In this document: piece after piece, positions 1-64,000 of the stretch
Layout of the letters: each line of letters starts with the position of its first letter
How positions within the stretch are numbered: position 1 is the first letter of the stretch
Assembly: GCA_033763135.1 (NCBI GenBank)
Contig: JANRKY010000286.1
Location: forward strand, 3,284 to 67,283
Reading direction: 5' to 3'
DNA: 64,000 bases
Source: Blastocatellia bacterium
Lineage (GTDB): Bacteria; Acidobacteriota; Blastocatellia; RBC074
Position numbers and translations under genes: made by a program
The notes under the pieces: generated by a model
The model's database searches: none
What the model was told of the DNA's origin: nothing
Seen by the model: the letters and a program-made list of their open reading frames with translations, nothing else

Positions 1-2240
1 CCGATGGAGCCTGCGGCGTGGGATACCTGATGGGGGGGAACAATCCGGGCTTCGCCTCGTCCGGCTTCAACGTAGTGCGGCGGGATTGCGTCAGTCCGAA
101 TTACAGTTTCGGCCACGAGCTGGGGCACAACCAGGGATTGAATCACGCGCGGTCGGACGCGGTCGGGACCGGCGCGTTCAACTATTCCTTCGGGTTCAAG
201 GATTCGTCCAATCTCTTTCGGACGGTGATGGCGTACAACTGTCCGGTGAACTGTCCGCGGGTGCTCCATTTTTCGAACCCGGATGTCAACTACAACGGGC
301 GGCCGACGGGGATCGACGAGGCCGCGAGCAATTCGGCCAACAACGCGCTGAGTCTGAACGGCACGCGCGTGACGGTGGCCAATTTCCGCGCGGCGGTGAC
401 GACCTGCAACTATTCCATCGCGCCGGCGAGCGCGAACTTTCCGGCCGGCGGCGGAACGGGCAGCATCACGATGACGGTGGGGGCGGGCTGCGGGTGGTCC
501 GCGACGGCCAATCAGACGTGGATCACCGTCACCGGCGGCGGCAGCGGAAGCGGCAACGGCGTGGTGAACTATTCCGTCGCGGCCAATACGACGACGAGCA
601 TTCGCACGGGCTCGATCACGATTGCCGGGCAGAACTTCCCGATCGAGCAGGCCGCCGGCAGCGGCGCCTGTCCGCAGACGCCGCTCCTTCTCGGGCAGAC
701 GGCGTCGGGAAGCCTCGGCGCGGGAGATTGCGTTTTGAATGACGGGAGCTATGTCGATCTCTACAGCTTCAGCGGGACGACGGGGCAGCAGATTTCGATC
801 AGTCACTCATCGGCGCAGTTCGACGCGTATCTGCTGCTTGCCGGGCCGGACGGCAACGTGATCGCGCAGGACGATAACGGGGGCGGAGGCGCCAACGCAC
901 GCATTCCGGCGGGCAGCGGGTTGTATACGCTGCCGGCGACGGGAAGCTACACGATCTATGCGAACTCTCTGACGGCGGGCGAGACGGGCAGTTACTCGCT
1001 CGGCACGGCGGTCAGTCCGCCGACGCCGGCCGGGCTGCAGTTCTATCCGCTGGCGCGGCCGATTCGCCTGCTGGATACACGAGCATCGGCGAGTCCGAAC
1101 GCGTGCAACAAGCCGCTGGCGCAGATCCCGGGCGGGACCGCGCGGACGCAGCCTGCGCGCGGCCTGTGCGATGGATTGACGATCCCGGCGAACGCGGCGG
1201 CGATCACCGGCAACATCACGACCGTGCAGTCGGGCGGCGGCTTTCTGACGCTCTATCCGAGCGATGTTTCGCGGCCGACGGTTGCGAACTCGAACTACGG
1301 CGCAAATGAGATTCTGAACAATGTCTTCACCGTCGGGCTCGGGGCGAGTGACGGGGCGTTCAAGATTTATGTGACGACGAACACGGATGTCGTGGTGGAT
1401 GTGACGGGATATTACGCGCCGCCGGGAACAGGCGGGCTCTATTTTCATCCGCTGCCGAGGCCGGTGCGATTGCTCGAAACGCGCGCGGGCCTGTCGGGCT
1501 GTTATGCGCCGGGCAATCCGCTGCCGGGCGCGACGGAGACGACCCAGCAGGCGACAGGGGCCTGCGCGGGGCTCACGATTCCGTCCAATGCGCGCGCCAT
1601 CGTCGGCAATGCGACGACGGTCAGCCCGCAGGGAACGGGGGCGCAATTTTTCACGCTGTTCCCGGCGGACGCGGCGCGCCCGCTGGTGGCGAGTTCGAAC
1701 TATTCCGCGGGCCAGGTGATGAACGCTCCGTTTACCGTGGGCCTTTCGTCGACGGGCGCCTTCAAGATTCATCCGACGACGCAAACGCATCTCGTGATCG
1801 ACGTCACCGGGTACTACAGCCCGGACGCCACGGATGCCAACGGCGCCGGCCTGCGCTTCCATTCCCTGGCGGCGCCCATCCGCCTGCTCGAAACGCGCGC
1901 CGGTCTCAGCGGCTGTTATGCGCCGGGCGGCCAACTGCTCGCGGAAAGCGTGCGGACGCAGCCCGCGCGCGGCAATTGCGGCGGACTGACGGTGCCGGTC
2001 AACGCCGCGGCGCTGGTCGGCAACGCCACCGTCGTTCAGCCCCTCGCCGGCGGCTGGCTCACCTTCTGGCCGAGCGACGCAGCGACGCAGCCGACGGCGG
2101 CGGCGTCGAATTACGCCACCGGGCAGATCTTCAACCGCCACTTCATCGTGGGATTGGGGAGCGCTGATGGGGCGTTCAGGATCTACACAAAGGCGACGAC
2201 GCATCTGGTGATCGATCTGGCGGGCTATTTCGCGCCGTGA
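1..2240 (+). CDS. Secreted multidomain zinc metalloprotease, 5' end truncated by the window edge. Reprolysin-like HExxHxxGxxH catalytic domain, an Ig-like domain, a pre-peptidase C-terminal (PPC) domain and three tandem ~140 aa beta-rich repeats.
   Basis: ORF 18..2240, open to the window start. Motif GHELGHNQGLNHA. PPC-like segment DCVLNDGSYVDLYSFSG...FDAYLLLAGPDGNVIAQDDNGGGG. Three repeats each beginning RLLDTRA/RLLETRAGLSGCYAPG and ending VTGYYAP/AGYFAP. Confidence 0.7.
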   Translation, partial: DGACGVGYLMGGNNPGFASSGFNVVRRDCVSPNYSFGHELGHNQGLNHARSDAVGTGAFNYSFGFKDSSNLFRTVMAYNCPVNCPRVLHFSNPDVNYNGRPTGIDEAASNSANNALSLNGTRVTVANFRAAVTTCNYSIAPASANFPAGGGTGSITMTVGAGCGWSATANQTWITVTGGGSGSGNGVVNYSVAANTTTSIRTGSITIAGQNFPIEQAAGSGACPQTPLLLGQTASGSLGAGDCVLNDGSYVDLYSFSGTTGQQISISHSSAQFDAYLLLAGPDGNVIAQDDNGGGGANARIPAGSGLYTLPATGSYTIYANSLTAGETGSYSLGTAVSPPTPAGLQFYPLARPIRLLDTRASASPNACNKPLAQIPGGTARTQPARGLCDGLTIPANAAAITGNITTVQSGGGFLTLYPSDVSRPTVANSNYGANEILNNVFTVGLGASDGAFKIYVTTNTDVVVDVTGYYAPPGTGGLYFHPLPRPVRLLETRAGLSGCYAPGNPLPGATETTQQATGACAGLTIPSNARAIVGNATTVSPQGTGAQFFTLFPADAARPLVASSNYSAGQVMNAPFTVGLSSTGAFKIHPTTQTHLVIDVTGYYSPDATDANGAGLRFHSLAAPIRLLETRAGLSGCYAPGGQLLAESVRTQPARGNCGGLTVPVNAAALVGNATVVQPLAGGWLTFWPSDAATQPTAAASNYATGQIFNRHFIVGLGSADGAFRIYTKATTHLVIDLAGYFAP

Positions 2241-2306
2241 TGAGGGCGTGAGGAGAAGCGGGATTTCGTCTTCGTGGCGGGCCCCTGAGAAGAGGAGCGT
2301 GAGGAG

Positions 2307-3989
2307 TTGTCGCGGAAGCGGAATCAATTGTGGGAGGGCGTGGCGGTTGTGCTTCTGGCCCTGTCTCCGAGTTATCTCTGGCTGGCGTTGGATCGAGACG
2401 CCTTTGGCGGGGACCAGTCGGAGTATGGGACGACGTCCATTACTCTCTATCGGACTCTGACGCAATACCCGCGACAATGGCCGGCGGCCATGTTGCAGGC
2501 GCTGCCTTCGCGTGGGCCGGCGTTGGGATGGATCGGGCAGTTCTTCGTTCCCCTGGGAGAGCGGATCGGGTCGATCGACGTGGCCCTGTTATTGATGATC
2601 TGCCTGAGCCAGACGCTGAGCGTCTGGCTGATGTACCTGGCGATGCTGGCGCTGAGCGGCGGGCGGCGGGGAATCGCCGGGCTGGTTGCGGTTGCGATCA
2701 GCTCGGCGCCGTTGTTTGTCGGGCTTACCCACATGCTTTTCATCGAGCCGCTCCAACTGCTGGCGACAGCTCTCTGTATTTATCTGCTCAGTCGATGTCA
2801 GACGCGGGAGCCCGCGATCGTCCTGGGGCAGTTGCTCCTCCTGGGATCGGTCGCCGCGCTGGTCAAGGCGACGACGCTGCTCTTTATCTGCGCTTATGTG
2901 TCGGCGATTCTGGGGGAATCGCTGAGGCGGGGGCTGCGAGATCGTTCGTGGGGATGGCGGAGCGGGCGCGCCATGGTCGCGTGGGGAATTGGGATCGCGG
3001 CGGCGGCGCTCGCGGTTCTTTGGTACGGAGTGCATCTTCCCGTAGTGATTGCTCATACACGGTCCTCGGCCCTTGGGCCGACCGCCGCGGTATGGGGGAA
3101 GGAAGACACGTTTTTTCATACCCTGCAGTATTGGGGGCGCGAACTTTTCGAGAGCTTTTTTTACCTGCCGATCCTGGCGATCTTTCTTTCGCTGGTGGTT
3201 GTGGGCGTCGTTCTTTGGCGGCGGGGAATTGGAGAGGCTGACGGAAATCCGCGGCGATCCGATTTTCGCGGGGCCGCGCTCGTGTCCGCGGTTCAAATCG
3301 CGCTCACGCTCACGGTCTTCTCCTTTGGGTCGAACAGGATCGACCGGTTCCTGTTGCCTCTCTGGCCCTGCGTTGCGCTGCTGATTGGATGGGGTGTCGA
3401 CGAGATCCGGCAGCCGGGCGTGAAGAAGATGATCCAGGCCGCGTTTCTCGCGCAATTGCTGATCGTCCACGGCGCGATGTTCAAGCTCGTACCGGTCAAG
3501 TTTGCGCCTTCCTATTACGTGTTGCCGTTGCAGCGGGACTTGAAGAAGAAGCGCATCCTGGAAGAGGTGATCAATCGCACATGCGTGGAGCGGAGACATG
3601 AGCGATATCGTGTCGTGGTTGCAATTGATCCGACCATGTGGGGGGACTGGTTTGCGCCCGTGCCGGCGGGCTATGCGGCGGCAAAGCGATATGGCCTGGA
3701 GGCTCCGTGCGGCTTTGATTACGCCGGCGGCGGCTTTTTCGGGGCGAGCCTCGCGGAGACCTGGAGGCTTCTGGCGACGACGCCGCCGCAATATCTGCTC
3801 ATCAATGATCCGTCGAGATATCCCTTGTCTCCCAATGTACTGAACCGATCGCTGACCCCGGACAATCATGCCCGGTTGTTGGAGCTTCTACGAACAGACG
3901 GGTTGTTTGAAGAGCAGCCTCCATTGGGCGTCGATCCCGGGATCCTGGTATTTAAACGCAGGAGTCCGGGCCGGTCCGAGGCGCATTGA
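2307..3989 (+). CDS. Polytopic membrane glycosyltransferase of the GT-C fold (ArnT/PMT/GT39-like). The start codon is uncertain: TTG at 2307 or a downstream GTG.
   Basis: 560 aa ORF with more than 10 predicted hydrophobic helices. The N-terminal loop DRDAFGGDQSEY resembles the GT39/83 acidic loop. No ATG occurs before codon ~97. Confidence 0.5.
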   Translation: MSRKRNQLWEGVAVVLLALSPSYLWLALDRDAFGGDQSEYGTTSITLYRTLTQYPRQWPAAMLQALPSRGPALGWIGQFFVPLGERIGSIDVALLLMICLSQTLSVWLMYLAMLALSGGRRGIAGLVAVAISSAPLFVGLTHMLFIEPLQLLATALCIYLLSRCQTREPAIVLGQLLLLGSVAALVKATTLLFICAYVSAILGESLRRGLRDRSWGWRSGRAMVAWGIGIAAAALAVLWYGVHLPVVIAHTRSSALGPTAAVWGKEDTFFHTLQYWGRELFESFFYLPILAIFLSLVVVGVVLWRRGIGEADGNPRRSDFRGAALVSAVQIALTLTVFSFGSNRIDRFLLPLWPCVALLIGWGVDEIRQPGVKKMIQAAFLAQLLIVHGAMFKLVPVKFAPSYYVLPLQRDLKKKRILEEVINRTCVERRHERYRVVVAIDPTMWGDWFAPVPAGYAAAKRYGLEAPCGFDYAGGGFFGASLAETWRLLATTPPQYLLINDPSRYPLSPNVLNRSLTPDNHARLLELLRTDGLFEEQPPLGVDPGILVFKRRSPGRSEAH

Positions 3990-4019
3990 TGACGGCAGGA
4001 CGGCGCGCGGCGCGGCGGA

Positions 4020-7000
4020 TCAATCGATCATCGCCTCGGCCTGGAGCATCAGCGTGCGATCGATCAGCTCGGCGAGCATGACGTCTGTCAGGCTGCCCCG
4101 CTGGAGCTTGCGATTGAGCAGATGATCCTCGGTCGACGGCAGGTCTTCGTTATAGGTGCGGCGCTTCTCGTAGGAGGCGGTCGGCCCCAGTTTTCGCAGG
4201 ACGGGCTGATAGCTGTCGAAGGCGGCCTGGCTCGTCTCGACGAGACAGCGGGTCTGTTTCTTCTCGGCGATGAAGATATGCAGGCCGCGCTCGAGTTCGA
4301 GCTTCAGAAAGGCCTGCGGGAACTGGATGCCGAGCAGGATGGCGGCGACGCCGTCGATGGGCGCGGCGAAGAACTTCGCCGGCGTCTCGACCGGGATTCG
4401 CTGCAGGGCGGCGACGGTCGGCTCCTTCTTTTTCGAGGGGCGCGCCGCTTTGTGAATGAAATAGCAGAGCGAGATCTTTCGATCATGCAGCTTCGCGTAG
4501 GAATGATAGAGCTCCGCCAGTTCGAAGAGCCGCCGGGGCGATTCGCCATAGATCGCCAGCGTGACGACGTCCGGATTCTTGATGCGAAGCGCGTAGAGAT
4601 CGGTCAGGATGCGGTTCCAGCGGTTGGAGAGGGCATCGACGCGAACGCCGGCCTGCGTGAGATCGATTGTCTTCTTGCCGTAGAACTGGAGGAGCAGGTC
4701 GGCTTCGACCTGATTGATGTCGGCGCAGAAGTCGGCGATCGTCTGGCGCAGTTTTTTCAGCTGCGGGAGGGCTTCCAGACCGGCGAGGTCCTGGGGATTC
4801 TTCCATTTGCTTGTCTGGACGCGTTTTTCCAGGCGTTCGAGCGAGAAGATCTCGTTCTGCAGATTTCGCAGCGCGGCGCTGCGTTCGAGTTTTTGGGCGC
4901 GTCGACGGTAGAGCTGGCAGGACAGGGCGAGCAGCTTCGGCCGGTTGTTCTGCTGTTGGGTCTGGGCGGCGGCGCTCTCGGCGACTTTGCGGGTGTGCCA
5001 GGAGAGATGATCGGCCTCGACGCGAATGGCGATCTCGGCGACCTCGTTCGATTCGACCTGACAGAGTTCGACGGAGAGCGGCGCGACAAGTTCGCGTTCG
5101 ATGGCGCGTTTGAGCGGCCGGGCGCCGTATCGGGGATCGTAGCCGCGGCGTGCGAGATGGCGCGTGACCTCGTCGTCGATCTTGAGAACGACGTCGCGGA
5201 ACCGGAGCCCGTCGCGATGGCGGATCTTTTCGATCTCGCGTTCGGCGATTCGCAGGACCGTCGCTTCGTCGAGCGGGGCGAAGGGAACGATGCGGTCGAT
5301 GCGATTGAACATCTCGGGGCGCATCGCCTGGCGCACGGCGTTGGTGAAGTGTCGCGCGGCGGCCTCGCGCGTGGCATTGGCTTCGCCGAATCCCACGAGG
5401 CCGCGCTGGAACGACTGCGCGCCCAGATTCGACGTCATGATCACGACGGAGTTGGAGAAATCGGCGACGCGTCCCATGGCGTCGGTCAATCGGCCCTCGC
5501 CGAGCACCTGCAGCAGCAGATCGAAGAAGGAGGGATCGGCCTTTTCCAGTTCATCGAGCAGCACGACGGAGAAGGGTTGTTCCCGGACCTGCGCCGTCAG
5601 CAGGCCTTCTTTCCCGAAGACGCCGCCGACGAGGCGTGTGACGGCGAGCGGGTCGGCGTATTCACTCATATCGAACCGGACCATGCGGCCGCGATCCTGA
5701 AACAGAAATTCGGCCAGCGCCTTGGCCATCTCGGTCTTGCCGACGCCCGTCGGGCCGATGAAGAGCAGTGACGCGATCGGTTTTCGCGGTCGCGTCAGGC
5801 CGGCCTTGACGGTCGCCAGCAGATCGACGATCAGATGCACGGCGTCCGGCTGTCCCACGACCCGCGAGGCGAACCACTCCCGCACCGATTCCGGCTCCAT
5901 CCGCTCGTCTTCGCTGAGCAGCAGACGGGGCAGGCCCGTCTCTTTCGAGAAGGCGCGAATGACGTCCTCGGACTGCAGCTCCCGCTCGGTCTCGTGATCC
6001 TGCAGCAGGTTTCGAAGAAAGCGCACGGGGCGCCCCGGGCTGGCCGAATAGCCCGCGTATCGCTGATGGAGCTGATCGATGCGTTCGAGCGCCTCCAGAT
6101 GAATGCGGTCGTTCCCCTTCTCGACGGTGTCGGCGAGAGCGTAGCCGAGCAGGACGCCGCGCCGTCGCTCGGCGGTCGGCTCTTCGACCTTGATCTGCTG
6201 AAAGATGTCGAGCATCTTGCGATTGGCGCGATCGACGTGGGCGGCCTGTTCCGGCGTGCACTCCGCGATCACGAGCGCGTCGCCGCGCGCGATGAAGGGG
6301 CGCAGAAAGTCGGCGATGCCCTGTTCATTCCCGACATATTTTCCGACCTCCATCAGCTCGACGAGATTGCCGAAATAGAGGATCGCCCGCTGTTGCGCGG
6401 CCTCCTGCCAGAGCTGCCGGCATCGCTCCTGCCATTGTCCGAAGCCCGACATGCCCGCGACGAGGCGGGAGCCGTTCGTCGCATAAAAGGGCGTATGGGC
6501 GAACTGAAAATCGGCGCGGCGGCGGATCAGTTCGAAGACCGCCGCCGTCTTTCCGACGCCCGACGGGCCGACCAGCAGGACGCTGCGCGGAGACTTGCCC
6601 GAGAGGGCTTCCGCCATCTGCGCGACGACGGCCTCCATTTCATAGGCGACCGGCAGCGGGCGCGTCGTCAGATCGGTTGCGGCCTCGGCGAGGGCGGATC
6701 GCTTCTTCTCCTCGAACACGTTCTGTCGCGAGGCGATCTGTCGCGGCGTGAGCGCGTCGAGCTCGACCGTGTCCGCGGCGATGCGCAGGTCGATCTCCCG
6801 CTGCAGCCAGACAAGCCGGGCGAGCGATTCGCCGGCGCCCCGGCGCGCAAGCTCCGCGCGAATGTGGGGCGCGATGATCCGGTCGAGCGCCTCCATCGTC
6901 GCCGCTTTGGTCGAGACGATCTCGATGCCGAGCGTCGGCAGAAAGGCGATCGCGGCCGCGTCTCCATGCATCCACCGCACCCCGCGAAAACGAAGCTGCA

Positions 7001-7259
7001 CCGGCGTCCGCCAGAGCGGCGACTTTGCCGGGGGCGCGGCGACGAGCTCGTATTCGAATCGCTCGACCTCTCCAGCATGTCGTCGATGATGCGCATAGAG
7101 CGGCGGCGTGTCGGCCAGCAGCCGCTTTACGTTTTGCTTCAAACTCCCGATCACGCGCGAAGCCCTGCTTTCGACCCGAACCAGTTCGGGAAACAGCAGC
7201 GCCTGCGCCAGCAGGGTCTCGTTCTCAAGCTCGGTTATCAGGGTGATGATCGGCAGCAT
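4020..7259 (-). CDS. Atypical ClpA/ClpB-family double AAA+ ATPase. Unique ~200 aa N-domain, a D1 domain with a degenerate Walker B, an intact D2 domain, and an unassigned ~350 aa C-terminal extension.
   Basis: D1 Walker A is LLVGPSGVGKT. D1 Walker B reads ILYFGNLVELMEVG, where the ClpB consensus is ILFIDELHTMVGAG. D2 is FIGPTGVGKTEMAKALAEFLF, VRFDMSEY, VVLLDELEKA and GARPLKRAIERELVAPLS. The ORF runs to 7337 into the repeat island; the start is assumed to be the ATG at 7259. Confidence 0.75.
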   Translation of the reverse strand: MLPIITLITELENETLLAQALLFPELVRVESRASRVIGSLKQNVKRLLADTPPLYAHHRRHAGEVERFEYELVAAPPAKSPLWRTPVQLRFRGVRWMHGDAAAIAFLPTLGIEIVSTKAATMEALDRIIAPHIRAELARRGAGESLARLVWLQREIDLRIAADTVELDALTPRQIASRQNVFEEKKRSALAEAATDLTTRPLPVAYEMEAVVAQMAEALSGKSPRSVLLVGPSGVGKTAAVFELIRRRADFQFAHTPFYATNGSRLVAGMSGFGQWQERCRQLWQEAAQQRAILYFGNLVELMEVGKYVGNEQGIADFLRPFIARGDALVIAECTPEQAAHVDRANRKMLDIFQQIKVEEPTAERRRGVLLGYALADTVEKGNDRIHLEALERIDQLHQRYAGYSASPGRPVRFLRNLLQDHETERELQSEDVIRAFSKETGLPRLLLSEDERMEPESVREWFASRVVGQPDAVHLIVDLLATVKAGLTRPRKPIASLLFIGPTGVGKTEMAKALAEFLFQDRGRMVRFDMSEYADPLAVTRLVGGVFGKEGLLTAQVREQPFSVVLLDELEKADPSFFDLLLQVLGEGRLTDAMGRVADFSNSVVIMTSNLGAQSFQRGLVGFGEANATREAAARHFTNAVRQAMRPEMFNRIDRIVPFAPLDEATVLRIAEREIEKIRHRDGLRFRDVVLKIDDEVTRHLARRGYDPRYGARPLKRAIERELVAPLSVELCQVESNEVAEIAIRVEADHLSWHTRKVAESAAAQTQQQNNRPKLLALSCQLYRRRAQKLERSAALRNLQNEIFSLERLEKRVQTSKWKNPQDLAGLEALPQLKKLRQTIADFCADINQVEADLLLQFYGKKTIDLTQAGVRVDALSNRWNRILTDLYALRIKNPDVVTLAIYGESPRRLFELAELYHSYAKLHDRKISLCYFIHKAARPSKKKEPTVAALQRIPVETPAKFFAAPIDGVAAILLGIQFPQAFLKLELERGLHIFIAEKKQTRCLVETSQAAFDSYQPVLRKLGPTASYEKRRTYNEDLPSTEDHLLNRKLQRGSLTDVMLAELIDRTLMLQAEAMID

Positions 7260-7602
7260 CTGTAATTGAGAATTGACAATGGAGAATTGATAATTGGCAG
7301 CCGTCCGCCGCGGCGCCCGCCAACTATCAACCATCAATTGTCAAATTTCAATTCTCAACTATCAATTCTCGTCTCTTGCCGCATTTCTTCTCGCGGGTTA
7401 CATTGCCTTTCGCACGAGCAATACATCCCTTTACGAATCAGGCCGGCGGGAACTGGGAATTGAGAATTGAGAATTGAGGATTGAGAATTGATCGTCCGTC
7501 GACATCGATGTCGACGGCCAGGGCTCCACGATCAATCGTCAATTCTCAATTCTCAATTCTCAATTCTCAATTCTCAATTCCCCGGGCGTTTTCGAGGCAT
7601 TC
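7260..7602. repeat. AT-rich island of nested inverted repeats built from AATTGAGA/TCTCAATT octamers. It lies in the divergent promoter region between the AAA+ ATPase gene and the SDR gene.
   Basis: IR-A has imperfect arms at 7263-7297 and 7321-7370. IR-B has 37 nt arms at 7456-7492 and 7538-7574 with 2 mismatches. They flank a perfect 22 bp palindrome CCGTCGACATCGATGTCGACGG at 7496-7517. Confidence 0.85.
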
Positions 7603-8364
7603 ATGAAAATCGAAGGAAATACATTTCTCGTCTCCGGCGGCGCGTCGGGGCTGGGAGGCGCGACATCGACGCTGCTCGCGAAGGCGGGGGCGAATGTCGT
7701 CATCGCGGATCTCAACAGAGACAAGGGAGAGGCGCTGGCGCGCGAGCTGAATGCGGCGTTCATCGAGGCCAATGTGGCCGAGGAGGAGAGCGTGGGGCGG
7801 GCGGTGGCCGAAGCCGTATCGCGCTTTGGCCGGCTCGACGGAGCGATCAACTGCGCGGGGATCGGGGTGGCGGAGAAGACCGTCGGCAAGGACGGGCCGC
7901 ATTCGCTCGCTTCGTTCAAGCGGGTGATCGAGGTCAATCTGATCGGAACATTCAATGTGATCCGGCTGGCGGCGGCGCAGATGGCCGGGCAGGAACCCAA
8001 TGCCGGCGGGGAGCGGGGCGTGATCATCAATACGGCCTCGATCGCGGCCTTTGACGGGCAGATCGGCCAGGCCGCCTATTCGGCCTCGAAGGGAGGCATC
8101 GTCGGCATGACGCTGCCGATCGCGCGCGATCTGGCCCGCACCGGGATCCGCGTCGTGACGATCGCGCCGGGGCTCTTCGATACGCCCTTGCTTGCGGGGC
8201 TGCCCGAGGATGTCAAAAAGGTCCTCGGCGGCCAGGTCCCGTTTCCCTCGCGCCTCGGCAATCCCGCCGAGTTCGCCGCGCTCGCCCGCCATATCATCGA
8301 GAACGAAATGCTCAACGGCGAAGTGATCCGTCTCGACGGGGCGCTTCGCATGCCCCCGAAATAG
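7603..8364 (+). CDS. Short-chain dehydrogenase/reductase of the 3-hydroxyacyl-CoA dehydrogenase type (HSD17B10/FadB2-like).
   Basis: TGxxxGxG cofactor-binding motif ([13 protein letters not shown]). YSASK catalytic motif. 253 aa. Confidence 0.8.
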
Positions 8365-8372
8365 ACGACGCG

Positions 8373-8410
8373 TCGCCGCGTCGCCGCGTCGATTTTTCGT
8401 CAAACCAATA
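8373..8410 (+). terminator. Putative intrinsic terminator downstream of the SDR gene.
   Basis: GC-rich palindromic stem GACGCGTCGCCGCGTCGCCGCGTC followed by GATTTTTCG. Confidence 0.4.
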
Positions 8411-8445
8411 ACCCACGTTACATCATCAACCGGAGGTCTTGTTCA

Positions 8446-8904
8446 ATGAAACGCATGATTCAACTGTTCGCGCTCGCCCTGCTTCTTTCGACGGTGTCCG
8501 CGCTGGCCGCGGCGCAGACGGCGCCCGCGCCGCCGCAGATCGCGCCGAGCCCCTCGATCGCGAAGGATTCGAAATGCTTCGAGATTCGCACCTATTATGC
8601 GGCGCCGGGGAAGCTGGAGGAGCTGCACGCGCGGTTTCGCAATCACACGATGAAGCTCTTCAAGAAGCATGGGATGGGCGTCGTCGGTTTCTGGGGCCCG
8701 ACCGACAAGGAGAAGGGCTCGGAGAACACGCTCGTGTATGTGATGGTCTTCCCGAGCCGGGAGGCGCGCAACAAGGCGTGGGCGGCGTTTGCGGCCGATC
8801 CCGAATGGAAGAAGGCGCGGGAAGAGAGCGAGAAGAACGGGAAGCTGACCGAGAAGGTCGATTCCGTGATTCTGGGCGCGACCGATTATTCTCCCATCAA
8901 ATAA
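8446..8904 (+). CDS. NIPSNAP-family protein with an N-terminal signal peptide.
   Basis: Signal peptide [31 protein letters not shown]-like core [17 protein letters not shown]...GFWGP. GGAGG lies 8 nt upstream of the ATG. Confidence 0.65.
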
Positions 8905-8939
8905 CTGGCCTTGATCGTCGTTTCGGCCATAACGAGCGA

Positions 8940-9040
8940 GAGATTGCCACAGAGCCACGGAGGCACAGAGTCGAGAGCGGAGAAAATCCGGTTTTTCTGG
9001 CATTCTCCGCGCCTCTGTGGCTCTGTGGCCTGTCTCCCGT
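8940..9040. repeat. Long imperfect hairpin whose arms are tandem CCACAGAG octamers.
   Basis: The left arm GCCACAGAGCCACGGAGGCACAGAG... pairs with the right arm ...GCGCCTCTGTGGCTCTGTGGC. Intergenic, between the NIPSNAP gene and the TPP-enzyme gene. Confidence 0.6.
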
Positions 9041-9095
9041 TCCATCGTGGCCGAATCGATGATCAAAGCCAAATAACTCGCGGGGCGCAACACAC

Positions 9096-10643
9096 ATGAA
9101 CGGAGCGGAAAGTCTCTTCAAGACGCTGCTGGATGCCGGGTTGAATGTCTGTTTCGCGAACCCGGGAACGACGGAGATGCCGATGGTGCGCGCGCTCGAT
9201 GAGGTTGCGGGGATGCGCACCGTGCTCTGTCTGTTCGAGGGGGTGGCGACGGGCGCGGCGGACGGATACGCCCGGATGAGCGGGCGTCCGGGATTGACGC
9301 TGCTCCATCTGGGGCCGGGCTTCGCAAACGGGATCGCCTATCTGCACGATGCCAGACGCGCGCGGTCCCCGATCGTCAATCTGATCGGGGACCACGCGAC
9401 GTGGCATCTGGCGGCGGACGCTCCGCTGACGAGCGACATCGAGTCGCTGGCGCGTCCGGTCTCGACCTGGGTTCGGCGGAGCGAATCGGCGGACGCGATT
9501 CCGCGCGATGCGGCGGAGGCGATCGCTTCCGCGTGGGCGCGGCCGGGACAGATCTCCACGCTGATTCTGCCGCACGACCATCAGATGGCGGAGGCATCGG
9601 GGCCCGCCGCGGTCGCGCCGATTCCGGGGCCGCCTCCGGTCGGCGAAACGCCGCTGCGAGAGGCGCTGGCGGCGCTTCGGGAAGAGCCGCCGGCGGCGCT
9701 CTTTCTGGGCGGATACGCGCTGCGCGAACGCGGATTGAAGGCCGTCGCGCGAATTGCGGCGGCCGCCAACTGTCGGCTGCTCTGCGAGACCTTTCCGGCG
9801 CGATGGGAGCGCGGGGCGGGGACGCCGATCCTCGAACGGCTGCCCTATTTTCCCGAGCCCGGAATCGCGATGCTCTCGCAATTCAAAACCATCATTCTGG
9901 CCGGCGCGCGGTCGCCGGTCACGTTCTTCGGATATCCCGGCCTGCCCAGCTATTTCATTTCGCCCGAACAGCGGACGCTGACGCTGGCCACGCCGGAGGA
10001 GGATGTCGAGACGGCGCTCGAATCGCTCGCGGATGCGCTGGGAGCGCCCGCCAGCGTTGCCGTGAACACGGCCCGCGCCGTTCCGCCGCGCCCGGCGGGA
10101 GCGATCACCGCCGAGAGTCTCTCCGCGATCGTCGCCGCGCTGCTTCCCGAAGGCGCCATCGTCATGGACGAGAGCAACACGAGCATGGGGCCGTTTTCGG
10201 TGATGGCGCAATCGGCCAGCCCGCATACCGTGCTGACGCAGCCCGGCGGCGCCATCGGTCTCGGGCCGCCCTGCGCGACGGGCGCGGCCATCGCCTGTCC
10301 GGATCGCGTCGTTCTCAATCTGCAGGCCGACGGCAGCGCGATGTACACGATTCAGGCCCTCTGGACCCAGGCCCGCGAATCGCTCAACGTCAAGACGATC
10401 ATCTGCAACAATCGCAGCTATCGCATTCTCGGCATCGAACTGATGCGCGCCGGAATCACCCGGATCGGCGAGCAGGCCCGGCGGCTGGTCGGCCTCGACA
10501 ATCCCGCCATCGACTGGGTGCAGCTCTCGCAGGGGCTCGGCGTCCCCGCGACCCGCGTCGAGACCGCGGAGCAGCTCGCCCTCGCTCTCGAACGCGCCCT
10601 GGCCGAACCGGGGCCCGCGCTCATCGAAGCGCTGGTGAGCTGA
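9096..10643 (+). CDS. Thiamine-pyrophosphate-dependent enzyme (acetolactate synthase large-subunit / benzoylformate decarboxylase family).
   Basis: 515 aa. N-terminal TPP-pyrimidine-binding pattern [12 protein letters not shown]. Central and C-terminal TPP-binding regions. Confidence 0.8.
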
Positions 10644-10679
10644 GACGACGATCGCACTTAATGAAAAAGGAGTCATACA

Positions 10680-11882
10680 ATGAACTTCGAATATACCGAC
10701 AAGGTCAAATACCTGCAGAAGAAGCTGTCGTCCTTCATGGACGAATACATCTACCCCAATGAAGCCGCGTATTACGAGCAGCTCAACACGGGCGAGCGCT
10801 GGAAGGTTCTGCCCGTCATCGAGGAGTTGAAGCCGAAGGCGAAGGCCGAGGGGTTGTGGAATCTTTTTCTTCCCGAAAGCGAGCACGGGGCGGGGCTGAC
10901 GAATCTGGAATATGCGCCGCTGTGCGAAATCATGGGGCGGGTTCCGTGGTCGGCCGAAGTCTTCAACTGTTCGGCGCCCGACACCGGAAACATGGAGGTG
11001 CTCGTTCGCTACGGCAGCGAAGAGAACAAGGCGCAGTGGCTGACGCCGCTGCTCAACGGCGAGATCCGCTCCTGTTACGCGATGACGGAGCCTGAGGTGG
11101 CCTCGTCGGACGCGACGAACATCTGTTCGAGCATCGTTCGCGACGGCGACTCGTACGTCATCAACGGCCGCAAGTGGTGGACGTCCGGCGCCGGCGATCC
11201 GCGATGCCGCATCGCGATCTTCATGGGAAAGACCGATGTCACCGCGCCGACCCACAAGCAGCAGTCGATGATCCTCGTGCCGATGGACGCGCCGGGCGTG
11301 AAGGTCATGCGCATGCTCAATGTTTTCGGCTATGACGATGCGCCGCACGGCCACGCGGAGGTCCTCTTCGAGAACGTCCGCGTCCCGGCCGGAAACATTC
11401 TTCTCGGAGAGGGGCGCGGTTTCGAGATCGCCCAGGGGCGGCTCGGTCCCGGCCGCATCCACCACTGCATGCGCACGATCGGACTCGCTGAACGCTCGCT
11501 CGAAGCGATGTGCAAACGTGTCAAGCATCGCGTCGCGTTCGGAAAGACGATCGCCGAGCAGGGGACCATCCGCGCGGACATCGCCGCCTGCCGCATCGAG
11601 ATCGAACAGGCGCGCCTGCTGACCCTCAAGGCCGCCTATATGATGGACACCGTCGGCAACAAGGTCGCCCGCGCCGAGATCGCCATGATCAAGGTCGTCG
11701 CTCCCAACATGGCGCTTCGCGTCATCGATCGCGCGCTTCAGGCGCACGGCGGCGGCGGCGTCAGCCAGGACTTCCATCTGGCCAGCGCCTGGTCGCATGC
11801 CCGCACCCTGCGCCTCGCCGACGGACCGGACGAGGTCCATCGCGAGACCATCGCCAAACTCGAATTGAAGAAGTACGAGTAG
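10680..11882 (+). CDS. Acyl-CoA dehydrogenase (ACAD10/11-like, FadE family).
   Basis: 400 aa. [13 protein letters not shown] and the C-terminal catalytic region are typical of the ACAD fold. AAGGAG RBS. Confidence 0.85.
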
Positions 11883-11965
11883 GGACAGGCCCCCGTGCCT
11901 GTCCTCGAATTGAAGAAGTACGAGCAGGGACAGGCCCCCGTGCCTGTCCCCGCGTCTCCCCGTCC
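11862..11965 (+). repeat. Tandem ~45 bp duplication of the ACAD gene's last codons, each copy followed by a GGACAGGC-CCCCGT-GCCTGTCC hairpin.
   Basis: CTCGAATTGAAGAAGTACGAG[T/C]AGGGACAGGCCCCCGTGCCTGTCC occurs twice in direct repeat. The first copy carries the TAG stop. Confidence 0.6.
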
Positions 11966-11981
11966 GCCCCCGCGTCGATGG

Positions 11982-14900
11982 TCAATGGACCGCGCAGCGT
12001 TCGATGGCGGCCTGCAGCTCTTCGAGGCGGACGGGTTTGCTGACGAAATCGTCCATGCCGGCCGAGAGGCAGAGATCGCGGTCCTCCTGCAGCACGTTGG
12101 CGGTCATGGCGATGATGCGGGGGCGGTCCAGCGGCCATTCGGCGCAGATGCGGCGAGTGGCCTCGATGCCGTCCATCTCGGGCATGTGAACGTCCATGAA
12201 GATCACGTCATACCGCTGTCTGCGAATGGCGTCGATGGCTTCGATGCCGTTGCCTGCGATGTCGGCACGATAGCCGAGTCGGTCGAGCAGCCGCAGGGCG
12301 ACCTTTTGATTGATCACGTTGTCTTCGGTCAGCAGGACGCGGAGCGGCAATCGGCGGGCGGTCTCTGTCGAGAGCTTTGGCGGCGCGACGGAGTTTCGCG
12401 GCGAGGCCTTCCGCCGGCTGACGATGCCGATGAGCGCATCGTAGAGCTGAGAGGGCTTGATCGGTTTGTTGAGAAAGGCGGCGAAGTCGAGCCCTTCGTA
12501 TTTCTCCTTCAATTCGCGGGCGCTTGTGGCGAGCGAGGTCAGCATGACCATTTGCGGTTGAACGATGCCCGGCAGGCGGCGGATTTCGAGCGAGAGCATG
12601 GCGCCGTCCATGGCCGGCATCTGCATATCCAGAATCGCGAGATCGAACGCTTCGCCGCCGCGCAGCAGAGCGAGCGCCTCGGCGCCGCCGGCGACCGCCT
12701 GCGGCCGCATCCCCCAGGAACTCGTCTGTCGCAGCAGGATGCGGCGATTCGTTTCGTTGTCGTCGACGATGAGCACGCGTTTGCCGTCCAGATCGGGTTG
12801 TTCTCCCAGTTGATAGCTGCGCGGCGCGGTCGCGGCGGCCGCGGCCCGGATCGTGAACGTGAACGTGGAGCCCTCGCCTTCCCGGCTTTCGACGCGGACC
12901 GTCCCGCCCATCATTTCGCTGAGGAGCTTCGTGATCGCGAGCCCCAGCCCGGTTCCGCCGTACTGGCGGGTCGTCGACGAGTCGACCTGGCTGAACGACT
13001 TGAACAGGCGATCCATTCGATCCCTGGGAATGCCGATGCCCGTATCCCGCACGGCGAATTCCAGTTCGTGGAGGCCCGCTTCCAGCGGGCGCGAGGAGAC
13101 GGCGATCACGACTTCGCCCGCGAGAGTGAACTTGACCGCGTTGCTGAGCAGATTGACGAGGATCTGTCGCAGACGGGTGATGTCGCCGATGATGTCGCGC
13201 GGCGTCGTCTCGTCGATCATATAGGCGAGTTCGATCCCCTTTTCGCCGGCTCTCGATGAGAGCAGATCGAGCGACTCCTCGATGCAGCCGGCGAGGCTGA
13301 ATGGCTGCTGCTCCAGTTCGAGCATGCCGCTTTCGATCTTCGAGAAATCGAGAATGTCGTTGATGATCGTCAGCAGGGAATCGCCGCTGGTCCGAACGAT
13401 CTCGACGAACTCCCGCTGCTCTTCGTCCAGATCGGTATCGAGCAGCAGCCCCGTCATTCCGATGACGGCGTTCATCGGCGTTCGAATCTCGTGGCTCATA
13501 TTGGCCAGAAATTCGCTTTTGGCGCGATTGGCAGCTTCGGCGCCGTCCTTGGCGAGCTGCAGTTCCGTCTCGGCCCGCTTGCGTTGAATGAAGCGCGTGA
13601 TCCGGTTGGCGATTCCCTGGAGCGCATCCATCGTGGTTTGGGGGAGCGGCCGGCGCGAGAAGAGCGCGACGCCGCCGAAGAGCCGGTCCTCCGCGATCAG
13701 CGGATAGCCGGCAAAGGCGACCATTCCCTCGCGCCTCGCCCATTCGGGGTCTCCGATGTTCGGCGCGGTGAGAATCGAGTTCGTCAACAGGGGCTTGCGG
13801 GAGGCGGCGATTCCGCCGATCAGCAGCTTGCCGACGGGGATTCGCGCGTGCGGCCCGTCGATCTCGGTAAAGATGCCCGCGCTTGCTTCGAGCTGGAGCA
13901 TGTCCTCCGCTTCGTCATAGGACCAGATGCGGCAGAAAGCGGCGTCCAGGTGCCGCACCGTCAGCTCCGCGCAGCGTTGCAGCGTGTCGCGAAGAGCGCC
14001 GGGCCGGTTGAGCGCGTTGCCGATATCGGAATTGAGCGCGAGCAGATTGGCCCGCTCCTGCTGCTCGGCCTCGATCCGCGTGCGCTCGGCAATCTCCAGG
14101 CGCAGTTCGCGGGTTCGTTCCTCGACGACCGCCAGCAGCGCCCGCTCGCGCTCTCGGAGCTGCCGCACCCGAAACCGATACCCGCCCGCCGCGGCCAGCA
14201 GGACGCCCAGCAGACACATGCCGTAAAACCACCAGGTCTGCCGGAAGCGCGGACGAAGCTTGAACGAGACGCTCGCTCCCTGCTCGTTCCACACGCCATC
14301 GTTGTTGCAGGCCATGACCTGAAAGCGGTATTCCCCCGGCGGGATGTGGGTGTAATAGGCGACGCGGCGTCCCCCGGCATCGATCCAGTTCTCGTCGTAT
14401 CCTTCCAGCCGATAACGAAATCGCACCTTCTCGGGAACGAGCAGCGACAGGCCGTTGTAGCGAATCTCGAACGAATCGCCGCCGGGAGGAAGCTGGAGCG
14501 AATTGTCCGGCGGAAGCGCGCTCCCATTGACGACCAGCTCTTCGATCACGACCGGCAGCATGAGGTCGTTCTGTTTGAATCGCGCGGGATCGACGATGGC
14601 CACCCCTTTTTTCGTCAGAAACCAGAGCCTGCCGTCCCGCGCGCGCCACCCCGAATGACTGGTTCCGAAGACGCATTCGTCCGTCTTCATGCCATCGCCG
14701 GTTCCGAAGACCGTGGGCTGCAGCCGCGGCGCGCGCCCGGCGTCGAAGGCGGCCAGCTCCTGCGCGCGAATGCGCGCCAGTCCCCGGGGCGAACTCACCC
14801 AGAGATCTCCGCTCGCATCGTGGAGAACGCAGAGCGCCTGATTGTCCATCAGCCCCTGCGCCTCGGTGTAGCTCGTGAACTCGCCTTCGCGCCAGCGATT

Positions 14901-16478
14901 GAGGCCGCCCCGCATCGTGCTCATCCAGATCGCGCCGTCCGCGCTCTCGTCGAAGGAGGTGATCCAGTTGTCCGAGAGCCCGTCCGCTTTGGTATAGAGC
15001 TTCGCCTCCCCGTCGCGAATGCGAACCACGCCGCCCGTCGTTCCCGCCCAGAGCGTTCCCCGCGAATCCCGAAAGAGCGCGCTGTGGTATTCGGTATTGT
15101 CATAGGGCTTTCCGTCGCGAAGCAGCACGGGGCGTATCTCGCCCCGCACAAAGCGCCGCAAGCCGACCTTGTCGATGAAGAAGAGAATGCTCTCGTCGTC
15201 CTCCGCGACGCAGGAGATCCATTGATCATGAAACTGAGGGAGATACTCCGTGACCCTGCCGTCGCGGATCTGCCGCAGACCGCGGGTGCCCGCGACCCAG
15301 ACGCTGCCGTCGCGGGAGGCAAAGGACGGGCCGCCTCTGCCTGCGATGTTGGTGAGCGATCCCTTGTGGAGCCGGGTGAATTGCGCCGAACTGTCATTGA
15401 AGATGTAGATGCTGCCGTCGCCCGCCTCAACGACGCTGTTGACCGAATCGTGGGCCAGCCCCTCGCGGGTCGTCAGCGGGAGAATTCGCACGTCTCGCAG
15501 CCGGTTGAGTCCTTCCCGGGTGGCGATCCAGAGGCTTCCCTCGCGGTCTTCGCTCAATCCCTGCACGTAGTTATTGCTGAGGCCATTCAGAATATCGAGG
15601 TGCGTCCACCTGCCGTTCGCCAGCCGGTTCAAGCCTCCATTGGAGGTTCCGACCCAGAGATTGCCCTCCCGGTCCTCGTGAATGGCGGTGATGACGGCAT
15701 CGCTCAATCCCTCGGGCACGCCGATGGTGGTCAATTTCCCGTTTCGCCATCGGCATAATCCGACCAGTGTGCCGAACCAGAGATCTCCCCGCCGGTCGAC
15801 GGCGACGGCGTGAACGCGCGTCGAGGGCATTCCCTGCGCGGCCGTCAGGCGTTCGGTGCGCCCATTGGAAAAGATCTCGACGCCGGCGTGATGGCCGACA
15901 TAGATGGCGCCCGCTGCGTCTTCCGCGATCCCGCAGATATAGTTGTGCGCGACCGGATGGCGAAGAAATTTTCTGTCTCTGTATTCGAAAAGGCCATTTG
16001 CGGTCCCAATCCAGAGAGCGCCGCTCCGGCTTTGAAAGAGCACGCGGATCTGATCGTCGATGCCGTCCTGCTTTCCGAAATGAACAATCCGTCCATCCTG
16101 GATTCGGCGAAGCCCGTTGGTCTCGGTGCCCACCCAGAGGGCGCCATCGGCGCTCTCCAGCAGAACGGCGACCGACTCCTTGCCATGTTTCTCGTCCGCG
16201 CTGATCTTGACAAGGCGGAAGTTGGCGCCGTCGAAGCGGATCAGCCCCGCCGTCGTCGCGAGCAGCAGATAGCCCTGTTTCGTCGCATGCACCGAATTGA
16301 CCGCGCTCGCAGGCAGGCCGTTCTGTCGCAGCCAGACATCGTGGCTGTACTGGGTGAGCGCGATTTCCGGATCGAGCGCGAACGCGACGGAGCCGCACAG
16401 GACGCCGAGCAGGATCAATGACAACAACCGTCGCGCGGTGTCCCGGAACACACTCCTCTGGTACCTCATAGCTGGCAT
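11982..16478 (-). CDS. Hybrid sensor histidine kinase. Signal peptide, periplasmic two-component-regulator propeller/Y_Y_Y repeats, a transmembrane helix, GAF, HisKA and HATPase domains, and two receiver domains.
   Basis: 1498 aa. Phospho-acceptor block [21 protein letters not shown]. Two C-terminal REC domains ([13 protein letters not shown]... and [14 protein letters not shown]...). Confidence 0.85.
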
Positions 16479-16835
16479 CGTTCGTCTCGAACTCCGAGCA
16501 GGGACTTTGATTCTTCAATTCAGAAATGAATGAGCGCAATCCGACGAACCGCCGCGTCGGCGCTTCGCATCGAGGACCATTGGATTGGATCGCTGCTGTA
16601 TGTCTGGTTATCGTCGGCGGGAAAAGGCAGGGGTGTCCCGCAACTGCGTGATTACACCCAGAATCGCTCTCACTGTCAATAAAAACCCGCTCTTCCTTCC
16701 TTCAATTTCGGGGATTTTTCCCCCACATGACGATTTCTCGCGAACTGGAAAGCGATTGCGGACGAACTGGTCGGCGAAGGGAAGGGGGCCTTGTCGGCGC
16801 GGGGCTTTCGGGCGATGAGATGAGGCGGTGCGCGC

Positions 16836-17777
16836 TCACGAAAGCGAGTCGAGCAGGGAGCGCATGGCCTGCGGCATCGGTGCGTTGAAGATCATCGGCT
16901 GCCCCGTCGCCGGGTGCTTCAACTCCAGCCGCGAAGCGTGCAGTTGATGATGTTTTAGGCGAAGGGCGCCGGCCAGTTCGTCCGCGGCGCCCTTGTAGAA
17001 AGGATCGCCGACGATTGCGTGGCCGATCAGCTGGCAGTGGATGCGAAGCTGGTGGGTGCGGCCGGTGAGCGGTTCGAGTTCGAGAAGCGTGTGGTTCGCG
17101 TACCGGGTTCGCACCTTGTAGCGGGTCTGGGCCGGCCGGGTCTCCTTGCCCTCGCGCATCACGCGCCAGTGGGGAAAGATCGCCGGATCGAAGCCGATCG
17201 GCGCGTCGATCTCGCCCTCGCTCGTCGCCACGCGTCCGCAGACCAGCGCCTGATAGAACTTCTTCACCCAGCGCTCGCGGAAGTGTTTGGAGAGCGTACG
17301 ATGGGCCCGCAGCGTCTTGGCGATGATGATCACCCCGGAAGTGTTCCGATCCAGCCGGTGCACCAGCCCCGGACGAATCGCCTCGCCGCTCGATTGCCAG
17401 AAATGCCAGGCCAGGGCATTCATCAGCGTCCCCGATTTCTCGCGGCCCGACGGGTGAACCAGCAGCCCGACCTGTTTGTTGAGGACGATGATCTCCGCAT
17501 CCTCGTGCAGCACCTCGAGCGGAATCGCCTCCGGCGTCCCCGAGGACTTCTCCGCCGCGAACAGCTTCACCGAGACGCGGTCGTCCGGCCGCAGGCGCGC
17601 GCCCTTCAGCGAATTCGCGCCGTTCACCAGCGCATCGCCCTCCGCAATCAGGCGGCGAATCCGCGTCAGACTGACCTTCGGCAGTTTTCCGGCGATGAAC
17701 TCGTCGAGCCGCGGCTTGCCCTCCGCGACCGTGAATTCGAAGCTCAATCGTTCGGGATCGATCTCGGGCTCAGCCAT
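16836..17777 (-). CDS. RluA-family pseudouridine synthase.
   Basis: Catalytic motif VHRLDRNTSGVIIIAK. N-terminal S4-like domain. Confidence 0.85.
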   Translation of the reverse strand: MAEPEIDPERLSFEFTVAEGKPRLDEFIAGKLPKVSLTRIRRLIAEGDALVNGANSLKGARLRPDDRVSVKLFAAEKSSGTPEAIPLEVLHEDAEIIVLNKQVGLLVHPSGREKSGTLMNALAWHFWQSSGEAIRPGLVHRLDRNTSGVIIIAKTLRAHRTLSKHFRERWVKKFYQALVCGRVATSEGEIDAPIGFDPAIFPHWRVMREGKETRPAQTRYKVRTRYANHTLLELEPLTGRTHQLRIHCQLIGHAIVGDPFYKGAADELAGALRLKHHQLHASRLELKHPATGQPMIFNAPMPQAMRSLLDSLS

Positions 17778-18246
17778 GATTTCTCGAACTCCGGACCAGC
17801 AGCACGATCAGCACGAGCGCCGCGATCATATCGAACGACATCAGCCCCACCGAGACCCGATGCAACATGTCAAAAGTGATCTTCGCCGGGTCGCTCGCCG
17901 GGAGCGCCGCGATCCCCTCGCCGAACTGCAGCCGGATTCCGTGCAGCCGGTTCGAGACATAAAATCGCGAGATTGCCATCGACGCGACCATCATCGCCAG
18001 CGCGATCAGCTCGAACAGAAAGCGCCGTCGGTTTTGCTCGCGCGAAAAGAGCAGCAGCACGATCAGCAGCAGCCCGAGCCCCATCCCGATGAATTCCGTC
18101 GCCGCCAGATTGCGCGAGACGACGTTGCCCGCCAGATGCTGCAACGGCAGAACCGAGAAGGCCACCGGCGCGACGATGAAGCTGAAATAGCACATCACCC
18201 CGAACCAGAACCCCAGAATCGCCACTCGTATCTTGTCGGATGTCAT
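17770..18246 (-). CDS. Small integral membrane protein (about 4 transmembrane helices, possibly DUF4149-like). Its start forms an ATGA overlap with the stop of the upstream DUF309 gene.
   Basis: The internal start MTSDKIRVAILGFWFGVMCYF is preferred. The longer ORF upstream is a GC-rich low-complexity artefact. Confidence 0.5.
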   Translation of the reverse strand: MTSDKIRVAILGFWFGVMCYFSFIVAPVAFSVLPLQHLAGNVVSRNLAATEFIGMGLGLLLIVLLLFSREQNRRRFLFELIALAMMVASMAISRFYVSNRLHGIRLQFGEGIAALPASDPAKITFDMLHRVSVGLMSFDMIAALVLIVLLVRSSRNHG

Positions 18247-18593
18247 AATCGATCCTGCAGGGCAATCCGCGGCCGCGTCGCGGCGCCGTCGAAATGGGCC
18301 TTCACCGCGTCCGCGAACGCCCGCGCGTCCAGCCCCATCATCGTCGCCGGAAGCGCCGCCAGCCGCGCCTGCGCGCGCGCATGCACGCTCGCCGCTCCCT
18401 TCGCGTTTCCTCGCTCCCGGTGATGCAGCGCCGCCGCGATCTGGATCATCGCATGCAGAAACTCCCGCTCCGCGCCCTCCGCGCGCAGCCAGATCGTCTC
18501 CCAGACCTCGTGGCATTCGAAATAGCGCCCCTCGTTAAAAAGCGCGATCCCCTCGGAATATTCGGCGGCGGCGTTCATCTTCCTGGAACTCAT
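18243..18593 (-). CDS. DUF309-family protein.
   Basis: EGIALFNEGRYFECHEVWETIW matches the DUF309 signature. 116 aa. Confidence 0.65.
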   Translation of the reverse strand: MSSRKMNAAAEYSEGIALFNEGRYFECHEVWETIWLRAEGAEREFLHAMIQIAAALHHRERGNAKGAASVHARAQARLAALPATMMGLDARAFADAVKAHFDGAATRPRIALQDRL

Positions 18594-18606
18594 GATTCAT
18601 GCCAGT

Positions 18607-18730
18607 CCCACAGGTCCCATAGGTCTCATAGGTCTCATAGGTCCCATAGGTCCCACAGGTCCCATAGGTCCCATAGGTCCCATAGGTCCCATAGGTCCCA
18701 TAGGTCCCATAGGTCCCATAGGTCCCATAG
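18607..18730. repeat. Tandem 9 bp repeat (CCCATAGGT)n of 13.8 units that fills the rhodanese-to-DUF309 spacer.
   Basis: The units are CCCACAGGT, CCCATAGGT, CTCATAGGT, CTCATAGGT, CCCATAGGT, CCCACAGGT, eight perfect CCCATAGGT units, and a final partial copy. Confidence 0.95.
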
Positions 18731-18736
18731 CACCCT

Positions 18737-19063
18737 TCAATACCGCGGCACCGACGGATCCACTCGCAGCGACCAGTCGTCGATCCCGCCGAGCAGATTC
18801 TTGAGGTTCGTGAATCCCTGCGCCGCCAGAAACTGGCAGGCGCGATCCGAACGCATGCCGTGATGACAGTGCAGCACGATCTCCTGTTCCTTGTCGCCCA
18901 GTTCCGCCGCCCATTGCATGATCCGGCCGAGCGGACGCAGCTCCGCGCCCGCGATCTGCGCGGCCTGAAATTCCGACGGCTCGCGCACATCGATCAGACG
19001 GATCGTTTCGCCCGCGTCGCGCCGCGCCTTCAACTCTTCCACGGTGATGGTTCCGTAGCTCAT
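18737..19063 (-). CDS. Single-domain rhodanese (sulfurtransferase, GlpE/PspE-like).
   Basis: Active-site loop LHCHHGMRS. 108 aa. Confidence 0.8.
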   Translation of the reverse strand: MSYGTITVEELKARRDAGETIRLIDVREPSEFQAAQIAGAELRPLGRIMQWAAELGDKEQEIVLHCHHGMRSDRACQFLAAQGFTNLKNLLGGIDDWSLRVDPSVPRY

Positions 19064-19069
19064 TCTCGC

Positions 19070-19345
19070 TTACTCCGGTTTTGTCTCTCGCCGCACCCGT
19101 TCGATCAGCGCGGTCAGTTGTTCCACATCGAGCCTCGCCTCGTTGAGCGATCGCCGGCTGGCCATATAGCCCTGCCAGTACTCGCTCTCCGCGATCGTCT
19201 TGACGCGCTCCTCGCCGAGCGCGCTGGCCAGCATCGCAATCAGAATGCCCGAGACCTGCGTGTGCTCGACATACTTCGCGATCACGCTATAGGCCAGCTC
19301 CGCCGACTCGAGATTCCATTCCAGTTCGGTTTCCGTTGTCTCTTC
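19070..19345 (-). CDS. Small hypothetical protein (~92 aa).
   Basis: Only the C-terminal part of ORF 19070..19918 (from MEETTETELEW) is compositionally protein-like. It sits in the same operon context as ygfZ and the rhodanese gene. Confidence 0.4.
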   Translation of the reverse strand, partial: EETTETELEWNLESAELAYSVIAKYVEHTQVSGILIAMLASALGEERVKTIAESEYWQGYMASRRSLNEARLDVEQLTALIERVRRETKPE

Positions 19346-19362
19346 CATGCTCTTTGTCGAAG

Positions 19363-20418
19363 TTATGCGCCCGGGGTCGGTTGCGACGCCGGAGGCGAAA
19401 TGAAGGGCAGATCGATCAGCCGCGCGCGGCCGCATTCGACCTCGCCGCGCTTCAATGTGAATTCGGTTCCGACGGTCAGATGATAGCGATGAACATACCC
19501 GAGCGCGATCGGTCGGTCGAGCGCCAGGCTTCGCACACTGCTCGTGACGACGCCCACCTTCTTTCCGTCCGCGGCCCAGAGTTCGGTTCCGGCGGCGGGC
19601 GGCTCCGCGCCCTCGATCAGCAACCCGCGCAGTCGTCTGGCCGGCTGCCCGCGCCAGTGGATGCGCGCGATCACCTCCTGCCCGAGATAACAGCCCTTCG
19701 TGTAGCTCACGGCGGCTTCCAGCTCCGATTCGAGGATGATGTACTCTTCGCCCGCGTCCACGCCCTCGCGCGGCGCGCCCGCCTCGATGCGCGCCACCTC
19801 GAACGCTTCCGGGCCCGCTTCGCGCGCGCCCATCGGCTCGCCGGCCGCGAGCAGCGCCGCCAGCGCCTTGTCGCGCTCCTCTGCCGGAACGAAGAGATCG
19901 AATCCCGCCTCGCCGCATCGGGAATGGCGCGCGATCCGCACCGGAACCTCCGCGATCGTCGCCGCGGTGATCGCGTACGGCGCGGCCTCCGCCAGCGCAA
20001 CGCCCGCGACCGCGCCGAGCAGCTCCGCCGCGCGCGGTCCCTGCACCGAGAGCAGCGCAAACCGGTCGCTCTCGTCTTCCAGAAAGAACTCGCCCGCCGG
20101 CACGAACCGCGAGAGGTTCTTGAAGATCTTCTCCCGATTCACCGCGTCCAGCTCCATCAGCAGGGCCTCGCCCGTATTGTAGATCCGGGCCAGCGCGGCC
20201 AGCTTCCCCTGCAGCGTGGGAAACGCCGCGAGCACGCCCTGGCCCGCCGCGAGCGTCTTCACGTCGTTGCTCACCAGGCCATTGAGAAACTGCACGGCAT
20301 TCCTGCCGCTCACGCGCAGCTTTCCCGCCGTCGAAAAATCGATGATCCCCGCGCTCCGGCGAATCGCCTCGTATCCGGCGCGCAGCTCGTCTGTATTCAT
20401 CATCATTCCGCTATTCAA
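19363..20418 (-). CDS. YgfZ/GcvT-like folate-binding protein (Fe-S cluster repair/assembly factor family).
   Basis: Signature KGCYLGQEVIARIH. 351 aa. GcvT-like fold. Confidence 0.75.
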   Translation of the reverse strand: MNSGMMMNTDELRAGYEAIRRSAGIIDFSTAGKLRVSGRNAVQFLNGLVSNDVKTLAAGQGVLAAFPTLQGKLAALARIYNTGEALLMELDAVNREKIFKNLSRFVPAGEFFLEDESDRFALLSVQGPRAAELLGAVAGVALAEAAPYAITAATIAEVPVRIARHSRCGEAGFDLFVPAEERDKALAALLAAGEPMGAREAGPEAFEVARIEAGAPREGVDAGEEYIILESELEAAVSYTKGCYLGQEVIARIHWRGQPARRLRGLLIEGAEPPAAGTELWAADGKKVGVVTSSVRSLALDRPIALGYVHRYHLTVGTEFTLKRGEVECGRARLIDLPFISPPASQPTPGA

Positions 20419-20500
20419 CTGTGTTGGGTATGCAATCGTCGGGTCCCTCGAATAAACGCCACTTTATCACACGATCGCGAAGCCGGCCAAACCGAGCGCC

Positions 20501-20947
20501 TCAGTGCAGCTTGAGATCGGTCAGCATCTTGATTTGGTTCAACCCAAGCGATCTGAAAAGGTCATCATTGGTGACGAAGGAGTCGCATTGCAGGTGAAGA
20601 GCCGTTGCGAGGTGGATGGCATCGGGGAGCTTCAGTCTTGTTGTGGCGCGCAACCGGGCGGCTTCTTCCAGAATGGGACGGGTGATGGGGATGATTTCGA
20701 CGATTGAGGTCGTTGTGAGAAACGCACGATAGGTTTGCTGGACAGGAAAATTCCCGGCTTTTATCGGGCCAACCAATACTTCCGCCAGCGTAAGTTCGCT
20801 GGTTACAACGAATATTTCGCCTCCATCCATCGCGTCCAATATCGGTTGAATCTGGGCGGCAAATTTAGCCATCCCTTCAATCGCATAGATGACCATATTC
20901 GAATCAAGATAGATTCGTTTTCCGAGAGCATTGCTTACTCGTCCCAT
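20501..20947 (-). CDS. vapC: PIN-domain toxin (VapC-like).
   Basis: IYLDSNMVIY N-terminal acidic motif and other PIN residues. Overlaps the upstream antitoxin gene by 13 bp. Local GC is lower than the surroundings. Confidence 0.7.
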   Translation of the reverse strand: MGRVSNALGKRIYLDSNMVIYAIEGMAKFAAQIQPILDAMDGGEIFVVTSELTLAEVLVGPIKAGNFPVQQTYRAFLTTTSIVEIIPITRPILEEAARLRATTRLKLPDAIHLATALHLQCDSFVTNDDLFRSLGLNQIKMLTDLKLH

Positions 20948-21162
20948 GCATCACGCTCCGCCCGTATGAATTGGTCCACCTCTTCCGGCGTTGAAAACAC
21001 TCCCTTCCCCGCACCGAAGTAATTCGCATAATTGGTGGTGGTGAGCGATTGGCTTTGTTTCTGTTCGAGAACTTCCGCGATCTGGCGAATTAGCCTGACG
21101 ATTTCATCGGGTCGCAGCAACTTCACCTGGTCCACAATGAGATCGAGTTGACTGGCTGACAT
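20935..21162 (-). CDS. Putative antitoxin partner of the PIN toxin.
   Basis: 75 aa. The 3' end overlaps the toxin gene. Acidic C-terminus FIRAERDAWDE. Confidence 0.5.
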   Translation of the reverse strand: MSASQLDLIVDQVKLLRPDEIVRLIRQIAEVLEQKQSQSLTTTNYANYFGAGKGVFSTPEEVDQFIRAERDAWDE

Positions 21163-21236
21163 AAAACCTCCTTTCCCATCGAGCGCATTCTACAACTCTT
21201 TCTATCCGCGTCTCAATCGGCCACCGATCGCACCCC

Positions 21237-24200
21237 TTATGAAAACAGCCCCTGGATATCCTCGGCGGTGAGCGATTTGATGAAGCCGGTCTCGGTGGTG
21301 ATCAGCTGTTTGACGAGGTCGCGCTTGCGATCCTGGAGTTGCAGGATCTTCTCTTCGACCGAGTCGCGCATCATCAACTTGTAGACGAAGACGGGTTTGT
21401 CCTGGCCGATGCGGTGGGCGCGATCGGAGGCCTGCATCTCGACGGCGGGATTCCACCAGGGATCGACGTGGACGACGTAGTCGGCCGCGGTCAGGTTGAG
21501 GCCGACGCCGCCCGCCTTGAGGCTGAGCAGGAAGACGCGGATCCCCTCGTCATTCTGGAACTGATCGACGCGCGCCTGCCGGTTGGTCGTCGAGCCGTCG
21601 AGATAGGCGTAGGGGATGCGGGCCTTGCGCAGCTCCTTCTCGACGAGCTTGAGCATCTGGACGAACTGGGAGAAGACGAGCGTCTTGTGCCCCTCGGCCT
21701 GCGCGGTCTTGAGCGTGTCGAGAAGCGCTTCCATCTTGGCGGACCCGCCCTTGTGCGTCGGGCGGACGAGGCGCGGGTGGTTGCAGATCTGGCGCAGCCG
21801 GAGCAGCCCTTCGAGAATCCGGAAGCGCGCCTGCCGGACGCCTCCCTCCTCGATCAGCTTGAGCAGCAGCGCCCGATACTTGTCGCGCGTCTCGATATAG
21901 AGCGCGCGCTGCGCCGGTTCCATCTCGCCCCAGAGGATCTTTTCGGTGCGGGGCGGCAGATCGAGCGCGACCTGGTCCTTGGTGCGCCGCAGGATGAAGG
22001 GATAGACCAGCCGCTTGAGCGTGCGCGTCGTGCCTTCGTCCTTCTGCCGCTCGATCGGCCCCATGAACTCTTCGCGGAAATAGTCGGCCGAGCCGAGCAG
22101 GCCCGGATTGAGAAACGCGAACTGCGACCAGAGCTCCAGCGTGTTGTTCTCGACCGGCGTGCCGGTGAGCGTCAGCCGGTGGCGGCAGGCGAGCTGCCGG
22201 GCGGCCTTGGCCGATTCCGAGACCGGGTTCTTGATGGCCTGCGCCTCGTCGAGAATCACCGTGTCGAACTCGTATTCCCGCAGCCGCTCGATCTCGCGAA
22301 GCAGAATGCCGTAGGTCGTCAGCACGACGTCATATTGATCGAACTCGCCGGTCTCGGCCGCGCGATCCGTGTGCGCGAAATCGAGGATGCGCAGCTCGGA
22401 CGCGAACTTCGCCGCCTCGCGCTGCCAGTTGGTGACGAGCGAGCGCGGCACGATCAGCAGATGCGCGCTCCGCGGCTCCTTCCTGCGCCTGCGCTCGTTC
22501 CGCGCGGCGTAGGATTCCTTGAGCGACTGCAGAAAGCAGAGCGTCTGGATCGTCTTGCCCGTCCCCATATCGTCCGCCAGACAGCCGCCGAACCGCGCCT
22601 CGCGCAGAAAATGCAGCCAGTCGAAGCCCGCCTTCTGATAGGGGCGCAGTTCGCCCGCAAACGCCCGCGGCAGCGCCTGCGGTTGAATCCCCTCGAAATT
22701 CTTCAGCCAGGCGCGGGCCCCCTCGAACCGCTTGTCCGCCTTGACGTGCTCGCTGTCGCCGAACAGATGATCGAGCAGCGCGACGTGATGGCGCGCGACG
22801 CGCAATCCTTCCTCCCGCGCCTCGCTCAGTCCGAACAGATGTTTGTACTTCTCCAGCCAGTCCTCCGGGATCTCGCCGATCGTGCCGTCCGCCAGTTTGA
22901 TGAAACGCTCATTCCTGCGAAGCGCCTTGCGAATCTCGGCCAGCGGGACCATCTGCTCGCCCCAGTGCGCGATCGCCTTCAGATCGAACCAGTCGATCTC
23001 CGAGGTGATCTCGAACGTGATATGGGGCTTCGCCTGATTGATCCGCGCGCTCAGGTCGGATTCGCCATAGATCTCGACGCCGGCCGCGGCCAGCAGCGGC
23101 GCGCGGTTCTTGAGAAAATCGTAGGGATGCATGCCCTTGCGCAGCAGAAAGGTCTCCTGCGCCGTCCCGTCGCGAAGCGCGCCCGCCTTGAGGCCGAACT
23201 CGTCCCCGCCGAGCCGCTGCCACCATTCCGTCTCGCGCTCGATCTGCCGGGTGATTCTCACCGCGAGGTTGCGTTCGGCGTCGTGAACATAGCTGAAGGC
23301 CGGCGGTTTGCGCTCGCTGAGGCATTCGAGGCCGTTGTAGCTGAAACGCAGCGAGATCTGCAGCTCGTGATTCTCTTCGGTCAGATAGACGCGCGGTTGC
23401 GGGACGGCGCCCGAGAGCGTTTCGGTTCGCGCCGCCTCGCCGCGCAGGGAATAGGCTCCCGCAACCTCGCTGAACTTGCGGCTGTAGAACTCGTCGAGCG
23501 AATCGGGCGGGACGATCACCTCCGCCTGCCGGCGAAGCTGATTGTATTGGCTCAGGTGCAGATCCACTCGAAAGATCCGCGAGCCGTCGCGCAGCCAGAG
23601 CGGATGATGATGAAAGACCTCCTGGTCTCGCGAGCCCAGCCGAATCGCTCGATCCGGAAAGGCCGCGACGAGCGAAAGACGGACGCCGCCGTCCGCGCGC
23701 TCCATCTCCACCTCGACCTGCGCGAGACCGGGCAGAACCTCCGCCGCCTCGCGGATGAGCCGGTCCCCCCGTCCGCGAAAGACCAGTTCTCCCGCCAGCG
23801 CGTCCCAAAACGGAGGCCGGGTTGAATCCGCGTAGCCGATGGGCGACGCCTGGAGCCGCTCAAAGGCCAGTTGCATCAACGCCTGCGAACAGGGCGTTGC
23901 ATTCACCCAGCGACGCGAATCCATCTCACGCGCCTGCAGTTCGTAGGCGCTCAGATAATACGCGGGGTTGTTCCAGTTGCGCAGGAGCAGTTCGCTCAGG
24001 GCGGCCCGATCTTGCCAGATGGATTCGGGAATTACCGAGGTCGAAACAAACCCGGGCTGCGCCATCTGCCGGCCATTTCGTTCGACGAACGAGAAGAAGA
24101 GAATCCCCTTCGCCAGTCCCTGTCTCGCCGGCCGCGCTTCCGGCCGCAGGATCATCGCAAGCTCTTCGCGCCACTTCGATTCGGCTTTCGGCTTCCCGTT

Positions 24201-24698
24201 CGCGGGCGCTTCGGGCGCGTATTTCTCCCGCAGCAGCATCGCGGCCGCAATCTTGTGCTTGCAGACGACCTCCGCCGTGATCCGGCCGAAGGGGCAGTCG
24301 CAGTTTGAGACGACCTCGCCGTCCAGCAGCGTGAACCGGACCCGATAGGGAGAGTCGTCGACGACGCGCACCCGCGCGCTCTCTTCGGTCAAGCCCTCGA
24401 TGCGCAGGTCTCTCTTTCGCGCGAAGAGCGCCGCGCCGCGCTTCGCGATGCCCGCGCCCGCCGTCCGCCGCATCGCTCCGAGGTCGATCGCGACGGCCAA
24501 CGCGCGCAGATCGGGCGGCGAAGGCGAAGCTTCCTCGTGCAACTCGCGGCGGCTCTTCTCATGGCGCGCCCAGCGGGACATCGCCAGTTCGCGCAGCTTT
24601 CGCCGAGTCTCGGCAGAAATTTTTCTCTTCATCTGCTCCGGGTATATTCTGAATTTTTGGATTGTATCGTAACCGTCAATGTATCGCTCTGCCCGCAA
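21237..24698 (-). CDS. SNF2-family helicase with an N-terminal SWIM zinc finger.
   Basis: SWIM motif CDCPFGRITAEVVCKHKIAA. DEAQAIKN box. C-terminal helicase domain LSLKAGGVGLNLTAADYVVHVDPWWNPAVEMQASDRAHRIGQ. Confidence 0.85.
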   Translation of the reverse strand: MRAERYIDGYDTIQKFRIYPEQMKRKISAETRRKLRELAMSRWARHEKSRRELHEEASPSPPDLRALAVAIDLGAMRRTAGAGIAKRGAALFARKRDLRIEGLTEESARVRVVDDSPYRVRFTLLDGEVVSNCDCPFGRITAEVVCKHKIAAAMLLREKYAPEAPANGKPKAESKWREELAMILRPEARPARQGLAKGILFFSFVERNGRQMAQPGFVSTSVIPESIWQDRAALSELLLRNWNNPAYYLSAYELQAREMDSRRWVNATPCSQALMQLAFERLQASPIGYADSTRPPFWDALAGELVFRGRGDRLIREAAEVLPGLAQVEVEMERADGGVRLSLVAAFPDRAIRLGSRDQEVFHHHPLWLRDGSRIFRVDLHLSQYNQLRRQAEVIVPPDSLDEFYSRKFSEVAGAYSLRGEAARTETLSGAVPQPRVYLTEENHELQISLRFSYNGLECLSERKPPAFSYVHDAERNLAVRITRQIERETEWWQRLGGDEFGLKAGALRDGTAQETFLLRKGMHPYDFLKNRAPLLAAAGVEIYGESDLSARINQAKPHITFEITSEIDWFDLKAIAHWGEQMVPLAEIRKALRRNERFIKLADGTIGEIPEDWLEKYKHLFGLSEAREEGLRVARHHVALLDHLFGDSEHVKADKRFEGARAWLKNFEGIQPQALPRAFAGELRPYQKAGFDWLHFLREARFGGCLADDMGTGKTIQTLCFLQSLKESYAARNERRRRKEPRSAHLLIVPRSLVTNWQREAAKFASELRILDFAHTDRAAETGEFDQYDVVLTTYGILLREIERLREYEFDTVILDEAQAIKNPVSESAKAARQLACRHRLTLTGTPVENNTLELWSQFAFLNPGLLGSADYFREEFMGPIERQKDEGTTRTLKRLVYPFILRRTKDQVALDLPPRTEKILWGEMEPAQRALYIETRDKYRALLLKLIEEGGVRQARFRILEGLLRLRQICNHPRLVRPTHKGGSAKMEALLDTLKTAQAEGHKTLVFSQFVQMLKLVEKELRKARIPYAYLDGSTTNRQARVDQFQNDEGIRVFLLSLKAGGVGLNLTAADYVVHVDPWWNPAVEMQASDRAHRIGQDKPVFVYKLMMRDSVEEKILQLQDRKRDLVKQLITTETGFIKSLTAEDIQGLFS

Positions 24699-24983
24699 TT
24701 GAGCAAGCGAAGCCGTGGCGCTTTCGCCGAAACGCCGGTCACCGCGAATTTTTCGCCGCTTACCGGTTTTTCCTACCCCGCGGGCGCAATCGAAGCGAGA
24801 ATGCGTCCGGTTTCAGCCGCGGGATTTTGCTGAAACAACGGACGCGCGAGAAGCGTTATCCGTGATCACGTTTCAACCCGAAATGAAATGACGAATATCG
24901 TTCGGCGTTTGGCCTTCAGGCGACCCGGCATCATCGGATGCCCCCGTCCGAAGGCGGATTGACAACCATGGGAGGATGGTCTT

Positions 24984-27668
24984 ATGCGATCGAAAATCGC
25001 GCTGGTTTTCTCATTGATTCTCGCACTGTTTCTCACGCTGTCGGTCTCGGCGCAGACGCCGGTCCTGGACCGGGAACTCTTCTTCGGCGATCCCGAGATC
25101 TCGGGCGCGCAGCTCTCGCCGGACGGGCAGTTCATCGCCTTCATCAAGCCGTATCAGGGGACGCGCAACATCTGGGTCAAGCGCACCGCGGAGCCCTTCA
25201 GCGCGGCCCGGCCCGTGACGGCCGATCCCAAGCGTCCGGTCCCGGCCTATTTCTGGAGCCGCGACGGAAAGTTCATTCTGTTTGTGCAGGACAAGGGAGG
25301 CGACGAAAACTACAACGTCTTCGCCGTGAATCCGGCCGAGAAGCCGGCCGCCGGCGAGGCCGTGCCGAAGGCGCGCAATCTGACCGACGCCAAGAGCGTT
25401 CGCGCGCAGATCTACGCCGTGCCGAAGAGCGACCCCGACCTGCTCTGGGTCGGCCTGAACGACCGCGACCCGGCCTGGCATGATCTCTACAAAGTGAAGA
25501 TCTCGTCCGGCGAGCGGACGCTCGTCCGCAAGAACACCGAGCGGATTCTGAGCTGGACCTTCGATCTCAAGGATCAGATCCGCCTCGCGACGCGCGCCAA
25601 CGACAAGGGCGAGACCGAGGTGCTTCGCGTCGAGGGCGCGGCCGAGGCGGCCACGTTCAAGATGATCTATTCGTGCACCGTGTTTGAGAGCTGCGGGCCG
25701 GTCCGCTTTCACAAGGACAACAAGCGCGTCTATTTCGTAACCAATCGCGGCGCCGACGCCGATCTGATCCGCCTGACGCTCTTCGATCCGGAGACGGGCC
25801 GGGAAGAGGCGGTCGAATCGGATCCGCTGAACCGGGTGGATCTCGGCGGCCCGATCTTCTCGGACGTCACCGATGAGTTGATCGGAACCTCGTACGACGA
25901 CGAGCGCCCGCGCGTCTATTGGAAGGACAAGGCCTTCGAGGCCGACTACAAGTGGCTGCAATCGAAGCTGCCCGGCCGGGAGGTCAATTTCGGCTCCTCG
26001 ACGACCGATGAGACGCTCTGGCTCATCTCGGCGTCGAGCGACCGGGAACCCGGTGAGTCGTGGCTCTTTGATCGCAAGTCAAAGAAGCTGACGCAGCAGT
26101 ATCGCGTCTTCGACAAGCTGCCGCGCGAGCATCTGGCCGAGATGAAATCGATCCGCTACAAATCGTCGGACGGGCTGGAGATCCCCGCCTATCTGACGCT
26201 GCCGAAGGGCGTCGAGGCGAAGAATCTGCCGACGATCATCTTCCCGCACGGCGGTCCGTGGGCGCGCGATGCGTGGGGTTTCGATGGGTACGCGCAGTTC
26301 CTGGCCAATCGGGGTTATGCGGTGCTCCAGCCCAACTTTCGAAGCTCGACGGGGTATGGCAAGAAGTTTCTCAATGCGGGAAATCAGCAGTGGGGCGAGA
26401 AGATGCAGGACGACCTGACGTGGGGCGTCAAGCATCTGGTCGCGCAGGGCATCGCCGATCCGAAGCGCGTCGGGATCATGGGCGGCTCCTACGGCGGCTA
26501 TGCGACGCTGGCGGGGGTGGCGTTCACGCCCGACGTCTATGCGGCCGGAGTCGCGATCGTCGCGCCGTCGAATCTGATCACGCTGCTCGAATCGATCCCG
26601 CCCTACTGGGAAGCGGGACGGAAGATCTTCCACGAGCGGATGGGCGATCCGACGACGACGGCCGGGAAGGCGCAGCTCGAGCGTCAGTCGCCGCTCAACG
26701 CCGCCAATCGAATCAAGACGCCGTTGATGGTCGTGCAGGGGGCGAACGATCCCCGCGTGAAGAAGTCGGAGTCGGATCAGATCGTCGTGGCGCTTCGCGA
26801 GCGGAATTTTCCGGTGGAGTACATCGTCGCGCCCGATGAGGGACATGGCTTTGCGCGCCCGGTGAACAACATGGCGATGTTCGCCGCGGCCGAGAAGTTT
26901 CTGGCCCGGCATCTCGGCGGCCGCTTTCAGGAGGGTGCGACGCCCGAGGTCTCGCAGCGCCTGAAGGAGATCACCGTCGACGTCAGGACGGTCGAGAAAC
27001 CGAAGCGGGTCGACGCCGCCGCGGTCGGCACGCCGAAGCCGGCCGTCGATCTGACGCCGGGAACCCAGAACTACAACGCGAAGATCGAACTGGGAGGACA
27101 GTCGATCGAGATGCAGATCACGGTCGAAATCAAGGAGGCCAACGGACTGTGGGAGGTTCGCGAGACCGCGAAGGGGGCCATGGGCGAGATCCTCGACGCC
27201 ACCTGGCTGGAGAAGGGAACCCTCACGCTTACGAAGCGCGCCATCAAACAGGGCCCCGTCACGATCGATCTGGCAATGAAGGGAAACAAGGCCGAGGGGA
27301 CAATGACCATGAACGGCCAGTCGAAACCCATCTCCGCCGAACTGAGCGGCGCGCTCTTTGCGGACGGCGCGGGCGCCTATGCCGTGATGGGAACGCTGCC
27401 CCTCGCCGAGGGCTACAGCGCAACCTTCCGCAACTTCGACCTGCAGAAACAGAAGATCGACCTGAAGCAGTTGAAGGTCGTCGGCATCGAGAAGGTGACG
27501 GTTCCGGCCGGCAGCTTCGAGGCCTACAAGGCGGAGATCGCCTCCCCCTCGGGAGACGGCGGAAAGACCACCATCTGGGTCGCTCGCGATTCCCGCAAGA
27601 TCGTCAGGATCGGCGCCGTCATGCCCCAGATGAATGGGGCCACGCTCACCAGCGAACTGCTGAAATAG
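24984..27668 (+). CDS. Secreted S9 family (prolyl oligopeptidase/dipeptidyl peptidase) serine peptidase with an extra ~230 aa C-terminal domain.
   Basis: Signal peptide. Beta-propeller N-terminal half. Catalytic GGSYGGY. Downstream Asp and His. Confidence 0.85.
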   Translation: MRSKIALVFSLILALFLTLSVSAQTPVLDRELFFGDPEISGAQLSPDGQFIAFIKPYQGTRNIWVKRTAEPFSAARPVTADPKRPVPAYFWSRDGKFILFVQDKGGDENYNVFAVNPAEKPAAGEAVPKARNLTDAKSVRAQIYAVPKSDPDLLWVGLNDRDPAWHDLYKVKISSGERTLVRKNTERILSWTFDLKDQIRLATRANDKGETEVLRVEGAAEAATFKMIYSCTVFESCGPVRFHKDNKRVYFVTNRGADADLIRLTLFDPETGREEAVESDPLNRVDLGGPIFSDVTDELIGTSYDDERPRVYWKDKAFEADYKWLQSKLPGREVNFGSSTTDETLWLISASSDREPGESWLFDRKSKKLTQQYRVFDKLPREHLAEMKSIRYKSSDGLEIPAYLTLPKGVEAKNLPTIIFPHGGPWARDAWGFDGYAQFLANRGYAVLQPNFRSSTGYGKKFLNAGNQQWGEKMQDDLTWGVKHLVAQGIADPKRVGIMGGSYGGYATLAGVAFTPDVYAAGVAIVAPSNLITLLESIPPYWEAGRKIFHERMGDPTTTAGKAQLERQSPLNAANRIKTPLMVVQGANDPRVKKSESDQIVVALRERNFPVEYIVAPDEGHGFARPVNNMAMFAAAEKFLARHLGGRFQEGATPEVSQRLKEITVDVRTVEKPKRVDAAAVGTPKPAVDLTPGTQNYNAKIELGGQSIEMQITVEIKEANGLWEVRETAKGAMGEILDATWLEKGTLTLTKRAIKQGPVTIDLAMKGNKAEGTMTMNGQSKPISAELSGALFADGAGAYAVMGTLPLAEGYSATFRNFDLQKQKIDLKQLKVVGIEKVTVPAGSFEAYKAEIASPSGDGGKTTIWVARDSRKIVRIGAVMPQMNGATLTSELLK

Positions 27669-27679
27669 CCCGCGGGCCG

Positions 27680-27860
27680 AACGCCTCACGCGAAGGCGCG
27701 AAGATGGGAAGAGCCCGGTCTTCTTCGCGCCTTCGTTTTCGATTCAGAAGCCATGCGAGCCGCGGGATCGAAAAAAGAACGGGAAGATCAAGAAAACTCG
27801 GGAATCGCTTTTCTTTGCGTCTTCGCGGCTTCGCGTGAGGCCCTCTTCTTGCTAACTTTC
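27680..27860. mobile_element. MITE-like ~180 bp element with terminal inverted repeats (copy 1 of 2).
   Basis: TIRs CCTCACGCGAAG...CTTCGCGTGAGG. Internal hairpin CGAAGGCGCGAAGA / TCTTCGCGCCTTCG. The 47598-47800 copy shares the ends, the internal hairpin and conserved internal blocks. Confidence 0.6.
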
Positions 27861-28295
27861 ACCGTATTCCCTGGAAAACGCGTCGAGGGCGCGCTGCAGC
27901 CGGGCGGCGTGCGAGCGTTCGGCGCGAACGAGCGTCTCGAACCATTCGGCGACCTCGTCGAGCCCCTCTTCCCGCGCGGTTCGCGCATAGGCCACATACA
28001 TCTCGGTGAACTCGAAGGTCTCGCCGGCAATCGAGGCGCGCAGGTTGGCGAGGGTGTCGCCGATCGGCTCGCCGGTGACGGGATCGCCGACTTCGCGGAG
28101 AAAGTCGAGATGGCCGTGGGCGTGGCCGGTCTCCCCCTCGGCGATGTCGCGAAACAGCCCGGCGGCGTCGGGATTTCCCTCGATGTCGGCCTGCCGCGCG
28201 AAATAGAGATAGCGTCGATTGGCCTGCGCCTCGCTGGCAAAGGCCTTTTTCAGGTTTTCGTGTGTCTGGCTGCCTTCTAGCTTTGGCATGGTCAT
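27852..28295 (-). CDS. Rubrerythrin-family ferritin-like diiron protein (no rubredoxin domain).
   Basis: [29 protein letters not shown] and a second E-x-x-H half-site. Confidence 0.75.
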
Positions 28296-28305
28296 TCCGG
28301 ATGTC

Positions 28306-28345
28306 CACCCATAAACGAAGACACAAAGGAGACGGCGTCTCCTTT
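28306..28345 (-). terminator. Near-perfect 19 bp inverted repeat followed by TTTAT on the minus strand. Terminator or operator between the iscA-like gene and the rubrerythrin gene.
   Basis: CGAAGACACAAAGGAGACG-g-CGTCTCCTTTGTGTCTTCG. Confidence 0.45.
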
Positions 28346-28381
28346 GTGTCTTCGGGGTATTCGTAAAATTGTCGGCCGAGA

Positions 28382-28711
28382 TCAGGCCGTGAAGGAACTG
28401 CCGCATCCGCATCCGCCGGACGCGTTCGGGTTGTTGAAGGTGAACCCGGATCCCATGACGCTGTTGACGAAGTCGATCTGCACGCCATCGAGATACTGGG
28501 CGCTGAACATGTCGACGAAGACGCGAAGATTGCCGGCCGTGACGACCTCATCGGTGCCCTGCGGGGCCTCTTCGATGTTCATCGCGTACTGGAACCCGGA
28601 GCAGCCGCCCGGAACGACGCGAACGCGGAGACCACCGTCATTTCCGACGTTTTCGGCTTCGAGGAACTTGGCGACTTCGGAGACTGCCGTTTCAGTCAAA
28701 GTCAAATTCAT
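28382..28711 (-). CDS. IscA/ErpA/HesB-family Fe-S cluster insertion protein.
   Basis: C-terminal GGCGCGSSF and an internal conserved Cys. 109 aa. Confidence 0.85.
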   Translation of the reverse strand: MNLTLTETAVSEVAKFLEAENVGNDGGLRVRVVPGGCSGFQYAMNIEEAPQGTDEVVTAGNLRVFVDMFSAQYLDGVQIDFVNSVMGSGFTFNNPNASGGCGCGSSFTA

Positions 28712-28811
28712 AGTGTCATTCTCCTTCTGTTGAATCTGAACGAATCAAATGGTTAATGATGACGGGTGATGATAGCACGGCGAATCGCCGCGTCAACCCG
28801 GTTTACCGCGG

Positions 28812-29897
28812 TCACTTCTTCAAATTGAGCACGGGCAGCGTCTTGTTCGCCTTGATGGCGTTGATGCTGACCTGCGCGGCGACGTTCTGCGCGACGCTGC
28901 GAAAGGCCCGCGCCTGCGGGCTGTCCGGCTGACCGATGACGATCGGAATTCCCAGATCGCCGCCCTCGCGAATGCTGATCGCGATGGGAATGCCGCCGAG
29001 GAAGGGGACGCCGTACCGCTCCGCGAGCGCCTCTCCGCCGCCGTTGCCGAAGATGTGATACTTGTTGCCGTCGTTCGGGCACTCGAAATAACTCATATTC
29101 TCGACGATGCCGAGGCTCGGAACCTGCAGCTGCTCGAACATGCTGTAGGCCTTGCGGACGTCCGAGAGCGCGACCTCCTGCGGCGTCGTCACGAGGACGG
29201 CCCCGGCCAGCGCGACCATCTGCGCGAGACTCAGCTGCACATCGCCCGTTCCCGGCGGCATGTCCACGATCAGATAGTCGAGCTCGCCCCATTCGACCTG
29301 CTTCAGAAACTGCGAGACGGCCGAGTGGAGCATCGGGCCGCGCCAGACCACCGCCTTGTCTCCCGGATTGAGCAGCCCGATCGACATGGTCTTGACGCCG
29401 TGATAGACCGGCGGAACGATGTTGTTTCCCCGGACCAGCGGCATGTCGTTGCCCCCCATCATGATCGGCACGTTCGGCCCGTACACGTCCGTGTCGAGAA
29501 TGCCCACGCGCGCGCCCATCAGCGCCAGACTCACCGCCAGATTGACCGAGACCGTCGATTTGCCCACGCCGCCCTTGCCCGAACTGACCGCGACGATGTG
29601 GCGAATGCCCGCGATCTCCTTGTCCATGGCCCCGCGCGCCTTCGGCACCTCGGCCTCCATCGTGACCTCGACCCGCTCGACCCCCGCGACTCCCATCACC
29701 GCCTTCTCGGCCTCGAACTTCAATTGATCCCGCACCGGACACGCCGGCGTCGTCAGCACAAACCGAAACCCGACGATCCCTCCGCAGATCCTGACGTCGC
29801 GGATCATGTTCAGACTGACGATGTCCTTATGGAGATCGGGGTCCTTCACTCCTCGCAACGCCCCCAGCACGATCTCCTCTGTGATCTGTTCACTCAT
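28812..29897 (-). CDS. Mrp/ApbC/NBP35-family Fe-S cluster carrier ATPase with an N-terminal MIP18/DUF59 domain.
   Basis: Deviant Walker A SGKGGVGKST. CPxC-type motif region. 361 aa. Confidence 0.9.
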   Translation of the reverse strand: MSEQITEEIVLGALRGVKDPDLHKDIVSLNMIRDVRICGGIVGFRFVLTTPACPVRDQLKFEAEKAVMGVAGVERVEVTMEAEVPKARGAMDKEIAGIRHIVAVSSGKGGVGKSTVSVNLAVSLALMGARVGILDTDVYGPNVPIMMGGNDMPLVRGNNIVPPVYHGVKTMSIGLLNPGDKAVVWRGPMLHSAVSQFLKQVEWGELDYLIVDMPPGTGDVQLSLAQMVALAGAVLVTTPQEVALSDVRKAYSMFEQLQVPSLGIVENMSYFECPNDGNKYHIFGNGGGEALAERYGVPFLGGIPIAISIREGGDLGIPIVIGQPDSPQARAFRSVAQNVAAQVSINAIKANKTLPVLNLKK

Positions 29898-29931
29898 TTA
29901 TTCATTTTCCTGAAATTGGTTGCCCACAAAC

Positions 29932-30630
29932 TCATTCGTGTTCTTTCGCGGCGGATTCCATCTTCTCGCCGCAAGAACGCACCAGCCGGTATTCGCACAT
30001 CCGCGAACCCGAGACGATGTGGCACTCCCGCGCGACCTCGCAGGCGAGCGTCTCGCGATAGATCCGCAGCTCCTCTTCGCAGATCTGCGGATGCGAATGC
30101 GCCACCCGCTCCGTCGGACAATTCCGCAGCCGCAGCCGATAGGCCCCATCCTTCATCTTTCGCGCCTCGGCCAGATAGCCCTTCGCGCTCATGATCTTCG
30201 CCAGTCGCTTGACGCACTCGTCGAACTCCAACCCCGCAAACTCCGCCTTCAACTGCCGGATCAACTCGTCCGTGCGCCCGCTCAGGACGCGCTGCAACCC
30301 CTCCTCCCCAAACGTTCGCTGCAACTGCACCAGCACGTCCCGGGCGAACTCGTCATATATCTGGGGAAATAGACAGCAGGCCTTCTGGGTCAGGGAATAG
30401 AGATACCGCGGCCGACCCCGCTCATGCCGCTCGACCTTGTAATCGATCAGCCCGTCGCTTTCAAGCACGCTCAGATGCCGCCGGACATTGACCTTCGACA
30501 CGGCCATCTCCCGCGCCAGCTGCTCCGCGCTCATCGCCCCGTTGTTCTTCAACAGATCGATGATCGCGCTCCGCGGCTCCTTGAGGATATGTTCGACTGC
30601 AGCTCCGGATGTTGACACAACCCGGATCAT
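29932..30630 (-). CDS. Winged-helix transcriptional regulator with a Cys-rich C-terminal domain (SufR/ArsR-like). Candidate Fe-S cluster biogenesis regulator.
   Basis: N-terminal HTH (AIIDLLKNNGAMSAEQLAREMAVSKVNVRRHLSVLE). C-terminal cysteines (NCPTE, QICEEE, CEVARECH, RMCEY). Confidence 0.5.
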   Translation of the reverse strand: MIRVVSTSGAAVEHILKEPRSAIIDLLKNNGAMSAEQLAREMAVSKVNVRRHLSVLESDGLIDYKVERHERGRPRYLYSLTQKACCLFPQIYDEFARDVLVQLQRTFGEEGLQRVLSGRTDELIRQLKAEFAGLEFDECVKRLAKIMSAKGYLAEARKMKDGAYRLRLRNCPTERVAHSHPQICEEELRIYRETLACEVARECHIVSGSRMCEYRLVRSCGEKMESAAKEHE

Positions 30631-30926
30631 AGTCGCCGGTTCGGCCTTTTGTCAACAAATCGGTTCTCAAAAGGTTTTTCCCGGGGAGGGGCGTGCGTTT
30701 TGCGGAGGCGCATGCTAGGATTGGTCTGTCCAAGTGTAGACAGGTTATGGCCCATAGCGAACCCAACCTCTCGCATCCCAACTTGACCCAGAAGTGGCAG
30801 AGAACCGCAAAGCCGCAACGTCAGAGAACTGGCGATGAGCGCGGCGAGCGGGAGAAGAGGCTCTGCGCATTGAGACACAGGGGCATGTGGGAGCGCAAAA
30901 TTCAATAAACGGAGTTAGTAAGAAGA

Positions 30927-32768
30927 ATGTCTGCAACTACAGCGAAGAATCACGTAGAAGAACTTGAAACCGTCACGATTCGGTTTGCCGGTGATTCAGG
31001 CGATGGTATGCAGGTGACGGGAACACAATTCACCTCGACCGCAGCGATCATTGGCAATGATATCTCGACTCTGCCGGACTTTCCGGCGGAGATTCGTGCC
31101 CCCGCAGGAAGCCTTCCGGGCGTATCCGGATACCAGCTCAATTTCAGCAGCCGCGACATCCGCACGCCGGGCGACGAGCCGAACGTGCTGGTGGCGATGA
31201 ATCCGGCGGCGCTCAAGACAAACATCAAGGATCTGGAGTCGGGCGGGATTCTGGTGTTGAACACGGACGAGTTCAATGAGAACAACCTGAAGAAGGCCGC
31301 GTATGCGACGAATCCGCTGGAGGATGGGTCGCTGACGAACTATCGGGTCTTCAAGCTGCCGATCACGTCCCTGACCTTGAAGGCGTTGGAAGGCGCCTCG
31401 CTGCCGTTCAAGCAGCAGGAGCGCTGTAAGAACTTCTATGCGCTGGGGCTGATGTACTGGCTGTATGATCGTCCGATGGAGCCGACGTTGAAGTGGATCG
31501 ACGACAAGTTCGGGACGAAGCCGGCGGTTGCGGAAGCGAACGTGCTGGCGTTGAAGGCGGGCTACAATTACGCGGACACGACGGAGATCTTCACGACGCA
31601 TTATCACATCGGGAAGGCGGCGATCAAGCCGGGCAAGTACCGGAACATCACGGGGAACGAGGCGACGGCGATCGGGTTCATCACGGCGGCGCAGTTGACG
31701 GGGCGTCCGTTGTTTTACGGGAGCTATCCGATCACGCCGGCGTCGGACGTGCTGCATGAGTTGTCGAAGCACAAGAATTTCGGAGTGAAGACGTTTCAGG
31801 CCGAGGATGAGATTGCGGCGATCGGGGCGGCGATCGGGGCCTCGTTTGCGGGGCACATCGGATTGACGGGGACGAGCGGTCCGGGCGTGGCGTTGAAGTC
31901 GGAGGCGATCGGGCTGGCGGTGATGACGGAATTGCCGCTGGTGATCATCGACGTGCAGCGCGGCGGTCCGTCGACGGGGTTGCCGACGAAGACGGAGCAG
32001 GCGGATCTTTTGCAGGCGATGTTCGGGCGGAACAGCGAATGTCCGGTGGGGATTGTGGCGCCGGCGACGCCGGGCGACTGCTTCAATATGGCGGTCGAGG
32101 CGGTGCGGCTGGCGACGAAATATATGTCGCCGGTCTTCTTCCTGTCGGACGGCTATCTCGGCAACGGGTCGGAGCCGTGGGAGATTCCCCAGGTCGAGGA
32201 TCTGCCGAAGATGAAGGTCGAGTTCCGCACGGAGACGGAAGGGTTCTTCCCGTATCTGCGCGACGAGGCGACGCTGGCGCGCCCCTGGGCGATTCCGGGA
32301 ACGCCGGGCCTCGAACACCGGATCGGCGGCATCGAGAAACAGAACATCACCGGAAACGTCAACTACGATCCGGAGAATCACGACTTCATGGTTCGCCTGC
32401 GGGCGGAGAAGATCGAGCGGATGCAGCAGGACATCCCCGACCTCGAGGTCTTCGGCGCGCCCGAGGGCAAGGTGCTCGTGTTGGGATGGGGCTCGACTTA
32501 CGGGTCGATCACGACGGCGGTCGAGCAACTGCGGGAGCAGGGGCATGCCGTTTCGAGCGCGCACCTGCGCCACCTCAATCCGTTCCCGAGGAACCTCGGC
32601 GACATTCTGCGGAAATTCGACACCGTCATCATTCCGGAACTGAACCTCGGGCAGCTGGCCATGCTCGTGCGCGCGAAGTTTCTGGTGGATGCGGTCAGTT
32701 ATTCGCAGGTGAAGGGCAAGCCCTTCAAGGTCTCGTCGCTGATCAACAAGGTCAAAGAGTATCTGTAA
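30927..32768 (+). CDS. korA: 2-oxoglutarate:ferredoxin oxidoreductase, alpha subunit (KorA, with a fused gamma-like N-domain).
   Basis: N-terminus [53 protein letters not shown] closely resembles actinobacterial KorA. Confidence 0.85.
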
Positions 32769-32781
32769 AGGGTGAATTTCA

Positions 32782-33825
<1,044 letters not shown>

Positions 33826-33829
33826 ACTT

Positions 33830-34390
33830 ATGTCGATACTTTCAACAATCATCAACGCAGCGAAAGAGGTCGTCGATGTCGCGCGGACCACGGCGCAGGG
33901 GATGAGCGTGACGCTCAGTCACATCCCGCAGCGCAAGGATACCGTGAGTTATCCGGAAGAGGCGGTCCAGATCTATCGCCGGTTCCGCGGGGAGCATTTT
34001 CTGGATGTGAACGAAGACGGCAAGGAGCGGTGCGTCTCCTGTTTCCTCTGCGCGGCCGCCTGTCCGGCCGATGCGATCTATATCGAGGGCGCCGAGGACC
34101 CGCGGCCGTACGAACAACGGATCTCGATGGATCATCGGTACGCGAAGATCTATCAGATCGACTATGGTCGCTGCATTCTCTGCGGTTTCTGCGTCGATGC
34201 CTGCCCGACCGACGCCATCAATCATGGCCACAATTTCGAATGGGCGGTCTATACCCCCGGAGAAATGGTCAAGGACAAGGAGTATCTGCTCGGGAACAAG
34301 TGGCGCGAGCCGGATGTCACGCCCACTCCGGCGCAGCGTCCGCTGGCCGCCAGGCAGAAGCTCGATAAATTCAATATCGTGCTGAAATAA
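33830..34390 (+). CDS. NuoI-like 2x[4Fe-4S] ferredoxin.
   Basis: Two cluster motifs CxxCxxCxxxCP (CVSCFLCAAACPADAI and CILCGFCVDACPTDAI) in NuoI-like spacing. It starts 5 bp after korB. Confidence 0.75.
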   Translation: MSILSTIINAAKEVVDVARTTAQGMSVTLSHIPQRKDTVSYPEEAVQIYRRFRGEHFLDVNEDGKERCVSCFLCAAACPADAIYIEGAEDPRPYEQRISMDHRYAKIYQIDYGRCILCGFCVDACPTDAINHGHNFEWAVYTPGEMVKDKEYLLGNKWREPDVTPTPAQRPLAARQKLDKFNIVLK

Positions 34391-34425
34391 TCGCGTCGAA
34401 ATCGACGCGTCGCCTGTTTTTCAGC
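34391..34425. terminator. Bidirectional hairpin terminator between the convergent ferredoxin and SDR genes.
   Basis: CGCGTCGAAATCGACGCG followed by TGTTTTT on the plus strand and by ATTATTT on the minus strand. Confidence 0.4.
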
Positions 34426-35149
34426 CTCGCCCGAGATACGGCTGATCGATGGGAAGGATGATGGCTTCGAGGAGATTGATGTTCGGGGGCATGGCGGCCA
34501 TGGCGACGGCGGCGTCGACCCAGTCCTCGATCTTCATGACGGGTTCGGCGGAGGCTTTCCGGCTTGGGGCCAGCGTTTCGACCTCGGTGTTGCCCGGGTG
34601 GAGACAGCCGCAGGTGATGCCGAAGGCTCTTCCTTCGAGGGCCGTCGACTGGGTCAGTCCCCAGAGGCCGTGTTTGCTGGTGTTATAGGCGGCGGCGTTC
34701 GGCCGGACGCGCTGGGCGGAGATCGAGCCCACGTTGATGATGCGGCCGACGCGCTGTCGCTTCATGACGCGCATGGCTTCGCGGGTGCAGAGAAAGGGGC
34801 CGCGCAGATTGACGGCCATGACCTTCTCCCAGGCGTCGAGCGAGAGCTGATCGAGCGGCCCGCCGTCGAAGACCCCGGCATTGTTGACCAGAATGTCGAG
34901 CCGGGAGAACTTCGCCAGCGCCTGTTGAAAGACGGCTTCGACCTGGCCCTCGTCGGTCACGTCGGCGGCGATGGCGAGCGCCGTGGCGCCCCGCGCTTCG
35001 AGCGAGCGCGCCAGCTCCGCCAGAAGCGTTTCGCTGCGGGCCGTCAGAATGAGATGCGCGCCCTCGGCCGCAAACGCCTCCGCGATGCCTCTGCCGATGC
35101 CCTTGCTTGCGCCCGTGATGAGGGCGACCTTGTCCTGCAGTCTTTTCAT
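34421..35149 (-). CDS. Short-chain dehydrogenase/reductase.
   Basis: LITGASKGIGRGIA and YNTSK motifs. AAGGAGG RBS. Confidence 0.85.
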   Translation of the reverse strand: MKRLQDKVALITGASKGIGRGIAEAFAAEGAHLILTARSETLLAELARSLEARGATALAIAADVTDEGQVEAVFQQALAKFSRLDILVNNAGVFDGGPLDQLSLDAWEKVMAVNLRGPFLCTREAMRVMKRQRVGRIINVGSISAQRVRPNAAAYNTSKHGLWGLTQSTALEGRAFGITCGCLHPGNTEVETLAPSRKASAEPVMKIEDWVDAAVAMAAMPPNINLLEAIILPIDQPYLGRG

Positions 35150-35164
35150 CGAATCCTCCTTGGG

Positions 35165-35249
35165 AAATCATCCACGAAGTTACACGAAGAAACGCGAAGG
35201 GAAGCCTCTTCTTCGTGCCTCTTCGTGTGGCGTTGTGGATGATTTTTCA
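35165..35249. repeat. CACGAAG-family palindromic hairpin element (copy 1 of 3).
   Basis: The arms AAATCATCCACGAAGTTACACGAAGAA... and ...CTTCGTGTGGCGTTGTGGATGATTT pair. Shares its core with the copies at 38044 and 39965. Confidence 0.6.
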
Positions 35250-35278
35250 TTCTTTACATGAAATTTGGCGAGCGAAAG

Positions 35279-36576
<1,298 letters not shown>

Positions 36577-36580
<4 letters not shown>

Positions 36581-37110
36581 TTTCCCCGGGTGGCGGAGAC
36601 GGCGTATCCCTTCGACTTGTCACCCAGGGCCTTTGAGAGGTTGATGATGGACAGCAGGTCGGTCTGCGCCTGTCGAGCCAGATTCGTATTGAAGACCTTG
36701 CTGTTCTGATGGATCGGATTGTGCGCGAAATCCCAGATCAGTTTCGATAATTGCCGGATCGATTCGTCGAACTTCTGCGGCGTGTCGATTGCGCGGGGGA
36801 CATCTTTCACCTGCGCCATCTCGCCGAGCGCCATCAGCGAGCGCAGCGCCCGGGCGGCCTTGTGGATCGATCGGGCATCCTTGCCCAGCCGCTCCCCCGT
36901 GACCAGACCGGTCTCGTGATCCTGCAGCAGCTTCTGACTGAGGAGTTGAATCTGCTTGAAGTTCTTCTGAAAACTCTGGCGTACATAGGCCCGCTCCCGC
37001 TCGCGGTCCGCCGATCGGGTCTGCGCGGACGACACCGCTGCCGTCGGATGCAGTTCGGATAGGCAGAATAGCAACAGCGCGACGAATGGGAGGTTTCGCA
37101 AAGCGGTCAT
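36577..37110 (-). CDS. Secreted hypothetical protein. Its stop overlaps the start of the MFS gene.
   Basis: Signal-peptide-like MTALRNLPFVALLLFCLSELHPTAAVSSAQ. Lower GC than the neighbours. Confidence 0.4.
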
Positions 37111-37310
37111 CCGATGATCCTCGTGGCATGAATGGATAGCGTGCAGGACTGCAACGCCGCGAGTGTATAGCATCCTTCGACATGATGTACAGGCGACGCG
37201 ATGTACAGGCCGCGCCGGTGACGATCTTTTGAATATGGCTTGCGTAAGAGCGCATGCGTGTGGGATGATAGCCCGTATCCTTCACCCACATTGAACTTCA
37301 GGAGGCCGCA

Positions 37311-38036
37311 TTGAATACAGAGTTGAGCAGGCTCATCTCGCTCCAGGATCTTGATGTCGAAATCAAACGATTACGGGCGGACATCGAATCACTGCCCGAA
37401 CGCCGAGAGGCGCTGGAACGGGAGTTCACCGAATCTGCGAGAGAATATCTCGATTTGAAGGAACAGCTCGATACCGCCAAAGCCGAACGCGCATCCCTCG
37501 ACGCCAACCTCGAAGCCGAACAGCAGAAACATCAGAAATTCAAAGACGATCTCGGAAAGATGACCGCTCCGAATATCAAGGTCTACGAGACGATCATGCG
37601 GGAGATCGAAGTCTCGAAGAAGGCCATCGGCCTCTATGAGACCGAGCTTTTGAAGTTGATGGAGCGGATCGAGAAGCTGGATGCCCAGGTCAGCGAGCGG
37701 CAACCCGCGATCGAGTCGCGTCGGATCGAGATCGATCGGCAGTTGGCCGAATGGGACGCGACGATCGACGCCAATCAGCAGCGGCTCGAAGCGTTGAGCG
37801 TCGAGCGCAAGCCGCTGATCGAGGCGCTCAGCCCGCCGGCCCGGCTCGAATACGACCGCCTTTCCCGCATGAAGTCGGGGCTCGCTCTCGCCGAGGCGCG
37901 GAACTATTCCTGCATGGCCTGTCGCATGAAGATTCGCCCGCAGGTCTACACCGACATCCGCCGCGGCGATTCGGTCATCATCTGCGAAAGCTGCAGCCGA
38001 ATCCTCTATTTCAAGGCCGAAGCGGCGACGAATTAA
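37311..38036 (+). CDS. Coiled-coil protein with a C-terminal C4 zinc ribbon (COG1579 family).
   Basis: Long coiled coil, then CMACRMKIRPQ...CESCSRILY. Confidence 0.7.
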   Translation: MNTELSRLISLQDLDVEIKRLRADIESLPERREALEREFTESAREYLDLKEQLDTAKAERASLDANLEAEQQKHQKFKDDLGKMTAPNIKVYETIMREIEVSKKAIGLYETELLKLMERIEKLDAQVSERQPAIESRRIEIDRQLAEWDATIDANQQRLEALSVERKPLIEALSPPARLEYDRLSRMKSGLALAEARNYSCMACRMKIRPQVYTDIRRGDSVIICESCSRILYFKAEAATN

Positions 38037-38043
38037 GAGATTC

Positions 38044-38135
38044 AGTCGACTCCGCAGAAAATCATCCACGAAGTCACACGAAGAAACACGAAGAAGAGGA
38101 TTCCCTTCGTGCTTCTTCGTGTGACTGCGTGGATG
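38044..38135. repeat. CACGAAG-family palindromic hairpin element (copy 2 of 3), lying between convergent genes.
   Basis: The arms AAAATCATCCACGAAGTCACACGAAGAAACACGAAG and CTTCGTGCTTCTTCGTGTGACTGCGTGGATGATTTT pair. Confidence 0.65.
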
Positions 38136-38227
38136 ATTTTTTAATTGCTTCCGTACGTCGCCACGCGACGTGAACGACTCCATTCAAAAGGCAAATTGCA
38201 GCCGGCGCGCCGGCTGCGATTTGCCTT

Positions 38228-38974
38228 TTATTCCGTCGCCGCGAGTCGCTGCCGCAGGATTTCGAAGAGGACGATGCCGGAGGCCACGCTGACGTTGAGC
38301 GAGGTGATGTGTCCGCGCATGGGGATGGAGACGAGGGCGTCGCATTTTTCGCGGACGAGTCGTCGGATGCCCTTGCCTTCGCTTCCCAGCACGATGGCGG
38401 TCGGCACGTTGAAATCGAAGTCTGAATAGGGCGTTTCCGTTCCGCCTTCCACGCCGACGACCCACACGCCGCGTTCCTTGAGGTCTTCGATCAGCCGGAC
38501 GAGATTGGTCACGCGGGCGATGCGCAGATATTCGATCGCGCCGGCGGAGGTCTTGGCGACGGTGTCGGTCAGGCCGGCGGCGCGATGTTCGGGGAGAAAG
38601 ACGCCGTCGACGCCCGCGCCCTCGCAGGTTCGAAGGATCGCGCCCAGATTGTGGGGGTCCTCGATGCCGTCGAGCAGGACGACGAGGGGATTGGGCGAGA
38701 GCGAATCGAGAATCGCCTCGGGATCGATATAGGCGCTGCCGGCATTGAGGGGCGGCGCGAAGGCGATCACGCCCTGGTGGTTGGCGCCGCGGGTCATTTC
38801 GTCCATGGCGCGGCGATCGCGTTTTTCGATGGCGATTCCGGCGCGTCGCGCGATCTCGAGCAGTTCGTTCAATCGGGCGGGGTTGGCGCCCGTGGAGACC
38901 ACGATCCGCGAGATCTTCCGGCGGCGCGCGCGCAATGCTTCGAGCACGGGAAGCAGTCCGTATATCTGATTCAT
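38228..38974 (-). CDS. rlmB: 23S rRNA (guanosine-2'-O)-methyltransferase RlmB (SpoU/TrmH family).
   Basis: SpoU substrate-binding N-domain plus C-terminal SPOUT motifs (LVLGSEGKGI, VSIPM...SLNVSVA). Confidence 0.85.
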   Translation of the reverse strand: MNQIYGLLPVLEALRARRRKISRIVVSTGANPARLNELLEIARRAGIAIEKRDRRAMDEMTRGANHQGVIAFAPPLNAGSAYIDPEAILDSLSPNPLVVLLDGIEDPHNLGAILRTCEGAGVDGVFLPEHRAAGLTDTVAKTSAGAIEYLRIARVTNLVRLIEDLKERGVWVVGVEGGTETPYSDFDFNVPTAIVLGSEGKGIRRLVREKCDALVSIPMRGHITSLNVSVASGIVLFEILRQRLAATE

Positions 38975-39105
38975 TTGATCCTCGATCTGTAGAGTGTGGT
39001 GTGAACGCCGGGAATTGTAGCAGGAATCCGCGTTTGTACGAGGCCGGGCGGCGAAAGAAATTGCTCCGTCCGGGGACCGGCTTGCAATCGCCGCGTCGCG
39101 TGTGG

Positions 39106-39954
39106 ATGATCGAACGCATGAAGAGCATCACGTTGATTCTGTGCCTTTGTCTGTTGCTGGTTGGCTGCGCGTCGACGGGACAGATCGGCGGAAATACGCC
39201 GCAGGGAGCCCGCGGTCGAAGCTACCCGCCGATGGTGGAAGGGACGGCGGAGCGCGAACTGGCCGTGCGCGAAGCCTGGCGGCAGTTCTGCAAGGAGTTC
39301 CGGTTGCCGGAGGCGAAGCCCGATCTGGAGGCGGTTCTGTATACGCCGCGGTCCCTGCCGTTGGAGCTCGCCGGGCGCATTTATCTCAATGCGCGGAGCG
39401 TGGCGTTCGATGAGATGGAGGCGGCGAGCGTGCTTCGGGGCTTCATCGAGCGGGCGCGCGGCGTGCTGACGGGAGAGGGCGCGGCCGCGACGCTCGGCAT
39501 CAAGGATCTCTCTCTGGCGACCTTTACGAAGGATGGCAACTTCTATCGCGCGACCTATCGACAGGTCAACTATCCTTATCCGATCGTCGAGGGATATGGG
39601 GAACTGCGGATCGTCATCGGCAAGGATGGGACGTTGCTGCAGCTCGGAAGCCGCCTGATTCCGGCCTTCGAGCTTCCGGCAAAGCCGGAGATCCAGCCGC
39701 AGGCCGTCGCCGCCGGCCTCGTCGGGCGGGAGTTCAAGTATGCGAGCGTCGCCGGACAGCCAATGAGCTACAAGATCGCCGATCGCGCGGAGATCGCCGT
39801 CGGCGATCCGGTCGTCTATCCGAAGATCGACGGGAAGCGCCTGACGATCCATCTCGCCTTCCCGATTCAGGCGGGCAAGGGCATTACCTGGACCGTCTTC
39901 ATCGACGCGATCACGGGCACGGAGCTGGGCGTGAAACAGAACTTCGCTTCGTGA
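39106..39954 (+). CDS. Lipoprotein of unknown function.
   Basis: Lipobox LLLVGCAS after MIERMKSITLILCLC. The upstream ORF extension overlaps rlmB and is discounted. Confidence 0.5.
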   Translation: MIERMKSITLILCLCLLLVGCASTGQIGGNTPQGARGRSYPPMVEGTAERELAVREAWRQFCKEFRLPEAKPDLEAVLYTPRSLPLELAGRIYLNARSVAFDEMEAASVLRGFIERARGVLTGEGAAATLGIKDLSLATFTKDGNFYRATYRQVNYPYPIVEGYGELRIVIGKDGTLLQLGSRLIPAFELPAKPEIQPQAVAAGLVGREFKYASVAGQPMSYKIADRAEIAVGDPVVYPKIDGKRLTIHLAFPIQAGKGITWTVFIDAITGTELGVKQNFAS

Positions 39955-39964
39955 GAAGCGGGCT

Positions 39965-40060
39965 CTCCACAAAAGAACATCCACGAAGGCACGCGAAGAG
40001 CCACGAAGATAGGACTTATCTTCGTGGCTCTTCGTGTGCCTTCGTGGATGTTCTTTTATG
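39965..40060. repeat. CACGAAG-family palindromic hairpin element (copy 3 of 3). About a 43 bp stem, between convergent genes.
   Basis: CCACAAAAGAACATCCACGAAGGCACGCGAAGAGCCACGAAGATA ... TATCTTCGTGGCTCTTCGTGTGCCTTCGTGGATGTTCTTTTATGG. Confidence 0.65.
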
Positions 40061-40069
40061 GAGGTTCGG

Positions 40070-43000
40070 CTATTTCGCGCTGTTCGCGCTTCCCGGGCCG
40101 AGGACGGCCAGGGGCATGGATTCCGCGCGCGCGTTGACGGCTTCGCGGCGGACGGGCCAGTCGTCGAAGCGGACGGCGGGCGCGGCGCGCGTGAGGCGAA
40201 GGAAGCGGACGGTCACGAGGCGTCGCGCGCCCTGGGCGAAGGATTGCTCCGCGGGGAGGGCGAGGGCGAACCCGAGATGGCCGGCGGCATCGGCGTTGAG
40301 GTGGAGCGTGGCCCCGGCGGCGTCGGGGCCGGGAGAGGCCGAGACGAAGCGCAGCTCGCGCGGATCGAAGCGCAGGCTGAATCCGAGGGCGTTCTCCAGC
40401 CCCTGCGCGTCGAGGACCAGTTCGAACGATTCCGTGCGGCCCCGGCCGATCGGGCTGCGAGAGAGGGAGAGGGCGCCCGCCGCCGCGTTTCGGCCAATGA
40501 ATGGCGGATCGATGAATTCCCGGACCTGGCGGCTGAGCGCGAATGGCGGACAGGCGCCGAACCCGGCGGCGCATTCCTGGCCGCGGATGGCCGATGAGGG
40601 CGGACCCGCGGGGCCGCCCGCGCCGACGATGGGATCGAGCCCCGCGGCATAGCGACCGGCCTGCACCCAGTCCGCGACCGACAACGAACCGTTGCCGCGC
40701 GTATCCTTGGGCGCGCAGTCGGCGCGCTGGAACTCCGAGCCGGTCGAGACGAGATCGAGTCCCGCGACGAATCGGCCGACCTGCACCCAGTCCGCGACCG
40801 AGACGGAGCCGTTGCCGTTCGGCCGGGGAGAGACATCGGCCTCCGTGCCCTGGGTGATCGTCACGGCGGCGCTCGTGTAGCCGGCCGGAAGCGTGTTGGC
40901 CGCGGCGTCCACGACTTCGCGCGCGATGGGCTGATCGCCGAAGGTGATGTTGGTCGTGGCCGCGGTGGTGGTCGCGGCGATGGTGAAGTTGATGTTCACG
41001 ATGCGGCGCGGGCCGGCCGCGAACTTCTGTCCGGTCGGAAGCACGAGGCCGATTCCGAGGCGGCCCTGCGCGACCTGGCTCGAATTGACGTTGAGCGAGG
41101 CGCCGACGGCGTCCGCGCCGAGCGTGGCCTGCGGATTGGTCAGGATGTTCTGATCGAAGGCCAGGCTGAAGCCGAGGCCGTTTTCGTCTCCCTGCGAAAC
41201 GAGTTCGACGGGAACGACGACGCTGCCGCCCGGACTGCCCCCGGCGGCGACCACGCGCAGGATGCGATTGGCCTGTTGCGTCGTCCCGTTGCCGTTCAGC
41301 GGGATGTTGACGGTCGGCTTCGCCGGGTCATTGCTCGGGATCGAGAGCGTCGCGGTCTGCGTTCCGCTCGCGACCGGCAGAAAGCGAATGGGGATCGTCT
41401 CCTGCCCGCCCGGCGGAATCACGAACGAATTGGTCACCGCCACCACGCCGAATCGAATGCTGTCGGTCGCCATTCCGTTGATCGTCAGGATCGCGGTGCC
41501 CGTGTTGCGGATCGTCAGCAGCCGGTCCGCCGACGCGCCCGCGGCGACGCTTCCGAAATCGAGCGCGGCCGGCGAGGTCTGCAGCGCGGGCGCGCTGCCC
41601 GTGGACGAGAGCACCGCGCGAATCGTTGCATTCGCCGAGCTCGTCCCCGGCGGCGGCGAGATGAGCTGAAACGTCGCGCCGTCCGACTGCGAAACGAAGC
41701 TGCGCCCAAAGGCCGTGCTGTTCGTGTCGAGCGGGAATCCCAGCCCCGGATTCGTCGCGGGCGAGAGATAACCGACATAGAAATCGCCGCTGTTGATCGT
41801 CGGGCCATTCTGGATCGGAAAGTCGAAGAAGGTCGTCGCGCTCGTTCCTGGGACCGTGGTGTTCAGCCGCGTGATCTGCGGCTGATTGGGTCCGTTGCTC
41901 GATCCGCTCGGGTCCGTGAAATAGACCAGCGTCATCGGCTTGCCGGTCGGATCGGGCTGGCCCGAAAAGGTGCGGAACTGCAACCGGATGTTCTGCAGCG
42001 TCGCGGGATAGGAGGCCGGCGTGAAGCGGTTGACGATCATCAGCCCCTCCGCTCTCAAGCCGCCTTCGACCGTTCCGTCGTCGAGCTTCGCTTCCGCGCT
42101 GCCCGTCGCCGTCGTCGTTCGCAGGCCGAATCCCATGACGTCCATGACCCGCAGATCGGCGAGCGTCGTCAGGTTGCGCTGTCCGGGGCTGACCGTCGGA
42201 ATCATCATCCCGAGATAGCCCCCGAAGAGCAGGTCGTCCTTCCAATGCGACGGCTGTTTGCCGTCGCCGCCCGAACTGTCCGGGCGGCCGGTCGAGAGCG
42301 GAACCTCGATCCCGCCGTCATAGAAGACCTGATTGCCGCCCGACGAAAGAATGCGCTGCGCCGTCGGAAAGGTCGCCGTCGTCGCGCCGGGCCGAAGCCG
42401 GAAGAGGTCCCAGATCGACGCCGTGACTTCAAACGTCGGAATCAGCTCCTTGACTCCGACGTTCGAGGAGAAGCCCAGCACGTGGCCGAGTTCATGAAAC
42501 GCGATCGAATCGAAGTCGAGCGCTCCCGCCGAGATCCCATCCGTCGGATCGAAATCGAACGTGAAGCCCGAATTGAACCCGACCGAGGGGGGCGGCCCAA
42601 ACTGTGCCTGTTCGGCGGTCGGATCCGCGACCGGATTGAGAAAGCCGAGCGCGCGGAAGAGCGGAGACGGCCCCGAGACCGTCGTCGTCGTCCCGATATC
42701 GGTCGGCGCCGACGATGTGGGCAGGGCATTGTAGAGCGTCGTCTCCTGCGGGCTGGTGGCCCGCGCGAGCAGCGCCGTCCGAACCGCGGTATAGAGCCCC
42801 GGGCCGGAGATCAACTGCCCCTCCGTGCTGCCCAGCGTTCCGACGGAATAGGGCTGCCCGAATCGCGTCGGCCCGTAATCCACATCCACCACCACCGTGA
42901 TCGGCGTCTGGATCAAGGCCTCCCATCTCTGCGCCGCCTTGATGAACGCATTTTTGGCGGCGGGAAACCCGTCCAGCTGCGTCGTGCTGCGCAGCGTGAT

Positions 43001-43282
43001 CTTCAGCCCCGCCGCCTGCTGCCACTCCTCCCGCGTCGCCCGCTCCAGCGCCCGCAGCGGAAGCGCCTCTTCTCGCCGCCCCATCGCTTCGCGCTCGCCC
43101 GGCGTCGCCTCCCGGCACTCCACCCTGCCGTCCTCGAATCGCAGCACGAACGCAGCGCCCGCTCCCCGCGGCTCGTCCGCTCTCGTCCGCGCCGTCGAGG
43201 ACGCTCCCTGGTGAATGCATAGCGCCGCGAACAGTCCGAGGCTGAAGATCATCCGGTACGCGAATTTCGAGCTACTCATCAT
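40070..43282 (-). CDS. Large secreted protein. N-terminal HExxH zinc-metalloprotease-like domain, Ig/cohesin-like modules and two dockerin-like calcium-binding repeats.
   Basis: Signal peptide. FHELGHVLGF. Dockerin-like NGNGSVSVADWVQVGRFVAGLD and RGNGSLSVADWVQAGRYAAGLDP. Confidence 0.65.
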   Translation of the reverse strand: MMSSSKFAYRMIFSLGLFAALCIHQGASSTARTRADEPRGAGAAFVLRFEDGRVECREATPGEREAMGRREEALPLRALERATREEWQQAAGLKITLRSTTQLDGFPAAKNAFIKAAQRWEALIQTPITVVVDVDYGPTRFGQPYSVGTLGSTEGQLISGPGLYTAVRTALLARATSPQETTLYNALPTSSAPTDIGTTTTVSGPSPLFRALGFLNPVADPTAEQAQFGPPPSVGFNSGFTFDFDPTDGISAGALDFDSIAFHELGHVLGFSSNVGVKELIPTFEVTASIWDLFRLRPGATTATFPTAQRILSSGGNQVFYDGGIEVPLSTGRPDSSGGDGKQPSHWKDDLLFGGYLGMMIPTVSPGQRNLTTLADLRVMDVMGFGLRTTTATGSAEAKLDDGTVEGGLRAEGLMIVNRFTPASYPATLQNIRLQFRTFSGQPDPTGKPMTLVYFTDPSGSSNGPNQPQITRLNTTVPGTSATTFFDFPIQNGPTINSGDFYVGYLSPATNPGLGFPLDTNSTAFGRSFVSQSDGATFQLISPPPGTSSANATIRAVLSSTGSAPALQTSPAALDFGSVAAGASADRLLTIRNTGTAILTINGMATDSIRFGVVAVTNSFVIPPGGQETIPIRFLPVASGTQTATLSIPSNDPAKPTVNIPLNGNGTTQQANRILRVVAAGGSPGGSVVVPVELVSQGDENGLGFSLAFDQNILTNPQATLGADAVGASLNVNSSQVAQGRLGIGLVLPTGQKFAAGPRRIVNINFTIAATTTAATTNITFGDQPIAREVVDAAANTLPAGYTSAAVTITQGTEADVSPRPNGNGSVSVADWVQVGRFVAGLDLVSTGSEFQRADCAPKDTRGNGSLSVADWVQAGRYAAGLDPIVGAGGPAGPPSSAIRGQECAAGFGACPPFALSRQVREFIDPPFIGRNAAAGALSLSRSPIGRGRTESFELVLDAQGLENALGFSLRFDPRELRFVSASPGPDAAGATLHLNADAAGHLGFALALPAEQSFAQGARRLVTVRFLRLTRAAPAVRFDDWPVRREAVNARAESMPLAVLGPGSANSAK

Positions 43283-43548
43283 CGTGCCTTCTCCCTGAAG
43301 CAAATGGATCGATCGCGGAACGATCTCCGCGCATAGGGAACCCTTTGAAATTGAAATGTTCTTGTCGTGAGACGAAATCTGGAGGAGGAGCAGGCCGCTT
43401 TCGGGCCATTCGCAGTCTATTCATCCGCGCGAAGCCCGTCAATCTTTTTGTCCCGCAAGGAGAGAAATGGCGTAGAGGAGAGCGGGGCGCCGCCCGCGGA
43501 ATTCAATTCGTTTTCTTGCGCTTCACAGAATTGGCGCGCATCCCTGAA

Positions 43549-43597
43549 AGCGCGAAGCGTCTGGAAGGCGGCGGGCCTCCAGACGCTTCGCGAGGCG
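43549..43597. repeat. CGCGAAG-containing hairpin, related to the MITE termini.
   Basis: CGCGAAGCGTCTGGAGG ... CCTCCAGACGCTTCGCG. Confidence 0.5.
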
Positions 43598-43601
43598 TCG
43601 A

Positions 43602-45320
43602 TCAGCGTCGAACGAGCCGGAAATTGTCGACGACGAAATTGCTGCGGACATACCGGTTCTGATTTCCGACGGCGAAGATCGTGATCGGCTGGGCGCCGTC
43701 GGGGATGGTGAAATTGACGCGCAGCGTCGCGCGCTGTCCCGCCGGCGACGCGGAAGAGACGCCCGGCGCTCCGTTATTGAAATTGACTCCGAGCGTGGCA
43801 ATCGTGCCGATGCTCGGAATGACGTCGCAACTCAGTGTGTAATCCCCGGCCGGAAGCGCGATCTCCTGCGCGCAATAATCGACCAGCCGGCGCCCGTTGG
43901 CCTGGAACTTCAACGCATACGCGCCGTCGGTGACGAGCGACTCGTCGTTGACCATGAGGGCGCCGCCGCCCCCGACGAAATAGGTGTAGACCCGCCACCC
44001 GCTGTAATTTCCCGTCTCGAAGCTCGGATTGACGATCACGTCGATCGGCGCGCCTTCACCGCCCGGTGGCGGCGTCGGCGTCGGCGTCGGCGTCGGAGTA
44101 GGCGTGGGAGTCGGCGTTGGCGTCGGCGTGGGAGTCGGGGTCGGAGTCGGGGTCGGCGTCGGGCTCGGAACCGGCGTTGCGGTCGGGCTCGGGCTCGGGC
44201 TCGGGCTCGGCGAGGGGCCCGGATTCGGGCCGCGCGGGCCAATGCGACGGATGGTGTGCGTGAAATAGTCGCTGACGAAGATGTTGCCCTTCGAATCGAC
44301 GGCGACGCCGCCGGGGCGGACAAAGGAGGCCTGCAGGGCCGGTCCGTCGACATGGTCTTCGACGCCGTTGCCCGCGACGGTCGAGACATAGCGGGTCGTC
44401 AGGTCGAGCTTGCGGACCGCGCCGTTATGCCAGTCGCCGATGATGATGTTGCCGTCGGCGTCCCGCGCGACGGCCGTGGCGAGGAAGAACGACGCCTGCA
44501 GCGCGGGGCCGTCCTTCAATTCGAAATTGCCGCTGCCCGCGATCGTGGTCACCTCGCCCGCGGGCGTGACCTGGCGGATGCGGCTGTTGAAGAAATCGCC
44601 CACGATCAGATTCCCCTGCGCGTCGAGACAGAGCTGCGGCGCCGCGCCGGAAAAACTGAAGGAGGCCTGCTCGCCGATCCCGTCCGCATAGCCGTTGTAA
44701 TTGCCCGCAAGCGTCGAGACATAGCGGTTCACATCGATCTTGCGAATGAGGTTGGTGGCGGAATCCAGCACATAGATGTTGCCGGCGTCGTCCACCGCGA
44801 CGCTCGTCGGCCGCGCGAAGCGCGCGGAGAGGGCCGCGCCGTTCTGATTGCCGTACGCGCCGCTGCCGGCAATCGTCGTCACCGCGCCGCTCGGCGCAAT
44901 CTGCCGGATGCGGTTGTTCCCGTAGTCCGCCACGAGAATATTGCCGTTCTTGTCGACCGCCACGCCCGATGGGCCGTAGAACCGGGCCGTCGTGCCGATG
45001 CCGTTGGCGTAGCCCTGCACCCCGCCCGCGATCGTCGTGACGTTGCCCTCCGGATCGATCTTCCGAATTCGCGCCCCCCGAAAGTCCGCGACAATCAGAT
45101 TGTCATCCTTGTCGATCGCCATCCCCAACGGCGCATTGAACCGCGCCGACGCGCCCGGACCGTCCGCGTAGCTGCCCGAAAACGCGCCCCCCGCAAACGT
45201 GCTCACATAGAGCCCGCTCTGCGCCTCGCTCTTTTGCAGAGCTGTCATTGCCAGTATTGAAAGGGAAAGAATCAGGACGAGCGATACGCGGCAGGAAAGA
45301 ACTCTTTGCAACAGATTCAT
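43602..45320 (-). CDS. Secreted NHL-repeat beta-propeller protein with a (Thr/Ser-Pro)n linker and a C-terminal jelly-roll-like domain.
   Basis: Repeated NHL-type motifs (GIAVD, NRIRKI). Linker [45 protein letters not shown]. Confidence 0.75.
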
Positions 45321-45445
45321 CCAAACGGCTCCTGAGGTTTTCTTGCGGAATTGCAAGCGGTCTTTTCGTATCTTCTGTCTTTTTGTGAGGACGAGCTAAC
45401 GCAAAGCCCTCAGATACGAATCGCCGGGGCCGGGTTGCATGGGAG

Positions 45446-45545
45446 GCGAAAAAAATGCTGAATGCTGAATGATGAACGATGAATCAAGAGGACGTCGCCG
45501 CTGATTCATCATTCATCATTCATCATTCAGCATTCATCGTTCAGC
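45446..45545. repeat. Long hairpin with tandem GAATGAT/GAATGCT heptamer arms. It abuts the mscS stop codon.
   Basis: GCTGAATGCTGAATGATGAACGATGAATCA ... TGATTCATCATTCATCATTCATCATTCAGCATTCATCGTTCAGC. Confidence 0.6.
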
Positions 45546-46347
45546 TTTGCTTGATCGCGTAGTGCTGTTTGGGCACGGCATATCCGGCGTCGCCGAAGGA
45601 TTCGCGGATGATGCGGTTGGTGTCGAAATAGACCTGCCAATAATGATCATTGTGGCAGAAGGGGCGGACGGCCAGAACGGGGCCCATTGGATTGAAGGTC
45701 AGGATTTCGACTTCGGGGCCGGGAGTGGGGACGACGTTGGGGATCTGAGCGAGCCGATCCCTGAGCATGGAGATCGCCTCCTTGTGATCCGTGGTGTGAT
45801 CGAGCTGGGCGACCAGTTCGACGCGGCGAAACGGATTGGAGGAGAAGTTCTGAATCGTATCGCTGAAGATCTTGTTGTTTCCGATGAAGGTGCGGACGTT
45901 GTCGGGCGTGTTGACGGTCGTCACGAAGAGGCCGATCTCCTCGACGGTTCCGGTGACGCCGCCCGCGGTGATGAAGTCCCCGACCTTGAACGGATGCAGG
46001 ATGACGAGGAACGCTCCCGAGGCGAAATTGCCGAGCAGCCCGCTCCAGGCCGTGCCGATGGCCAGGCCGAGGCCCGCGAGCAGCGCGGCGAAGGTGGTCG
46101 TCTGAATGCCGAAGAAGCCCAGAATTCCCACCACCAGCAGGATCTTCAGGGTGACGCTCAACGCCGAGGCGACATAGGTCACGATGGTCTGGGCGACCTT
46201 CTGCCGGTCGAGCGCCCGTCGCGTCAGGTTGATCGCGATTCGGATCAGCCAGTTGCCGACAATCCACAGCGCGATGGCGCCGAGCACCTTGACGCCGAAC
46301 TCCGTGCCAAGATTGATCAGCGTATTGAGAATCTTCGTTGTATCCAT
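45541..46347 (-). CDS. mscS: Small-conductance mechanosensitive channel MscS.
   Basis: Three transmembrane helices followed by the MscS beta-domain. The start MDTTKILNTL is preferred. Confidence 0.85.
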   Translation of the reverse strand: MDTTKILNTLINLGTEFGVKVLGAIALWIVGNWLIRIAINLTRRALDRQKVAQTIVTYVASALSVTLKILLVVGILGFFGIQTTTFAALLAGLGLAIGTAWSGLLGNFASGAFLVILHPFKVGDFITAGGVTGTVEEIGLFVTTVNTPDNVRTFIGNNKIFSDTIQNFSSNPFRRVELVAQLDHTTDHKEAISMLRDRLAQIPNVVPTPGPEVEILTFNPMGPVLAVRPFCHNDHYWQVYFDTNRIIRESFGDAGYAVPKQHYAIKQS

Positions 46348-46635
46348 AGGGCAGGTTTCTCCTTCAGCAGGGATCCGCCAGGGCGGATCGGTTCGATTGA
46401 AACAGGGATCGATTGCGGGACTTCGACCGAGGCCCCGTCCGGGCAAAAGCCACACGACGGCCGGCAACACCGGTCGTTGAGATTGCGAGAAACTGAATTG
46501 ATGGGGAATCCCAGGAATTAGTAACAGATTCAAGGAAGATTGTAAATCCAGACTTTGCAGAAAGATGCGGGTACGGTAAAGTTGCCGGGAGCAAAGATCT
46601 TTCAGCAGGACACCAACGCAAATTATCGCAAACTT

Positions 46636-47550
46636 ATGAAGATGACGGCACGGATCATGGCGTTCAGCCTCCTCCTTCTGCTGCTGCCGGCGCGTCCGAT
46701 CAGCGGCGCGTTTCCGGGCGAGGGGCGATTGGCGGAGGCGCGGGCGGAGATGGAAGCGCGGATTCTCGAATCGAAGGCCGAGGTGGTGGGCGTGGCGATC
46801 GCGGATCTGGAGACGGGGCAGACGCTGCTGCTCAACGAACGCGTTCGCGTTCACGCGGCGAGCACGATGAAATTGCCGGTGATGATGGAGCTGTTTCGGC
46901 AGGCGAAGATGGAAAAACTCGGCCTTCGGCAGCCGCTCGAAGTCAAAAACTCGTTTCGGAGCATCATCGACGGCAGCGAGTATCGGCTGAATTCCCGCGA
47001 CGACAGCGATGCCGAAGTCTATCGATGGATTGGCCGCAGAATGCCGATGATCGATCTGATCGATCGCATGATCACGCGGAGCAGCAATCTCGCGACCAAT
47101 CTGCTGATCGAGATCGCCGAGCCCGCGCGCGTCAACCGGATGATGCGCGACCTCGGCGCAAACGAGATGGAGGTGCTGCGCGGCGTCGAGGACGCCAAGG
47201 CGTTTCAGGCGGGGAAGAACAACACGACGACGGCCTACGACCTGCTGCTGTTGTTGCGCGCGCTCGCGGAAGAACGGTTTCTCGACAAAAGCTCCTGCCG
47301 GGCGATGATTCGCATCCTCGCCGCGCAGAAGTTCAACGAGGGCATCCCCGCGGGACTGCCCGCCGGGACGAAGGTCGCGCACAAGACCGGCGAGATCACG
47401 CGGCATAATCACGACGCCGCCATCGTCTATCTGCCCGGCCGCAAACCGTACGTCATCGTCGTGCTGACAAAAGGCATCGAAGATCGCGGTCGCAGCAGCC
47501 GGCTGATTGCGGAGATCTCCCGCGCGGCGCATCGCCGCCTGGCGCGATAG
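46636..47550 (+). CDS. Class A beta-lactamase-like serine hydrolase with a signal peptide.
   Basis: S-x-x-K motif (ASTMKLP), SDN-type motif (SSN) and KTG motif. Confidence 0.8.
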
Positions 47551-47597
47551 CCGGAATCGTTTGGAGTTTCGCCTGACGGCCCATGGCATTAAGTTTA

Positions 47598-47800
47598 GCC
47601 TCACGCGAAGACGCGAAGGCGCGAAGCGGAAAGAGGCAGGTCTTCTTCGCGTCTTCGTTTTCGATTCAGAAACCCCGCGAGCCGCGCGGCCAGCGGGGCT
47701 GAAAAGAAAGAACGCGAAGAGGAAGAAAACTCGGAACTTACTCGTCTTTGCGTCTTCGCGGCTTCGCGTGAGGCCCTCTTTTTACAAACTTAATGCCCTT
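47598..47800. mobile_element. MITE-like element with terminal inverted repeats (copy 2 of 2).
   Basis: Shares the TIRs CCTCACGCGAAG/CTTCGCGTGAGG, the internal hairpin and conserved internal blocks with the 27680-27860 copy. Confidence 0.6.
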
Positions 47801-48048
47801 GGCCTGACGGCGGAACCCCAAACGATTGAAAGGAACATCTTCACAGATGGAGTGCGATACGGTACATTAGGGCGAGGCATTCGCCCCAGATGCCTGATCA
47901 TGCCCCTGAGCGCACAGCCCGAGAGTAGAGAAAGAACAGACAATTGACGTTCATTCACACCGATACATCATTTTCGTTTTGATCGAGTTGCGAGATTCGA
48001 TACCTTCGATACATTCGGCATTTTTGATACTGAGGATATGGCGAGCCA

Positions 48049-49893
48049 ATGATAGGGAGAGTCATCGGCAATTATCAGGTTACGAGCGAGTTGGCGCGCG
48101 GCGGAATGGGCGCGGTCTATCGCGGGCATCATTTGACGTTGCCGCGGGAGGTCGTGGTCAAGTCGATTCTGCTGGCGCCGTTTTCGCCGTCCGCGCAGGT
48201 GCATCTGAAGGCGCGTTTTCGCCGCGAAGCGTACATACAGTCGCAGCTCGACCATCCGAACATCGTTCGCGTCTATGAGTTCTTCACCGGCGAAGAGAAC
48301 TATTATCTGGTGATGGAGTATGTGGGCGGGATGACGCTGCGGGATCTGCTTGCGCGGCAGGGGGTGCCGACGCCGGCGCAGGCCGTCTATCTCTTCAAGC
48401 AGGCGCTCTCGGCGCTCGATTACGCGCACAATTTCAGTTATCTCGACGAGTCGGACAACGGGCATACGGGCGTCATTCACCGGGACATCAAGCCGGCGAA
48501 CATGCTGCTCGATACGAAGGGGAAGTTGAAGCTCACCGATTTCGGGATTGCGAAGGTGATCGGGGAGCAGGGGACGGGCGGCGGGATGACGCAGACCGGG
48601 TTCCAGCCCGGAACGGTCGAATATATGTCGCCGGAGCAGATTCGGGGCGGCGAGATCGACGAGCGGTCGGATCTCTACAGCCTGGGCGTGACGTTTTACG
48701 AGATGCTGACGGGGCAGTTGCCGTTTCCGCGATCGGCGACGGGGTCGGACTGGGAGGTTCGCAAGGGGCACATGGAGGTCGAGCCGCCGCCGTTGCAGGA
48801 GGTGCGCGCGACGATTCATCCGGCGCTGGCCTCGATCGTCACGCGGTCGCTGGCGAAAAATCCCCAGGACCGCTATCAGTCGGCGGCCGAATTTCTGGAG
48901 GCGCTGCGGATCTATGAGCAGCGGCACGGGTCGAATGGCGCGGCCAGGAGTGCGTCGGATCGGAGCACGCAGCAGCCGCTGATCGTCGCGACGAATGTCG
49001 ATCCGGATCTGACCCGGCCATCGGCGCGGCGGGCGCAGGCGATGCTGGAAGAGACGCCGACGATCGCCCTCGAAACGCCGCGGCCGCTGCCGGTCACCGT
49101 CTCGGCGGCCGTTCCGATTTTTCAGACGCACGCGGGGCCGCCGCCCTCGCGCCCGCTTGAACAAGCCGCGCCGCCCGGCGTCAGCAAGTTTCGGCTGGCC
49201 TTGGCGGGGCTGGGAATTCTTCTGGTGGGGACGGTTTCGGGGGCCTATCTCTTCTCGCAGGGGAGCCAGTCGCCGGTTCCCGCCGTGCAGATGGCCACGC
49301 CCGGGGCGGCCTCTCCGACGCCGACCGCGACCGTTGCCGCGATGGCGAAGAGTTCGCCGAAGCCCCGCCCCGCGGGCAGTCCGGGCGGGAGGCCGGGTGA
49401 GTTTTCGGCATTTCGGCAGGCGCGCCAGTTCGAGCAGCAGGAACTGTACGGCGACGCGATCGGCGTTCTGCAGCAATATCTGACCATCAATCCGACGGCG
49501 CCGGACAAGGTCGCCGTGGAGGCGCGGATTGGCGAGTTGCGCGCGGTCGATGCGGCGCTGGTCTCGGCCGACGCCGCCATGAACGCCGGCAAATACGAGC
49601 TTTCGGCGCGCGGGTATACCGCCGCCATCCGGTTGCGCCCGGAATCGAAGCGGGCCAGGACCGGGCTGGAGCAGTCTCTCTCCCGGATTCCCAATCTGCA
49701 GGCGCGACCGCGCGGAGGCGGATTTCCGCGTCCGGACGGTCCTGCCGGGATGGGCGGCCCACCGCGGGCTCCCCGGCCCAATCTCCAACCCGACCGGCCG
49801 CCGTTCGCCGATCCGGCCTTGCCACCGGATGGTCGTCCGCTCAACCGGCGGCGACTTCCCACGCCGACGCCGAAACCGGAACCTCAACCCTGA
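48049..49893 (+). CDS. Ser/Thr protein kinase (Hanks type) with a transmembrane helix and a Pro-rich/TPR-like C-terminal region.
   Basis: ELARGGMGAVYRG, HRDIKPANMLL, DFGIAK and SPEQ motifs. Confidence 0.85.
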   Translation: MIGRVIGNYQVTSELARGGMGAVYRGHHLTLPREVVVKSILLAPFSPSAQVHLKARFRREAYIQSQLDHPNIVRVYEFFTGEENYYLVMEYVGGMTLRDLLARQGVPTPAQAVYLFKQALSALDYAHNFSYLDESDNGHTGVIHRDIKPANMLLDTKGKLKLTDFGIAKVIGEQGTGGGMTQTGFQPGTVEYMSPEQIRGGEIDERSDLYSLGVTFYEMLTGQLPFPRSATGSDWEVRKGHMEVEPPPLQEVRATIHPALASIVTRSLAKNPQDRYQSAAEFLEALRIYEQRHGSNGAARSASDRSTQQPLIVATNVDPDLTRPSARRAQAMLEETPTIALETPRPLPVTVSAAVPIFQTHAGPPPSRPLEQAAPPGVSKFRLALAGLGILLVGTVSGAYLFSQGSQSPVPAVQMATPGAASPTPTATVAAMAKSSPKPRPAGSPGGRPGEFSAFRQARQFEQQELYGDAIGVLQQYLTINPTAPDKVAVEARIGELRAVDAALVSADAAMNAGKYELSARGYTAAIRLRPESKRARTGLEQSLSRIPNLQARPRGGGFPRPDGPAGMGGPPRAPRPNLQPDRPPFADPALPPDGRPLNRRRLPTPTPKPEPQP

Positions 49894-49903
49894 GCTGCCT
49901 GTC

Positions 49904-50671
49904 ATGAGTCTTTATGAAAGCTCCCGGCTCGCCGCCGGCTACGCCTTCAACCGACCGCCGGTGCACCGCCGCGTCATCGAATTGATTCAAGAGAGAATGA
50001 AGACGATTCCCGGCGCGGGCGCGCCTCGCCGCCGCGCTCTCGATATCGGCTGCGGCGCGGGCCTGTCGACGGCCGCGTTGTCCGCGCTGGCCGAGACCGT
50101 CATCGGACTGGAACCCGTTCACGCCATGCTCGCGCATTGCCGGCAGGTCGCTCCGCAGGCCGCCTTTCTCGTCGGGCAGGGAGAGCGCCTTCCTTTTGGC
50201 GACGCCGCCTTCGACCTGATGACCGCCGCGGGCGCGGTGAACTACATGAATCTCGACCTCTTTCTCCCGGAAGTCACCCGCGTTCTCGCGCCTGACGGGG
50301 TGCTCGTCATCTATGATTTCTCGGCCGGCCGACGGCTTCGCGACGATGCGTCGCTCGATGAGTGGTACGCCGAATTCGAGCGTCGTTATCCTTCGCCTCC
50401 CGGCTATGCGCTCGATGTGCCGGGGCTTCCGTGGCAGGCTCACGCGCTGCGGCTCGCCGCCTTCGACCCGTTCGAGATCGCCCTTCCGATGACGCTCGCC
50501 TCGTATCTGCCGTACGCCATGAGCGAGACCTCCGTCGAGGCGGCCATCCTGGGCGGCGCGCCGGAAGCGGAGATTCAGGCCTGGTGCCGGCGCACGTTGG
50601 CTCCGATCTTCGGCGAATCGTCCCGCGACGTCCTCTTCGACGGGTACATCAGCTGCATCCTTCCCGCATAG
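49904..50671 (+). CDS. Class I SAM-dependent methyltransferase.
   Basis: Motif I ALDIGCGAGLST. Motif post-I/II. 255 aa. Confidence 0.7.
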   Translation: MSLYESSRLAAGYAFNRPPVHRRVIELIQERMKTIPGAGAPRRRALDIGCGAGLSTAALSALAETVIGLEPVHAMLAHCRQVAPQAAFLVGQGERLPFGDAAFDLMTAAGAVNYMNLDLFLPEVTRVLAPDGVLVIYDFSAGRRLRDDASLDEWYAEFERRYPSPPGYALDVPGLPWQAHALRLAAFDPFEIALPMTLASYLPYAMSETSVEAAILGGAPEAEIQAWCRRTLAPIFGESSRDVLFDGYISCILPA

Positions 50672-51046
50672 CGTGAGCCGCATTTCTGCGGAATATCCAG
50701 CAAAATTGGGGAAAATGGCCGTCGTGGTCTGGGGAGAATTTCTCGCCGCGCGGAAATTTTCGCACGCCGGCATGCGTCCCTGTCCGGCTCGTGTCCACGC
50801 GCGCGTTGGACGGGATTTCCCTTCGACGGGCTCGTGACGGCCAGGCCCTCCGAATCTTCGCCCTTCTGGTCGTGGAGCCCGTCTTTCCCGGCCGTTGGAA
50901 TGGGAGTTGCGTCACCAGAGCCGGTTTAATGCCAATACAATCAGGATCGATTCAAGCTTTGCGTACGTTCCCAGAGCTGATGCGCGGTTTCGCGCGCCGG
51001 CTCGCGAGACATTGCATGCCGGCCGAAAAGGCCATGGAGGAACGAT

Positions 51047-52153
51047 ATGTCGTCAGAGACTTTTTACGAAGCGGTCAAGCGGAGTGGCGTATCGCGACGT
51101 GATTTTCTGCGATTCTGCGCAACGACCACGGCCTTTCTGGGATTGGAGAGCACGGTCTTTCCGCAGGTGGTGAAGGCTCTCGATACCGTCAAACGCCCGC
51201 CGATCTTCTGGCTCAACTATGCGGCCTGCAGCTGCTGTTCGGAATCGATGATCAAGTCGTCGCATCCGCTGGCGTCGGACGCGCTGCTCGGCGTGATCTC
51301 GATGGACTTCATCGAGACGATTCAGGCGGCGGCCGGATTCCAGGCGGAAGAGATCATTCACAATGGCATGAAGGAGAATTACGGCAATTATATTCTGGCC
51401 ATTGAGGGATCGGTGCCGACGGCGGACGGCGGAATCTATTGCACGGTCGGCGGGGTGACGGCGATGGAGTCGCTCAAGGAGGCGGCGAAGGGAGCGAAGG
51501 CGATCATCTGCGTCGGCTCGTGCTCCTCGTTCGGCTGCGTCACGGTGGCCAAGCCGAATCCCACCGGTTGCGTTCCCGTCCACAAATTGATCACTGACAA
51601 ACCCGTCATCAACATTCCCGGCTGTCCGCCGATTCCCGAAGTGATCATGGGGACGATCGTCCATCTGGTGACCTTCGGCACGCTGCCGGTGCTCGATCGA
51701 CTGCAGCGTCCGCGGGTCTTTTACGGCCAGCGGATTCACGACAAGTGTTATCGCCGGGCCTTCTACGACGCCGGGATGTTCGTCGAAAACTTCGACGACG
51801 AGGGCGCGCGCAAGGGCTGGTGCCTGTACAAGATGGGGTGCCGCGGGCCGGTGACCTACAACGCCTGCGCGGTGACGAAGTGGAATGACGGGACGAGCTT
51901 CCCGATTCAGTCGGGCCATCCGTGTCTGGGCTGTTCCGAGCCCGATTACTGGGATCGCCAGCCGCTCTATCAGCATGTGGCGGGGACGCCGCTGCCCGGA
52001 TTGTCGAACGTGGACATGCTTGGCAAGCTCTTTGCGGGCGGCGTCGGCGCGGCCACGGTCGCGCATCTGGCCGCTTCGACGATCAGGAAGGCCACCCGGA
52101 AACAGGCGCCGGAAGAGACCGCGGGCGAGCCGCAGTCCGGAAAGGAGGCATAG
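51047..52153 (+). CDS. [NiFe] hydrogenase small subunit with a Tat signal.
   Basis: Tat motif RRDFLRF. N-terminal cluster cysteines CSCCSES. 368 aa. Confidence 0.9.
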   Translation: MSSETFYEAVKRSGVSRRDFLRFCATTTAFLGLESTVFPQVVKALDTVKRPPIFWLNYAACSCCSESMIKSSHPLASDALLGVISMDFIETIQAAAGFQAEEIIHNGMKENYGNYILAIEGSVPTADGGIYCTVGGVTAMESLKEAAKGAKAIICVGSCSSFGCVTVAKPNPTGCVPVHKLITDKPVINIPGCPPIPEVIMGTIVHLVTFGTLPVLDRLQRPRVFYGQRIHDKCYRRAFYDAGMFVENFDDEGARKGWCLYKMGCRGPVTYNACAVTKWNDGTSFPIQSGHPCLGCSEPDYWDRQPLYQHVAGTPLPGLSNVDMLGKLFAGGVGAATVAHLAASTIRKATRKQAPEETAGEPQSGKEA

Positions 52154-52156
52154 GTC

Positions 52157-53884
52157 ATGGCACAGAGAATCGTTGTCGATCCCATTACGCGCATTGAAGG
52201 CCATCTGCGAATCCAGGCGATGCTCGGCGATGACAAGGTGATCGCCGATGCGTCGAGCACGAGCGCGCTCTTTCGCGGCATCGAGATCATTCTGAAGGGG
52301 CGCGATCCGCGCGACGCCTGGGCGCTGGCCGAACGCATCTGCGGCGTCTGCACGCTGGTGCACGCGATCACCTCCGTTCGCGCCGTCGAGGACGCGCTCG
52401 GCATCGTCATTCCGAAGAATGCGAACACGATTCGCAACCAGATGATCGCCACGCTCCACCTGCACGATCATGTGGTCCATTTCTATCATCTGCACGCGCT
52501 CGACTGGGTGGATGTCGTCTCGGCGCTCAAGGCCGATCCGAAGGCCACCTCCGAACTGGCGCAGAAGATCTCGCGCTGGCCGAAGTCTTCGCCCGGCTAT
52601 TTCGCGGACACGCAGAACCGGTTGAAGAAGTTCGTCGAATCCGGCCAGCTCGGCATCTTCGCGAACGGGTACTGGGGCCATCCGGCCTACAAGCTGCCGC
52701 CCGAGGCCAATCTCATGGCGGTTGCGCACTATCTGGAGATGCTCGCCTGGCAGAAGGAGATCGTGAAGATCCATGCCGTGTTCGGCGGAAAGAATCCGCA
52801 TCCGAATCTGATCGTCGGCGGCGTTCCGTGCGCGATCAATCCGAATCATGTCGATGCCATCAACATCGATCGACTGAGCCTGGTCAAGGCCAAGATCGAC
52901 GAGGCCGTCGAAGTCACCGAACAGGTCTATTACCCGGATCTGCTGGCGATCGCGTCCTTCTACAAGGATTGGGCGAAATGGGGCGGCGGCCTGAGCAACA
53001 AGGGGATCATGGATTACGGCGATTTTCCGACCGTGCCCGGCGATCCGAAGACCAATCGCTGGAAGGGCGGCGCGATCCTCAACGGGAATCTCCAGGAGGT
53101 GTTCGAGATCGATCCGCGCGATCCCAGCCAGATTCAGGAGTACATCTCGCATTCGTGGTTCGAATATTCCGAGGGCGAGAAGAAGGGATACCATCCCTGG
53201 GACGGCGAGACGACGCCGAAGTACCAGGGGCCCAAGCCGCCCTGGGAGTTCCTGGAGATGGGCGAGAAGTATTCCTGGATGAAGGCGCCGCGCTGGAAGG
53301 GGCATGCGATGGAGGGCGGTCCGCTTTCGCGGACGCTGCTGGCCTATGCCCAGGGCGATGAAGAGGTGAAATCGTATGTCGACGAGGCGCTCAAGACGCT
53401 CGATGTGCCGTTCGAGGCCCTCTATTCGACGCTCGGGCGGACGCTGGCGCGCGGCATCGAGACGCGCCGCGCGGTGCGGTTGATGCAGACGCTTCACAAC
53501 GAACTGATCGAGAACATCAAGGCGGGCGACTACCAGACGGCCAGCACCGAGAAATGGGACCCTTCGACATGGCCGAGCGGGGAACTGAAGGGCGTCGGAA
53601 CCTATGGCGCGCCGCGCGGCGCGCTGGCGCACTGGGTGAAGATCAGGGATCGGAAGATCTCGAACTATCAGTGCGTGGTGGCGACGACCTGGAACGGATC
53701 GCCGAAAGATCCGATGGGGCAGCACGGCCCGTTCGAGGCGTCGCTCATCGGCCTGCCGGTGCATGATCCGAAACAGCCGCTGGAGATTCTGCGCGTCATC
53801 CATTCGTTCGACCCCTGTCTGGCCTGTTCGACGCACGTGCTCGATATGCAGGGCAATGAGATCGTCCGCGTGGACGTCCAATGA
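52157..53884 (+). CDS. [NiFe] hydrogenase large subunit.
   Basis: RICGVC near the N-terminus. C-terminal DPCLACSTH, followed by a 15 aa extension that the maturation protease cleaves. Confidence 0.9.
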   Translation: MAQRIVVDPITRIEGHLRIQAMLGDDKVIADASSTSALFRGIEIILKGRDPRDAWALAERICGVCTLVHAITSVRAVEDALGIVIPKNANTIRNQMIATLHLHDHVVHFYHLHALDWVDVVSALKADPKATSELAQKISRWPKSSPGYFADTQNRLKKFVESGQLGIFANGYWGHPAYKLPPEANLMAVAHYLEMLAWQKEIVKIHAVFGGKNPHPNLIVGGVPCAINPNHVDAINIDRLSLVKAKIDEAVEVTEQVYYPDLLAIASFYKDWAKWGGGLSNKGIMDYGDFPTVPGDPKTNRWKGGAILNGNLQEVFEIDPRDPSQIQEYISHSWFEYSEGEKKGYHPWDGETTPKYQGPKPPWEFLEMGEKYSWMKAPRWKGHAMEGGPLSRTLLAYAQGDEEVKSYVDEALKTLDVPFEALYSTLGRTLARGIETRRAVRLMQTLHNELIENIKAGDYQTASTEKWDPSTWPSGELKGVGTYGAPRGALAHWVKIRDRKISNYQCVVATTWNGSPKDPMGQHGPFEASLIGLPVHDPKQPLEILRVIHSFDPCLACSTHVLDMQGNEIVRVDVQ

Positions 53885-53900
53885 AAGGAGGCGCACGGCA

Positions 53901-54653
53901 ATGGCAGCCAAAATCCATCCCACGCACGCCGCGGCGATCCGCGACATTCCCGCCGAGCGCACGATCCGGTATTACATCTGGGATCGGGTCGTTCGCGCCG
54001 GCCATTGGATCAATTTCGTCTGTCTCGCGGCCCTGATTCTGACGGGCTTCTATATCGGCAGCCCGTTCTATCGCCCGACGGCCGACGAACCGTACGGCGC
54101 CCACGTCATGGCGACGATGAAGAACGTCCACTTTCTGGCGGCGGTGGTCTTTTCGATCAACGGGCTTTTCCGGATCTACTGGATGTTCGCCGGTCGAACC
54201 TATCGGCAGTGGTTCCGCTCGCATCTGTGGCAGGCCGCCTTCTGGAAGGAGGTCGGGTGGAAGCTGCGGGAGTATCTCTCGCTCCGCTATATCGGCCATT
54301 ACGCGCCGACGCTCGACCATAACGCGCTGGCCTCGCTGACCTATACGCTGCTCTTTCTGGCCTGCGCCTTCATCAGTCTGACGGGCTTTGCGATGAAGGG
54401 CGCGATCGATCCCGACGGATGGCTCTCTCTCTTCTTCGGATGGGTGATTCCGCTCTTCGGCGGCGAAGCGACGGTCCGCATGCTCCACCGGCTGGCGATG
54501 TGGTTGATCATCGGATTCGCCGTTCACCACATCGGGTTCGTGGTCTATTACGAGGTGCTGACGGAGCGCGGTCTGATTTCGTCGATCATCACCGGCTACA
54601 AGTCGCGCCCCGCGGACTGGAAGGAAGACCGCCAGCCCTGGGGGAAAGGATGA
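53901..54653 (+). CDS. Ni/Fe-hydrogenase b-type cytochrome subunit (HyaC/HupC-like).
   Basis: Four transmembrane helices with conserved haem-ligating His (RAGHWINF). Confidence 0.8.
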   Translation: MAAKIHPTHAAAIRDIPAERTIRYYIWDRVVRAGHWINFVCLAALILTGFYIGSPFYRPTADEPYGAHVMATMKNVHFLAAVVFSINGLFRIYWMFAGRTYRQWFRSHLWQAAFWKEVGWKLREYLSLRYIGHYAPTLDHNALASLTYTLLFLACAFISLTGFAMKGAIDPDGWLSLFFGWVIPLFGGEATVRMLHRLAMWLIIGFAVHHIGFVVYYEVLTERGLISSIITGYKSRPADWKEDRQPWGKG

Positions 54654-55156
54654 ACGAGATCAACGCAGTCGTGCTCGGCATCGGCAACCCGCTGCTCGGC
54701 GATGACGGCTTTGGCGTCGAGGTCGCGCGCAGATTGAAGGAGGCGCGCGACCTCGACGACATCGAGGTCGTCGACGGCGGGTCGCAGGGGCTCTATCTGC
54801 TGCCTTATCTGCAGGGGCGGACGCATATCATCGTCGCCGACGCGATCGCCTTCGGCGGCCGTCCCGGCGAGGTCGTGCGGCTTCGCGCGGAGCAGATTCC
54901 CGCGCGGCTGCAGATCAAGATGTCCGAACATCAGGTCAGTTTTCACGAAGTCCTGGCGTTGATGCAGCTTCTCGGCGAAGCGCCGCGGGAGTTCGTCTTC
55001 TTCGGCGTCCAGCCGAAATGCAACGAATGGGCCGAACCGATGAGCCCCGAAGTCGAAGCGGCCATCGACCCCGTGATCGCCCGGATCCGCGATCAAGTGC
55101 AACTCTGGAGGCGCGAAATTCATGGAACTGATGAACGCTATTCCCGTGCTCAATGA
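54650..55156 (+). CDS. Hydrogenase maturation endopeptidase (HyaD/HupD/HybD family).
   Basis: VLGIGNPLLGDDGFG. ATGA overlap with the cytochrome b gene. Confidence 0.8.
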   Translation: MNEINAVVLGIGNPLLGDDGFGVEVARRLKEARDLDDIEVVDGGSQGLYLLPYLQGRTHIIVADAIAFGGRPGEVVRLRAEQIPARLQIKMSEHQVSFHEVLALMQLLGEAPREFVFFGVQPKCNEWAEPMSPEVEAAIDPVIARIRDQVQLWRREIHGTDERYSRAQ

Positions 55157-55532
55157 GATCCGACACTCGCTCGAAGCGCTCCGCGAGCGCGGAGAGACGC
55201 GCACGATCAATATTTACAACTTTCCGATGACAAACGACGACGCGCAGTTTCTGGATGAGGCGCTCGGGCGCGGCCCGGTTCAGGTTCGGTACGACGGGCG
55301 GGAGTGCACCTTCTGGCAGGAGACCGACGTCTCCGGCGTCTGGTGGGGCGAATATCGCAACGCCGACGGCAGGATCGTTCTGCGAACCATCGAGATCGCC
55401 GAGTTTCCGCCGCTCGCGAAGGCGCAGGTCGAAGATATGGGCGACGGAATTCAGCGCATCGACGAGCTGATCGCCGCGCAATCCAACGAGGTTCGGCGCG
55501 CGCTTCCGGTGCTGGGCGCGGCCGCGGACTGA
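55122..55532 (+). CDS. Hydrogenase accessory protein, possibly a short HupH/HyaF-like factor.
   Basis: 136 aa ORF between the protease gene and hypA. The family assignment is tentative. Confidence 0.4.
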   Translation: MELMNAIPVLNEIRHSLEALRERGETRTINIYNFPMTNDDAQFLDEALGRGPVQVRYDGRECTFWQETDVSGVWWGEYRNADGRIVLRTIEIAEFPPLAKAQVEDMGDGIQRIDELIAAQSNEVRRALPVLGAAAD

Positions 55533-55536
55533 CGCC

Positions 55537-55878
55537 ATGCATGAAGCCGCCATCGTTCAGGGACTGCTCGACATCGCCATCGGCGAGGCGATCAAGCACG
55601 GCTCGCCGCGCATCAATCGGATCAAGATCCGGCTCGGCGCGTTTCGCGGCGTCGTTCGCGAAGCCCTCGAATTCTCCTTTGCCGCGATGCGCCACGGCAC
55701 CCTCGCCCAGCACGCGGTGCTGGAGATCGAGACCATTCCGCTTCGCGTGCAGTGCGCCGATTGCGGCGAGATCGAGCTTTCGCCGCGGGATTTCAGTCTG
55801 CTCTGTCCGCAATGCGACGAGCCGGTGGCGATTCTCGCCGGCCGCGAAATGCAGATCGAATACGTCGATCTCGATTAG
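55537..55878 (+). CDS. hypA: Hydrogenase nickel incorporation protein HypA.
   Basis: MHEAAIVQGLLD N-terminus and a C-terminal zinc ribbon CxxC...CxxC. Confidence 0.85.
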   Translation: MHEAAIVQGLLDIAIGEAIKHGSPRINRIKIRLGAFRGVVREALEFSFAAMRHGTLAQHAVLEIETIPLRVQCADCGEIELSPRDFSLLCPQCDEPVAILAGREMQIEYVDLD

Positions 55879-55938
55879 CCCTGTGGGCGTTCCGTCAGGC
55901 GAAGACGGAACGCCCCGTCATTATTCCGGAGAATTCGC

Positions 55939-56643
55939 ATGCATCAAGTCGTCCTGGGAAGCAACATTCTGGAACGGAACGAAGAGCTGGCGGCCCATAA
56001 TCGCGAGCATTTTCGCGAGCTGGGCGTGTTCGTGATCAATTTCATGTCGGCGCCCGGCGCGGGCAAGACCTCGGTTCTGGAAGAGACGATCCGGCGGATC
56101 AAGGGGGAATACCGGCTCGGCGTGATCGAGGGCGATCTGATGACGACGCTCGATGCCGATCGAATCTCGGCGCTCGATGTGCCGGCCTGGCAGATCACGA
56201 CCGGCTCGGTCTGTCATCTCGATGCGCATATGGTTCACAGCGCGCTGCACAGTTTTCCGATCGAGGGGTTCGATCTGCTGTTCATCGAGAATGTCGGCAA
56301 CATGGTCTGTCCCGCGGAGTTCGATCTCGGCGAGGATCTGCGCGTGATGGTCTACAGCACGGTCGAGGGGGCAGAGAAGCCCCGGAAATATCCGCTGATG
56401 TTTCATCAGGCGGACGCGGTCCTGCTCAACAAGATCGATCTGATTCCCTATGCGGGCGTCTCGCTCGATCAGCTCGTTCGCAACGTTCGCGAAGTCAGCC
56501 CGGAAACGACGACGCTGCCGGTCTCGTGCCGGACGGGCGAGGGCATCGACGCGTGGGTCGACTGGATGCGAAATCGAATCGGAAAGGAGAGAGCCCATGT
56601 GTCTGGCAGTCCCCGGGCGAATCATCAGCATTCAGGGCGATGA
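55939..56643 (+). CDS. hypB: Hydrogenase nickel incorporation GTPase HypB.
   Basis: P-loop MSAPGAGKTS and a CH-containing metal site. Confidence 0.85.
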   Translation: MHQVVLGSNILERNEELAAHNREHFRELGVFVINFMSAPGAGKTSVLEETIRRIKGEYRLGVIEGDLMTTLDADRISALDVPAWQITTGSVCHLDAHMVHSALHSFPIEGFDLLFIENVGNMVCPAEFDLGEDLRVMVYSTVEGAEKPRKYPLMFHQADAVLLNKIDLIPYAGVSLDQLVRNVREVSPETTTLPVSCRTGEGIDAWVDWMRNRIGKERAHVSGSPRANHQHSGR

Positions 56644-56851
56644 CGTGCTGCGATCGGGCCGGGTCAATTTCGGCGGCATCGTCAAGGAGGTCAATCTTGG
56701 CTATGTGCCCGAGGCGGTGGTCGGAAACTATGTCGTGGTGCATGTCGGCTTCGCGCTGAGCGTCGTGGACGAAGCGGAGGCGGAGCAGGTCTTTGCGTAT
56801 CTGCGGTCGATGGGAGAACTCGACGAACTGGTCGCGCAGGAGACCGTATGA
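56597..56851 (+). CDS. hypC: Hydrogenase assembly chaperone HypC.
   Basis: N-terminus [10 protein letters not shown]. Overlaps the 3' end of hypB. Confidence 0.85.
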
Positions 56852-58020
56852 AATTTGTGGACGAATATCGCGATGCGGAGGCGGCGCGCGAATACGCCGG
56901 ATCGATTGCGCGAATCACGACGCGTCCCTGGACGCTGATGGAGATCTGCGGCGGGCAGACGCACGCGATCGTCAAGTTCGGGATCGACGAGCTGCTGCCG
57001 AAGGAGATCACGCTGGTGCATGGGCCGGGCTGTCCGGTCTGTGTGACGCCGATCGAGCTGATTGACAAGGCGATCGAGATCGCGTCGCGGCCGGAGGTCA
57101 TCTTCTGTTCGTTCGGGGACATGCTGCGCGTGCCGGGGACGTCGAAGGACCTGTTCGTCGTCAAGGCGGCGGGCGGCGATGTGCGGATCGTCTATTCGCC
57201 GCTCGATTGCCTGAAGATCGCCGAGGCGAATCCGGACCGGCAGGTGGTCTTCTTTGCGGTGGGCTTCGAGACGACGGCGCCGCCCAATGCGATGGCCGTC
57301 TATCAGGCGGCGCGGCGGGGCATCGGCAATTTTTCGATGCTCGTTTCGCACGTGCTGGTGCCGCCCGCGATGGAGGCGATCCTCTCTTCGCCGCTCAATC
57401 GCGTGGAGGGCTTTCTGGCGGCCGGGCACGTCTGCACGGTGATGGGCACGAGCGAATACGATCCGATCGCGGCCCGGTATCGGGTCCCGATCGTCGTCAC
57501 GGGGTTCGAGCCGCTCGATATTCTGCAGGGCGTGCTGATGTGCGTGAAGCAGCTCGAAGAGGGCCGGGCCGAGGTCGAGAATCAGTACGCGCGCTCGGTG
57601 CGTCGCGACGGCAATCGCCCCGCGCAGGAGATTCTCCGCGAAGTCTTCCGGATCGTGCCGCGCAAGTGGCGCGGCATCGGCGAGATTCCGCGGAGCGGGC
57701 TGGCGCTGCAGGAGGTCTATCGCGAATTCGACGCCGAACTGCGGTTCGATGTCGCCGGGTACACGGCCGAGGAGCCGGCCGAATGCATCAGCGGGCTGAT
57801 TATGCAGGGCGTACGGAAGCCGCACGAGTGCACGGCCTTTGGCGCGAGATGCACGCCGGAGATGCCGCTCGGCGCGCCCATGGTCTCCAGCGAGGGCGCC
57901 TGCGCGGCCTATTATCGCTATCGACGCCCGGTTGTCGTTCCGCCCTCCGGCGGCCGGCCGTGCGCGGAAAACGGGTTGCCGGAAGGCGGAGCTCCAAACG
58001 AGTTCCGGAGAAGAGGATAA
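56848..58020 (+). CDS. hypD: Hydrogenase maturation factor HypD.
   Basis: GPGCPVCV and CxxC motifs. ATGA overlap with hypC. Confidence 0.9.
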
Positions 58021-58023
58021 TTC

Positions 58024-59079
58024 ATGACCGACGCGACCGAGTTCACGCTTTCGTGCCCGCTGCCGATTCAGCAATATCCGCAGATTCTGCTGGCGCACGG
58101 CGGCGGCGGAAAGCTGATGCACCAGTTGATCGAGCAGGTCTTCGTTCCGGCATTCGAGAATCCGCTGCTTGGCGAGCGGCACGATGGCGCGACGCTGCAG
58201 GTCGGGGGCGCGCGGATGGCGTTCACGACCGACTCATATGTTGTCCGGCCGCTCTTCTTTCCCGGCGGCGACATCGGCACGCTGGCGATCAACGGGACGG
58301 TCAACGATCTGGCGATGTGCGGCGCCCGTCCGCTCTATCTGAGTTGCGGCTTCATTCTGGAAGAGGGGTTGCCGATGGAGACGCTCTGGCGTGTGCTGCA
58401 GTCGATGCGCGAAGCCGCCGCCGCCGCCGGAGTATCGATCGTCACCGGCGACACCAAGGTCGTCGATCGCGGCAAGGGCGATGGCGTCTTCATCAACACG
58501 GCCGGCGTGGGGCTGATCGAACACGACCTGATGATCGGGCCGCGCCGCGTCCGGTCCGGCGATGCTGTCCTGCTCAGCGGAGACATCGGCCGCCACGGCA
58601 TCGCGATCATGGCCACCCGCGAAGGCCTCGAATTCGAGAGCGAGATCGCCAGCGACTGCGCGCCCGTCGCCGACGCCGTCTTGAACCTGCTCGCCGCCGG
58701 CATCGAACTGCACTGCATGCGCGACCTGACCCGCGGCGGACTCGCCAGCGCGCTCGTCGAGATCGCCGAGGCCGCCCGCCTTCGCATCGACATCGAAGAG
58801 CGCGCCATCGCCGTTCGCGAAGACGTTCGCGGCGCCTGCGAGATCCTCGGCTTCGATCCGCTCTATCTCGCGAACGAGGGGCGCTTCATCGCTTTCGTCC
58901 CCGTCGCGCAGGCCGCCCGTGCGCTCGATCTGCTCCAATCCCATCCGCTCGGCGCCGACGCGGCGATCATCGGCCGCGTCTCCGACCAGACCGAAAGCCT
59001 CGTCACCCTTCAGAGCCGCATCGGCGCGACCCGCATCGTCGATATGTTCAGCGGCGAACAGTTGCCGCGCATCTGCTGA
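58024..59079 (+). CDS. hypE: Hydrogenase maturation factor HypE.
   Basis: PurM-like fold. C-terminal PRIC. Confidence 0.9.
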
Positions 59080-59181
59080 ACCCGCCCCCGGCCCTTTCCC
59101 CGCAGCGCGCGATGCGAGAGAATGCGCGCGTTTTCGCATGGAAGCGGGGCCCGCCCCGCTCGGTCTTTCCCGGGAGCGCCT

Positions 59182-59475
59182 ATGAATTTCGATCAATTTC
59201 AAACGACCCTCGACTCCGACCGGCCGCCGGACGGAATCTCCGCCTGTCTGACCGCCCTGTGGCACGAGGCCCGCGACGATTGGGACCGTGCCCACAAGAT
59301 CGTTCAGGAGATCGAGACGGCCTCCGCCTCGTGGGTGCACGCCTATCTCCATCGAAAAGAGGGAGACGAATCGAACGCCCGCTATTGGTACGGAATGGCC
59401 GGCAAACCCTTTCCCGCGGGGCGCTCGCTCGATGAGGAATGGCGCGACATCGCCGAGGCGCTCTGCCGGGCGTAA
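59182..59475 (+). CDS. Small hypothetical protein.
   Basis: GGGAG lies 6 nt upstream of the ATG at 59182. 97 aa. No recognisable family. Confidence 0.35.
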   Translation: MNFDQFQTTLDSDRPPDGISACLTALWHEARDDWDRAHKIVQEIETASASWVHAYLHRKEGDESNARYWYGMAGKPFPAGRSLDEEWRDIAEALCRA

Positions 59476-59603
59476 GGTTCTCCTGTTTCCATCCGGCGCG
59501 ATCTGATTTACACTGCCCTGGTCTTCGCAGCGACGGCCGTCATTCGACCCCCTTCGCCGCTGCGGGATCTTCACTTATCGGCAGCCGCCAAGCAGGAGTC
59601 CTT

Positions 59604-60254
59604 ATGTCGTCGAAACAGTGCCTCGTGGCGATGACAGCCATCGCGTTCTTTCTCTCCATTGCCGCATCGCAGACCCGGGCCCAGGAGCTTCCGCGCCTGG
59701 AGATCGGCGTGCACGTCACGGCCCTCAATCTGGGCGATTTCAAATTGAAGATCCCGGATCTGAGCAAATCGGAGCGCGGCGCCGGCGCGCGCGTCTCGGT
59801 CAATGTCAGCAAGAGCGTCGCGATCGAGGCCGAATACAACGTCTTTCCGAACGATTTCCGGCTCACCGTCCCGCAACTCAATCAGCTCGTGACCCGAAAG
59901 CTGACCCGCGATCGCGTCGATCAGTTTCTGCTCGGCCTCAAGGTCGGCGGACGCAGCGATCGCTTCGGGCTCTTCGCCAAACTGCGGCCCGGCTATGTCA
60001 GCACCAAACTTCAGGACGAGACGATCAATTCCAATCCGAGCCTCAACACGCTTTTCCGCACGAGCGGCGGCCTGGCCCTCGATTTCGGCGCGGTCCTCGA
60101 ACTCTATCTGACCCGGACCATCATGTTCCGCATCGACGCCGGCGATATGATCATTCGCTATGAAAGAAATGTCGTGAACGGCACGCAAACCCAGTCCAGC
60201 CGCTTCACCACGCATAACCTGCAGGTGACGGCCGGAATCGGATTGCGGTTCTGA
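59604..60254 (+). CDS. Outer-membrane beta-barrel protein (OmpW/OmpA-like small barrel).
   Basis: Signal peptide. Alternating amphipathic beta-strands. C-terminal aromatic residue (GIGLRF). AGGAG RBS. Confidence 0.6.
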
Positions 60255-60333
60255 TCGATTGAAGAAGGGAATGCGGAGGGGCAGGCAGGAAAAGAGGCAG
60301 GACAAGGGCGCGCCCCTGTCCTGCCTCTCGTTG

Positions 60334-61200
<867 letters not shown>

Positions 61201-61474
61201 GCTTCCTCCTGACGGATATGGCGAAACTCCCGCCACCCTTCCGCAATATGATTTGGTGTTTGAAAAGACGCGCAGGATAGCACACGCCCACAGGGCTTTC
61301 CAGCAGGGCGCCGCGGCCCGCTGATTTCAAGATTCTCCTGATCTCGACTTTTTCCGTCACTCGCGCGCTTCACCAGGCAACCGCATTGACTGAACATACG
61401 AAAAGGAACGAGAATTCCGACCGGAGCCAGATTCTGTACTGTCCGATCAGGAGACGAATCATTGGGGGAGCGCG

Positions 61475-61777
61475 ATGTTGCCTGAAGCGATCAGAGCCAA
61501 ACAAGAGCCGCTGAAAGAGGTATGCCGGAGGTATCGGATCCGGGAACTAAGCCTGTTCGGCTCCATGGCGCGCGGGGATTTCAATGACCAAAGCGACGTG
61601 GATCTGCTGGTCGAATTCGAGCCGGAGATGGAGGTCGGATTTTTGACTCTGAGCCGATTGCATCGCGAATTGTCGTCGATACTCGGGCGCCCGATCGACC
61701 TCGTCCCAAAACTTGGATTGAAGCCGGCAATCAAACAGGAAGTACTGGAAAGCGCGGAGTTGGTCTATGCGGCATGA
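61475..61777 (+). CDS. MNT-type nucleotidyltransferase antitoxin (HepT/MNT pair).
   Basis: GSMARGDFNDQSDVDLLVEF. Confidence 0.8.
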   Translation: MLPEAIRAKQEPLKEVCRRYRIRELSLFGSMARGDFNDQSDVDLLVEFEPEMEVGFLTLSRLHRELSSILGRPIDLVPKLGLKPAIKQEVLESAELVYAA

Positions 61778-62111
61778 TGAGCTTTATATCCGGGATATGG
61801 TCGAAGCGGCGGCAGCCATTGAGACGTTTCTCGTGGGCGTGACGCGGGAGGCATTCCTCGACAGCGACCTGCTCCGCAGCGCTGTGTTGCATAAACTGAC
61901 GATCATTGGCGAAGCCGCGTCGAGGATCTCCCGTGAGTTTGCCAATCGTTTCCCGGAAGTCGAATGGGCGGCGATTTCCGGCTTTCGCAACATCGCCGTT
62001 CACGAATACTTTGCCGTGGACTGGAAAATCGTATGGGTGGGCGCGACAAAAGAGGCGCCGATTCTCGGCGCTCAGATCAATGAGATTTTGAAAAAAGAAT
62101 TTCCTGAATAG
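61767..62111 (+). CDS. HepT-like (DUF86) RNase toxin.
   Basis: FRNIAVHEY motif (R-x4-HxY). Overlaps the MNT gene by 11 bp. Confidence 0.8.
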   Translation: MRHDELYIRDMVEAAAAIETFLVGVTREAFLDSDLLRSAVLHKLTIIGEAASRISREFANRFPEVEWAAISGFRNIAVHEYFAVDWKIVWVGATKEAPILGAQINEILKKEFPE

Positions 62112-62216
62112 CACCGGCCCCACACTCGCCGAAAAGGCCGCGCCCGCTTGCCGGATTGATTTCAAGGGCAGAGGCCGGCGAGTTGGGGAAAGCCGTCACC
62201 GTCTCTTCGTTTTCCA

Positions 62217-63083
62217 TCACTTCTTCATCGCCTGCAGCGCCCGGGCGGCGGTCTGTTTGACGGTCGGGTCGGCGTCGTTGGCGGCGGCCTCTTCGAGGGC
62301 CGGGCGGGCGTAGTCGATGCCGATTTTGCCGATCCATTCGGCGGCCCAGCGGCGGAGTTCGGGATCGTTGCTGAGTTTGAGGATCGCGGCGAACTCGGAC
62401 GGGCCGTTGCGGGTGTTCTTCAATTCGAACATCGTCTCTTCGGCCAGTCTGCGGGTCGATTCGTGCCTGCTCTTGAGAAACTGATAGAGAAAGAGGATCG
62501 CCTTGCGGGAATAGCTGACGTCGCGCATCTGGGCGCAGGTCAGGATCGCCGCGCAGCGAACGCGCATGTCGTCCGGATCGGCGATGTCGGCGCCGCTCGG
62601 ATTGGCGATGCCGTTGAGGACCATGTTCCGCGGCCGGAACGTCTTGAAGGAGGCCAGCGGACTGATCAACGCCATGCGCACCCGCCAGTCCGGGTCCTGC
62701 ATCAGGTTGATCAGATCCTCGGCCGAATCGGGGCGGCCGAGCCGCCCGAGAGATTCGGCCGCCGCCGCGCGAACCATGGCGTCCGGGTCCTTCAACGCGT
62801 CGATCAACGGATCGACGGCGCGATCGTCGCAGCTCGCGGCCAGTCCCTGCGCGGCCTGCGCCCGCGTCTTCGCGTCCTTCTCCTTGAGCGACGCGATCCC
62901 TTTCGCAACCGCATCCTCAGCCGAGGTCCCGGCCTTGAGGCTCGCGCACGGTTCATAGATCGGCTGGGATTTGATCGTGGCGCCGCCGGTCTTCGCTGGG
63001 GGCTGCGCTCCGGCGCAGGCGCTTACGAAGAGCAAGACCGTGAGCAGCCAGAGGCCGGAAGGGAATCCTGCATTTTTCTTCAT
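62217..63083 (-). CDS. HEAT/PBS-lyase-repeat lipoprotein.
   Basis: Lipobox LFVSAC. Repeated DxxVRxxAAxALG units. Confidence 0.65.
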   Translation of the reverse strand: MKKNAGFPSGLWLLTVLLFVSACAGAQPPAKTGGATIKSQPIYEPCASLKAGTSAEDAVAKGIASLKEKDAKTRAQAAQGLAASCDDRAVDPLIDALKDPDAMVRAAAAESLGRLGRPDSAEDLINLMQDPDWRVRMALISPLASFKTFRPRNMVLNGIANPSGADIADPDDMRVRCAAILTCAQMRDVSYSRKAILFLYQFLKSRHESTRRLAEETMFELKNTRNGPSEFAAILKLSNDPELRRWAAEWIGKIGIDYARPALEEAAANDADPTVKQTAARALQAMKK

Positions 63084-63104
63084 ACAACTTACTCGGAACA
63101 GAAA

Positions 63105-63200
63105 AGATTCGGACACAAGGGGAATGGACAGGATGAACAGGATGTTTCAGGATTCACAGGATTGTCCGTCAACGCCGAATCCTGTGAATCCTGAAACATC
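63105..63200. repeat. Perfect 38 bp inverted repeat with tandem CAGGAT(G/T) arm units.
   Basis: GGACAGGATGAACAGGATGTTTCAGGATTCACAGGATT - 14 nt loop - AATCCTGTGAATCCTGAAACATCCTGTTCATCCTGTCC. Confidence 0.75.
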
Positions 63201-63260
63201 CTGTTCATCCTGTCCATTTTTCACCGTCTGAATGTTGCCGTCTCTGATTCGGAACGGACG

Positions 63261-64000
63261 TTAAGCGGCCTTGACGACCGGTTTATCGGGATTCGCCGGC
63301 GTGAGCAGCTTGAGCGCCCGCGACGAGTGCGAGAGCGCGATCACCGTGTTGCTGACGAACTTGCTGTACCAGTCCCAATAGGGGCGGAGATCGGTCGCCC
63401 GCAGCGCGACCAGATGATCGTAGAGCAGCTGCTCGCCCGCGCGCCACTGTTTCTTCTCCTCGGCCGTCGGCGTGAAGAGCTTGTGCATCTCCGCGTAGTT
63501 GAGCGCCTCGAATGCGTGGCCCAGAAACCGAATCTGCGAGCGCAGCCGCATCACCTCGATCGTATCGGACGGCGCCGCGCCCCGCGTGACGACCTTGCCG
63601 TCCTGCGCGACCGCCAGGCGGTTGAGCATGTCCGGTCCCAGCCCCTTCGCCGCGTTCGCCTCGCGGTCGATCGCCTTCGAATCGCCGATCAGCCGCCGGA
63701 TCGAGACCTGATACATCTCCTTCAGCCGCGCTTCCAGCTTGTTCTCCCGATAGCCCATCTTCAGGCACGAGAAGAGCCCATAGACCGAATGCATCCCGTA
63801 GCAGCTGTATTTCGTGATCTGCTGACGGAATTCGAGCGACTCGTCCTCACCGCGATCGAGCGACTCCTGAAGCCCGTCACACATCAGCTCGTAACTTCCC
63901 AGCGCTCCGTTGATCACGTCGTTGAGGTTGATCTTCTCTCCCCACGCATTGGTCCAGATCGGCTGCGAGACGGGCACGATCAACGAAAACGCGATCAACC
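63261..64000 (-). CDS. Hypothetical protein. The N-terminus lies beyond the window end.
   Basis: ORF 63261..63998 is open at the window end. No recognisable family. Confidence 0.4.
   Translation of the reverse strand, partial: LIAFSLIVPVSQPIWTNAWGEKINLNDVINGALGSYELMCDGLQESLDRGEDESLEFRQQITKYSCYGMHSVYGLFSCLKMGYRENKLEARLKEMYQVSIRRLIGDSKAIDREANAAKGLGPDMLNRLAVAQDGKVVTRGAAPSDTIEVMRLRSQIRFLGHAFEALNYAEMHKLFTPTAEEKKQWRAGEQLLYDHLVALRATDLRPYWDWYSKFVSNTVIALSHSSRALKLLTPANPDKPVVKAA

Follow-up and report, generated by a model that had tools for sequence, protein, structure and literature searches.

The gene and its protein

The window, which is the whole 64-kb stretch of Blastocatellia DNA that was analysed, carries on its minus strand a complete gene for a Clp/Hsp100-type double AAA+ ATPase, here called paralog A. 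The open reading frame starts with an ATG at position 7259, ends with a stop codon at 4020–4022, and encodes 1079 amino acids plus the stop. The product is identical in sequence to a deposited protein, "AAA family ATPase [Blastocatellia bacterium]" (P0001). The features of the locus are as follows.

7263–7361, minus strand: leader hairpin made of heptamer repeats (GAGAATT type), its end 4 nt before the ATG
4020–7259, minus strand: complete coding sequence of paralog A, from the open reading frame and its translation
6750–7259, minus strand: N-terminal domain (aa 1–170), apparently two tandem HicB-like beta-beta-beta-alpha-beta units
6000–6662, minus strand: degenerate D1 AAA+ module (aa ~200–420; Pfam AAA 227–351)
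6546–6569, minus strand: conserved D1 Walker A motif GPSGVGKT (aa 231–238)
6366–6383, minus strand: degenerate D1 Walker B motif ILYFGN (aa 293–298), with Gly-Asn for Asp-Glu
6201–6209, minus strand: lost D1 arginine-finger site (aa 351–353), DIF versus RRF in ClpA/ClpB
5025–5882, minus strand: D2 AAA+ module and D2-small (aa 460–745; Pfam AAA_2 and ClpB_D2-small), catalytic motifs all intact
5613–5636, minus strand: D2 pore-1 loop region RLVGGVFG (aa 542–549), five residues shorter than GAPPGYVGY of ClpA/ClpB
5388–5396, minus strand: V-G-F tripeptide (aa 622–624), in register with the IGL ClpP-docking loop of ClpA
4590–4973, minus strand: segment between D2-small and the release-factor (RF)-like superdomain 2/4
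4023–4577, minus strand: RF-like superdomain 2/4 (aa ~895–1079), with the codon-recognition-domain fold
4188–4214, minus strand: nine-residue linker (aa 1016–1024) where, in the hhalign register, RF1 has its ~94-residue GGQ domain (RF1 205–298)

Pfam assigns AAA (227–351), AAA_2 (493–656; 1e-42), and ClpB_D2-small (663–743; 6e-17) to the protein, and finds no match in residues 1–200 or 750–1079. Together with the alignment to E. coli ClpA and ClpB, this bears out the original prediction of a double AAA+ Clp-family protein. All motifs quoted there are present in the translation: GPSGVGKT begins at aa 231, GPTGVGKT at aa 502, VVLLDELEKA at aa 565, and GARPLKR at aa 712, while LVAGMSGFGQWQERC and ILYFGNLVELMEVG occupy aa 266–280 and 293–306, respectively. 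The C-terminal extension is also real, although its length is ~330 aa (about 750–1079) rather than ~350, and that of the protein 1079 aa rather than ~1090. The protein is indeed not a housekeeping ClpB. It scores 345.8 bits against the ClpB equivalog TIGR03346 (cut-off 1232.1), in two stretches of which the best covers aa 425–753, and 318 bits against the ClpA equivalog (cut-off 993). Even the label "ClpB-like" fits poorly, as the M-domain is absent and an [LIV]-G-F loop, which ClpB does not have, occupies the ClpP-docking position of ClpA/ClpC.

We conclude with high confidence that, within the Clp/Hsp100 double-ring AAA+ proteins, paralog A belongs to a clade not described before. From the N- to the C-terminus, its architecture comprises an apparent tandem HicB-like N-domain, a pseudo-ATPase D1, no M-domain, an intact D2, and an RF-like module without the GGQ domain. 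This is based on Pfam, NCBIfam, and PDB sequence matches, on the alignment with E. coli ClpA and ClpB, and on motif conservation in 118 full-length orthologues with 42–78% identity to the window protein, to which the conservation counts below refer. The literature searched contained no published description of an architecture that joins a Clp ATPase to an RF-like module.

The N-terminal domain and the D1 ring

The two apparent HicB-like units are followed by a linker helix (aa 172–193). The nearest folds to this domain are those of HicB and of a "putative RNA-binding protein"; the HicB-like (UPF0150) fold is a partial RNase-H-like fold. As originally predicted, there is no Clp_N domain.

In D1, G231, G234, G236, and K237 of Walker A are found in 118/118 orthologues, and position 238 is T in 113 and S in 5. 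The Walker B sequence aligns directly with ILFIDE of E. coli ClpA and ClpB, and the Gly-Asn pair that replaces the acidic residues is a family trait (G297 in 118/118, N298 in 111/118). No intact Asp-Glu Walker B was found among the orthologues, and a strain-specific lesion or pseudogene, considered in the original prediction, is ruled out by the same counts. The arginine fingers are lost as well: position 351 is D, E, or Q in the family, and position 352 is A or V. D1 is only 21–22% identical to the D1 of ClpA/ClpB, whereas these two share 54%. The aromatic pore loop AGMSG[F/Y]GxWQER is invariant in the family. Judged from its motifs, D1 is probably a pseudo-ATPase that binds nucleotide and does not hydrolyse it.

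Two invariant glutamates, E301 and E333, lie near the D1 site and could substitute for the missing Walker B acidic residues.

The D2 ring and its loops

The D2 ring is intact, as had been claimed. Its Walker A motif, D569-E570, N611, R653, and GARPLKR are each conserved in 117–118 of the orthologues. It matches the D2 of ClpC with 230 bits and is about 46% identical to that of E. coli ClpB. The predicted absence of a long ClpB M-domain also holds: the ~120-aa ClpB insert is missing, the D1-D2 linker is short as in ClpA, and the same is evident in the alignment with ClpC.

Two loops of D2 deserve attention. The canonical G-Y-V-G pore-1 loop is not present, as the alignment shows a five-residue deletion (GGVFG-----KEG), and an aromatic residue is found here in just 74/118 orthologues. 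Since the sole active ring has this shortened loop, a canonical processive threading motor is less likely. The V-G-F tripeptide is part of an [LIV]-G-[FL] loop nine residues past the TSN sensor-1 motif. It aligns with IGL of ClpA and AGF of S. aureus ClpC and has no counterpart in ClpB. G623 is invariant (118/118), and position 624 is F in 103 and L in 12, that is, F or L in 115/118. The loop is conserved in paralog A and in its relatives B and C described below. No clpP gene is conserved adjacent to paralog A across the loci compared.

A release-factor-like module at the C-terminus

The C-terminal ~330 aa, in which no motif had been recognised originally, are a class-I RF-like module composed of RF domain 1 and superdomain 2/4 without the GGQ domain. 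The homology to RFs is supported by three independent lines of evidence, among them structural matches and sequence profiles, the latter with hhalign. In Foldseek, the top 43 PDB matches are all RF1, RF2, mtRF1, or mtRF1a (E to 1e-7, probability 1.00), and the 44th, the weakest of the RF-family matches, is PrfH. In a sequence-profile search of the PDB, 13 of 20 weak matches are RFs, with colinear alignment. In hhalign, the module matches RF1 18–186 (E 1.4e-5) and RF1 299–354 (E 1.1e-4). The RF fold, a helical domain 1 plus a 2/4 superdomain, is present, and domain 1 is the part attached to D2-small. The original prediction had allowed that the extension might match a known ClpB/ClpC accessory domain; no such match was found.

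Superdomain 2/4 keeps E990-x-G992-x-H994 (ESGGH in RF1) and R1033-R1034-T-Y-N...E-D1045-H (NRTYNFPQGRVTDH in RF1), and these RF hallmarks, E-x-G-x-H and R-x-Y...D-H, are family invariants. RF1 205–298, the GGQ domain, has no counterpart; the median spacing from E.G.H to RRxY is 40 residues versus 124 in E. coli RF1, and GGQ occurs by chance in 8/118 orthologues and is not conserved. The stop-codon readers of RF1 (Q185, P188-x-T190, and H197) are not conserved in the module, nor is the PxT/SPF codon-reading loop, where VPATE of RF1 aligns to a variable AEKKQ. The gathering thresholds of Pfam PCRF and RF-1 are not passed: the window protein has no match, and PCRF matches 1 of 31 members (E 0.016). 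Domain 2/4 is roughly neutral in net charge, and the RF motifs that remain may belong to the fold core instead of contacting rRNA.

A profile of the module finds 810 cluster representatives. Among the best 150 of these, every full-length protein has 1043–1162 aa and carries the module at its C-terminus, which indicates a dedicated fusion. The GGQ domain 3 of RFs is an insertion into the codon-recognition domain (PMC6514570). The present module is apparently the first example of a bacterial RF codon-recognition fold without this insert. That it preserves the domain as it was before the GGQ insertion is a less likely reading of its origin.

Distribution and gene neighbourhood

Members of the family occur in Acidobacteriota and in the PVC group (Planctomycetota, Verrucomicrobiota, and relatives), in at least 231 species altogether. 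The window protein has the family D1 motifs GM[ST]G[FY]G[MQ]W and A[TG]YSA[YS]PGRP as well as the RF-like module. Elsewhere, two paralogs, B (~1100 aa) and C (~760 aa), lie directly downstream of A on the same strand. B follows A in 36 of 47 informative loci and C is also present in 30, with frequent 4-bp overlaps, while A stands alone in 11. In one of these "A-alone" genomes, B and C are located ~90 kb away on the same contig. Paralog B has an RF-like tail that is more weakly supported, and C has none. In D1, B has FDD and the canonical pore-loop Tyr, and C has the canonical Tyr. Such a three-paralog Clp-like A-B-C system, defined here, was not found in the literature searched.

In the 64-kb window, there is no further Clp-like sequence, hence neither B nor C, and A is alone here. 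Its downstream neighbour is a convergent PMT_2 glycosyltransferase. This GT-C enzyme had been suggested as a conserved partner, but it is not one in the neighbourhoods of orthologues; the conserved partners are instead the two paralogous Clp-like genes. Besides B and C, no neighbour is conserved across loci. Ribosomal, rescue, and hibernation genes are absent from the neighbourhoods, and no defence genes are conserved nearby.

A possible ribosome-tethered unfoldase

The reading that we favour, with a probability of roughly 40%, is that paralog A is a ClpA/ClpC-like unfoldase that its non-catalytic RF module tethers to the ribosomal A site. D1 would bind ATP and serve hexamer assembly, and D2 would be the motor ring. 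The RF-derived module would act as a catalytically dead, codon-independent ligand of the A site and decoding centre, with its domain 1 at the ribosomal factor-binding site. The unfoldase ring would then be anchored to ribosomes whose A site is free (stalled, vacant, or hibernating ones). There it could extract or unfold ribosome-bound protein and possibly pass it on to ClpP through the VGF loops, and the N-domain would select the client. Domain 1 of real RFs faces the factor-binding site, and since the RF-like domain 1 is the part that joins D2-small, the geometry of such tethering is supported. However, the module lies on the D2 face, the ClpP side, and not on the substrate-entry face, so that simultaneous docking to the A site and ClpP is not obviously possible. 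Further points against the reading are the unconserved stop-codon readers and the missed Pfam PCRF, the neutral 2/4 domain, the shortened pore-1 loop of the active ring, and neighbourhoods free of ribosomal, rescue, and hibernation genes. Precedents are known. Balon, which belongs to the RF family but has neither catalytic nor codon-reading motifs, binds in the A site in an mRNA-independent manner (PMC10901736). Others are Dom34 and, in ribosome quality control, the pairing of eRF1-like Vms1 with the AAA+ protein Cdc48 (PMC6514570). It is more doubtful that paralog A constitutes, in Acidobacteriota and the PVC group, a ribosome-associated protein-extraction machine without a described bacterial equivalent. 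Such a machine would recognise stalled or idle ribosomes and link this to ATP-driven extraction, perhaps also to ClpP degradation, and in function it would be a one-polypeptide analogue of eukaryotic Vms1-Cdc48.

Almost as probable is that the RF-like tail was exapted for a role unrelated to ribosomes, in regulation, oligomerisation, or adaptor binding. Its helical domain 1, for instance, may act like an M-domain, or the 2/4 beta-sheet may bind a peptide partner, as in RF2-ArfA. The protein would then be a general unfoldase, ClpP-coupled or stand-alone, with soluble clients. The loss of both the codon-reading residues and the GGQ domain is consistent with this, as are the location of the tail on the ClpP-proximal side of the ring, the VGF loop kept in all three paralogs, and neighbourhoods without translation-related genes; the conserved residues could be a structural core. 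In the model, the arrangement of the tail is nearest to a compact RF, with a TMq of 0.50 to free RF2 (2ihr) and 0.43–0.45 to pre-accommodated RF2. What tells against exaptation is that domain 1 and 2/4 have been kept together, over ~320 residues, in both phylum-level groups and perhaps also in paralog B. Such joint retention is unexpected for a generic interaction domain, and the characterised relatives of the RF fold all act on the ribosome.

The co-operonic paralogs suggest hetero-hexamers, by comparison with Pex1/Pex6. The A-B-C operons in 30–36 of 47 informative loci, their often overlapping stop and start codons, the complementary D1 features of the three proteins, and the genome with B and C at a distance all fit an obligate hetero-hexamer of the Pex1/Pex6 or proteasomal Rpt type. 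We nevertheless consider it improbable that A is an obligate subunit, given the 11 loci with A alone and the window without B and C. The window copy would have to be a decaying orphan or rely on B and C elsewhere in the genome, and decay is unlikely because the reading frame is intact and every family-invariant residue is kept. Hetero-oligomerisation as such is compatible with tethering to the ribosome and is not opposed to it.

It is very improbable that the protein is an ordinary stress disaggregase like ClpB, ClpG, or ClpK, or that it is part of an anti-phage defence system. The top NCBIfam names are ClpB, ClpA, ClpG, and ClpK, but all score three- to seven-fold under the family cut-offs, M-domain, Clp_N, and ClpG-type N-domains are lacking and D1 is degenerate, whereas the PADLOC matches to DolB and PDC-M37B (about 1e-28) are limited to the generic D2 ATPase core (aa 457–619), with no conserved defence genes nearby.

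Comparison with known systems

Like ClpA and ClpC, the window protein has two AAA+ modules per chain, an intact D2 with D2-small, the [LIV]-G-[FL] loop in register with IGL of ClpA and xGF of ClpC, and, as in ClpA, no long M-domain. It differs in its apparently HicB-like N-domain in place of Clp_N, in a D1 without the Walker B acidic pair and arginine fingers, in the shorter D2 GYVG loop, in the added 330-aa RF-like module, and in its low ClpA equivalog score. With ClpB/Hsp104, it shares the D2 similarity and the top NCBIfam name. However, it lacks the M-domain coiled coil and Clp_N, its D1 is inactive by motifs, and it has a ClpP-type loop. Compared with RF1/RF2, the module keeps E-x-G-x-H and R-x-Y-N...D-H but lacks the GGQ domain 3, does not conserve the PxT/SPF loop or the other codon readers, and is fused to an AAA+ motor instead of being free-standing.

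Ribosome rescue and quality control in bacteria rely on free factors, namely tmRNA-SmpB, ArfA/ArfB, and RqcH, and ClpXP acts later on released tagged proteins. No AAA+ unfoldase of bacteria is known to have a ribosome-ligand domain of its own. Conceptually, the closest likeness is to Vms1/ANKZF1 with Cdc48/p97, where an RF-family ribosome ligand is combined with a double-ring AAA+ unfoldase (PMC6514570) and one ring is the main motor. However, Vms1/ANKZF1 has an aeRF1-type fold unrelated to bacterial RFs and associates with Cdc48 non-covalently via a VIM motif. Moreover, Vms1 is catalytically active with a demonstrated function, whereas the window module cannot hydrolyse peptidyl-tRNA and its function is predicted. 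Balon and Dom34/Pelota have likewise lost catalytic or codon-reading motifs while keeping an A-site-shaped fold. Both are of the aeRF1 superfamily and are not fused to an ATPase. The RF relative PrfH keeps GGQ, lacks domain 1, and has no ATPase fusion. The division of labour proposed here, with nucleotide binding for assembly in one ring and hydrolysis in the other, is shared by type-II AAA+ proteins such as Pex1/Pex6 and NSF; these proteins are of the classical AAA clade, in contrast to the Clp/Hsp100 window protein.

A Clp motor permanently fused to a catalytically dead release factor would, if true, be a new coupling of ribosome state to unfolding or degradation. It would offer an experimental handle on the management of stalled or dormant ribosomes in slow-growing soil and aquatic phyla, on RF domains 1 and 2/4 acting without the GGQ domain, and on how a double-ring Hsp100 operates when D1 is dead and the D2 pore loop truncated. 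Should the tail turn out to be non-ribosomal, a GGQ-less RF fold would still inform the assembly of release factors.

The leader hairpin

The gene had been described as driven from a palindrome island upstream. This is not supported. The promoter-like matches all lie inside the repeats, and the hairpin abuts the start codon. Folded as RNA, the leader forms a stem of ~50 bp (-56.8 kcal/mol, z -5.5), and the hairpin is conserved upstream of a 78%-identical orthologue (locus L007).

The Clp-like protein and its AAA+ modules

The Clp-like gene, called paralog A hereafter, is an uninterrupted open reading frame starting from an ATG at 7259, as originally predicted. The gene and the Pfam matches of its product are as follows.

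4020-7259, minus strand: Clp-like coding sequence, 1079 amino acids
aa 227-351: Pfam AAA
aa 493-656: Pfam AAA_2
aa 663-743: Pfam ClpB_D2-small

Pfam finds no match in aa 1-200 or aa 750-1079. A deposited protein of a Blastocatellia (Acidobacteriota) MAG, named "AAA family ATPase", has exactly the same sequence as this one, and the public names for these proteins are "AAA family ATPase" or ClpA/ClpC. All NCBIfam Clp models score far under their cut-offs, with 346 bits against 1232 for ClpB and 318 against 993 for ClpA; ClpG, ClpK and ClpV score lower than ClpA. A PDB sequence search matches the second AAA+ module (D2) strongly to ClpC and ClpB (230 bits) and the first (D1) weakly (35 bits), with no coverage past residue ~750. 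A defence-system identity was rejected, as the PADLOC matches to DolB and PDC-M37B are confined to the generic D2 core.

Motif conservation was counted in 118 full-length orthologues of 42-78% identity, complemented by direct alignment with E. coli ClpA and ClpB. D1 retains Walker A as GxSGxGK[TS]: its Gly and Lys are found in 118/118, and the last position is Thr in 113 and Ser in 5. The Walker B Asp-Glu is replaced by Gly-Asn (G297 in 118/118, N298 in 111/118). The same replacement had been noticed in the single sequence, and its spread across the orthologues marks it as an ancestral trait of the family rather than a lesion. The arginine-finger pair of D1, RRF in ClpA and ClpB, has become D/E/Q-A/V-F, and the sequence of the D1 pore loop, AGMSG[F/Y]GxWQER, hardly varies. 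D1 shares 21-22% identity with D1 of ClpA or ClpB, against 54% between those two. Close to the degenerate nucleotide site of D1 are two invariant glutamates, either of which may stand in for the missing Walker B glutamate: E301 (6357-6359) in GNLxE, and E333 (6261-6263) in the sensor-1 strand AE[CA]TPE, a motif also present in paralogs B and C described below.

D2 was predicted to be intact, and its catalytic motifs (Walker A, D569-E570, sensor-1 N611, arginine finger R653 and sensor-2 GARPLKR) are indeed conserved in 117-118 of the 118 orthologues. Its pore-1 loop is 5 residues shorter than GAPPGYVGY, and only 74/118 orthologues have an aromatic residue in it. Between D1 and D2 the sequence aligns with ClpA and the M-domain is absent, in agreement with the earlier reading that the long ClpB middle domain is missing. 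Nine residues past the TSN of sensor-1 lies an [LIV]-G-[FL] tripeptide, V622-G623-F624, whose Gly is found in 118/118. It is in register with IGL of ClpA and aligns to AGF of S. aureus ClpC, whereas ClpB has no counterpart. Tripeptides of this type are the ClpP-docking element in ClpA, ClpC and ClpX.

A release factor-like module at the C-terminus

The original prediction found no recognisable motif after GARPLKR. Sequence-family libraries alone miss this region, which accounts for that reading: Pfam applied to 31 tail sequences at E up to 10 gives a single marginal PCRF match and nothing else. Structure and profile comparison instead identify it as related to bacterial class-I release factors (RFs). 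The AlphaFold2 model of aa 745-1079, for which 31 diverse members of the family were used, has high confidence (mean pLDDT 87.7, pTM 0.79); in it, an alpha/beta domain comes after a helical bundle. The top 43 Foldseek matches of this model in the PDB are all RF1, RF2, mtRF1 or mtRF1a (E down to 1e-7, probability 1.00), and the next match is PrfH. RF1/RF2 also make up 13 of the 20 weak PDB matches of the tail sequence profile, in colinear alignment. In hhalign, with RF1 of E. coli and of one planctomycete as the target, the tail aligns to RF1 residues 18-186 (E 1.4e-5) and 299-354 (E 1.1e-4). The family invariants E990-x-G992-x-H994 correspond to E178-S-G-G-H182 of RF1, and R1033-R1034-T-Y-N...E-D1045-H to N-R308-T-Y-N-F-P-Q-G-R-V-T-D-H.

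Residues 205-298 of RF1, the GGQ peptidyl-hydrolase domain, have no counterpart in the tail. Burroughs and Aravind describe the GGQ domain as inserted into the codon-recognition domain (PMC6514570); its site in the tail is occupied by a nine-residue linker (aa 1016-1024). The two flanking motifs are separated by a median of 40 residues in the family, compared with 124 in RF1. No conserved GGQ is found in the tail among the family orthologues, and neither the PxT loop nor the codon-reading residues Q185 and H197 of RF1 are conserved. Given these losses, the tail corresponds to RF domain 1 plus superdomain 2/4 in a non-catalytic form, and it is probably codon-blind. The net charge of the RF-like domain is approximately neutral, which is uninformative as a proxy for rRNA binding. 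We put the probability of the architecture as a whole, in which the formerly unassigned extension is a release factor lacking its catalytic domain, at about 0.9.

In the literature searched, a fusion of a Clp/AAA+ protein with a bacterial RF module is not described, and neither is an RF codon-recognition domain without the GGQ insert. The RF survey by Burroughs and Aravind tracks the GGQ domain (PMC6514570), so a GGQ-less tail would escape it.

Family distribution and the A-B-C operon

Searched against 1.84 billion proteins, the tail profile retrieves 810 cluster representatives at E <= 1e-3. In the best 150 of these, every full-length protein has 1043-1162 aa with the module at the C-terminus, and the shorter entries look like gene fragments. 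Two D1-specific peptide patterns, taken from the D1 alignment, were run against one genome of each GTDB species and gave 231 confirmed loci. Of these, the 80 best belong to Acidobacteriota (Blastocatellia, Pyrinomonadaceae), Planctomycetota (Gemmataceae, Pirellulales, Phycisphaerae), Verrucomicrobiota, Lentisphaerae and Kiritimatiellae, and all 80 are MAGs. Nine loci (L011, L015, L025, L027, L039, L048, L050, L073 and L078) come from MAGs titled "uncultured Clostridia", "Heliobacteriaceae" or "Alcaligenaceae". These titles are probably mislabelled automated taxonomy, since the proteins group among Acidobacteriota and Planctomycetota orthologues.

Gene order was counted at the 47 loci for which 7 kb or more of sequence is available downstream. 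In 36 of them, a paralog B comes after A in the same orientation (A and B both ~1100 aa), and in 30 of those 36 a paralog C (~760 aa) follows B; stop/start overlaps of 4 bp are frequent in this operon, including between A and B.

L001, 13350-18912: example of the A-B-C operon; about 35 other loci have it, among them L011, L013, L030 and L033-L038
Paralog B: FDD at the D1 Walker B position; tail with an E-x-G-T-H-L motif and weak alignments with the A tail (E 3.8e-5) and RF1 (E 1.3e-3)
Paralog C: degenerate D1 Walker B position; no tail

A canonical D2, the xGF loop, the "AE.TPE" sensor-1 strand and a homologous N-domain are common to all three. The operon, which has no precedent as a three-paralog arrangement in the literature searched, suggests a hetero-oligomeric machine.

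A stands alone in 11/47 loci, and the window adds a further such case. At one locus of this kind (L089, 1-9351; GCA_019695185.1, JAIBAN010000008.1), C and B lie ~90 kb away on the same contig, with an S8 peptidase gene and a PemK toxin-antitoxin pair inserted between the two; the A-B-C set can thus persist unlinked. Among the matches of the paralog B search, none lies on a 105,480-bp contig.

In the window, A is flanked by a convergent PMT_2 glycosyltransferase gene and a divergent SDR gene. The former was proposed as a partner, a suggestion rejected by neighbour clustering of ~80 loci, in which nothing is conserved beyond B and C except lineage-specific synteny (SDR, 15 loci). Other genes of the window are listed together with this glycosyltransferase.

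18-2240, plus strand: open reading frame; BACON and PPC domains, weak reprolysin-like match
2307-3989, plus strand: PMT_2 (GT-C-type) glycosyltransferase, marginal (25.6 bits, cut-off 26.1)
9063-11840, minus strand: 925-aa open reading frame, no Pfam match at E <= 1e-3
11982-16478, minus strand: 1498-aa hybrid sensor histidine kinase with Reg_prop beta-propeller, Y_Y_Y, GAF, HisKA, HATPase_c and two Response_reg receiver stretches

Possible function of the fusion

The protein is rated as an Hsp100 unfoldase in which one ring is degenerate and to which a new, putative targeting module has been added. D1 would form an ATP-binding assembly ring and D2 the motor. RF domain 1 faces the factor-binding site in release factors, and it is this part of the tail that is joined to the motor. 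All characterised proteins with the fold of the tail act in the ribosomal A site. For these reasons, the tail is proposed to be a non-catalytic ligand of the A site and the factor-binding site, and in this way to anchor the ring to ribosomes whose A site is free; the VGF loop would permit hand-over to ClpP.

This tethering mechanism is advanced tentatively. It is supported by Balon, a release factor relative without the motifs that occupies the A site independently of mRNA (PMC10901736), and by the eukaryotic pairing of an eRF1-like factor with the AAA+ protein Cdc48 (PMC6514570). Against it stand the loss of the codon-reading residues, the position of the tail on the ClpP-proximal face of the ring, the truncated D2 pore loop and the lack of translation genes near the family loci. 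The chief rival, that the RF-like tail has been exapted as an interaction or regulatory domain, is a serious if somewhat less favoured possibility.

Heptamer hairpins upstream of the gene

The intergenic region upstream of the Clp-like gene (7260-7602) contains two long hairpins.

7263-7361: first hairpin, arms of tandem GAGAATT-type heptamers
7448-7582: second hairpin, arms of tandem GAGAATT-type heptamers

The heptamers have 16 matches here against 0.3 expected and occur nowhere else in the 64-kb window. The end of the first hairpin lies 4 nt ahead of the ATG, and this hairpin has a predicted RNA fold of -56.8 kcal/mol (z -5.5). The region was originally read as a palindrome island driving the gene. 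In a promoter scan, every sigma-70-like match in it is produced by the heptamer repeats, which leaves the region without an assigned promoter; a translational role of the leader hairpin is equally possible. The first hairpin may be a leader acting on translation, or alternatively a small element of the mobile or repeat type. The first hairpin and the same start context are kept upstream of a 78%-identical orthologue (L007) and are absent, as regards the hairpin, upstream of the 55%-identical orthologues examined. Both the window protein (7245-7259) and that of L007 (9338) begin with MLPI..., 3-4 residues shorter than the MPKH[DE]LPII... of other orthologues, so the repeat hairpin may have taken the place of the gene's original 5' end.

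Follow-up and report, generated by a model that had tools for sequence, protein, structure and literature searches.

The repeats of the AT-rich island between a ClpB-like AAA+ gene and a divergently oriented SDR gene in this Blastocatellia (Acidobacteriota) metagenome-assembled genome (MAG) are, in the reading we favor (probability roughly 0.45), slippage-prone palindromes located in the leaders of both genes, where they would exert a generic effect and would not form a site-specific operator. Both palindromes, termed IR-A and IR-B, are members of a class of extragenic long simple-sequence-repeat (LSSR) palindromes that is widespread and has been noticed before. In this class, two arrays of 7-10-nt units are set in opposite orientation, and the length of the spacer between them varies. 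All coordinates refer to the 64-kb window, i.e. the whole stretch of DNA that was analyzed.

The island has a GC content of 0.48-0.50 across positions 7200-7599, compared with 0.63 for the whole window, which confirms the AT-richness noted in the initial annotation. It is intergenic, being bounded by the start codons of the AAA+ gene (7259, minus strand) and the SDR gene (7603, plus strand), and is made up of three side-by-side parts: IR-A, a unique 31-bp core, and IR-B. Both palindromes run in the same direction, 5'-AATTGAG-like ... CTCAATT-like-3', and thus represent convergent arrays on opposite strands; the spacer between their arms varies from 22 to 46 nt. The following features were delineated.

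7257..7259, minus strand: ATG start codon of the AAA+ gene (4020-7259, ClpB-like, 1079 aa)
7263-7370: IR-A, palindrome of degenerate heptamers next to the AAA+ start codon
7263..7297: AAA+-proximal arm of IR-A, five heptamers (from the sequence, Tandem Repeats Finder (TRF) period 7, and inverted-repeat pairs I5, I8 and I14)
7298..7319: GC-rich centre of IR-A, including the 10-bp palindrome CGCCGCGGCG at 7306-7315
7320..7370: distal arm of IR-A, seven TCAAnnn heptamers, nnnTTGA when read on the minus strand
7323..7351, minus strand: promoter-like TTGAAA-N17-GATAGT in the distal arm of IR-A, putative AAA+ promoter
7376..7406, plus strand: unique conserved core TTGCCGCATTTCTTCTCGCGGGTTACATTGC (TTGCCG-N17-TACATT), candidate promoter for the SDR side
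7455-7583: IR-B, a near-perfect heptamer palindrome with a 22-bp palindrome at its centre
7455..7492: 5' arm of IR-B, GGG + AATTGAG x3 + GATTGAG + AATTGAT (sequence, TRF)
7496..7517: perfect 22-bp palindrome CCGTCGACATCGATGTCGACGG with SalI-ClaI-SalI sites, apex of IR-B
7532..7583: 3' arm of IR-B, TCAATCG + TCAATTC x6 + CCC (sequence, TRF)
7594..7605, plus strand: Shine-Dalgarno-like GAGG (7594-7597) and ATG (7603-7605) of the SDR gene (7603-8364, Pfam adh_short)

TRF assigned a period of 7 to all four arms, with 4.7-6.7 copies in each, and the repeat unit is AATTGAG. The 8-bp period and the AATTGAGA octamer proposed initially are therefore replaced by a heptamer, and the estimate of about 12 motif copies rises to about 24 units, five plus seven in either palindrome. 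Nor is the island symmetric almost throughout, since no heptamer repeat occurs in 7371-7449, where the 31-bp core lies. Within the window the AATTGAG unit is confined to the island. When AATTGAGAATTGA was searched with at most two mismatches, 19 of the 21 matches in the 64-kb window fell inside the island, with 0.93 expected by chance and none of 100 shuffles reaching 21. The unit recurs in distant phyla and phages (see below).

The longest AAA+ open reading frame begins at a TTG at 7337 and runs through IR-A, an artificial extension explained by the lack of stop codons in every frame of CTCAATT. A start at 7259, as already preferred in the initial annotation, is supported by a public protein record (P0001, 'AAA family ATPase', 100% identical, 1079 aa) that begins there, and by the methionine M1, which is invariant in a 20-sequence orthologue alignment (A1). 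The product contains the Pfam domains AAA_2, ClpB_D2-small and AAA. On the other side, the GAGG and ATG of the SDR gene both lie outside the IR-B stem, and this start context, ATGAAAATCGAAGG, is kept in the syntenic relatives L121 and L122.

IR-A is an old, decaying heptamer-repeat palindrome of the form (nAATTGA)5, GC-rich centre, (TCAAnnn)7. Its proximal arm consists of the units TAATTGA GAATTGA CAATGGA GAATTGA TAATTGG and, in the sense of the AAA+ mRNA, reads (TCAATTn)5 and finishes 3 nt upstream of the ATG. The predicted RNA fold has an energy of -36 kcal/mol on the plus strand and -50 kcal/mol on the minus strand (z = -5 and -7 versus shuffled sequence), with the centre as the apical stem. 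IR-B, in turn, is young and near-perfect, with the arms (AATTGAG)5 and (TCAATTC)6-7 on either side of a 39-nt centre; TRF reports TCAATTC x6.0 with period 7 and 100% identity at 7539-7580. The 37-nt arms described before are real; the best pair (7455-7491 and 7546-7582) has one mismatch (97%) and not two. The 22-bp palindrome is also present as claimed, with a ClaI site (7504-7509) between two SalI sites (7498-7503 and 7510-7515), and is predicted to fold into an apical stem of 9 bp. Predicted energies of IR-B are -82.5 kcal/mol as RNA (z = -11.5 versus shuffled) and -51.9 kcal/mol as DNA (z = -12), so that both inverted repeats fold far better than shuffled sequence. The centres of IR-A and IR-B are unrelated to each other. 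That of IR-B is unique, since none of the 203 other loci compared contains the 22-bp palindrome, which is therefore specific to the copy in the window.

Comparison with syntenic relatives separates the two palindromes. The AAA+ protein is 78% identical to that of the window in L121, 74% in L122/L123 and 57% in L124, the last being the one useful orthologue from a metagenome AAA+ profile scan, whose other hits were 38-44% identical and had unrelated upstream regions. IR-A and the 31-bp core are retained in L121 and L122/L123. L121 has the proximal arm of IR-A and L122 a degenerate version of it, the units of the distal arm match those of L121 one to one save for single-unit insertions or deletions, and two genomes retain the TTGA core in all IR-A units across about 25% protein divergence. 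Six base pairs of IR-A show double changes, which weigh little given the ambiguous alignment of periodic repeats and the small sample of three sequences. IR-B, on the contrary, is missing at the orthologous position in both closest relatives, where L121 has a Polyketide_cyc2 gene and L122 an ACAGGAT-type array with a CACGAAG-type hairpin. In L124 the heptamers are wholly absent. The same turnover of elements is seen in the NIPSNAP-TPP gap: it is empty (21 nt) in L121, whereas a hairpin of CACAGAG units occupies it in the window and one of CGGA units in L122.

About ten further hairpins with periodic arms, built of 7-10-nt units, were found between housekeeping genes of the window, among them those starting at 8946, 27683, 35165, 38058, 39965, 45454, 47598 and 63123. 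Many unrelated repeat units and periods (7-10 nt) coexist in one genome. The hairpins at 27683 and 47598 are copies of ~160-180 bp that can be aligned from end to end, including a spacer of 115-119 nt, and contain two and three repeat units, respectively, while a CACGAAG family has three copies in the window and one in L122. Across the class, 61 periodic hairpins versus 8 have a 5' arm richer in G than in C, compared with 15 versus 15 for non-periodic hairpins. No Rfam 15 family matches anywhere in the window at gathering score, which sets aside a curated RNA family.

These observations bear on a somewhat unlikely account in which the palindromes are neutral or selfish by-products, mutational debris that arises through MITE-like spread, or through slippage combined with template switching by which one arm is corrected to match its partner; they would persist where they are harmless and have no function at this site. 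The lineage-specific IR-B and the filling of the same gaps by different elements in relatives fit it well, as do the many unrelated units, the near-identical dispersed copies that are one unit apart, the copy-number variation among close relatives, and the ordinary housekeeping nature of the adjoining genes. It accounts less readily for the strong non-random polarity of the periodic arms, for arrays that tightly abut start codons in one orientation, and for the persistence of IR-A with intact TTGA cores. Neither a target-site duplication nor a transposase was found, which also counts against it. The arms of IR-A and IR-B resemble terminal inverted repeats, but flanking direct duplications are lacking and the centres are unrelated, and we rejected a MITE. 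A REP/BIME element was rejected as well: the GTAG/CGTC head is missing, the arms are tandem repeats of 35-50 nt, and no Y1 transposase occurs among the scanned window proteins. The exclusion of an insertion sequence made initially is consistent with the absence of a transposase nearby, and that of an intrinsic terminator with the lack of terminator-like sites in 7150-7700 and with a location between divergent starts. Nothing supports a CRISPR array, which had also been dismissed, or a replication origin.

Outside this genome, exact (AATTGAG)3 occurs at more than 120 loci in distant phyla. It was found in 61 viral stretches, whereas three control heptamers of equal composition gave 13, 14 and 6, and across phyla its frequency is 4-10 times that of such controls. 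A related Blastocatellia MAG, SSF51, contains at least three AATTGAG loci (L002, L017 and L033), and the arrays are common in Bacteroidota too. An inverted partner lies downstream of the AATTGAG array in 30-41 cases and upstream in 4-5. The adjoining genes are unrelated, and most arrays border a start or stop codon instead of lying as far away as a promoter would. According to crude ORF calls, those within 25 nt of a start codon have the CTCAATT sense in 26 cases and the opposite sense in 5 (24 versus 7 near start codons of viral contigs), and in 12 genes the stop codon overlaps the first repeat unit. Counts at gene ends are inflated, since every frame of an AATTGAG array contains TGA. Copy number changes between closely related loci: L003 and L014 have near-identical flanks with four and three units, and related phages carry five versus four and four versus five. 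Three distant convergent pairs (L084, L074 and L104) enclose genes for lysozyme, TrkA/TrkH, DprA and a poly(A) polymerase-family enzyme; the enclosed ORFs include no transposase, and a transposon-end reading of these pairs was discarded. GAAUUGA also matches a universal region of 16S rRNA around positions 911-917, likely a coincidence since a 7-mer match is expected by chance and the region is buried in the ribosome.

The operator array for an oligomerising DNA-binding protein proposed initially was weighed against this distribution. In such a model each subunit of a dedicated repressor, or of a nucleoid 'global regulator', would bind one heptad, and the array would govern both divergent promoters, possibly via looping or a cruciform. 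The omega (ribbon-helix-helix) repressor of the inc18 plasmid pSM19035 recognizes WATCACW heptad operators, and omega heptads and MetJ met-boxes form arrays of 7-8-bp units, direct or inverted, at promoters. Arrays of this type are contiguous and locus-specific, with the regulator gene alongside. In the island, by contrast, the arms stand apart, the motif is not locus-specific, and Pfam detected neither an RHH gene nor any other small regulator gene adjoining the island or among ~25 scanned genes; the neighbors of the island encode the AAA+ ATPase, SDR, NIPSNAP, a TPP enzyme and an acyl-CoA dehydrogenase, and the sole HTH protein seen (29932-30630) lies 22 kb away. The 7-bp spacing of the TTGA/TCAA core of IR-A common to two genomes and the presence of repeat arrays on either side of the core promoter speak for protein binding, as do the precedents of the omega heptads and of paired 7-9-mers in Geobacter that were annotated as putative IHF/HU sites (PMC2700814). 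Against it stand the loss of IR-B from both relatives, the restriction of its 22-bp palindrome to this copy, the periodic hairpins of other units and periods between housekeeping genes, and the recurrence of AATTGAG arrays at the boundaries of unrelated genes in distant phyla and phages. We consider a binding array of this kind very unlikely. The retention of TTGA and the excess of AATTGAG over controls nevertheless hint at some specific constraint, such as a binding partner, beyond slippage alone.

The same distribution would allow AATTGAG-type arrays, and palindromes with periodic arms at large, to be an unrecognized functional element of gene boundaries, shared across phyla, in place of slippage debris, although we regard this as unlikely. 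The fixed polarity, with the G-rich arm on the 5' side, points in this direction, as does the CUCAAUU-sense tract 0-25 nt upstream of start codons, where it stands in for a Shine-Dalgarno sequence, and the AAUUGAG-sense tract at stop codons, with TGA in all three frames. If this reading were true, the element would span Acidobacteriota, Cyanobacteria, Bacteroidota, Chloroflexota, Planctomycetota and their phages, with a role in Shine-Dalgarno-independent translation initiation and transcript insulation. It would imply a conserved partner, for example ribosomal protein S1 or a cold-shock-domain protein (7 nt per domain), or avoidance of Rho.

The locus-specific signal of the island appears to reside in the 31-bp core at 7376-7406 and in a promoter embedded in IR-A. 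The core occurs once in the window and is the same in L121, L122 and L123 save for six spacer bases. A 15-mer from it was found only in L121-L123 among the 203 loci, and a metagenome scan for the pattern TTGCCGCATTN6CGCGGGTTACATTGC gave no matches. For the AAA+ gene, TTGA(T/A)A-N17-GATAGT is common to the window, L121 and L122, and its -10 element ends 54-63 nt upstream of the ATG; L122 retains the site despite decayed heptamer periodicity, and L124, which lacks the heptamers, has TTGACT-N17-TATGCT ~67 nt upstream of the ATG. Judged from the sequence, the AAA+ promoter is probably located in the distal arm of IR-A, and transcription would then start near 7315. In that case the AAA+ mRNA would not include the distal arm, and IR-A would form no RNA hairpin. 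The likely promoters of both genes lie within the island; a dedicated operator, as proposed initially, is not supported.

Six promoter-like sites occur in the island versus 0.5 expected, with one, TTGAGA-N17-GAGAAT, in the 5' arm of IR-B at 7460-7488, and the palindromes might alternatively be promoter-plus-leader cassettes. Here the (TTGAGAA)n arm would contain overlapping sigma-70-like promoters, TTGAGA-N17-GAGAAT, firing inward, and the opposite arm would provide a (CUCAAUU)n leader before the flanking gene, so that one palindrome could serve genes on both sides. The polarity 5'-AATTGAG...CTCAATT-3' is the one that such a model needs, CTCAATT arrays adjoin start codons, and the -35 and -10 elements in the distal arm of IR-A are kept in three genomes at a distance like that of the canonical promoter of L124. 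However, promoter-like spacing is automatic for any heptamer containing TTGA, since 23 = 3x7+2. Solitary phage arrays have only the CTCAATT sense, and their promoter-like strand faces away from the gene. Many arrays are found in Bacteroidota as well, a phylum with different promoters, and the CACGAAG and ACAGGAT unit families have no promoter-like reading. Taken as a general account, the cassette seems highly improbable to us.

According to the favored reading of slippage-prone palindromes in the leaders, replication slippage would create the palindromes and resize them by whole units, some families would additionally spread as small dispersed copies, and the palindromes would accumulate in intergenic DNA up to gene boundaries. 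At this locus the distal arm of IR-A would act as the sigma-70-like promoter of the AAA+ gene, and its proximal arm would be transcribed into a (UCAAUUn)5 tract directly before the AUG, without a Shine-Dalgarno sequence. The 31-bp core may drive the SDR side, where IR-B would be transcribed in the leader and would fold into a very stable stem-loop; the GAGG ribosome-binding site would remain free because the IR-B stem stops 20 nt before the AUG. The resulting effect would be generic, namely a structured 5' end or insulator and a Shine-Dalgarno-independent leader. As a gauge of selection on the RNA, a comparison of hairpin strands by G-U wobble and folding energy was mixed, with about seven hairpins folding better in the sense and about four in the antisense orientation.

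To our knowledge, the over-representation of heptamers in bacteria has been recognized since 2007 and has no accepted explanation. As in heptameric LSSR inverted pairs, which have at least three tandem units of 7-9 nt, the arrays studied here are tandem, convergent and intergenic, and vary in copy number. Among prokaryotic LSSRs, heptamers are described as the most over-represented class, mostly intergenic and attributed to polymerase slippage (Mrazek et al. 2007, as cited in PMC4679880 and PMC4692102); this account deals with direct arrays and does not include inverted pairing, polarity or gene-boundary position. In Xanthomonas campestris and X. axonopodis, intergenic tandem GGGAATC heptamers, typically of ~4 units, number ~185 per genome, and 70-75 convergent opposite-strand pairs may form stem-loops or cruciforms (Rehm et al. 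2015, PMC4692102). Their positions are mostly conserved between the species, whereas length and sequence vary, and the function of the paired arrays was never tested. Like AATTGAG palindromes, they have GAAT in the unit and the GAAT-containing arm on the 5' side; unlike AATTGAG, which cannot form a G-quadruplex, the G-rich GGGAATC was studied as a G-quadruplex former, and its count is genome-wide, while ours comes from 64 kb of a genome.

The 'putative global regulator binding sites' of Geobacter metallireducens are opposite-strand pairs at variable distance, each with 3-5 tandem 7-9-nt repeats of GTTGCTYN, TCTCCGTS[Y] or MTYCTGA, which lie in intergenic gaps such as proB-proA, are missing from a sister species, and were read as IHF/HU sites without a test (Aklujkar et al. 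2009, PMC2700814). The reverse complement of TCTCCGTS, SACGGAGA, resembles the CACGGAG units at 8946 and at 2205 in L122, and that of MTYCTGA, TCAGRAK, the TCAGGAT units at 63123. AATTGAG is not among the Geobacter units, and some Geobacter sites have an IS element at a fixed distance, while no IS was seen here. TAACTGA direct repeats of marine Beggiatoaceae, Cyanobacteria and Bacteroidetes are found a few nt upstream of start codons without a canonical ribosome-binding site, and a post-transcriptional role with S1, Csp or CsrA as candidate binders was proposed (MacGregor 2015, PMC4679880). TAACTGA shares with AATTGAG an AT-rich, TGA-containing heptamer and a patchy cross-phylum distribution; the unit differs, however, and the arrays are almost always direct, with one indirect repeat in ~170 sets. 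Finally, REP, BIME and MITE elements are, like the hairpins of the window, small dispersed extragenic palindromes between co-directional genes. Some families in the window have several similar copies (27683 and 47598; CACGAAG), and by analogy with REP an RNA stem-loop role is plausible. In contrast to REP/BIME, no RAYT gene was seen, and in contrast to REP and MITE, the spacers of AATTGAG-type palindromes are not conserved.

At this locus the result is mainly corrective, in that a striking symmetry is probably no bespoke operator. It also calls for caution in annotation, as CTCAATT arrays lengthen open reading frames artificially, the TTG at 7337 being an example. Beyond the locus, three regularities are added to what was described for such repeats: the same heptamer in distant phyla and phages, a fixed polarity, and the abutment of start and stop codons. 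They turn 'slippage-prone repeats' into testable hypotheses, according to which these arrays may serve as Shine-Dalgarno-independent leaders and in transcript insulation.

The island separates two divergent start codons, the ATG (7259-7257, minus strand) of a gene for a 1079-aa ClpB-like AAA+ protein and the one at 7603 (plus strand) that opens a short-chain dehydrogenase (SDR) gene. It is AT-rich, as the initial annotation had described, with a GC content of 0.48-0.50 compared to 0.63 for the whole window. The repeats reported there are also real; however, their 8-bp period and unit were misread, since Tandem Repeats Finder returned period 7 in all four arms of the palindromes IR-A (at the AAA+ start) and IR-B (on the SDR side):

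7264-7296, IR-A arm on the AAA+ side (proximal), 4.7 copies of AATTGAG
7321-7367, IR-A arm on the far side (distal), 6.7 copies, period 7
7457-7491, IR-B 5' arm, 5.0 copies, period 7
7539-7580, IR-B 3' arm, 6.0 copies of TCAATTC at 100% identity

The best arms of IR-B (7455-7491 and 7546-7582) are 37 nt long and 97% complementary, and the 22-bp palindrome noticed earlier is present as CCGTCGACATCGATGTCGACGG at 7496-7517. Allowing up to two mismatches, the 13-mer motif has 21 matches in the window, 19 of them within the island, at an expectation of 0.93. IR-B folds at -82.5 (plus) and -78.3 (minus) kcal/mol as RNA, with z about -11 against shuffled sequence, and at -51.9 kcal/mol as DNA (z = -12). 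The RNA folds of IR-A, -36.1 (plus) and -50.2 (minus) kcal/mol, are likewise far better than those of shuffled sequence. About 79 bp of the island (7371-7449) are free of the heptamer repeat.

P0001, an 'AAA family ATPase' of 1079 aa from a Blastocatellia MAG, matches the AAA+ protein at 100% identity, and M1 is invariant in 20 orthologues, which supports the start at 7259 proposed from the sequence. A longer ORF running from TTG 7337 through IR-A was rejected as an artefact, because CTCAATT is free of stop codons in all frames. The protein (4020-7259) has ClpB-like AAA_2 and D2-small domains, and approximately 200 N-terminal and 330 C-terminal residues have no Pfam match. Its homologues of known source above 40% identity belong to Acidobacteriota, mainly Blastocatellia; most matches are metagenome sequences lacking a source name.

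Two syntenic relatives, L121 (AAA+ 78% identical) and L122/L123 (74%), share the SDR-NIPSNAP-TPP-acyl-CoA dehydrogenase genes of the window. IR-A occurs at the equivalent place in both, and TTGA cores persist throughout its units in two genomes. In L121 its units correspond nearly one for one to those of the window, apart from insertions or deletions of single units. In L122 the proximal arm now reads (AACCATC)3, and the distal arm is degenerate. IR-B is absent from the equivalent place in both relatives, and the operator array suggested initially is not supported as to IR-B; for IR-A it is a candidate reading. The IR-B position is taken in L121 by a Polyketide_cyc2 gene, also present in the more distant locus L124 (57% orthologue), and in L122 by an ACAGGAT-type array and a CACGAAG-type hairpin. 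The Polyketide_cyc2 gene lies between AAA+ and SDR in L121 (3275-3814) and adjoins AAA+ in L124 (upstream of 3001); the window (7407-7602) and L122 lack it, and repeat hairpins fill that space. No heptamers were found upstream of the L124 AAA+ gene. The NIPSNAP-TPP gap has undergone the same turnover as IR-B: it is empty in L121 (21 nt) and holds a CACAGAG-unit hairpin in the window and a CGGA-unit hairpin in L122.

Between IR-A and IR-B, the core TTGCCGCATT-N6-CGCGGGTTACATTGC is invariant in the window and its relatives. It occurs once in the window and, among 203 loci, only in L121-L123; towards the SDR side it reads TTGCCG-N17-TACATT. The island as a whole contains six promoter-like matches versus 0.5 expected, because any TTGAnnn heptamer array yields TTGAnn-N17-GAnnnT (23 = 3x7+2). 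Nevertheless, the window, L121 and L122 all retain TTGA(T/A)A-N17-GATAGT in the AAA+ orientation, L122 in spite of its decayed periodicity. Between the end of this -10 element and the AAA+ ATG lie 54-63 nt; the corresponding distance is about 67 nt for TTGACT-N17-TATGCT in L124. Conservation in three genomes, together with the L124 site at a like distance, suggests that the distal arm of IR-A carries the AAA+ promoter, with a putative transcription start at about 7315. In that case the proximal arm would form a leader, (UCAAUUn)5, that stops 3 nt short of the AUG, which has no Shine-Dalgarno sequence. From the conserved core, the SDR leader would begin at about 7413 and would include the entire IR-B stem-loop, with GAGG (7594-7597) predicted to stay free.

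Further hairpins with tandem 7-10-mer arms were found at eight positions in the window:

8946-9029, periodic-arm hairpin
27683-27841, homologous to 47598-47774
35165-35245, CACGAAG family
38058-38140, CACGAAG family
39965-40063, CACGAAG family
45454-45541, AATGMTG heptamers
47598-47774, homologous to 27683-27841
63123-63218, ACAGGAT 9-10-mers, 41/41 positions complementary

The 27683 and 47598 elements align over their whole length (~160-180 bp), including a spacer of 115-119 nt, and their terminal arms of CGCGAAG 8-mers differ by one unit (2 vs 3). Their interiors are conserved and internally palindromic, and each lies just 3' of the stop codon of a plus-strand gene; in appearance they resemble MITE or REP elements, although no transposase was seen. 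Of the CACGAAG family, three copies lie in the window and one in L122 (3655-3735). These hairpins comprise three 10-nt units with conserved ends AAAATCATCCACGAAG ... CTTCGTGGATGATTTTT, A-tract/T-tract flanks like those of bidirectional terminators, and compensatory differences between copies. The ACAGGAT family recurs in L122 (458-555 and 10687-10760); its core is similar both to the 'class 3' unit of Geobacter (reverse complement of MTYCTGA = TCAGRAK) and to CsrA-type GGA sites. The genes flanking the periodic hairpins are ordinary housekeeping genes, with no transposase or small regulator seen among them, and Rfam gave no match.

Other repeats in the window include a direct tandem array, (GTCCCATAG)x14 at 95% identity (18605-18730), which has no inverted partner and fills the gap between the minus-strand rhodanese (stop 18737) and DUF309 (start ~18593) genes. 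Directly behind the acyl-CoA dehydrogenase gene, a 45-bp unit with a GC-rich hairpin GGGACAGGCCCCCGTGCCTGTCC is present twice (11859-11949, 97% identity), and a (CGGCGT)n hexamer or 12-mer repeat of ~23 units (44070-44212) lies inside an NHL-repeat protein coding region (43602-45320, minus). Three stretches of ~1-1.4 kb (27842-28811, 36620-38057 and 38975-39964) lack any ORF showing the high GC at third positions that typifies this genome.

A survey of the window and 203 loci for all hairpins with stems of 20 bp or more gave 70 with periodic arms, and the period was 7 in 58 of these. The 5' arm of periodic hairpins has G > C in 61 cases vs 8 (p = 3e-11), or 37 vs 6 with AATTGAG excluded; 40 non-periodic hairpins split 15 vs 15. 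One idea is that a G-rich arm made first may hide the regularly spaced YC-rich arm from Rho.

Exact (AATTGAG)3 was found at more than 120 loci in a species-representative genome collection; the hosts among the matches listed include Cyanobacteria, several Acidobacteriota classes, Bacteroidales, Chloroflexota, Planctomycetota, Clostridia, Cloacimonadota, Saccharimonadales and Desulfobacterota. Viral contigs contain it at 61 stretches, vs 13, 14 and 6 for three heptamers of the same composition, so AATTGAG is a favoured unit, not a unique one. Among 125 arrays in the fetched loci, an inverted partner (5'-AATTGAG...CTCAATT-3') lies downstream in 30-41 and upstream in 4-5. Arrays within 25 nt of a start codon have the CTCAATT sense in 26 cases and the other in 5; those within 15 nt after a gene end have the AATTGAG sense in 32 vs 6, a count partly inflated because the unit has TGA in all three frames, and 12 stop codons overlap the first unit. 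Copy number varies between near-identical flanks (four units in L003, three in L014) and between related phages (5 vs 4 and 4 vs 5). Some phage contigs (L229/L204, IMGVR_UViG_3300026159_000618; L214; L218; L243; GC 0.53-0.59) have solitary arrays of (AATTGAG)3-5 in almost all intergenic gaps. Without exception these take the CTCAATT sense, with (CTCAATT)n ending 0-12 nt before the next ATG, which has no Shine-Dalgarno sequence; near start codons, viral arrays number 24 vs 7 in favour of this sense. The heptamer and its polarity recur across phyla.

The defining features of a MITE, a REP element and a terminator were checked and not found in the island. As to an omega-type operator, no small DNA-binding gene was found beside the island, and conservation at the orthologous place is limited to IR-A. 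Heptanucleotides are the most over-represented long SSRs of prokaryotes, with slippage proposed (Mrazek 2007, as cited in PMC4679880 and PMC4692102). Xanthomonas genomes have ~185 GGGAATC arrays each, of which 70-75 form inverted pairs that converge; they are conserved in position and variable in length (PMC4692102). In Geobacter metallireducens, sites made up of 3-5 tandem repeats of 7-9 nt are paired on opposite strands and were annotated as putative IHF/HU 'global regulator' sites (PMC2700814), and two of their cores resemble repeat families found here. TAACTGA arrays adjoin start codons in Beggiatoaceae, Cyanobacteria and Bacteroidetes (PMC4679880). Given these precedents, the island is an added case of an already known, functionally unexplained kind of repeat. 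Our main reading, held at slightly below even odds (about 0.45), is that slippage-prone heptamer palindromes occupy both leaders around a unique core promoter, and that their effects would be generic rather than specific.

Follow-up and report, generated by a model that had tools for sequence, protein, structure and literature searches.

How does a 143-nt spacer filled with a 9-nt repeat come to lie between two genes of a compact operon, and does the Met-Gly-Pro reading frame that the repeat carries serve the downstream gene? We addressed this question in a Blastocatellia metagenome-assembled genome, within a 64-kb stretch of DNA (the window, by which we mean the whole stretch analysed) in which the TGA of a rhodanese-domain gene (18739–18737, minus strand) is separated by the spacer from the annotated ATG of a DUF309 gene (18593–18591). 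An earlier note on this DNA, made from the sequence letters alone, had proposed that the array is a translated leader of variable length, or a stack of alternative start sites, for DUF309. As a whole, that interpretation is partly supported by the results presented here.

A Nonamer Array Between the Rhodanese and DUF309 Genes

The genes around the spacer, which are presumably co-transcribed, follow the order GcvT, 92-aa ORF, rhodanese, DUF309, DUF4149, and RluA, which is conserved in relatives, and the remaining junctions of this operon in the window measure between −8 and +14 nt (Table 1). The flanking operon genes look like housekeeping genes. A promoter and terminator scan returned no promoter-like site and one terminator-like site far from the array, at which neither a canonical terminator nor a sigma-70-like promoter was found. 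A search for tRNA and tmRNA genes found none, and Rfam, run on the window and five family loci (see below), gave nothing at gathering score and two sub-threshold microRNA look-alikes (E 0.1 and 0.87).

Tandem Repeats Finder recovered the 9-bp array that the earlier note had described in this spacer, with a period of 9, 95% matches, a score of 224, and 14.0 copies, a copy number that is read from a metagenome-assembled genome. In a chance test, a two-unit 18-mer probe gave 13 matches with up to three mismatches, against 0.02 expected from shuffles. On the minus strand the 5′ half of the spacer reads TGA-AGGGTG-(CTATGGGAC)x8-CTGTGGGAC-CTATGGGAC-CTATGAGAC, and it continues as CTATGAGAC-CTATGGGAC-CTGTGGGAC-TGGCA-TGA-ATC-ATG. 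All 14 units, including two GTG variants, fit the core AT(A/G)(A/G)GAC. The presence of eight identical units at one end and of diverged units at the other fits a recent expansion by slippage, as had been suggested from the letters. The array is a head-to-tail repeat of a unit in the 5–11-nt range and is longer than expected by chance, which places it among the long simple sequence repeats.

Table 1. Features of the rhodanese–DUF309 region, in positions of the window.
Feature	Position	Strand	Basis or remark
GcvT-like aminomethyltransferase gene	19363..20418	-	Pfam; opens the conserved gene block
Conserved 92-aa ORF	19070..19348	-	Without Pfam match; rhodanese gene 6 nt downstream; a 92-aa gene also in relatives
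Rhodanese-domain gene, 108 aa	18737..19063	-	Pfam; stop 6 nt before the first array unit
Nonamer array, 14 tandem CTATGGGAC units (coding strand)	18605..18730	-	Tandem Repeats Finder, sequence, chance test; NNAT[AG][AG]GAC family
Eight identical CTATGGGAC units, rhodanese-proximal	18659..18730	-	Units 1–8; apparently the most recently expanded part
Six apparently older units, four with a transition (CTGTGGGAC twice, CTATGAGAC twice)	18605..18658	-	Units 9–14
Probably incidental ORF, 43 codons + TGA (MGPMGP...MRPMRPMGPVGLA*)	18597..18728	-	Sequence, codon usage
Small predicted local hairpin CUGGCAUGAAUCAUGAGUUCCAGG	18582..18605	-	Minimum-free-energy fold; the TGA and the annotated AUG of DUF309 lie inside it
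DUF309 gene as annotated, 116 aa	18243..18593	-	Pfam; identical annotated protein has the same start
Second in-frame ATG of DUF309	18576..18578	-	Probable orthologous start (MNAAAEY); flank alignment and homologue N-termini
DUF4149 membrane protein gene	17770..18246	-	Pfam; its ATG overlaps the DUF309 stop (ATGA)
RluA-type pseudouridine synthase gene	16836..17777	-	8-nt overlap with the DUF4149 end

Predicted Folding of the Spacer

Once G.U pairs are counted, CCUAUGGG is a self-complementary block, so a direct array on the sense strand can fold on itself, and here it would form a hairpin of about 55 bp in the polycistronic mRNA. The sense transcript of the spacer is predicted to adopt one long interrupted hairpin (−88.1 kcal/mol, z −5.9), and not one of 200 shuffles matched this stability. 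The predicted folding is strand-specific: the antisense RNA has a z of −0.3, and the single-stranded DNA folds weakly (z −2.4). A variant that is one transition away from the block, CCTATAGG, is fully palindromic and lies at the apex of several hairpins of the family described below, for example at locus L110.

The Junction in Relatives and in a Sister Species

We compared the rhodanese/DUF309 junction with that of related genomes, among which the closest other DUF309 homologue has 79% identity. In nine relatives the two genes overlap (TGATG or ATGA) or are at most 7 nt apart; the gap is 5 nt in L005, L006 has an ATGA overlap, and the other seven of the nine, which are more distant, have a TGATG overlap or a distance of no more than 7 nt. 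A protein-guided scan of metagenomes returned relatives at ≤62% identity only and served to display the tight ancestral junctions. None of the relatives compared carries the 14-unit array. An exact-protein look-up of DUF309 and rhodanese returned no contig on record, and an anchored 25-mer that joins the rhodanese end to the first unit had 0 matches among metagenome contigs. Since the junction is tight in relatives, as are the other junctions of the operon, we regard the 143-nt spacer as a lineage-specific insertion. The ancestral stop/start junction was presumably translationally coupled, to judge from its overlapping codons.

A sister species, represented by four independent assemblies of identical sequence, has 18 nt between rhodanese and the called DUF309 start and, at the orthologous site, a degenerate 38-nt hairpin of the nonamer motif. 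Its spacer reads GGATGAGAC-TTATGG-GTCTCATCG-CTCCCATAA, with one or two units in forward orientation ahead of one or two in reverse complement, and the hairpin gATGAGAC-ttatgg-GTCTCATc is predicted to have 8 bp and −20.5 kcal/mol. The flanks of the window and the sister align on both sides of the element, with TGAAGRGGGC on one and AAGATGAANGCCGCCGCCGAAT on the other. Given this miniature and its aligned flanks, the element would be older than the split of the two species and would have changed in size since then. Counting units in related genomes had been put forward as a check for length variation: the array is absent from relatives, and between species the count is 14 units in the window vs about 2+2 degenerate units in the sister. 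The flank alignment and the N-termini of homologues also suggest that the ATG at 18578 may be the orthologous DUF309 start, in which case the TGA would lie 18 nt upstream of it, not 3 nt.

A Stop-Proximal Nonamer Family in Other Genomes

To find the repeat elsewhere, we searched a collection of species-representative genomes with the exact 27-mer (CTATGGGAC)x3, which matched at 114 loci spread over about 59 genomes from other species. About 22 of these genomes are Verrucomicrobiota, 9 Acidobacteriota, 9 Lentisphaerota/Victivallales, 4 Planctomycetota, 2 Hydrogenedentota, and 5 Bacteroidota, with single Chlamydiota and Sumerlaeota and a few others. A genome may hold up to 13 loci. The sister assembly DALYLB01, the source of L003, has two further family loci (L094 and L110). 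Family arrays contain 3–20 units, and neighbouring units are transition variants of one another that fit NNAT[AG][AG]GAC. Around five of the matches (L015, L062, L092, L098, and L116) are unrelated, being true coding repeats of a collagen-like or proline-rich kind. The same is true of a scan of viral contigs, in which 10 of 10 matches were collagen-like coding repeats, and viral contigs are therefore unusable as a control for a non-coding family. Several loci per genome, a common architecture, and a skewed set of phyla argue that the recurrence is probably non-random. Repeat families with 7- and 8-nt units (GAATTGA, CACGAAG, and CACAGAG) occur alongside the nonamers. Many family arrays stand at contig ends and break short-read assemblies.

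The elements share an orientation and a position. Inverted pairs of the form (NNATGGGAC)n-loop-(GTCCCATNN)n account for 43 elements vs a single one of the opposite polarity; direct-only arrays make up about 55% of the family, and those with a reverse-complement arm about 45%. The array in the window is of the direct kind, with no GTCCCAT-type arm 3′ of it. Up to 30 nt from an element, gene 3′ ends number 56 and gene 5′ ends 8, and the flanking genes are convergent in 27 cases, tandem in 29, and divergent in 7, where about 16:31:16 would be expected; genes were called crudely, from third-codon-position GC, and these contexts are approximate. The window array, which begins 6 nt after the rhodanese TGA, lies within the range of the family, up to about 30 nt downstream of a stop codon. 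Among direct arrays, 21 face an upstream stop in their own orientation and 15 a stop on the opposite strand, which is no significant preference for the strand able to form G.U pairs. The ATG-bearing strand is thus not preferentially the sense strand, which weakens the case for a selected RNA-structure role. The closest parallel to the window array is L094 in the sister genome, with 13 direct units and one reverse-complement unit. A 3-keto-disaccharide hydrolase gene has its stop 12 nt upstream of this array, and a DUF1501 gene follows about 30 nt downstream of it.

All-against-all clustering of the genes that flank the arrays grouped only generic two-component and sigma-54 proteins, and no transposase recurs beside the arrays among the 114 loci. 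We also considered a purely local origin of the unit from the start of DUF309, which in a more distant relative (L135) begins ATGAGAC. We judged it less likely than family membership, because the sister genome has the unit at unrelated loci.

The Met-Gly-Pro Reading Frame

Is the reading frame of the array designed or incidental? The ATG-GGA-CCT frame is indeed the frame of DUF309 and, as the earlier note had read it, it is closed by the TGA at 18599–18597, 3 nt before the annotated start and separated from it by one ATC codon. Such a coincidence of frames has a one-in-three probability by chance. The frame of the (Gly-Pro-Met)13 leader once described is present, and on recount its start codons are 12 ATG and 2 GTG in an ORF of 43 codons. 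A GGGA does stand before each internal ATG, at 3 nt rather than the 4 nt first given, which makes a poor ribosome-binding site. Changes in the number of 9-nt units cannot shift the frame, and a stop codon separates the repeat ORF from DUF309; N-terminal isoforms of DUF309 are ruled out by this in-frame stop.

Comparison with other arrays and with coding sequences bears on the question of design. In 30 long genes of the window CCT accounts for 2.0% of Pro codons and GGA for 16.4% of Gly codons, so that the repeat consists of rare codons for both residues. In 64 other direct arrays the distance from the array end to the stop of the ATG frame has a median of 107 nt and is no more than 15 nt in 6 cases; in the window it is 8 nt. 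At L094, which is likewise intercistronic, the ATG frame does not match that of the downstream DUF1501 gene and crosses it as an open frame of 310 codons, which would be harmful if array ATGs were efficient start sites. The 32 DUF309 homologues measure 107–129 aa, and none has a long N-terminal extension. The Gly-X-Y tract is not part of a longer protein with homologues, as it would be in a collagen-like protein, and neither the ORF nor its frame relation is conserved in relatives or at paralogous sites, as would be expected of a translated uORF. With no common design of the ATG frame, rare codons, and no extended homologue, the comparative evidence does not support a designed leader peptide. 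Because the ATG belongs to the unit at all 114 loci, wherever the unit occurs, we regard the Met-Gly-Pro ORF as a by-product of the repeat. Together with the absence of the array from relatives, this speaks against the proposal that the array was built as a translated, length-variable leader or as a stack of start sites.

Discussion

We propose, with a rough probability of 0.6, that the array is a slippage-expanded member of a dispersed family of nonamers found near stop codons, that its ORF is incidental, and that any effect it has would be exerted via an intercistronic RNA hairpin. The element would have the unit NNAT(A/G)(A/G)GAC and its habitat just past stop codons, in the Blastocatellia and several other phyla. 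In the common ancestor with the sister species a short quasi-palindromic copy would have lain between rhodanese and DUF309, and in the lineage of the window replication slippage would have lengthened its 5′ arm to 14 units, with the latest growth at the end nearest the rhodanese gene. An intercistronic stem-loop would thereby have replaced the tight, coupled ancestral junction. By analogy, the stem-loop may protect the upstream message or partly terminate it, and may lower or uncouple the expression of DUF309-DUF4149-RluA. The model for this functional part of the proposal is provided by REP elements inside operons; those between malE and malF of E. coli fold into stem-loops in the RNA and influence how stable the upstream message is. 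Some observations sit less well with the proposal: the window array has no reverse-complement arm, it is the single family array in the 64-kb window, and the prompt stop of its ORF beside the DUF309 start would also fit a translational relay, which is considered below.

A bolder reading, which we hold as no more than tentative, is that the nonamer arrays constitute an undescribed class of sequence-specific elements with a dedicated mobilising enzyme or binding protein that would spread or maintain them, and that the window copy governs expression across the junction of rhodanese and DUF309 by way of RNA structure, whether or not a relay uORF takes part. As part of the same tentative reading, the class would be common to the Acidobacteriota, the PVC phyla (Planctomycetota, Verrucomicrobiota, Chlamydiota, and relatives), the Hydrogenedentota, and some Bacteroidota, and its arrays would mark gene 3′ ends with hairpins of fixed polarity whose G-rich arm is 5′.

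Ranked by weight, the remaining alternatives are a relay uORF, an array of protein-binding sites, a disrupted N-terminal extension, and an assembly artefact. In the first, which we consider unlikely, ribosomes released at the rhodanese UGA would start again at the first AUG of the array and translate the 43-codon (MGP)n, melting the hairpin on the way, before they stop and reinitiate at DUF309; the coupling broken by the insertion would be restored, and copy number would tune its efficiency. Overlapping stop/start pairs in the ancestral junction imply a coupling that could be so restored, and only the MGP frame of the spacer has start codons. The first AUG (18728) lies 8 nt past the rhodanese stop with an AAGGG 4–5 nt before it, the frame ends as close to the array as that of few others, and neither candidate start of DUF309 has a good Shine-Dalgarno sequence. 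However, the array is missing in all relatives, so that conservation is lacking, and at L094 in the sister genome the ATG frame and the next gene differ in frame. Before the internal AUGs stands only the GGGA with its 3-nt gap, and all the AUGs are within the predicted −88 kcal/mol stem. The rare codons and the one-in-three chance of a common frame also count against a relay, and so does the greater distance between stop and start if 18578 is the true DUF309 start.

It is quite doubtful that the repeat (CUAUGGGAC)n is recognised by a sequence-specific DNA- or RNA-binding protein common to the carrier phyla, which would be titrated by the array or positioned between the cistrons. The spread of the unit over about 59 genomes and at least eight phyla, at several loci per genome, and the 43-to-1 polarity of the hairpins would suit such a protein, and a similar proposal exists for the TAACTGA heptamers of Beggiatoaceae, Cyanobacteria, and Bacteroidetes (PMC4679880). 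Nevertheless, no candidate protein emerged, as the neighbours share generic two-component families only; moreover, units mutate freely by transitions within arrays, and both copy number and the symmetry of the arms vary widely.

A third alternative, that the array was or is Gly-X-Y coding sequence of DUF309 and that the TGA at 18599–18597 is a recent mutation or a sequencing error, seems to us highly improbable. The frames are identical, in the sister species an ATG preceded by GAGGG opens an in-frame ORF that runs uninterrupted through the mini-element into DUF309, and at L015, L062, and the viral loci GPM repeats do encode collagen-like sequence, but all 32 homologues have the usual length, the codons are rare, and family arrays are overwhelmingly non-coding. 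Least credible of all is that the array or its copy number arose from repeat collapse or expansion in short-read metagenome assembly, which the origin of the sequence in a metagenome-assembled genome and the many family arrays that end contigs might suggest, since this array lies inside a 105-kb contig, its unique flanks align to the sister species, and its perfect run is just 72 bp, with variant units anchoring the remainder.

We compared the array with several known kinds of repeat. In surveys of prokaryotic long simple sequence repeats with 5–11-nt units (Mrazek et al., 2007, via PMC4679880; PMC4060949), heptamers are the most abundant class; the likeness lies in a short unit repeated head to tail beyond chance length, in intergenic position, and attributed to slippage, whereas those surveys describe no cross-phylum nonamer, stop-codon association, or hairpins of fixed polarity, all of which the nonamer family has. 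The TAACTGA repeats and the cyanobacterial STRR heptamers resemble it in having one short tandem unit at many intergenic loci in distant lineages. How the TAACTGA repeats might be transferred is not evident, they have been suggested to act post-transcriptionally, and in the Guaymas genome they lie just upstream of start codons in forward orientation, with one of about 170 sets inverted (PMC4679880). The heptamers thus have 7-nt units placed before starts, whereas the nonamers lie mostly past stops, in both orientations and often inverted, so that the nonamer family does not belong with them.

The REP/BIME/REPIN sequences of Proteobacteria are likewise dispersed extragenic palindromes, concentrated at gene 3′ ends and between convergent genes, and they also occur inside operons. 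REP/REPINs are single imperfect palindromes of 20–40 nt with a GTAG/CGTC tag and RAYT transposases (PMC3733652; PMC3116915), whereas the arms of the nonamer elements are made of tandem 9-nt units, no transposase is seen nearby, and the tag, as defined in PMC3733652, is present in neither strand of the unit (CTATGGGAC / GTCCCATAG). Phase-variable repeats in 5′ UTRs, such as those of Haemophilus influenzae (PMC12721329) and the AGAT tract of Moraxella UspA2 (cited in PMC4679880), also stand before a start codon, and their copy number can alter mRNA structure and expression. However, such tracts have 1–4-nt units, belong to surface or virulence genes, and vary from cell to cell, in contrast to a 9-nt unit among housekeeping-like genes. 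Finally, the Gly-Pro-Met frame recalls collagen-like Gly-X-Y proteins, and an identical DNA repeat codes for real ones in Bacillus and in giant-virus contigs, whereas the window ORF comprises 43 codons, uses rare ones, and is cut off by a stop before DUF309, with no extended homologue. The array is therefore best classed as a long simple sequence repeat whose cross-phylum nonamer family is apparently undescribed; no account of it came up when the literature was searched with the unit dimer and for nonamer or heptamer repeats of these phyla.

On its own, the array is a minor and probably near-neutral repeat expansion in an operon whose genes are poorly characterised. More interesting is the wider pattern, in which one 9-nt unit recurs at many stop-proximal sites in dozens of genomes of several phyla, either in hairpins that share a polarity or in direct arrays that are self-complementary. 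Should the nonamers and the accompanying 7- and 8-nt families prove general, they would be a source of misannotated gene starts, as callers extend ORFs into ATG-bearing units in the way seen in the sister species, and nonamer arrays would also be a cause of broken short-read assemblies. They could, moreover, explain how transcripts are ended or stabilised in phyla that are largely without canonical terminators.

Hairpins Built From Short Tandem Units

At least 10 intergenic hairpins in the window have arms that are themselves made of short tandem units, with arm lengths of 25-52 nt and an arm complementarity of 71-100%. The units found in the arms include GAATTGA/TCAATTC, CACAGAG/CTCTGTG, ACGCGAAG/CTTCGCG, CACGAAG/CTTCGTG, GAATGAT/ATCATTC, and ACAGGATNN. 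The hairpins at 35165 and 38058 share a near-identical arm sequence, and each runs from a 5′-terminal AAAA to a 3′-terminal TTTT, so that they resemble a bidirectional terminator present in dispersed copies.

Tandem-unit hairpins and other features of the window
Position (window)	Feature
7263-7370	Tandem-unit hairpin
7448-7582	Tandem-unit hairpin
8946-9029	Tandem-unit hairpin
27683-27841	Tandem-unit hairpin
35165-35245	Tandem-unit hairpin
38058-38140	Tandem-unit hairpin
39965-40063	Tandem-unit hairpin
45454-45541	Tandem-unit hairpin
47603-47769	Tandem-unit hairpin
63123-63218	Tandem-unit hairpin
11859-11949	45-bp unit in tandem (2.0 copies, 97% identity)
20501-21162	Gene for a 148-aa PIN-domain protein (Pfam E 2.7e-17), with the 75-aa ORF that it overlaps
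44070-44212	Coding hexamer repeat CGGCGT (15-23 copies)

The arms follow a polarity rule. Among the window hairpins and the comparison loci from other genomes L028, L050, L056, L059, L101, L103, and L111, each of the 10 inverted pairs whose arms are tandem arrays of a 7- or 8-nt unit had a purine-rich 5′ arm (G>C) and a pyrimidine-rich 3′ arm, in agreement with the 43:1 ratio of common to opposite polarity in the hairpins made of 9-nt units (nonamers). Simple stem stability does not account for this rule.

Other Features of the Window

The 45-bp tandem duplication lies directly downstream of a gene ending at 11882, and its unit contains a small inverted repeat, GACAGGC...GCCTGTC. The hexamer array encodes a Pro-Thr/Pro-Ser linker, of the usual low-complexity kind, within a secreted protein of 584 aa. 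The PIN-domain gene overlaps a 75-aa upstream ORF, an arrangement like that of a VapBC-type toxin-antitoxin pair; its GC content at the third codon position, 0.57, is clearly below that of the neighboring genes (about 0.82), which suggests, from composition, a recent acquisition.

Nonamer Hairpins Within Single Genomes

In the Acidobacteria genome Centralia_MAG_134, the nonamer hairpins (L012, L026, L041, L103, and L114) have in common a loop-proximal motif, CTATAGGCGGA(A/G), and the outer edges GGATGGGA/TCCCATCC. These shared sequences suggest a common descent for the copies, in the manner of a mobile element, rather than independent origins. In Thermoanaerobaculia MFD12012 bin17, a GC-rich inner stem, CCGCCCGCCC...GGGCGGG, is found between the nonamer arms (L048, L056, L071, L072, L074, L082, and L085), and the arrays appear to lengthen an already existing GC-rich stem-loop.

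Repeat units that carry an ATG may also mislead start-codon annotation, as in the sister species the DUF309 gene was called from an ATG within the mini repeat element, yielding MGLIAPINLKMKAAAEY (L001 3416-3460; also L002-L004).

Array Periods and Units Shared Across Phyla

Among tandem arrays with at least three copies in L001-L120 and the window, periods of 7 (n = 49), 8 (n = 20), and 9 (n = 200, a count inflated by the search that gathered the loci) prevail, and others are rare. Many arrays in L007-L120 are located at contig ends, which indicates that they break short-read assemblies. Unit cores of the window hairpins recur in loci that were retrieved for another reason: CACGAAG in L040 and L063, CACAGAGG in L074 and L085, and TCAATTC in L026 (10-31). 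These loci belong to unrelated phyla (Lentisphaerota, Thermoanaerobaculia, and another Acidobacteria MAG), and the recurrence suggests, at the level of sequence, that the repeat units are drawn from a limited vocabulary common to these phyla.

Follow-up and report, generated by a model that had tools for sequence, protein, structure and literature searches.

The contig of a Blastocatellia bacterium analysed here (a stretch of 64,000 nt, hereafter the window) contains two intergenic regions occupied by similar sequences with inverted ends, raising the question of whether these are copies of a transposable element, transcription terminators, or both. The first-pass annotation had read them as a non-autonomous transposon (MITE) and not a simple terminator. 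Our preferred reading, to which we assign a probability of roughly 0.55, is that they belong to a family of dispersed, non-coding repeats made of nested hairpins and specific to one lineage of soil Acidobacteria (Blastocatellia); the element would be a mobile hairpin cassette, similar to REPIN/BIME elements, that was co-opted as a terminator or 3'-end stabiliser. The MITE label fits in a loose sense only, and the logic of the element is closest to that of the REPIN/BIME-type elements.

That the window holds a two-copy element with inverted ends was verified, with the cores refined to the boundaries given in Table 1. The copies match at 140 of 158 aligned positions (88.6% identity, or 79% with gaps counted), compared with 46% on average and 54% at most in shuffled controls, and the identity covers the loops, the centre and the tail. 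They differ by one whole 8-nt CGCGAAGN unit (the array unit count is two versus three) and by a central indel of ~10 nt. Both copies start with GCCTCACGCGAAG(G/A)CGCGAAG and have an identical 36-nt end block, TCTTTGCGTCTTCGCGGCTTCGCGTGAGGCCCTCTT. Of the internal features that had been listed as shared, the blocks GGTCTTCTTCGCG, CTTCGTTTTCGATTCAGAA, and GAAAACTCGG are common to both, whereas the inner hairpin is exact in copy 1 only (CGAAGGCGCGAAGA / TCTTCGCGCCTTCG), copy 2 having the variant CGAAGACGCGAAG / CTTCGCGTCTTCG. As the two copies differ by 11%, there is no sign of recent activity in the window.

The termini had been described as perfect inverted complements of 12 bp and taken as the hallmark of a transposon. 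The description was borne out, as complementarity is perfect over 13 nt (GCCTCACGCGAAG / CTTCGCGTGAGGC) and reaches 29-30 nt at 87-90%, and the exact terminal 12-mer occurs in the window at these four ends only. The interpretation was not, because the terminal inverted repeat (TIR) is the foot of an element-long palindrome and consists of a tandem-octamer array found in many phyla. Aligned to its own reverse complement, each copy shows 83-86% identity, and thus the whole element is a long imperfect palindrome. Its terminal arms (29-30 nt) are tandem CGCGAAGN units, and within the core, whose edges are tagged GCCTCA / TGAGGC, (CGCGAAGN)n and (NCTTCGCG)n alternate in four word arrays. In the left arm of copy 1 the GCCTCA tag is followed by the array CGCGAAGG CGCGAAGA at 27689-27704. 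Seven CGCGAAGNCGCGAAG arrays were observed in the window, all within the two copies, versus 0.31 expected. Copy 2 is also enclosed by an outer inverted repeat with 42-nt arms (47555-47596 / 47786-47827) that are 81% complementary.

The hairpin at 43549-43597, for which a common origin with the element had been proposed, is an ordinary hairpin with one CGCGAAG per arm, and the proposal comes down to that single shared 7-mer. Word-array hairpins made of many different words are frequent in the window and elsewhere, and GAATTGA arrays that resemble TAATTGA/TAACTGA words are present at 7250-7582. CsrB-like CAGGATG repeats at 63123-63218 and the DnaA-box-like ATCCACA in neighbouring arrays were dropped as coincidence or unsupported.

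Table 1 Features of the two copies and their flanking genes (positions in the window).
Feature	Position	Strand	Remarks
S9 (prolyl oligopeptidase family) peptidase gene, upstream of copy 1	24984-27668	+	P0001, 100% identical
Copy 1 core	27683-27841	+	159 nt quasi-palindrome, GCCTCAC...GTGAGGC
Copy 1 left terminal arm	27683-27712	+	30 nt, 87% complementary to 27812-27841
Copy 1 terminator-like left module	27691-27745	+	stem 27691-27704 / 27722-27735, then TTTTCGATTC (27736-27745)
Copy 1 right terminal arm	27812-27841	+	TCTTTGCG TCTTCGCG GCTTCGCG TGAGGC
Copy 1 pyrimidine tail CCTCTTCTTG	27842-27851	+	adjoins rubrerythrin stop codon (27852-27854, - strand)
Rubrerythrin gene, convergent on copy 1	27852-28289	-	from translation; start codon uncertain
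Class A beta-lactamase-like serine hydrolase gene, upstream of copy 2	46636-47550	+	P0121, 100% identical, PF13354
Copy 2 composite (outer inverted repeat plus core)	47555-47827	+	
Copy 2 core	47598-47774	+	177 nt
Copy 2 terminator-like left module	47606-47667	+	stem 47606-47618 / 47645-47657, then TTTTCGATTC (47658-47667)
Copy 2 right terminal arm	47746-47774	+	
Copy 2 pyrimidine tail CCTCTTTTTAC	47775-47785	+	
Ser/Thr protein kinase gene, downstream of copy 2	48049-49893	+	76% identity to L170 kinase (Pfam Pkinase)

The strands of the S9 peptidase and rubrerythrin genes place copy 1 between convergent genes, as the first-pass annotation had stated, and both neighbours of copy 2, the beta-lactamase-like and Ser/Thr kinase genes, were located. 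As the kinase gene is on the + strand, the copy 2 intergenic region is tandem rather than convergent. P0001 is named a prolyl oligopeptidase family serine peptidase of a Blastocatellia MAG and has an ortholog with Pfam Peptidase_S9, whereas the rubrerythrin assignment comes from a syntenic ortholog (in L160) that carries Pfam Rubrerythrin/Ferritin. The start of the beta-lactamase-like gene was taken from a 304-aa database protein. A promoter-like site (TTCACA-17-TACATT, 47840-47868) precedes the kinase gene in a region conserved in L170. Two metagenome contigs of 1-2 kb with an exact match to an IscA-like protein both end at the palindrome 28316-28354.

The element arrived at both window loci after the split from close relatives. 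The syntenic relative L160 (89% amino acid identity) has CCGGAACGGCCGGCGCGC-tcatgt-GCGCGCCGGCCGTTCCGG between its S9 and rubrerythrin genes, without the element. Downstream of the beta-lactamase-like gene a 78% relative (L170/L171) has 62 unrelated nt, again without the element, and homology to L170 picks up again at ~47828, exactly the edge of the outer inverted repeat. In an 87% relative all 13 of 13 independent contigs stop at the copy 2 site 32 nt past the stop codon, inside the left outer arm. In close relatives both orthologous sites are occupied by small unrelated hairpins, in whose place the element stands. In these comparisons the whole intergenic segment was replaced and no clean insertion with an intact empty site was seen.

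Further copies were found in another Blastocatellia MAG, DALYLB01, where the element architecture recurs at nine or more loci (five of nine at contig ends). Since close relatives lack it at both sites and it recurs elsewhere, the element has been gained and dispersed. The DALYLB01 contexts vary: copies lie on the 3' side of genes, on the 5' side and, in one case, in a divergent region (copies upstream of genes or in the divergent region are L100, L079, and L092). Family copies favour one orientation to their neighbouring genes by only ~8 to 3, a bias that falls short of significance. The six full copies available from two genomes all have one architecture, in which conservation is highest at the ends and in the left hairpin (its descending arm and T tract), and the loops and centre diverge freely. 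Between genomes the ends are 90-96% conserved versus 70-76% for the interior, and the pyrimidine tail YCTCTTYY is present in six of six. Cores are frequently enclosed by a second inverted repeat of ~25-42 nt. The outer arm (..CAGGCCMATGGCATTAAGTTT) also borders the core in L057, L077, L100, and L023, and together with the AAGTTTA/GCCTCAC junction it recurs at unrelated loci of another genome. A solo outer hairpin, which would have been evidence that the core inserted into a pre-existing hairpin, was looked for and not found: every outer-arm occurrence is attached to the core, and hence the composite behaves as a single unit.

These data make it highly improbable that the element is not mobile at all and that terminators instead evolved in place independently, by slippage and palindrome correction, with the same words arising by convergence. 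Word-array hairpins are indeed common, and relatives bear hairpins at the same junctions. However, this reading is already disfavoured, as it must contend with the identity through loops, centre and tail, the recurrence of a multi-module architecture with its outer arm and junction at unrelated loci, and the breakage of assemblies within the element. The copies also share non-array blocks (TTTTCGATTCAGAA, GAAAACTCGG and the outer arm).

The form of mobility was a separate question. A classical MITE would be a deletion derivative of an insertion sequence (IS) encoding a DDE transposase, moved in trans via its TIRs by cut-and-paste with target-site duplication (TSD). The inverted ends of 29-30 nt, the small size and lack of coding capacity, the dispersal over differing contexts (two window copies plus at least nine DALYLB01 loci), the presence or absence among relatives and the better conservation of ends than interior all agree with such an element. 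Nevertheless, we judge a classical MITE decidedly unlikely. Inspection of six cores and four composites with a slack of ±4-8 nt gave no consistent TSD, only inconsistent 3-4 nt coincidences, which disfavours a DDE cut-and-paste transposase. Neither the window nor 157 related loci (~1 Mb) yielded a transposase or IS whose ends match. No recurrent transposase stood beside the arrays of these loci, and none was seen near any of ~170 arrays, clustering of 2,037 nearby ORFs giving housekeeping families only. A search of 2.9 million viral contigs gave no matches, and 72,556 plasmids gave one unannotated match and no IS-like match. Moreover, the supposed TIR is present verbatim in unrelated elements of many phyla and is often solo, which clashes with the taxon specificity reported for prokaryotic MITE families (PMC11602168). 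A tblastn search for a Y1 transposase, made with approximate probe sequences, gave nothing in the window or the loci. The inverted arrays of L060, which lie 3.4 kb apart and were considered as an autonomous element, enclose an ordinary sensor kinase. The resemblance of the inner part of the Tn3 inverted repeat to CTCACG(C/T)(G/T)AAG was dropped as coincidence or unsupported, as were integron attC core sites.

The left module of the element has the features of an intrinsic terminator: a G+C-rich stem-loop plus a U tract, on the same strand and after a stop codon. In both window copies its predicted transcript is a G+C-rich hairpin followed by UUUUCG, co-oriented with the upstream gene. The stem of copy 1 (14 bp perfect, ~15 bp in the fold) begins 23 nt past the S9 peptidase stop codon, and that of copy 2 (13 bp perfect) begins 56 nt past the beta-lactamase-like stop. 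The spacer pair within the stem is G-C in copy 1 and A-T in copy 2, a compensatory change. Folding of the left half predicts a ~15-bp stem with UUUUCGAUUC behind it (-37.1 kcal/mol, z -2.4), and on the opposite strand the mirror half does no better than shuffles (z +1.0 and +0.2). Note that the hairpin loop is long (17-26 nt) and the U tract short (UUUU), and that a simple terminator scan flagged just a small alternative right-end hairpin, at chance frequency. Judged by its sequence, the element probably serves as a transcription stop signal, with the left module acting as an intrinsic terminator and/or as a 3'-end stabiliser of the co-oriented upstream gene. The first-pass statement that this is not a simple terminator was only half right: the left module is terminator-like and stands right after the upstream gene, and the element takes the place of small hairpins seen in relatives. 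A terminator role would not be the whole story, as copies are also found upstream of genes and in one divergent region.

An alternative is that the folded transcript itself acts, in processing, stability or translation control rather than termination, which would make the family a structured RNA, either a cis-regulatory UTR element or a small RNA. The + strand of 27669-27860 folds strongly (-89.7 kcal/mol, z -4.65), and the family has polarity. In nhmmer searches with the family profile, copy 1 scored 149.5 bits forward versus 60.7 reverse and copy 2 175.0 versus 82.5 (150-185 versus 58-88 bits for the family). The conserved pyrimidine tail and the copies in L057 and L100, which sit between promoter-like sequences and start codons, also point in this direction. 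We nonetheless consider a structured RNA unlikely. The whole window gave no Rfam matches at gathering thresholds and only chance-level hairpin matches in permissive mode. RNAalifold recovered the long hairpin with a covariation term of +0.75 in a consensus energy of -54.83 kcal/mol, covariation being nearly absent because the arrays are invariant. Loops and centre are free to diverge, and in most copies the two strands are nearly equal in folding (five of six favour the + strand, often marginally, a weak asymmetry). A full-length stem of 60-68 pairs is predicted to be possible in transcripts of either strand.

The terminal module, unlike the element, is not restricted to the Blastocatellia. 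The sequence (C)TCA(CGCGAAGN)2-4 occurs verbatim in at least 12 bacterial phyla plus methanogens, inside unrelated lineage-specific elements. Identical 21-30-mers have the same bacterial range (at least 12 phyla) and are found in Methanoculleus and Methanothrix, cultured isolates included, and when the arrays were masked flank similarity was seen within lineages only. The arrays consist of 2-4 CGCGAAG units plus a 1-3 nt spacer with a period of 8. A strict inverted partner at most 280 nt away accompanies only 28 of 137 arrays, and solo arrays are frequent. Other CRCRRAG-word arrays bear the same CTCA or (G/T)AAC tags, and Sphingopyxis indica has a hairpin of the same word-array type. A scan of a genome collection with GCCTCACGCGAAGNCGCGAAG gave mostly unrelated taxa among the matches listed. 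A metagenome scan with the right-junction pattern gave 57 loci, mostly Methanoculleus-type and planctomycete-type elements, with none of the Blastocatellia family. E. coli genomes gave nothing informative, and a literature search by sequence strings found, in the library searched, no paper containing these sequences. With rough gene calls, the upstream gene is co-oriented in 79 versus 49 cases among 174 arrays from many taxa, and the array intergenic regions comprise 26 convergent, 44 tandem, and 10 divergent, with convergent regions over-represented. The cross-phylum spread of the tagged array is the most interesting lead of this work.

Two readings put the array before the element. In one, (C)TCA(CGCGAAGN)n would be a set of iterated DNA or RNA sites for a widespread host factor, such as a nucleoid protein, gyrase (as for REP/BIME) or a cold-shock/OB-fold protein that binds per heptamer, with hairpin formation and dispersal being secondary. 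The identical tagged arrays with unrelated flanks, the many solo arrays, the tags on arrays of other words and the differing unit number between copies are as expected of binding sites, and CspB binding of heptamer repeats provides a precedent (PMC4679880). We find this rather unlikely, given that an 8-nt period does not put the sites on one face of B-DNA and that the arrays of the Blastocatellia family always form complementary pairs that make stems. The other reading takes the terminal module, rather than the whole element of 160-270 nt, as the possible biological unit. This would be a cross-domain superfamily of REP-like modules of the form (C)TCA or (G/T)AAC plus (CRCRRAG plus 1-3 nt)2-4, here GCCTCA(CGCGAAGN)2-4, which conserved or horizontally spreading machinery (e.g., an HUH-type enzyme or an RNA/DNA-binding protein) would read and around which the hairpins, mosaics and mobile cassettes of each lineage would have been assembled. 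We advance this tentatively, as a possible but doubtful account.

Among known systems REP, REPIN, and BIME elements are the closest to the Blastocatellia family. They are mobilised by RAYT, an IS200/IS605-like Y1 HUH transposase. Like them, the element is extragenic, hairpin-forming and multi-copy, lacks a TSD, is over-represented past gene 3' ends and in convergent intergenic regions, has a short conserved tag at the hairpin foot and, as in REPINs, is laid out as an inverted doublet in mosaic or nested form. The roles proposed for REP/REPIN/BIME sequences are also those considered here, namely terminators, mRNA stabilisers and 3'UTR regulators (PMC3116915, PMC3733652, bioRxiv 10.64898/2026.03.23.713779). 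There are clear differences, however. The tag is (G)CCTCA/TGAGG rather than the GTAG or CGTC of REP, the arms are tandem arrays of 8-nt words rather than a unique palindrome of 20-40 nt, the unit is much longer (160-270 nt), the approximate probes detected no RAYT gene in the window or related loci, and the arm sequence crosses phyla, whereas REP sequences are species-specific. The Correia/NEMIS elements of Neisseria, ERIC/IRU, RUP, and BOX are similar in being non-coding sequences of 100-300 bp with terminal inverted repeats, intergenic, co-transcribed with their neighbours as possible terminators or processing sites, and variably present between strains. A TSD (e.g., TA for Correia) and a recognisable parent IS mark classical MITEs; neither was found here in the sequences searched, and the terminal module of the element is not taxon-specific.

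The cyanobacterial STRRs and the TAACTGA direct repeats of Beggiatoaceae, Cyanobacteria, and Bacteroidetes (PMC4679880), both short tandemly repeated heptamers, resemble the arrays in being intergenic tandem words of 7-8 nt in 2-6 units of variable number, and in the recurrence of one word across distant lineages, for which no transfer mechanism is known. Those are mostly direct repeats upstream of start codons, whereas the arrays here are complementary inverted sets that form long stems, carry tags, are set in a larger dispersed element and have a period of 8 rather than 7. Intrinsic terminators, bidirectional ones between convergent genes included, share with the left module the G+C-rich stem and U tract just past a stop codon, and the element occupies the place of simple hairpins of its relatives. 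However, terminators are not normally multi-copy units of 160-270 nt with conserved non-stem blocks, the loop of the element is unusually long and family members also occur upstream of genes.

Under the preferred reading of a REPIN/BIME-like cassette, the element would have spread without TSD, which is the least secure part of the proposal. A putative route would be hairpin- or ssDNA-dependent transfer by an HUH/RAYT-like enzyme acting in trans, and an alternative would be recombinational replacement of existing hairpins.

The element accounts for two intergenic regions of this genome. The terminator-like hairpins of Blastocatellia would be exchangeable parts drawn from a dispersed repeat, which bears on operon and 3'-end annotation, and as contigs break in the element it also affects MAG assembly. 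The window is a compact case of intergenic hairpins with arms of tandem 7-10 nt words, one tagged array of which recurs verbatim across bacterial phyla and methanogenic archaea, the TAACTGA repeats being the nearest precedent (PMC4679880). If a common recognition or biogenesis mechanism exists, the cultivable carriers (Oligosphaera ethanolica DSM 24202, Sphingopyxis indica MC4, and Methanoculleus formosensis Afa-1) make its direct testing possible.

The two copies belong to a dispersed nested-hairpin repeat family in Blastocatellia that is real and previously undescribed. Both copies reported by the first-pass annotation were found in the window, and their cores are 88.6% identical (140/158 aligned positions; shuffled controls averaged 46% and reached at most 54%), the main differences being one whole CGCGAAGN unit (8 nt) and an indel of some 10 nt in the centre. 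Proteins encoded beside the copies place the window in a Blastocatellia (Acidobacteriota) MAG. On the + strand each core reads: tag GCCTCA, array 1 (CGCGAAGN)2-3, a loop, array 2 (NCTTCGCG)2 then TTTTCGATTC, a variable centre, a degenerate array 3, a loop, array 4 (NCTTYGCG)3 and tag TGAGGC, followed by a conserved pyrimidine tail, YCTCTTYY. The arrays can pair 1-2 and 3-4 as local hairpins or 1-4 and 2-3 as one long hairpin. All seven CGCGAAGNCGCGAAG arrays of the window lie inside the two copies (0.31 expected), and the exact terminal 12-mer has no occurrence in the window outside their ends. Copy 2 is enclosed by an outer inverted repeat, the arm of which (..CAGGCCMATGGCATTAAGTTT) was joined to a core in every instance found, and thus the composite behaves as one unit. 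Core-only versions are copy 1 and locus L029 of the Blastocatellia MAG DALYLB01.

Coordinates of the repeat copies and of other features in the window
Feature	Position	Size or sequence	Remarks
Copy 1 core	27683-27841	159 nt	
Copy 2 core	47598-47774	177 nt	
Outer inverted repeat around copy 2	47555-47596 / 47786-47827	42 nt	
Promoter-like site	47840-47868	TTCACA-17-TACATT	conserved in 78% relative
GAATTGA / TCAATTC hairpins	7250-7382 and 7444-7582	tandem heptamers, up to about six units per arm	adjacent
CACAGAG/CACGGAG hairpin	8946-9029		word array
Tandem duplicate	11859-11948	45-nt unit, 98% identical	unit includes small hairpin GGGACAGGCCCCCGTGCCTGTC
9-mer array	18578-18766	about 15 tandem copies of GGTCCCATA (+ strand)	no inverted partner; between rhodanese-like gene (18737-19063, -) and next - strand gene (18243-18593)
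CACGAAG hairpin family	35156-35247, 38050-38141, 39965-40063	about 90 nt, word period about 10	copies 73-79% identical
GAATGCT/GAATGAT hairpin	45454-45541		word array
CAGGATG / CAGGATT hairpin	63123-63218	41-nt perfectly complementary arms	no Rfam match

Copies beyond these two exist in the lineage. Of the three results that the first-pass annotation named as jointly refuting its reading, the restriction to two copies is therefore false, while the other two (no target-site duplications, no cognate transposase inverted repeats) hold as far as tested. A 21-mer pattern, GCCTCACGCGAAGNCGCGAAG, scanned against one genome per species, matched at least nine contigs of DALYLB01 among the matches listed. 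Four DALYLB01 loci (L029, L057, L077 and L100) hold full copies with the module order of the window copies, and five contigs of this MAG have an end within the element, which is what a multi-copy repeat would produce. A profile built from six full copies scored them at 150-185 bits forward versus only 58-88 bits in reverse, indicating that the family has polarity; a profile search of the window and of about 45 kb of contigs from close relatives gave no further full copies. The ends are better conserved between genomes (90-96% identity) than the interiors (70-76%). No Rfam family matches the element, and its sequence strings had no match in the searchable literature.

The annotation read the element as a MITE with 12 bp terminal inverted repeats. 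Complementary ends do exist: the core termini are perfectly complementary over 13 nt (GCCTCACGCGAAG / CTTCGCGTGAGGC), extending to 29-30 nt at 87-90%. However, each copy matches its own reverse complement at 83-86% identity, and the + strand RNA of 27669-27860 is predicted to form one long stem (-89.7 kcal/mol, z -4.65), so the ends are the base of a palindrome running through the whole element. No consistent target-site duplication was found at either core or composite edges, nor was a cognate transposase or IS with matching ends found in loci, plasmids or viral contigs as far as tested. Approximate probes for a Y1 transposase gave no match, a weak negative. Clustering of 2,037 ORFs from 157 array-bearing loci yielded no recurrent transposase; the families were all of housekeeping type, such as ABC transporters, kinases and TonB-dependent receptors. 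The array pattern had zero occurrences in 2.9 million viral contigs, the copy 2 composite (47555-47827) matched one of 72,556 plasmids, at an unannotated intergenic site, and E. coli genomes gave no match to the copy 2 core. At another locus (L060), a pair of inverted arrays separated by 3.4 kb was considered as an autonomous element and rejected, as the enclosed gene encodes a sensor kinase.

Copy 1 indeed lies between convergent S9 peptidase and rubrerythrin genes. The kinase gene beyond copy 2 lies on the + strand (76% identity with the kinase of the 78% relative described below), which places copy 2 in a tandem intergenic region. A contig with an 89% identical S9 peptidase shares the gene order of the window (S9 peptidase, rubrerythrin, IscA-like and Mrp/ParA-like genes) and has just 93 nt between the convergent genes, carrying a different simple hairpin, CCGGAACGGCCGGCGCGC-tcatgt-GCGCGCCGGCCGTTCCGG. 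At the copy 2 site, a relative with a 78% identical bla-like protein has 62 unrelated nt 3' of the stop codon and aligns with the window again from about 47828, the exact outer edge of the composite, across the promoter-like site and into the kinase gene. In an 87% relative, 13/13 independent contigs end 32 nt past the bla-like stop codon, within sequence matching the left outer arm, which suggests that the element is present at this site and repeated in that genome. Judged from sequence, these comparisons of empty and filled sites, which the annotation had proposed, show a gain of the element within the lineage, but one in which the whole intergenic segment was replaced, with no clean insertion.

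Compared with the 89% relative, L160 (…LPRE*), the rubrerythrin of the window (…FSREYGES*) is extended by four codons at its C-terminus (27852-27866). These codons and the stop codon fall in sequence directly adjoining the element, and thus the gain or replacement event seems to have remodelled this C-terminus. Just upstream of rubrerythrin is a palindrome (28316-28354) at which two independent metagenome contigs (L001 and L002, 98.6% identical to the window) both stop.

In each copy the left half is predicted to form a G+C-rich stem of 13-15 bp and then UUUUCGAUUC (-37.1 kcal/mol, z -2.4 for copy 1); folding of the mirror half, taken from the other strand, was no better than that of shuffles. 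The stem has one compensatory change between copies (G-C spacer pair versus A-T), and among internal blocks the descending arm plus T tract is the most conserved in the family. The left module lies 23 nt (copy 1) and 56 nt (copy 2) past the stop codon of the co-oriented gene, and the element sits where relatives have small hairpins. The left module probably acts as intrinsic terminator and/or 3'-end stabiliser of the co-oriented upstream gene, and where the genes converge the opposing transcript could use the full stem of 60-68 pairs. Against a terminator, the loop of the left hairpin is long and its U tract short, family members of DALYLB01 also sit upstream of genes and the orientation bias is not significant.

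On these sequence features we class the element as a REP/MITE-like repeat bearing a putative terminator. The closest known logic is that of REP/REPIN/BIME, which shares the extragenic hairpin, foot tag, inverted doublet, mosaic organisation, lack of target-site duplication and 3'-end enrichment, although the element lacks their defining GTAG/CGTC tag, its arms are tandem words and its unit is much longer. In size and context it resembles hairpin MITEs (Correia, ERIC), but it has no target-site duplication and no parent IS was found. In its word arrays it is similar to cyanobacterial STRR and to the TAACTGA repeats common to Beggiatoaceae, Cyanobacteria and Bacteroidetes, for which horizontal spread was suggested with no mechanism given (PMC4679880).

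Other word-array hairpins occur in the window. The CACGAAG hairpins have an A run and a T run at their flanks, as bidirectional terminators do, and are of the same word-array class as the two-copy element, with the tag CATC instead of CTCA. The GAATTGA words are AT-rich versus a genome of 63% G+C and differ at one base from the TAATTGA variant and at two bases from the TAACTGA repeat of Beggiatoaceae and Cyanobacteria (PMC4679880). The CAGGATG word is that of the CsrB repeat, CAGGAUG, and is also arrayed in L077, which has ATGAATG arrays as well; TGATGAA arrays occur in L163, a contig of the 87% relative.

Matches to GCCTCACGCGAAGNCGCGAAG extend well beyond Blastocatellia. By record titles, in which MAG labels can err (L094, "Alphaproteobacteria", has a Methanoculleus-type element), those listed fall in Acidobacteriota (Blastocatellia, Vicinamibacterales, Holophagae, Terriglobia), Verrucomicrobiota, Lentisphaerota, Planctomycetota, several Pseudomonadota classes, Desulfobacterota, Chloroflexota, Armatimonadota, Gemmatimonadota, Binatia, Bacteroidota, Hydrogenedentota and the methanogens Methanoculleus and Methanothrix/Methanosaeta. 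Cultured isolates among them are Oligosphaera ethanolica DSM 24202, Methanoculleus formosensis Afa-1, Methanoculleus sp. MH98A and Asticcacaulis sp. AC402; the plasmid search added Sphingopyxis indica MC4. CA directly precedes 273/297 CGCGAAG arrays in fetched loci, mostly as CTCA, a preference also seen in about 117 arrays outside the search-pattern selection, and sister-word arrays (CACGAAG, CACAGAG, CGCAAAG, CGCGGAG and others) are tagged likewise with CTCA, or else with (G/T)AAC. A strict inverted partner lies within 280 nt for only 28 of 137 arrays. By rough gene calls, the upstream gene is co-oriented with the array in 79 versus 49 cases (174 arrays), and there is an excess of convergent intergenic contexts (26, versus 44 tandem and 10 divergent).

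Several carriers have elements of their own. In Lentisphaerae (Oligosphaera ethanolica and a Lentisphaeria MAG; L026 2370-2660, L081 3470-3850) GCCTCA(CGCGAAGG)3 heads a unit of about 127-134 nt, continued by CGCAGATTA-type words and a GC hairpin, in at least three head-to-tail repeats without an inverted CGCGAAG partner. The Methanoculleus-type element of anaerobic-digester metagenomes, conserved at L104, L108, L118, L127, L143, L144, L151 and 16 more loci, has outward-facing arrays (CTTCGCGTGAG ... CTCACGCGAAG) around ATTTCAGCACGGGGGGATAGAG, then ...CTGTCAGAATTAGCGAAGTACTG. Plasmid pMC4 of the cultured alphaproteobacterium S. indica MC4 (L173 1490-1660) carries, at an unannotated site between ribF and ileS, a hairpin TTCA(CGCGAAGN)3 ... 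(NCTTCGCG)3TGAA with a pyrimidine-rich tail and a CGCAAAG/CGCAGAG/CACGGAA array upstream.

Array-masked flanks cluster within lineages only (Methanoculleus-type, 23 loci; planctomycete, 11; a proteobacterial group, 10; Lentisphaerae, 7; Blastocatellia, 5). Array plus tag is thus a module that many lineage-specific elements have reused or re-evolved; common to so many unrelated elements, it cannot be taken to mark a single transposon. One census of MITEs in prokaryotes emphasised their taxon specificity (PMC11602168), whereas this terminal module is found across phyla. Beyond the Blastocatellia family, the main point of interest is the cross-domain occurrence of tagged tandem-word ends.
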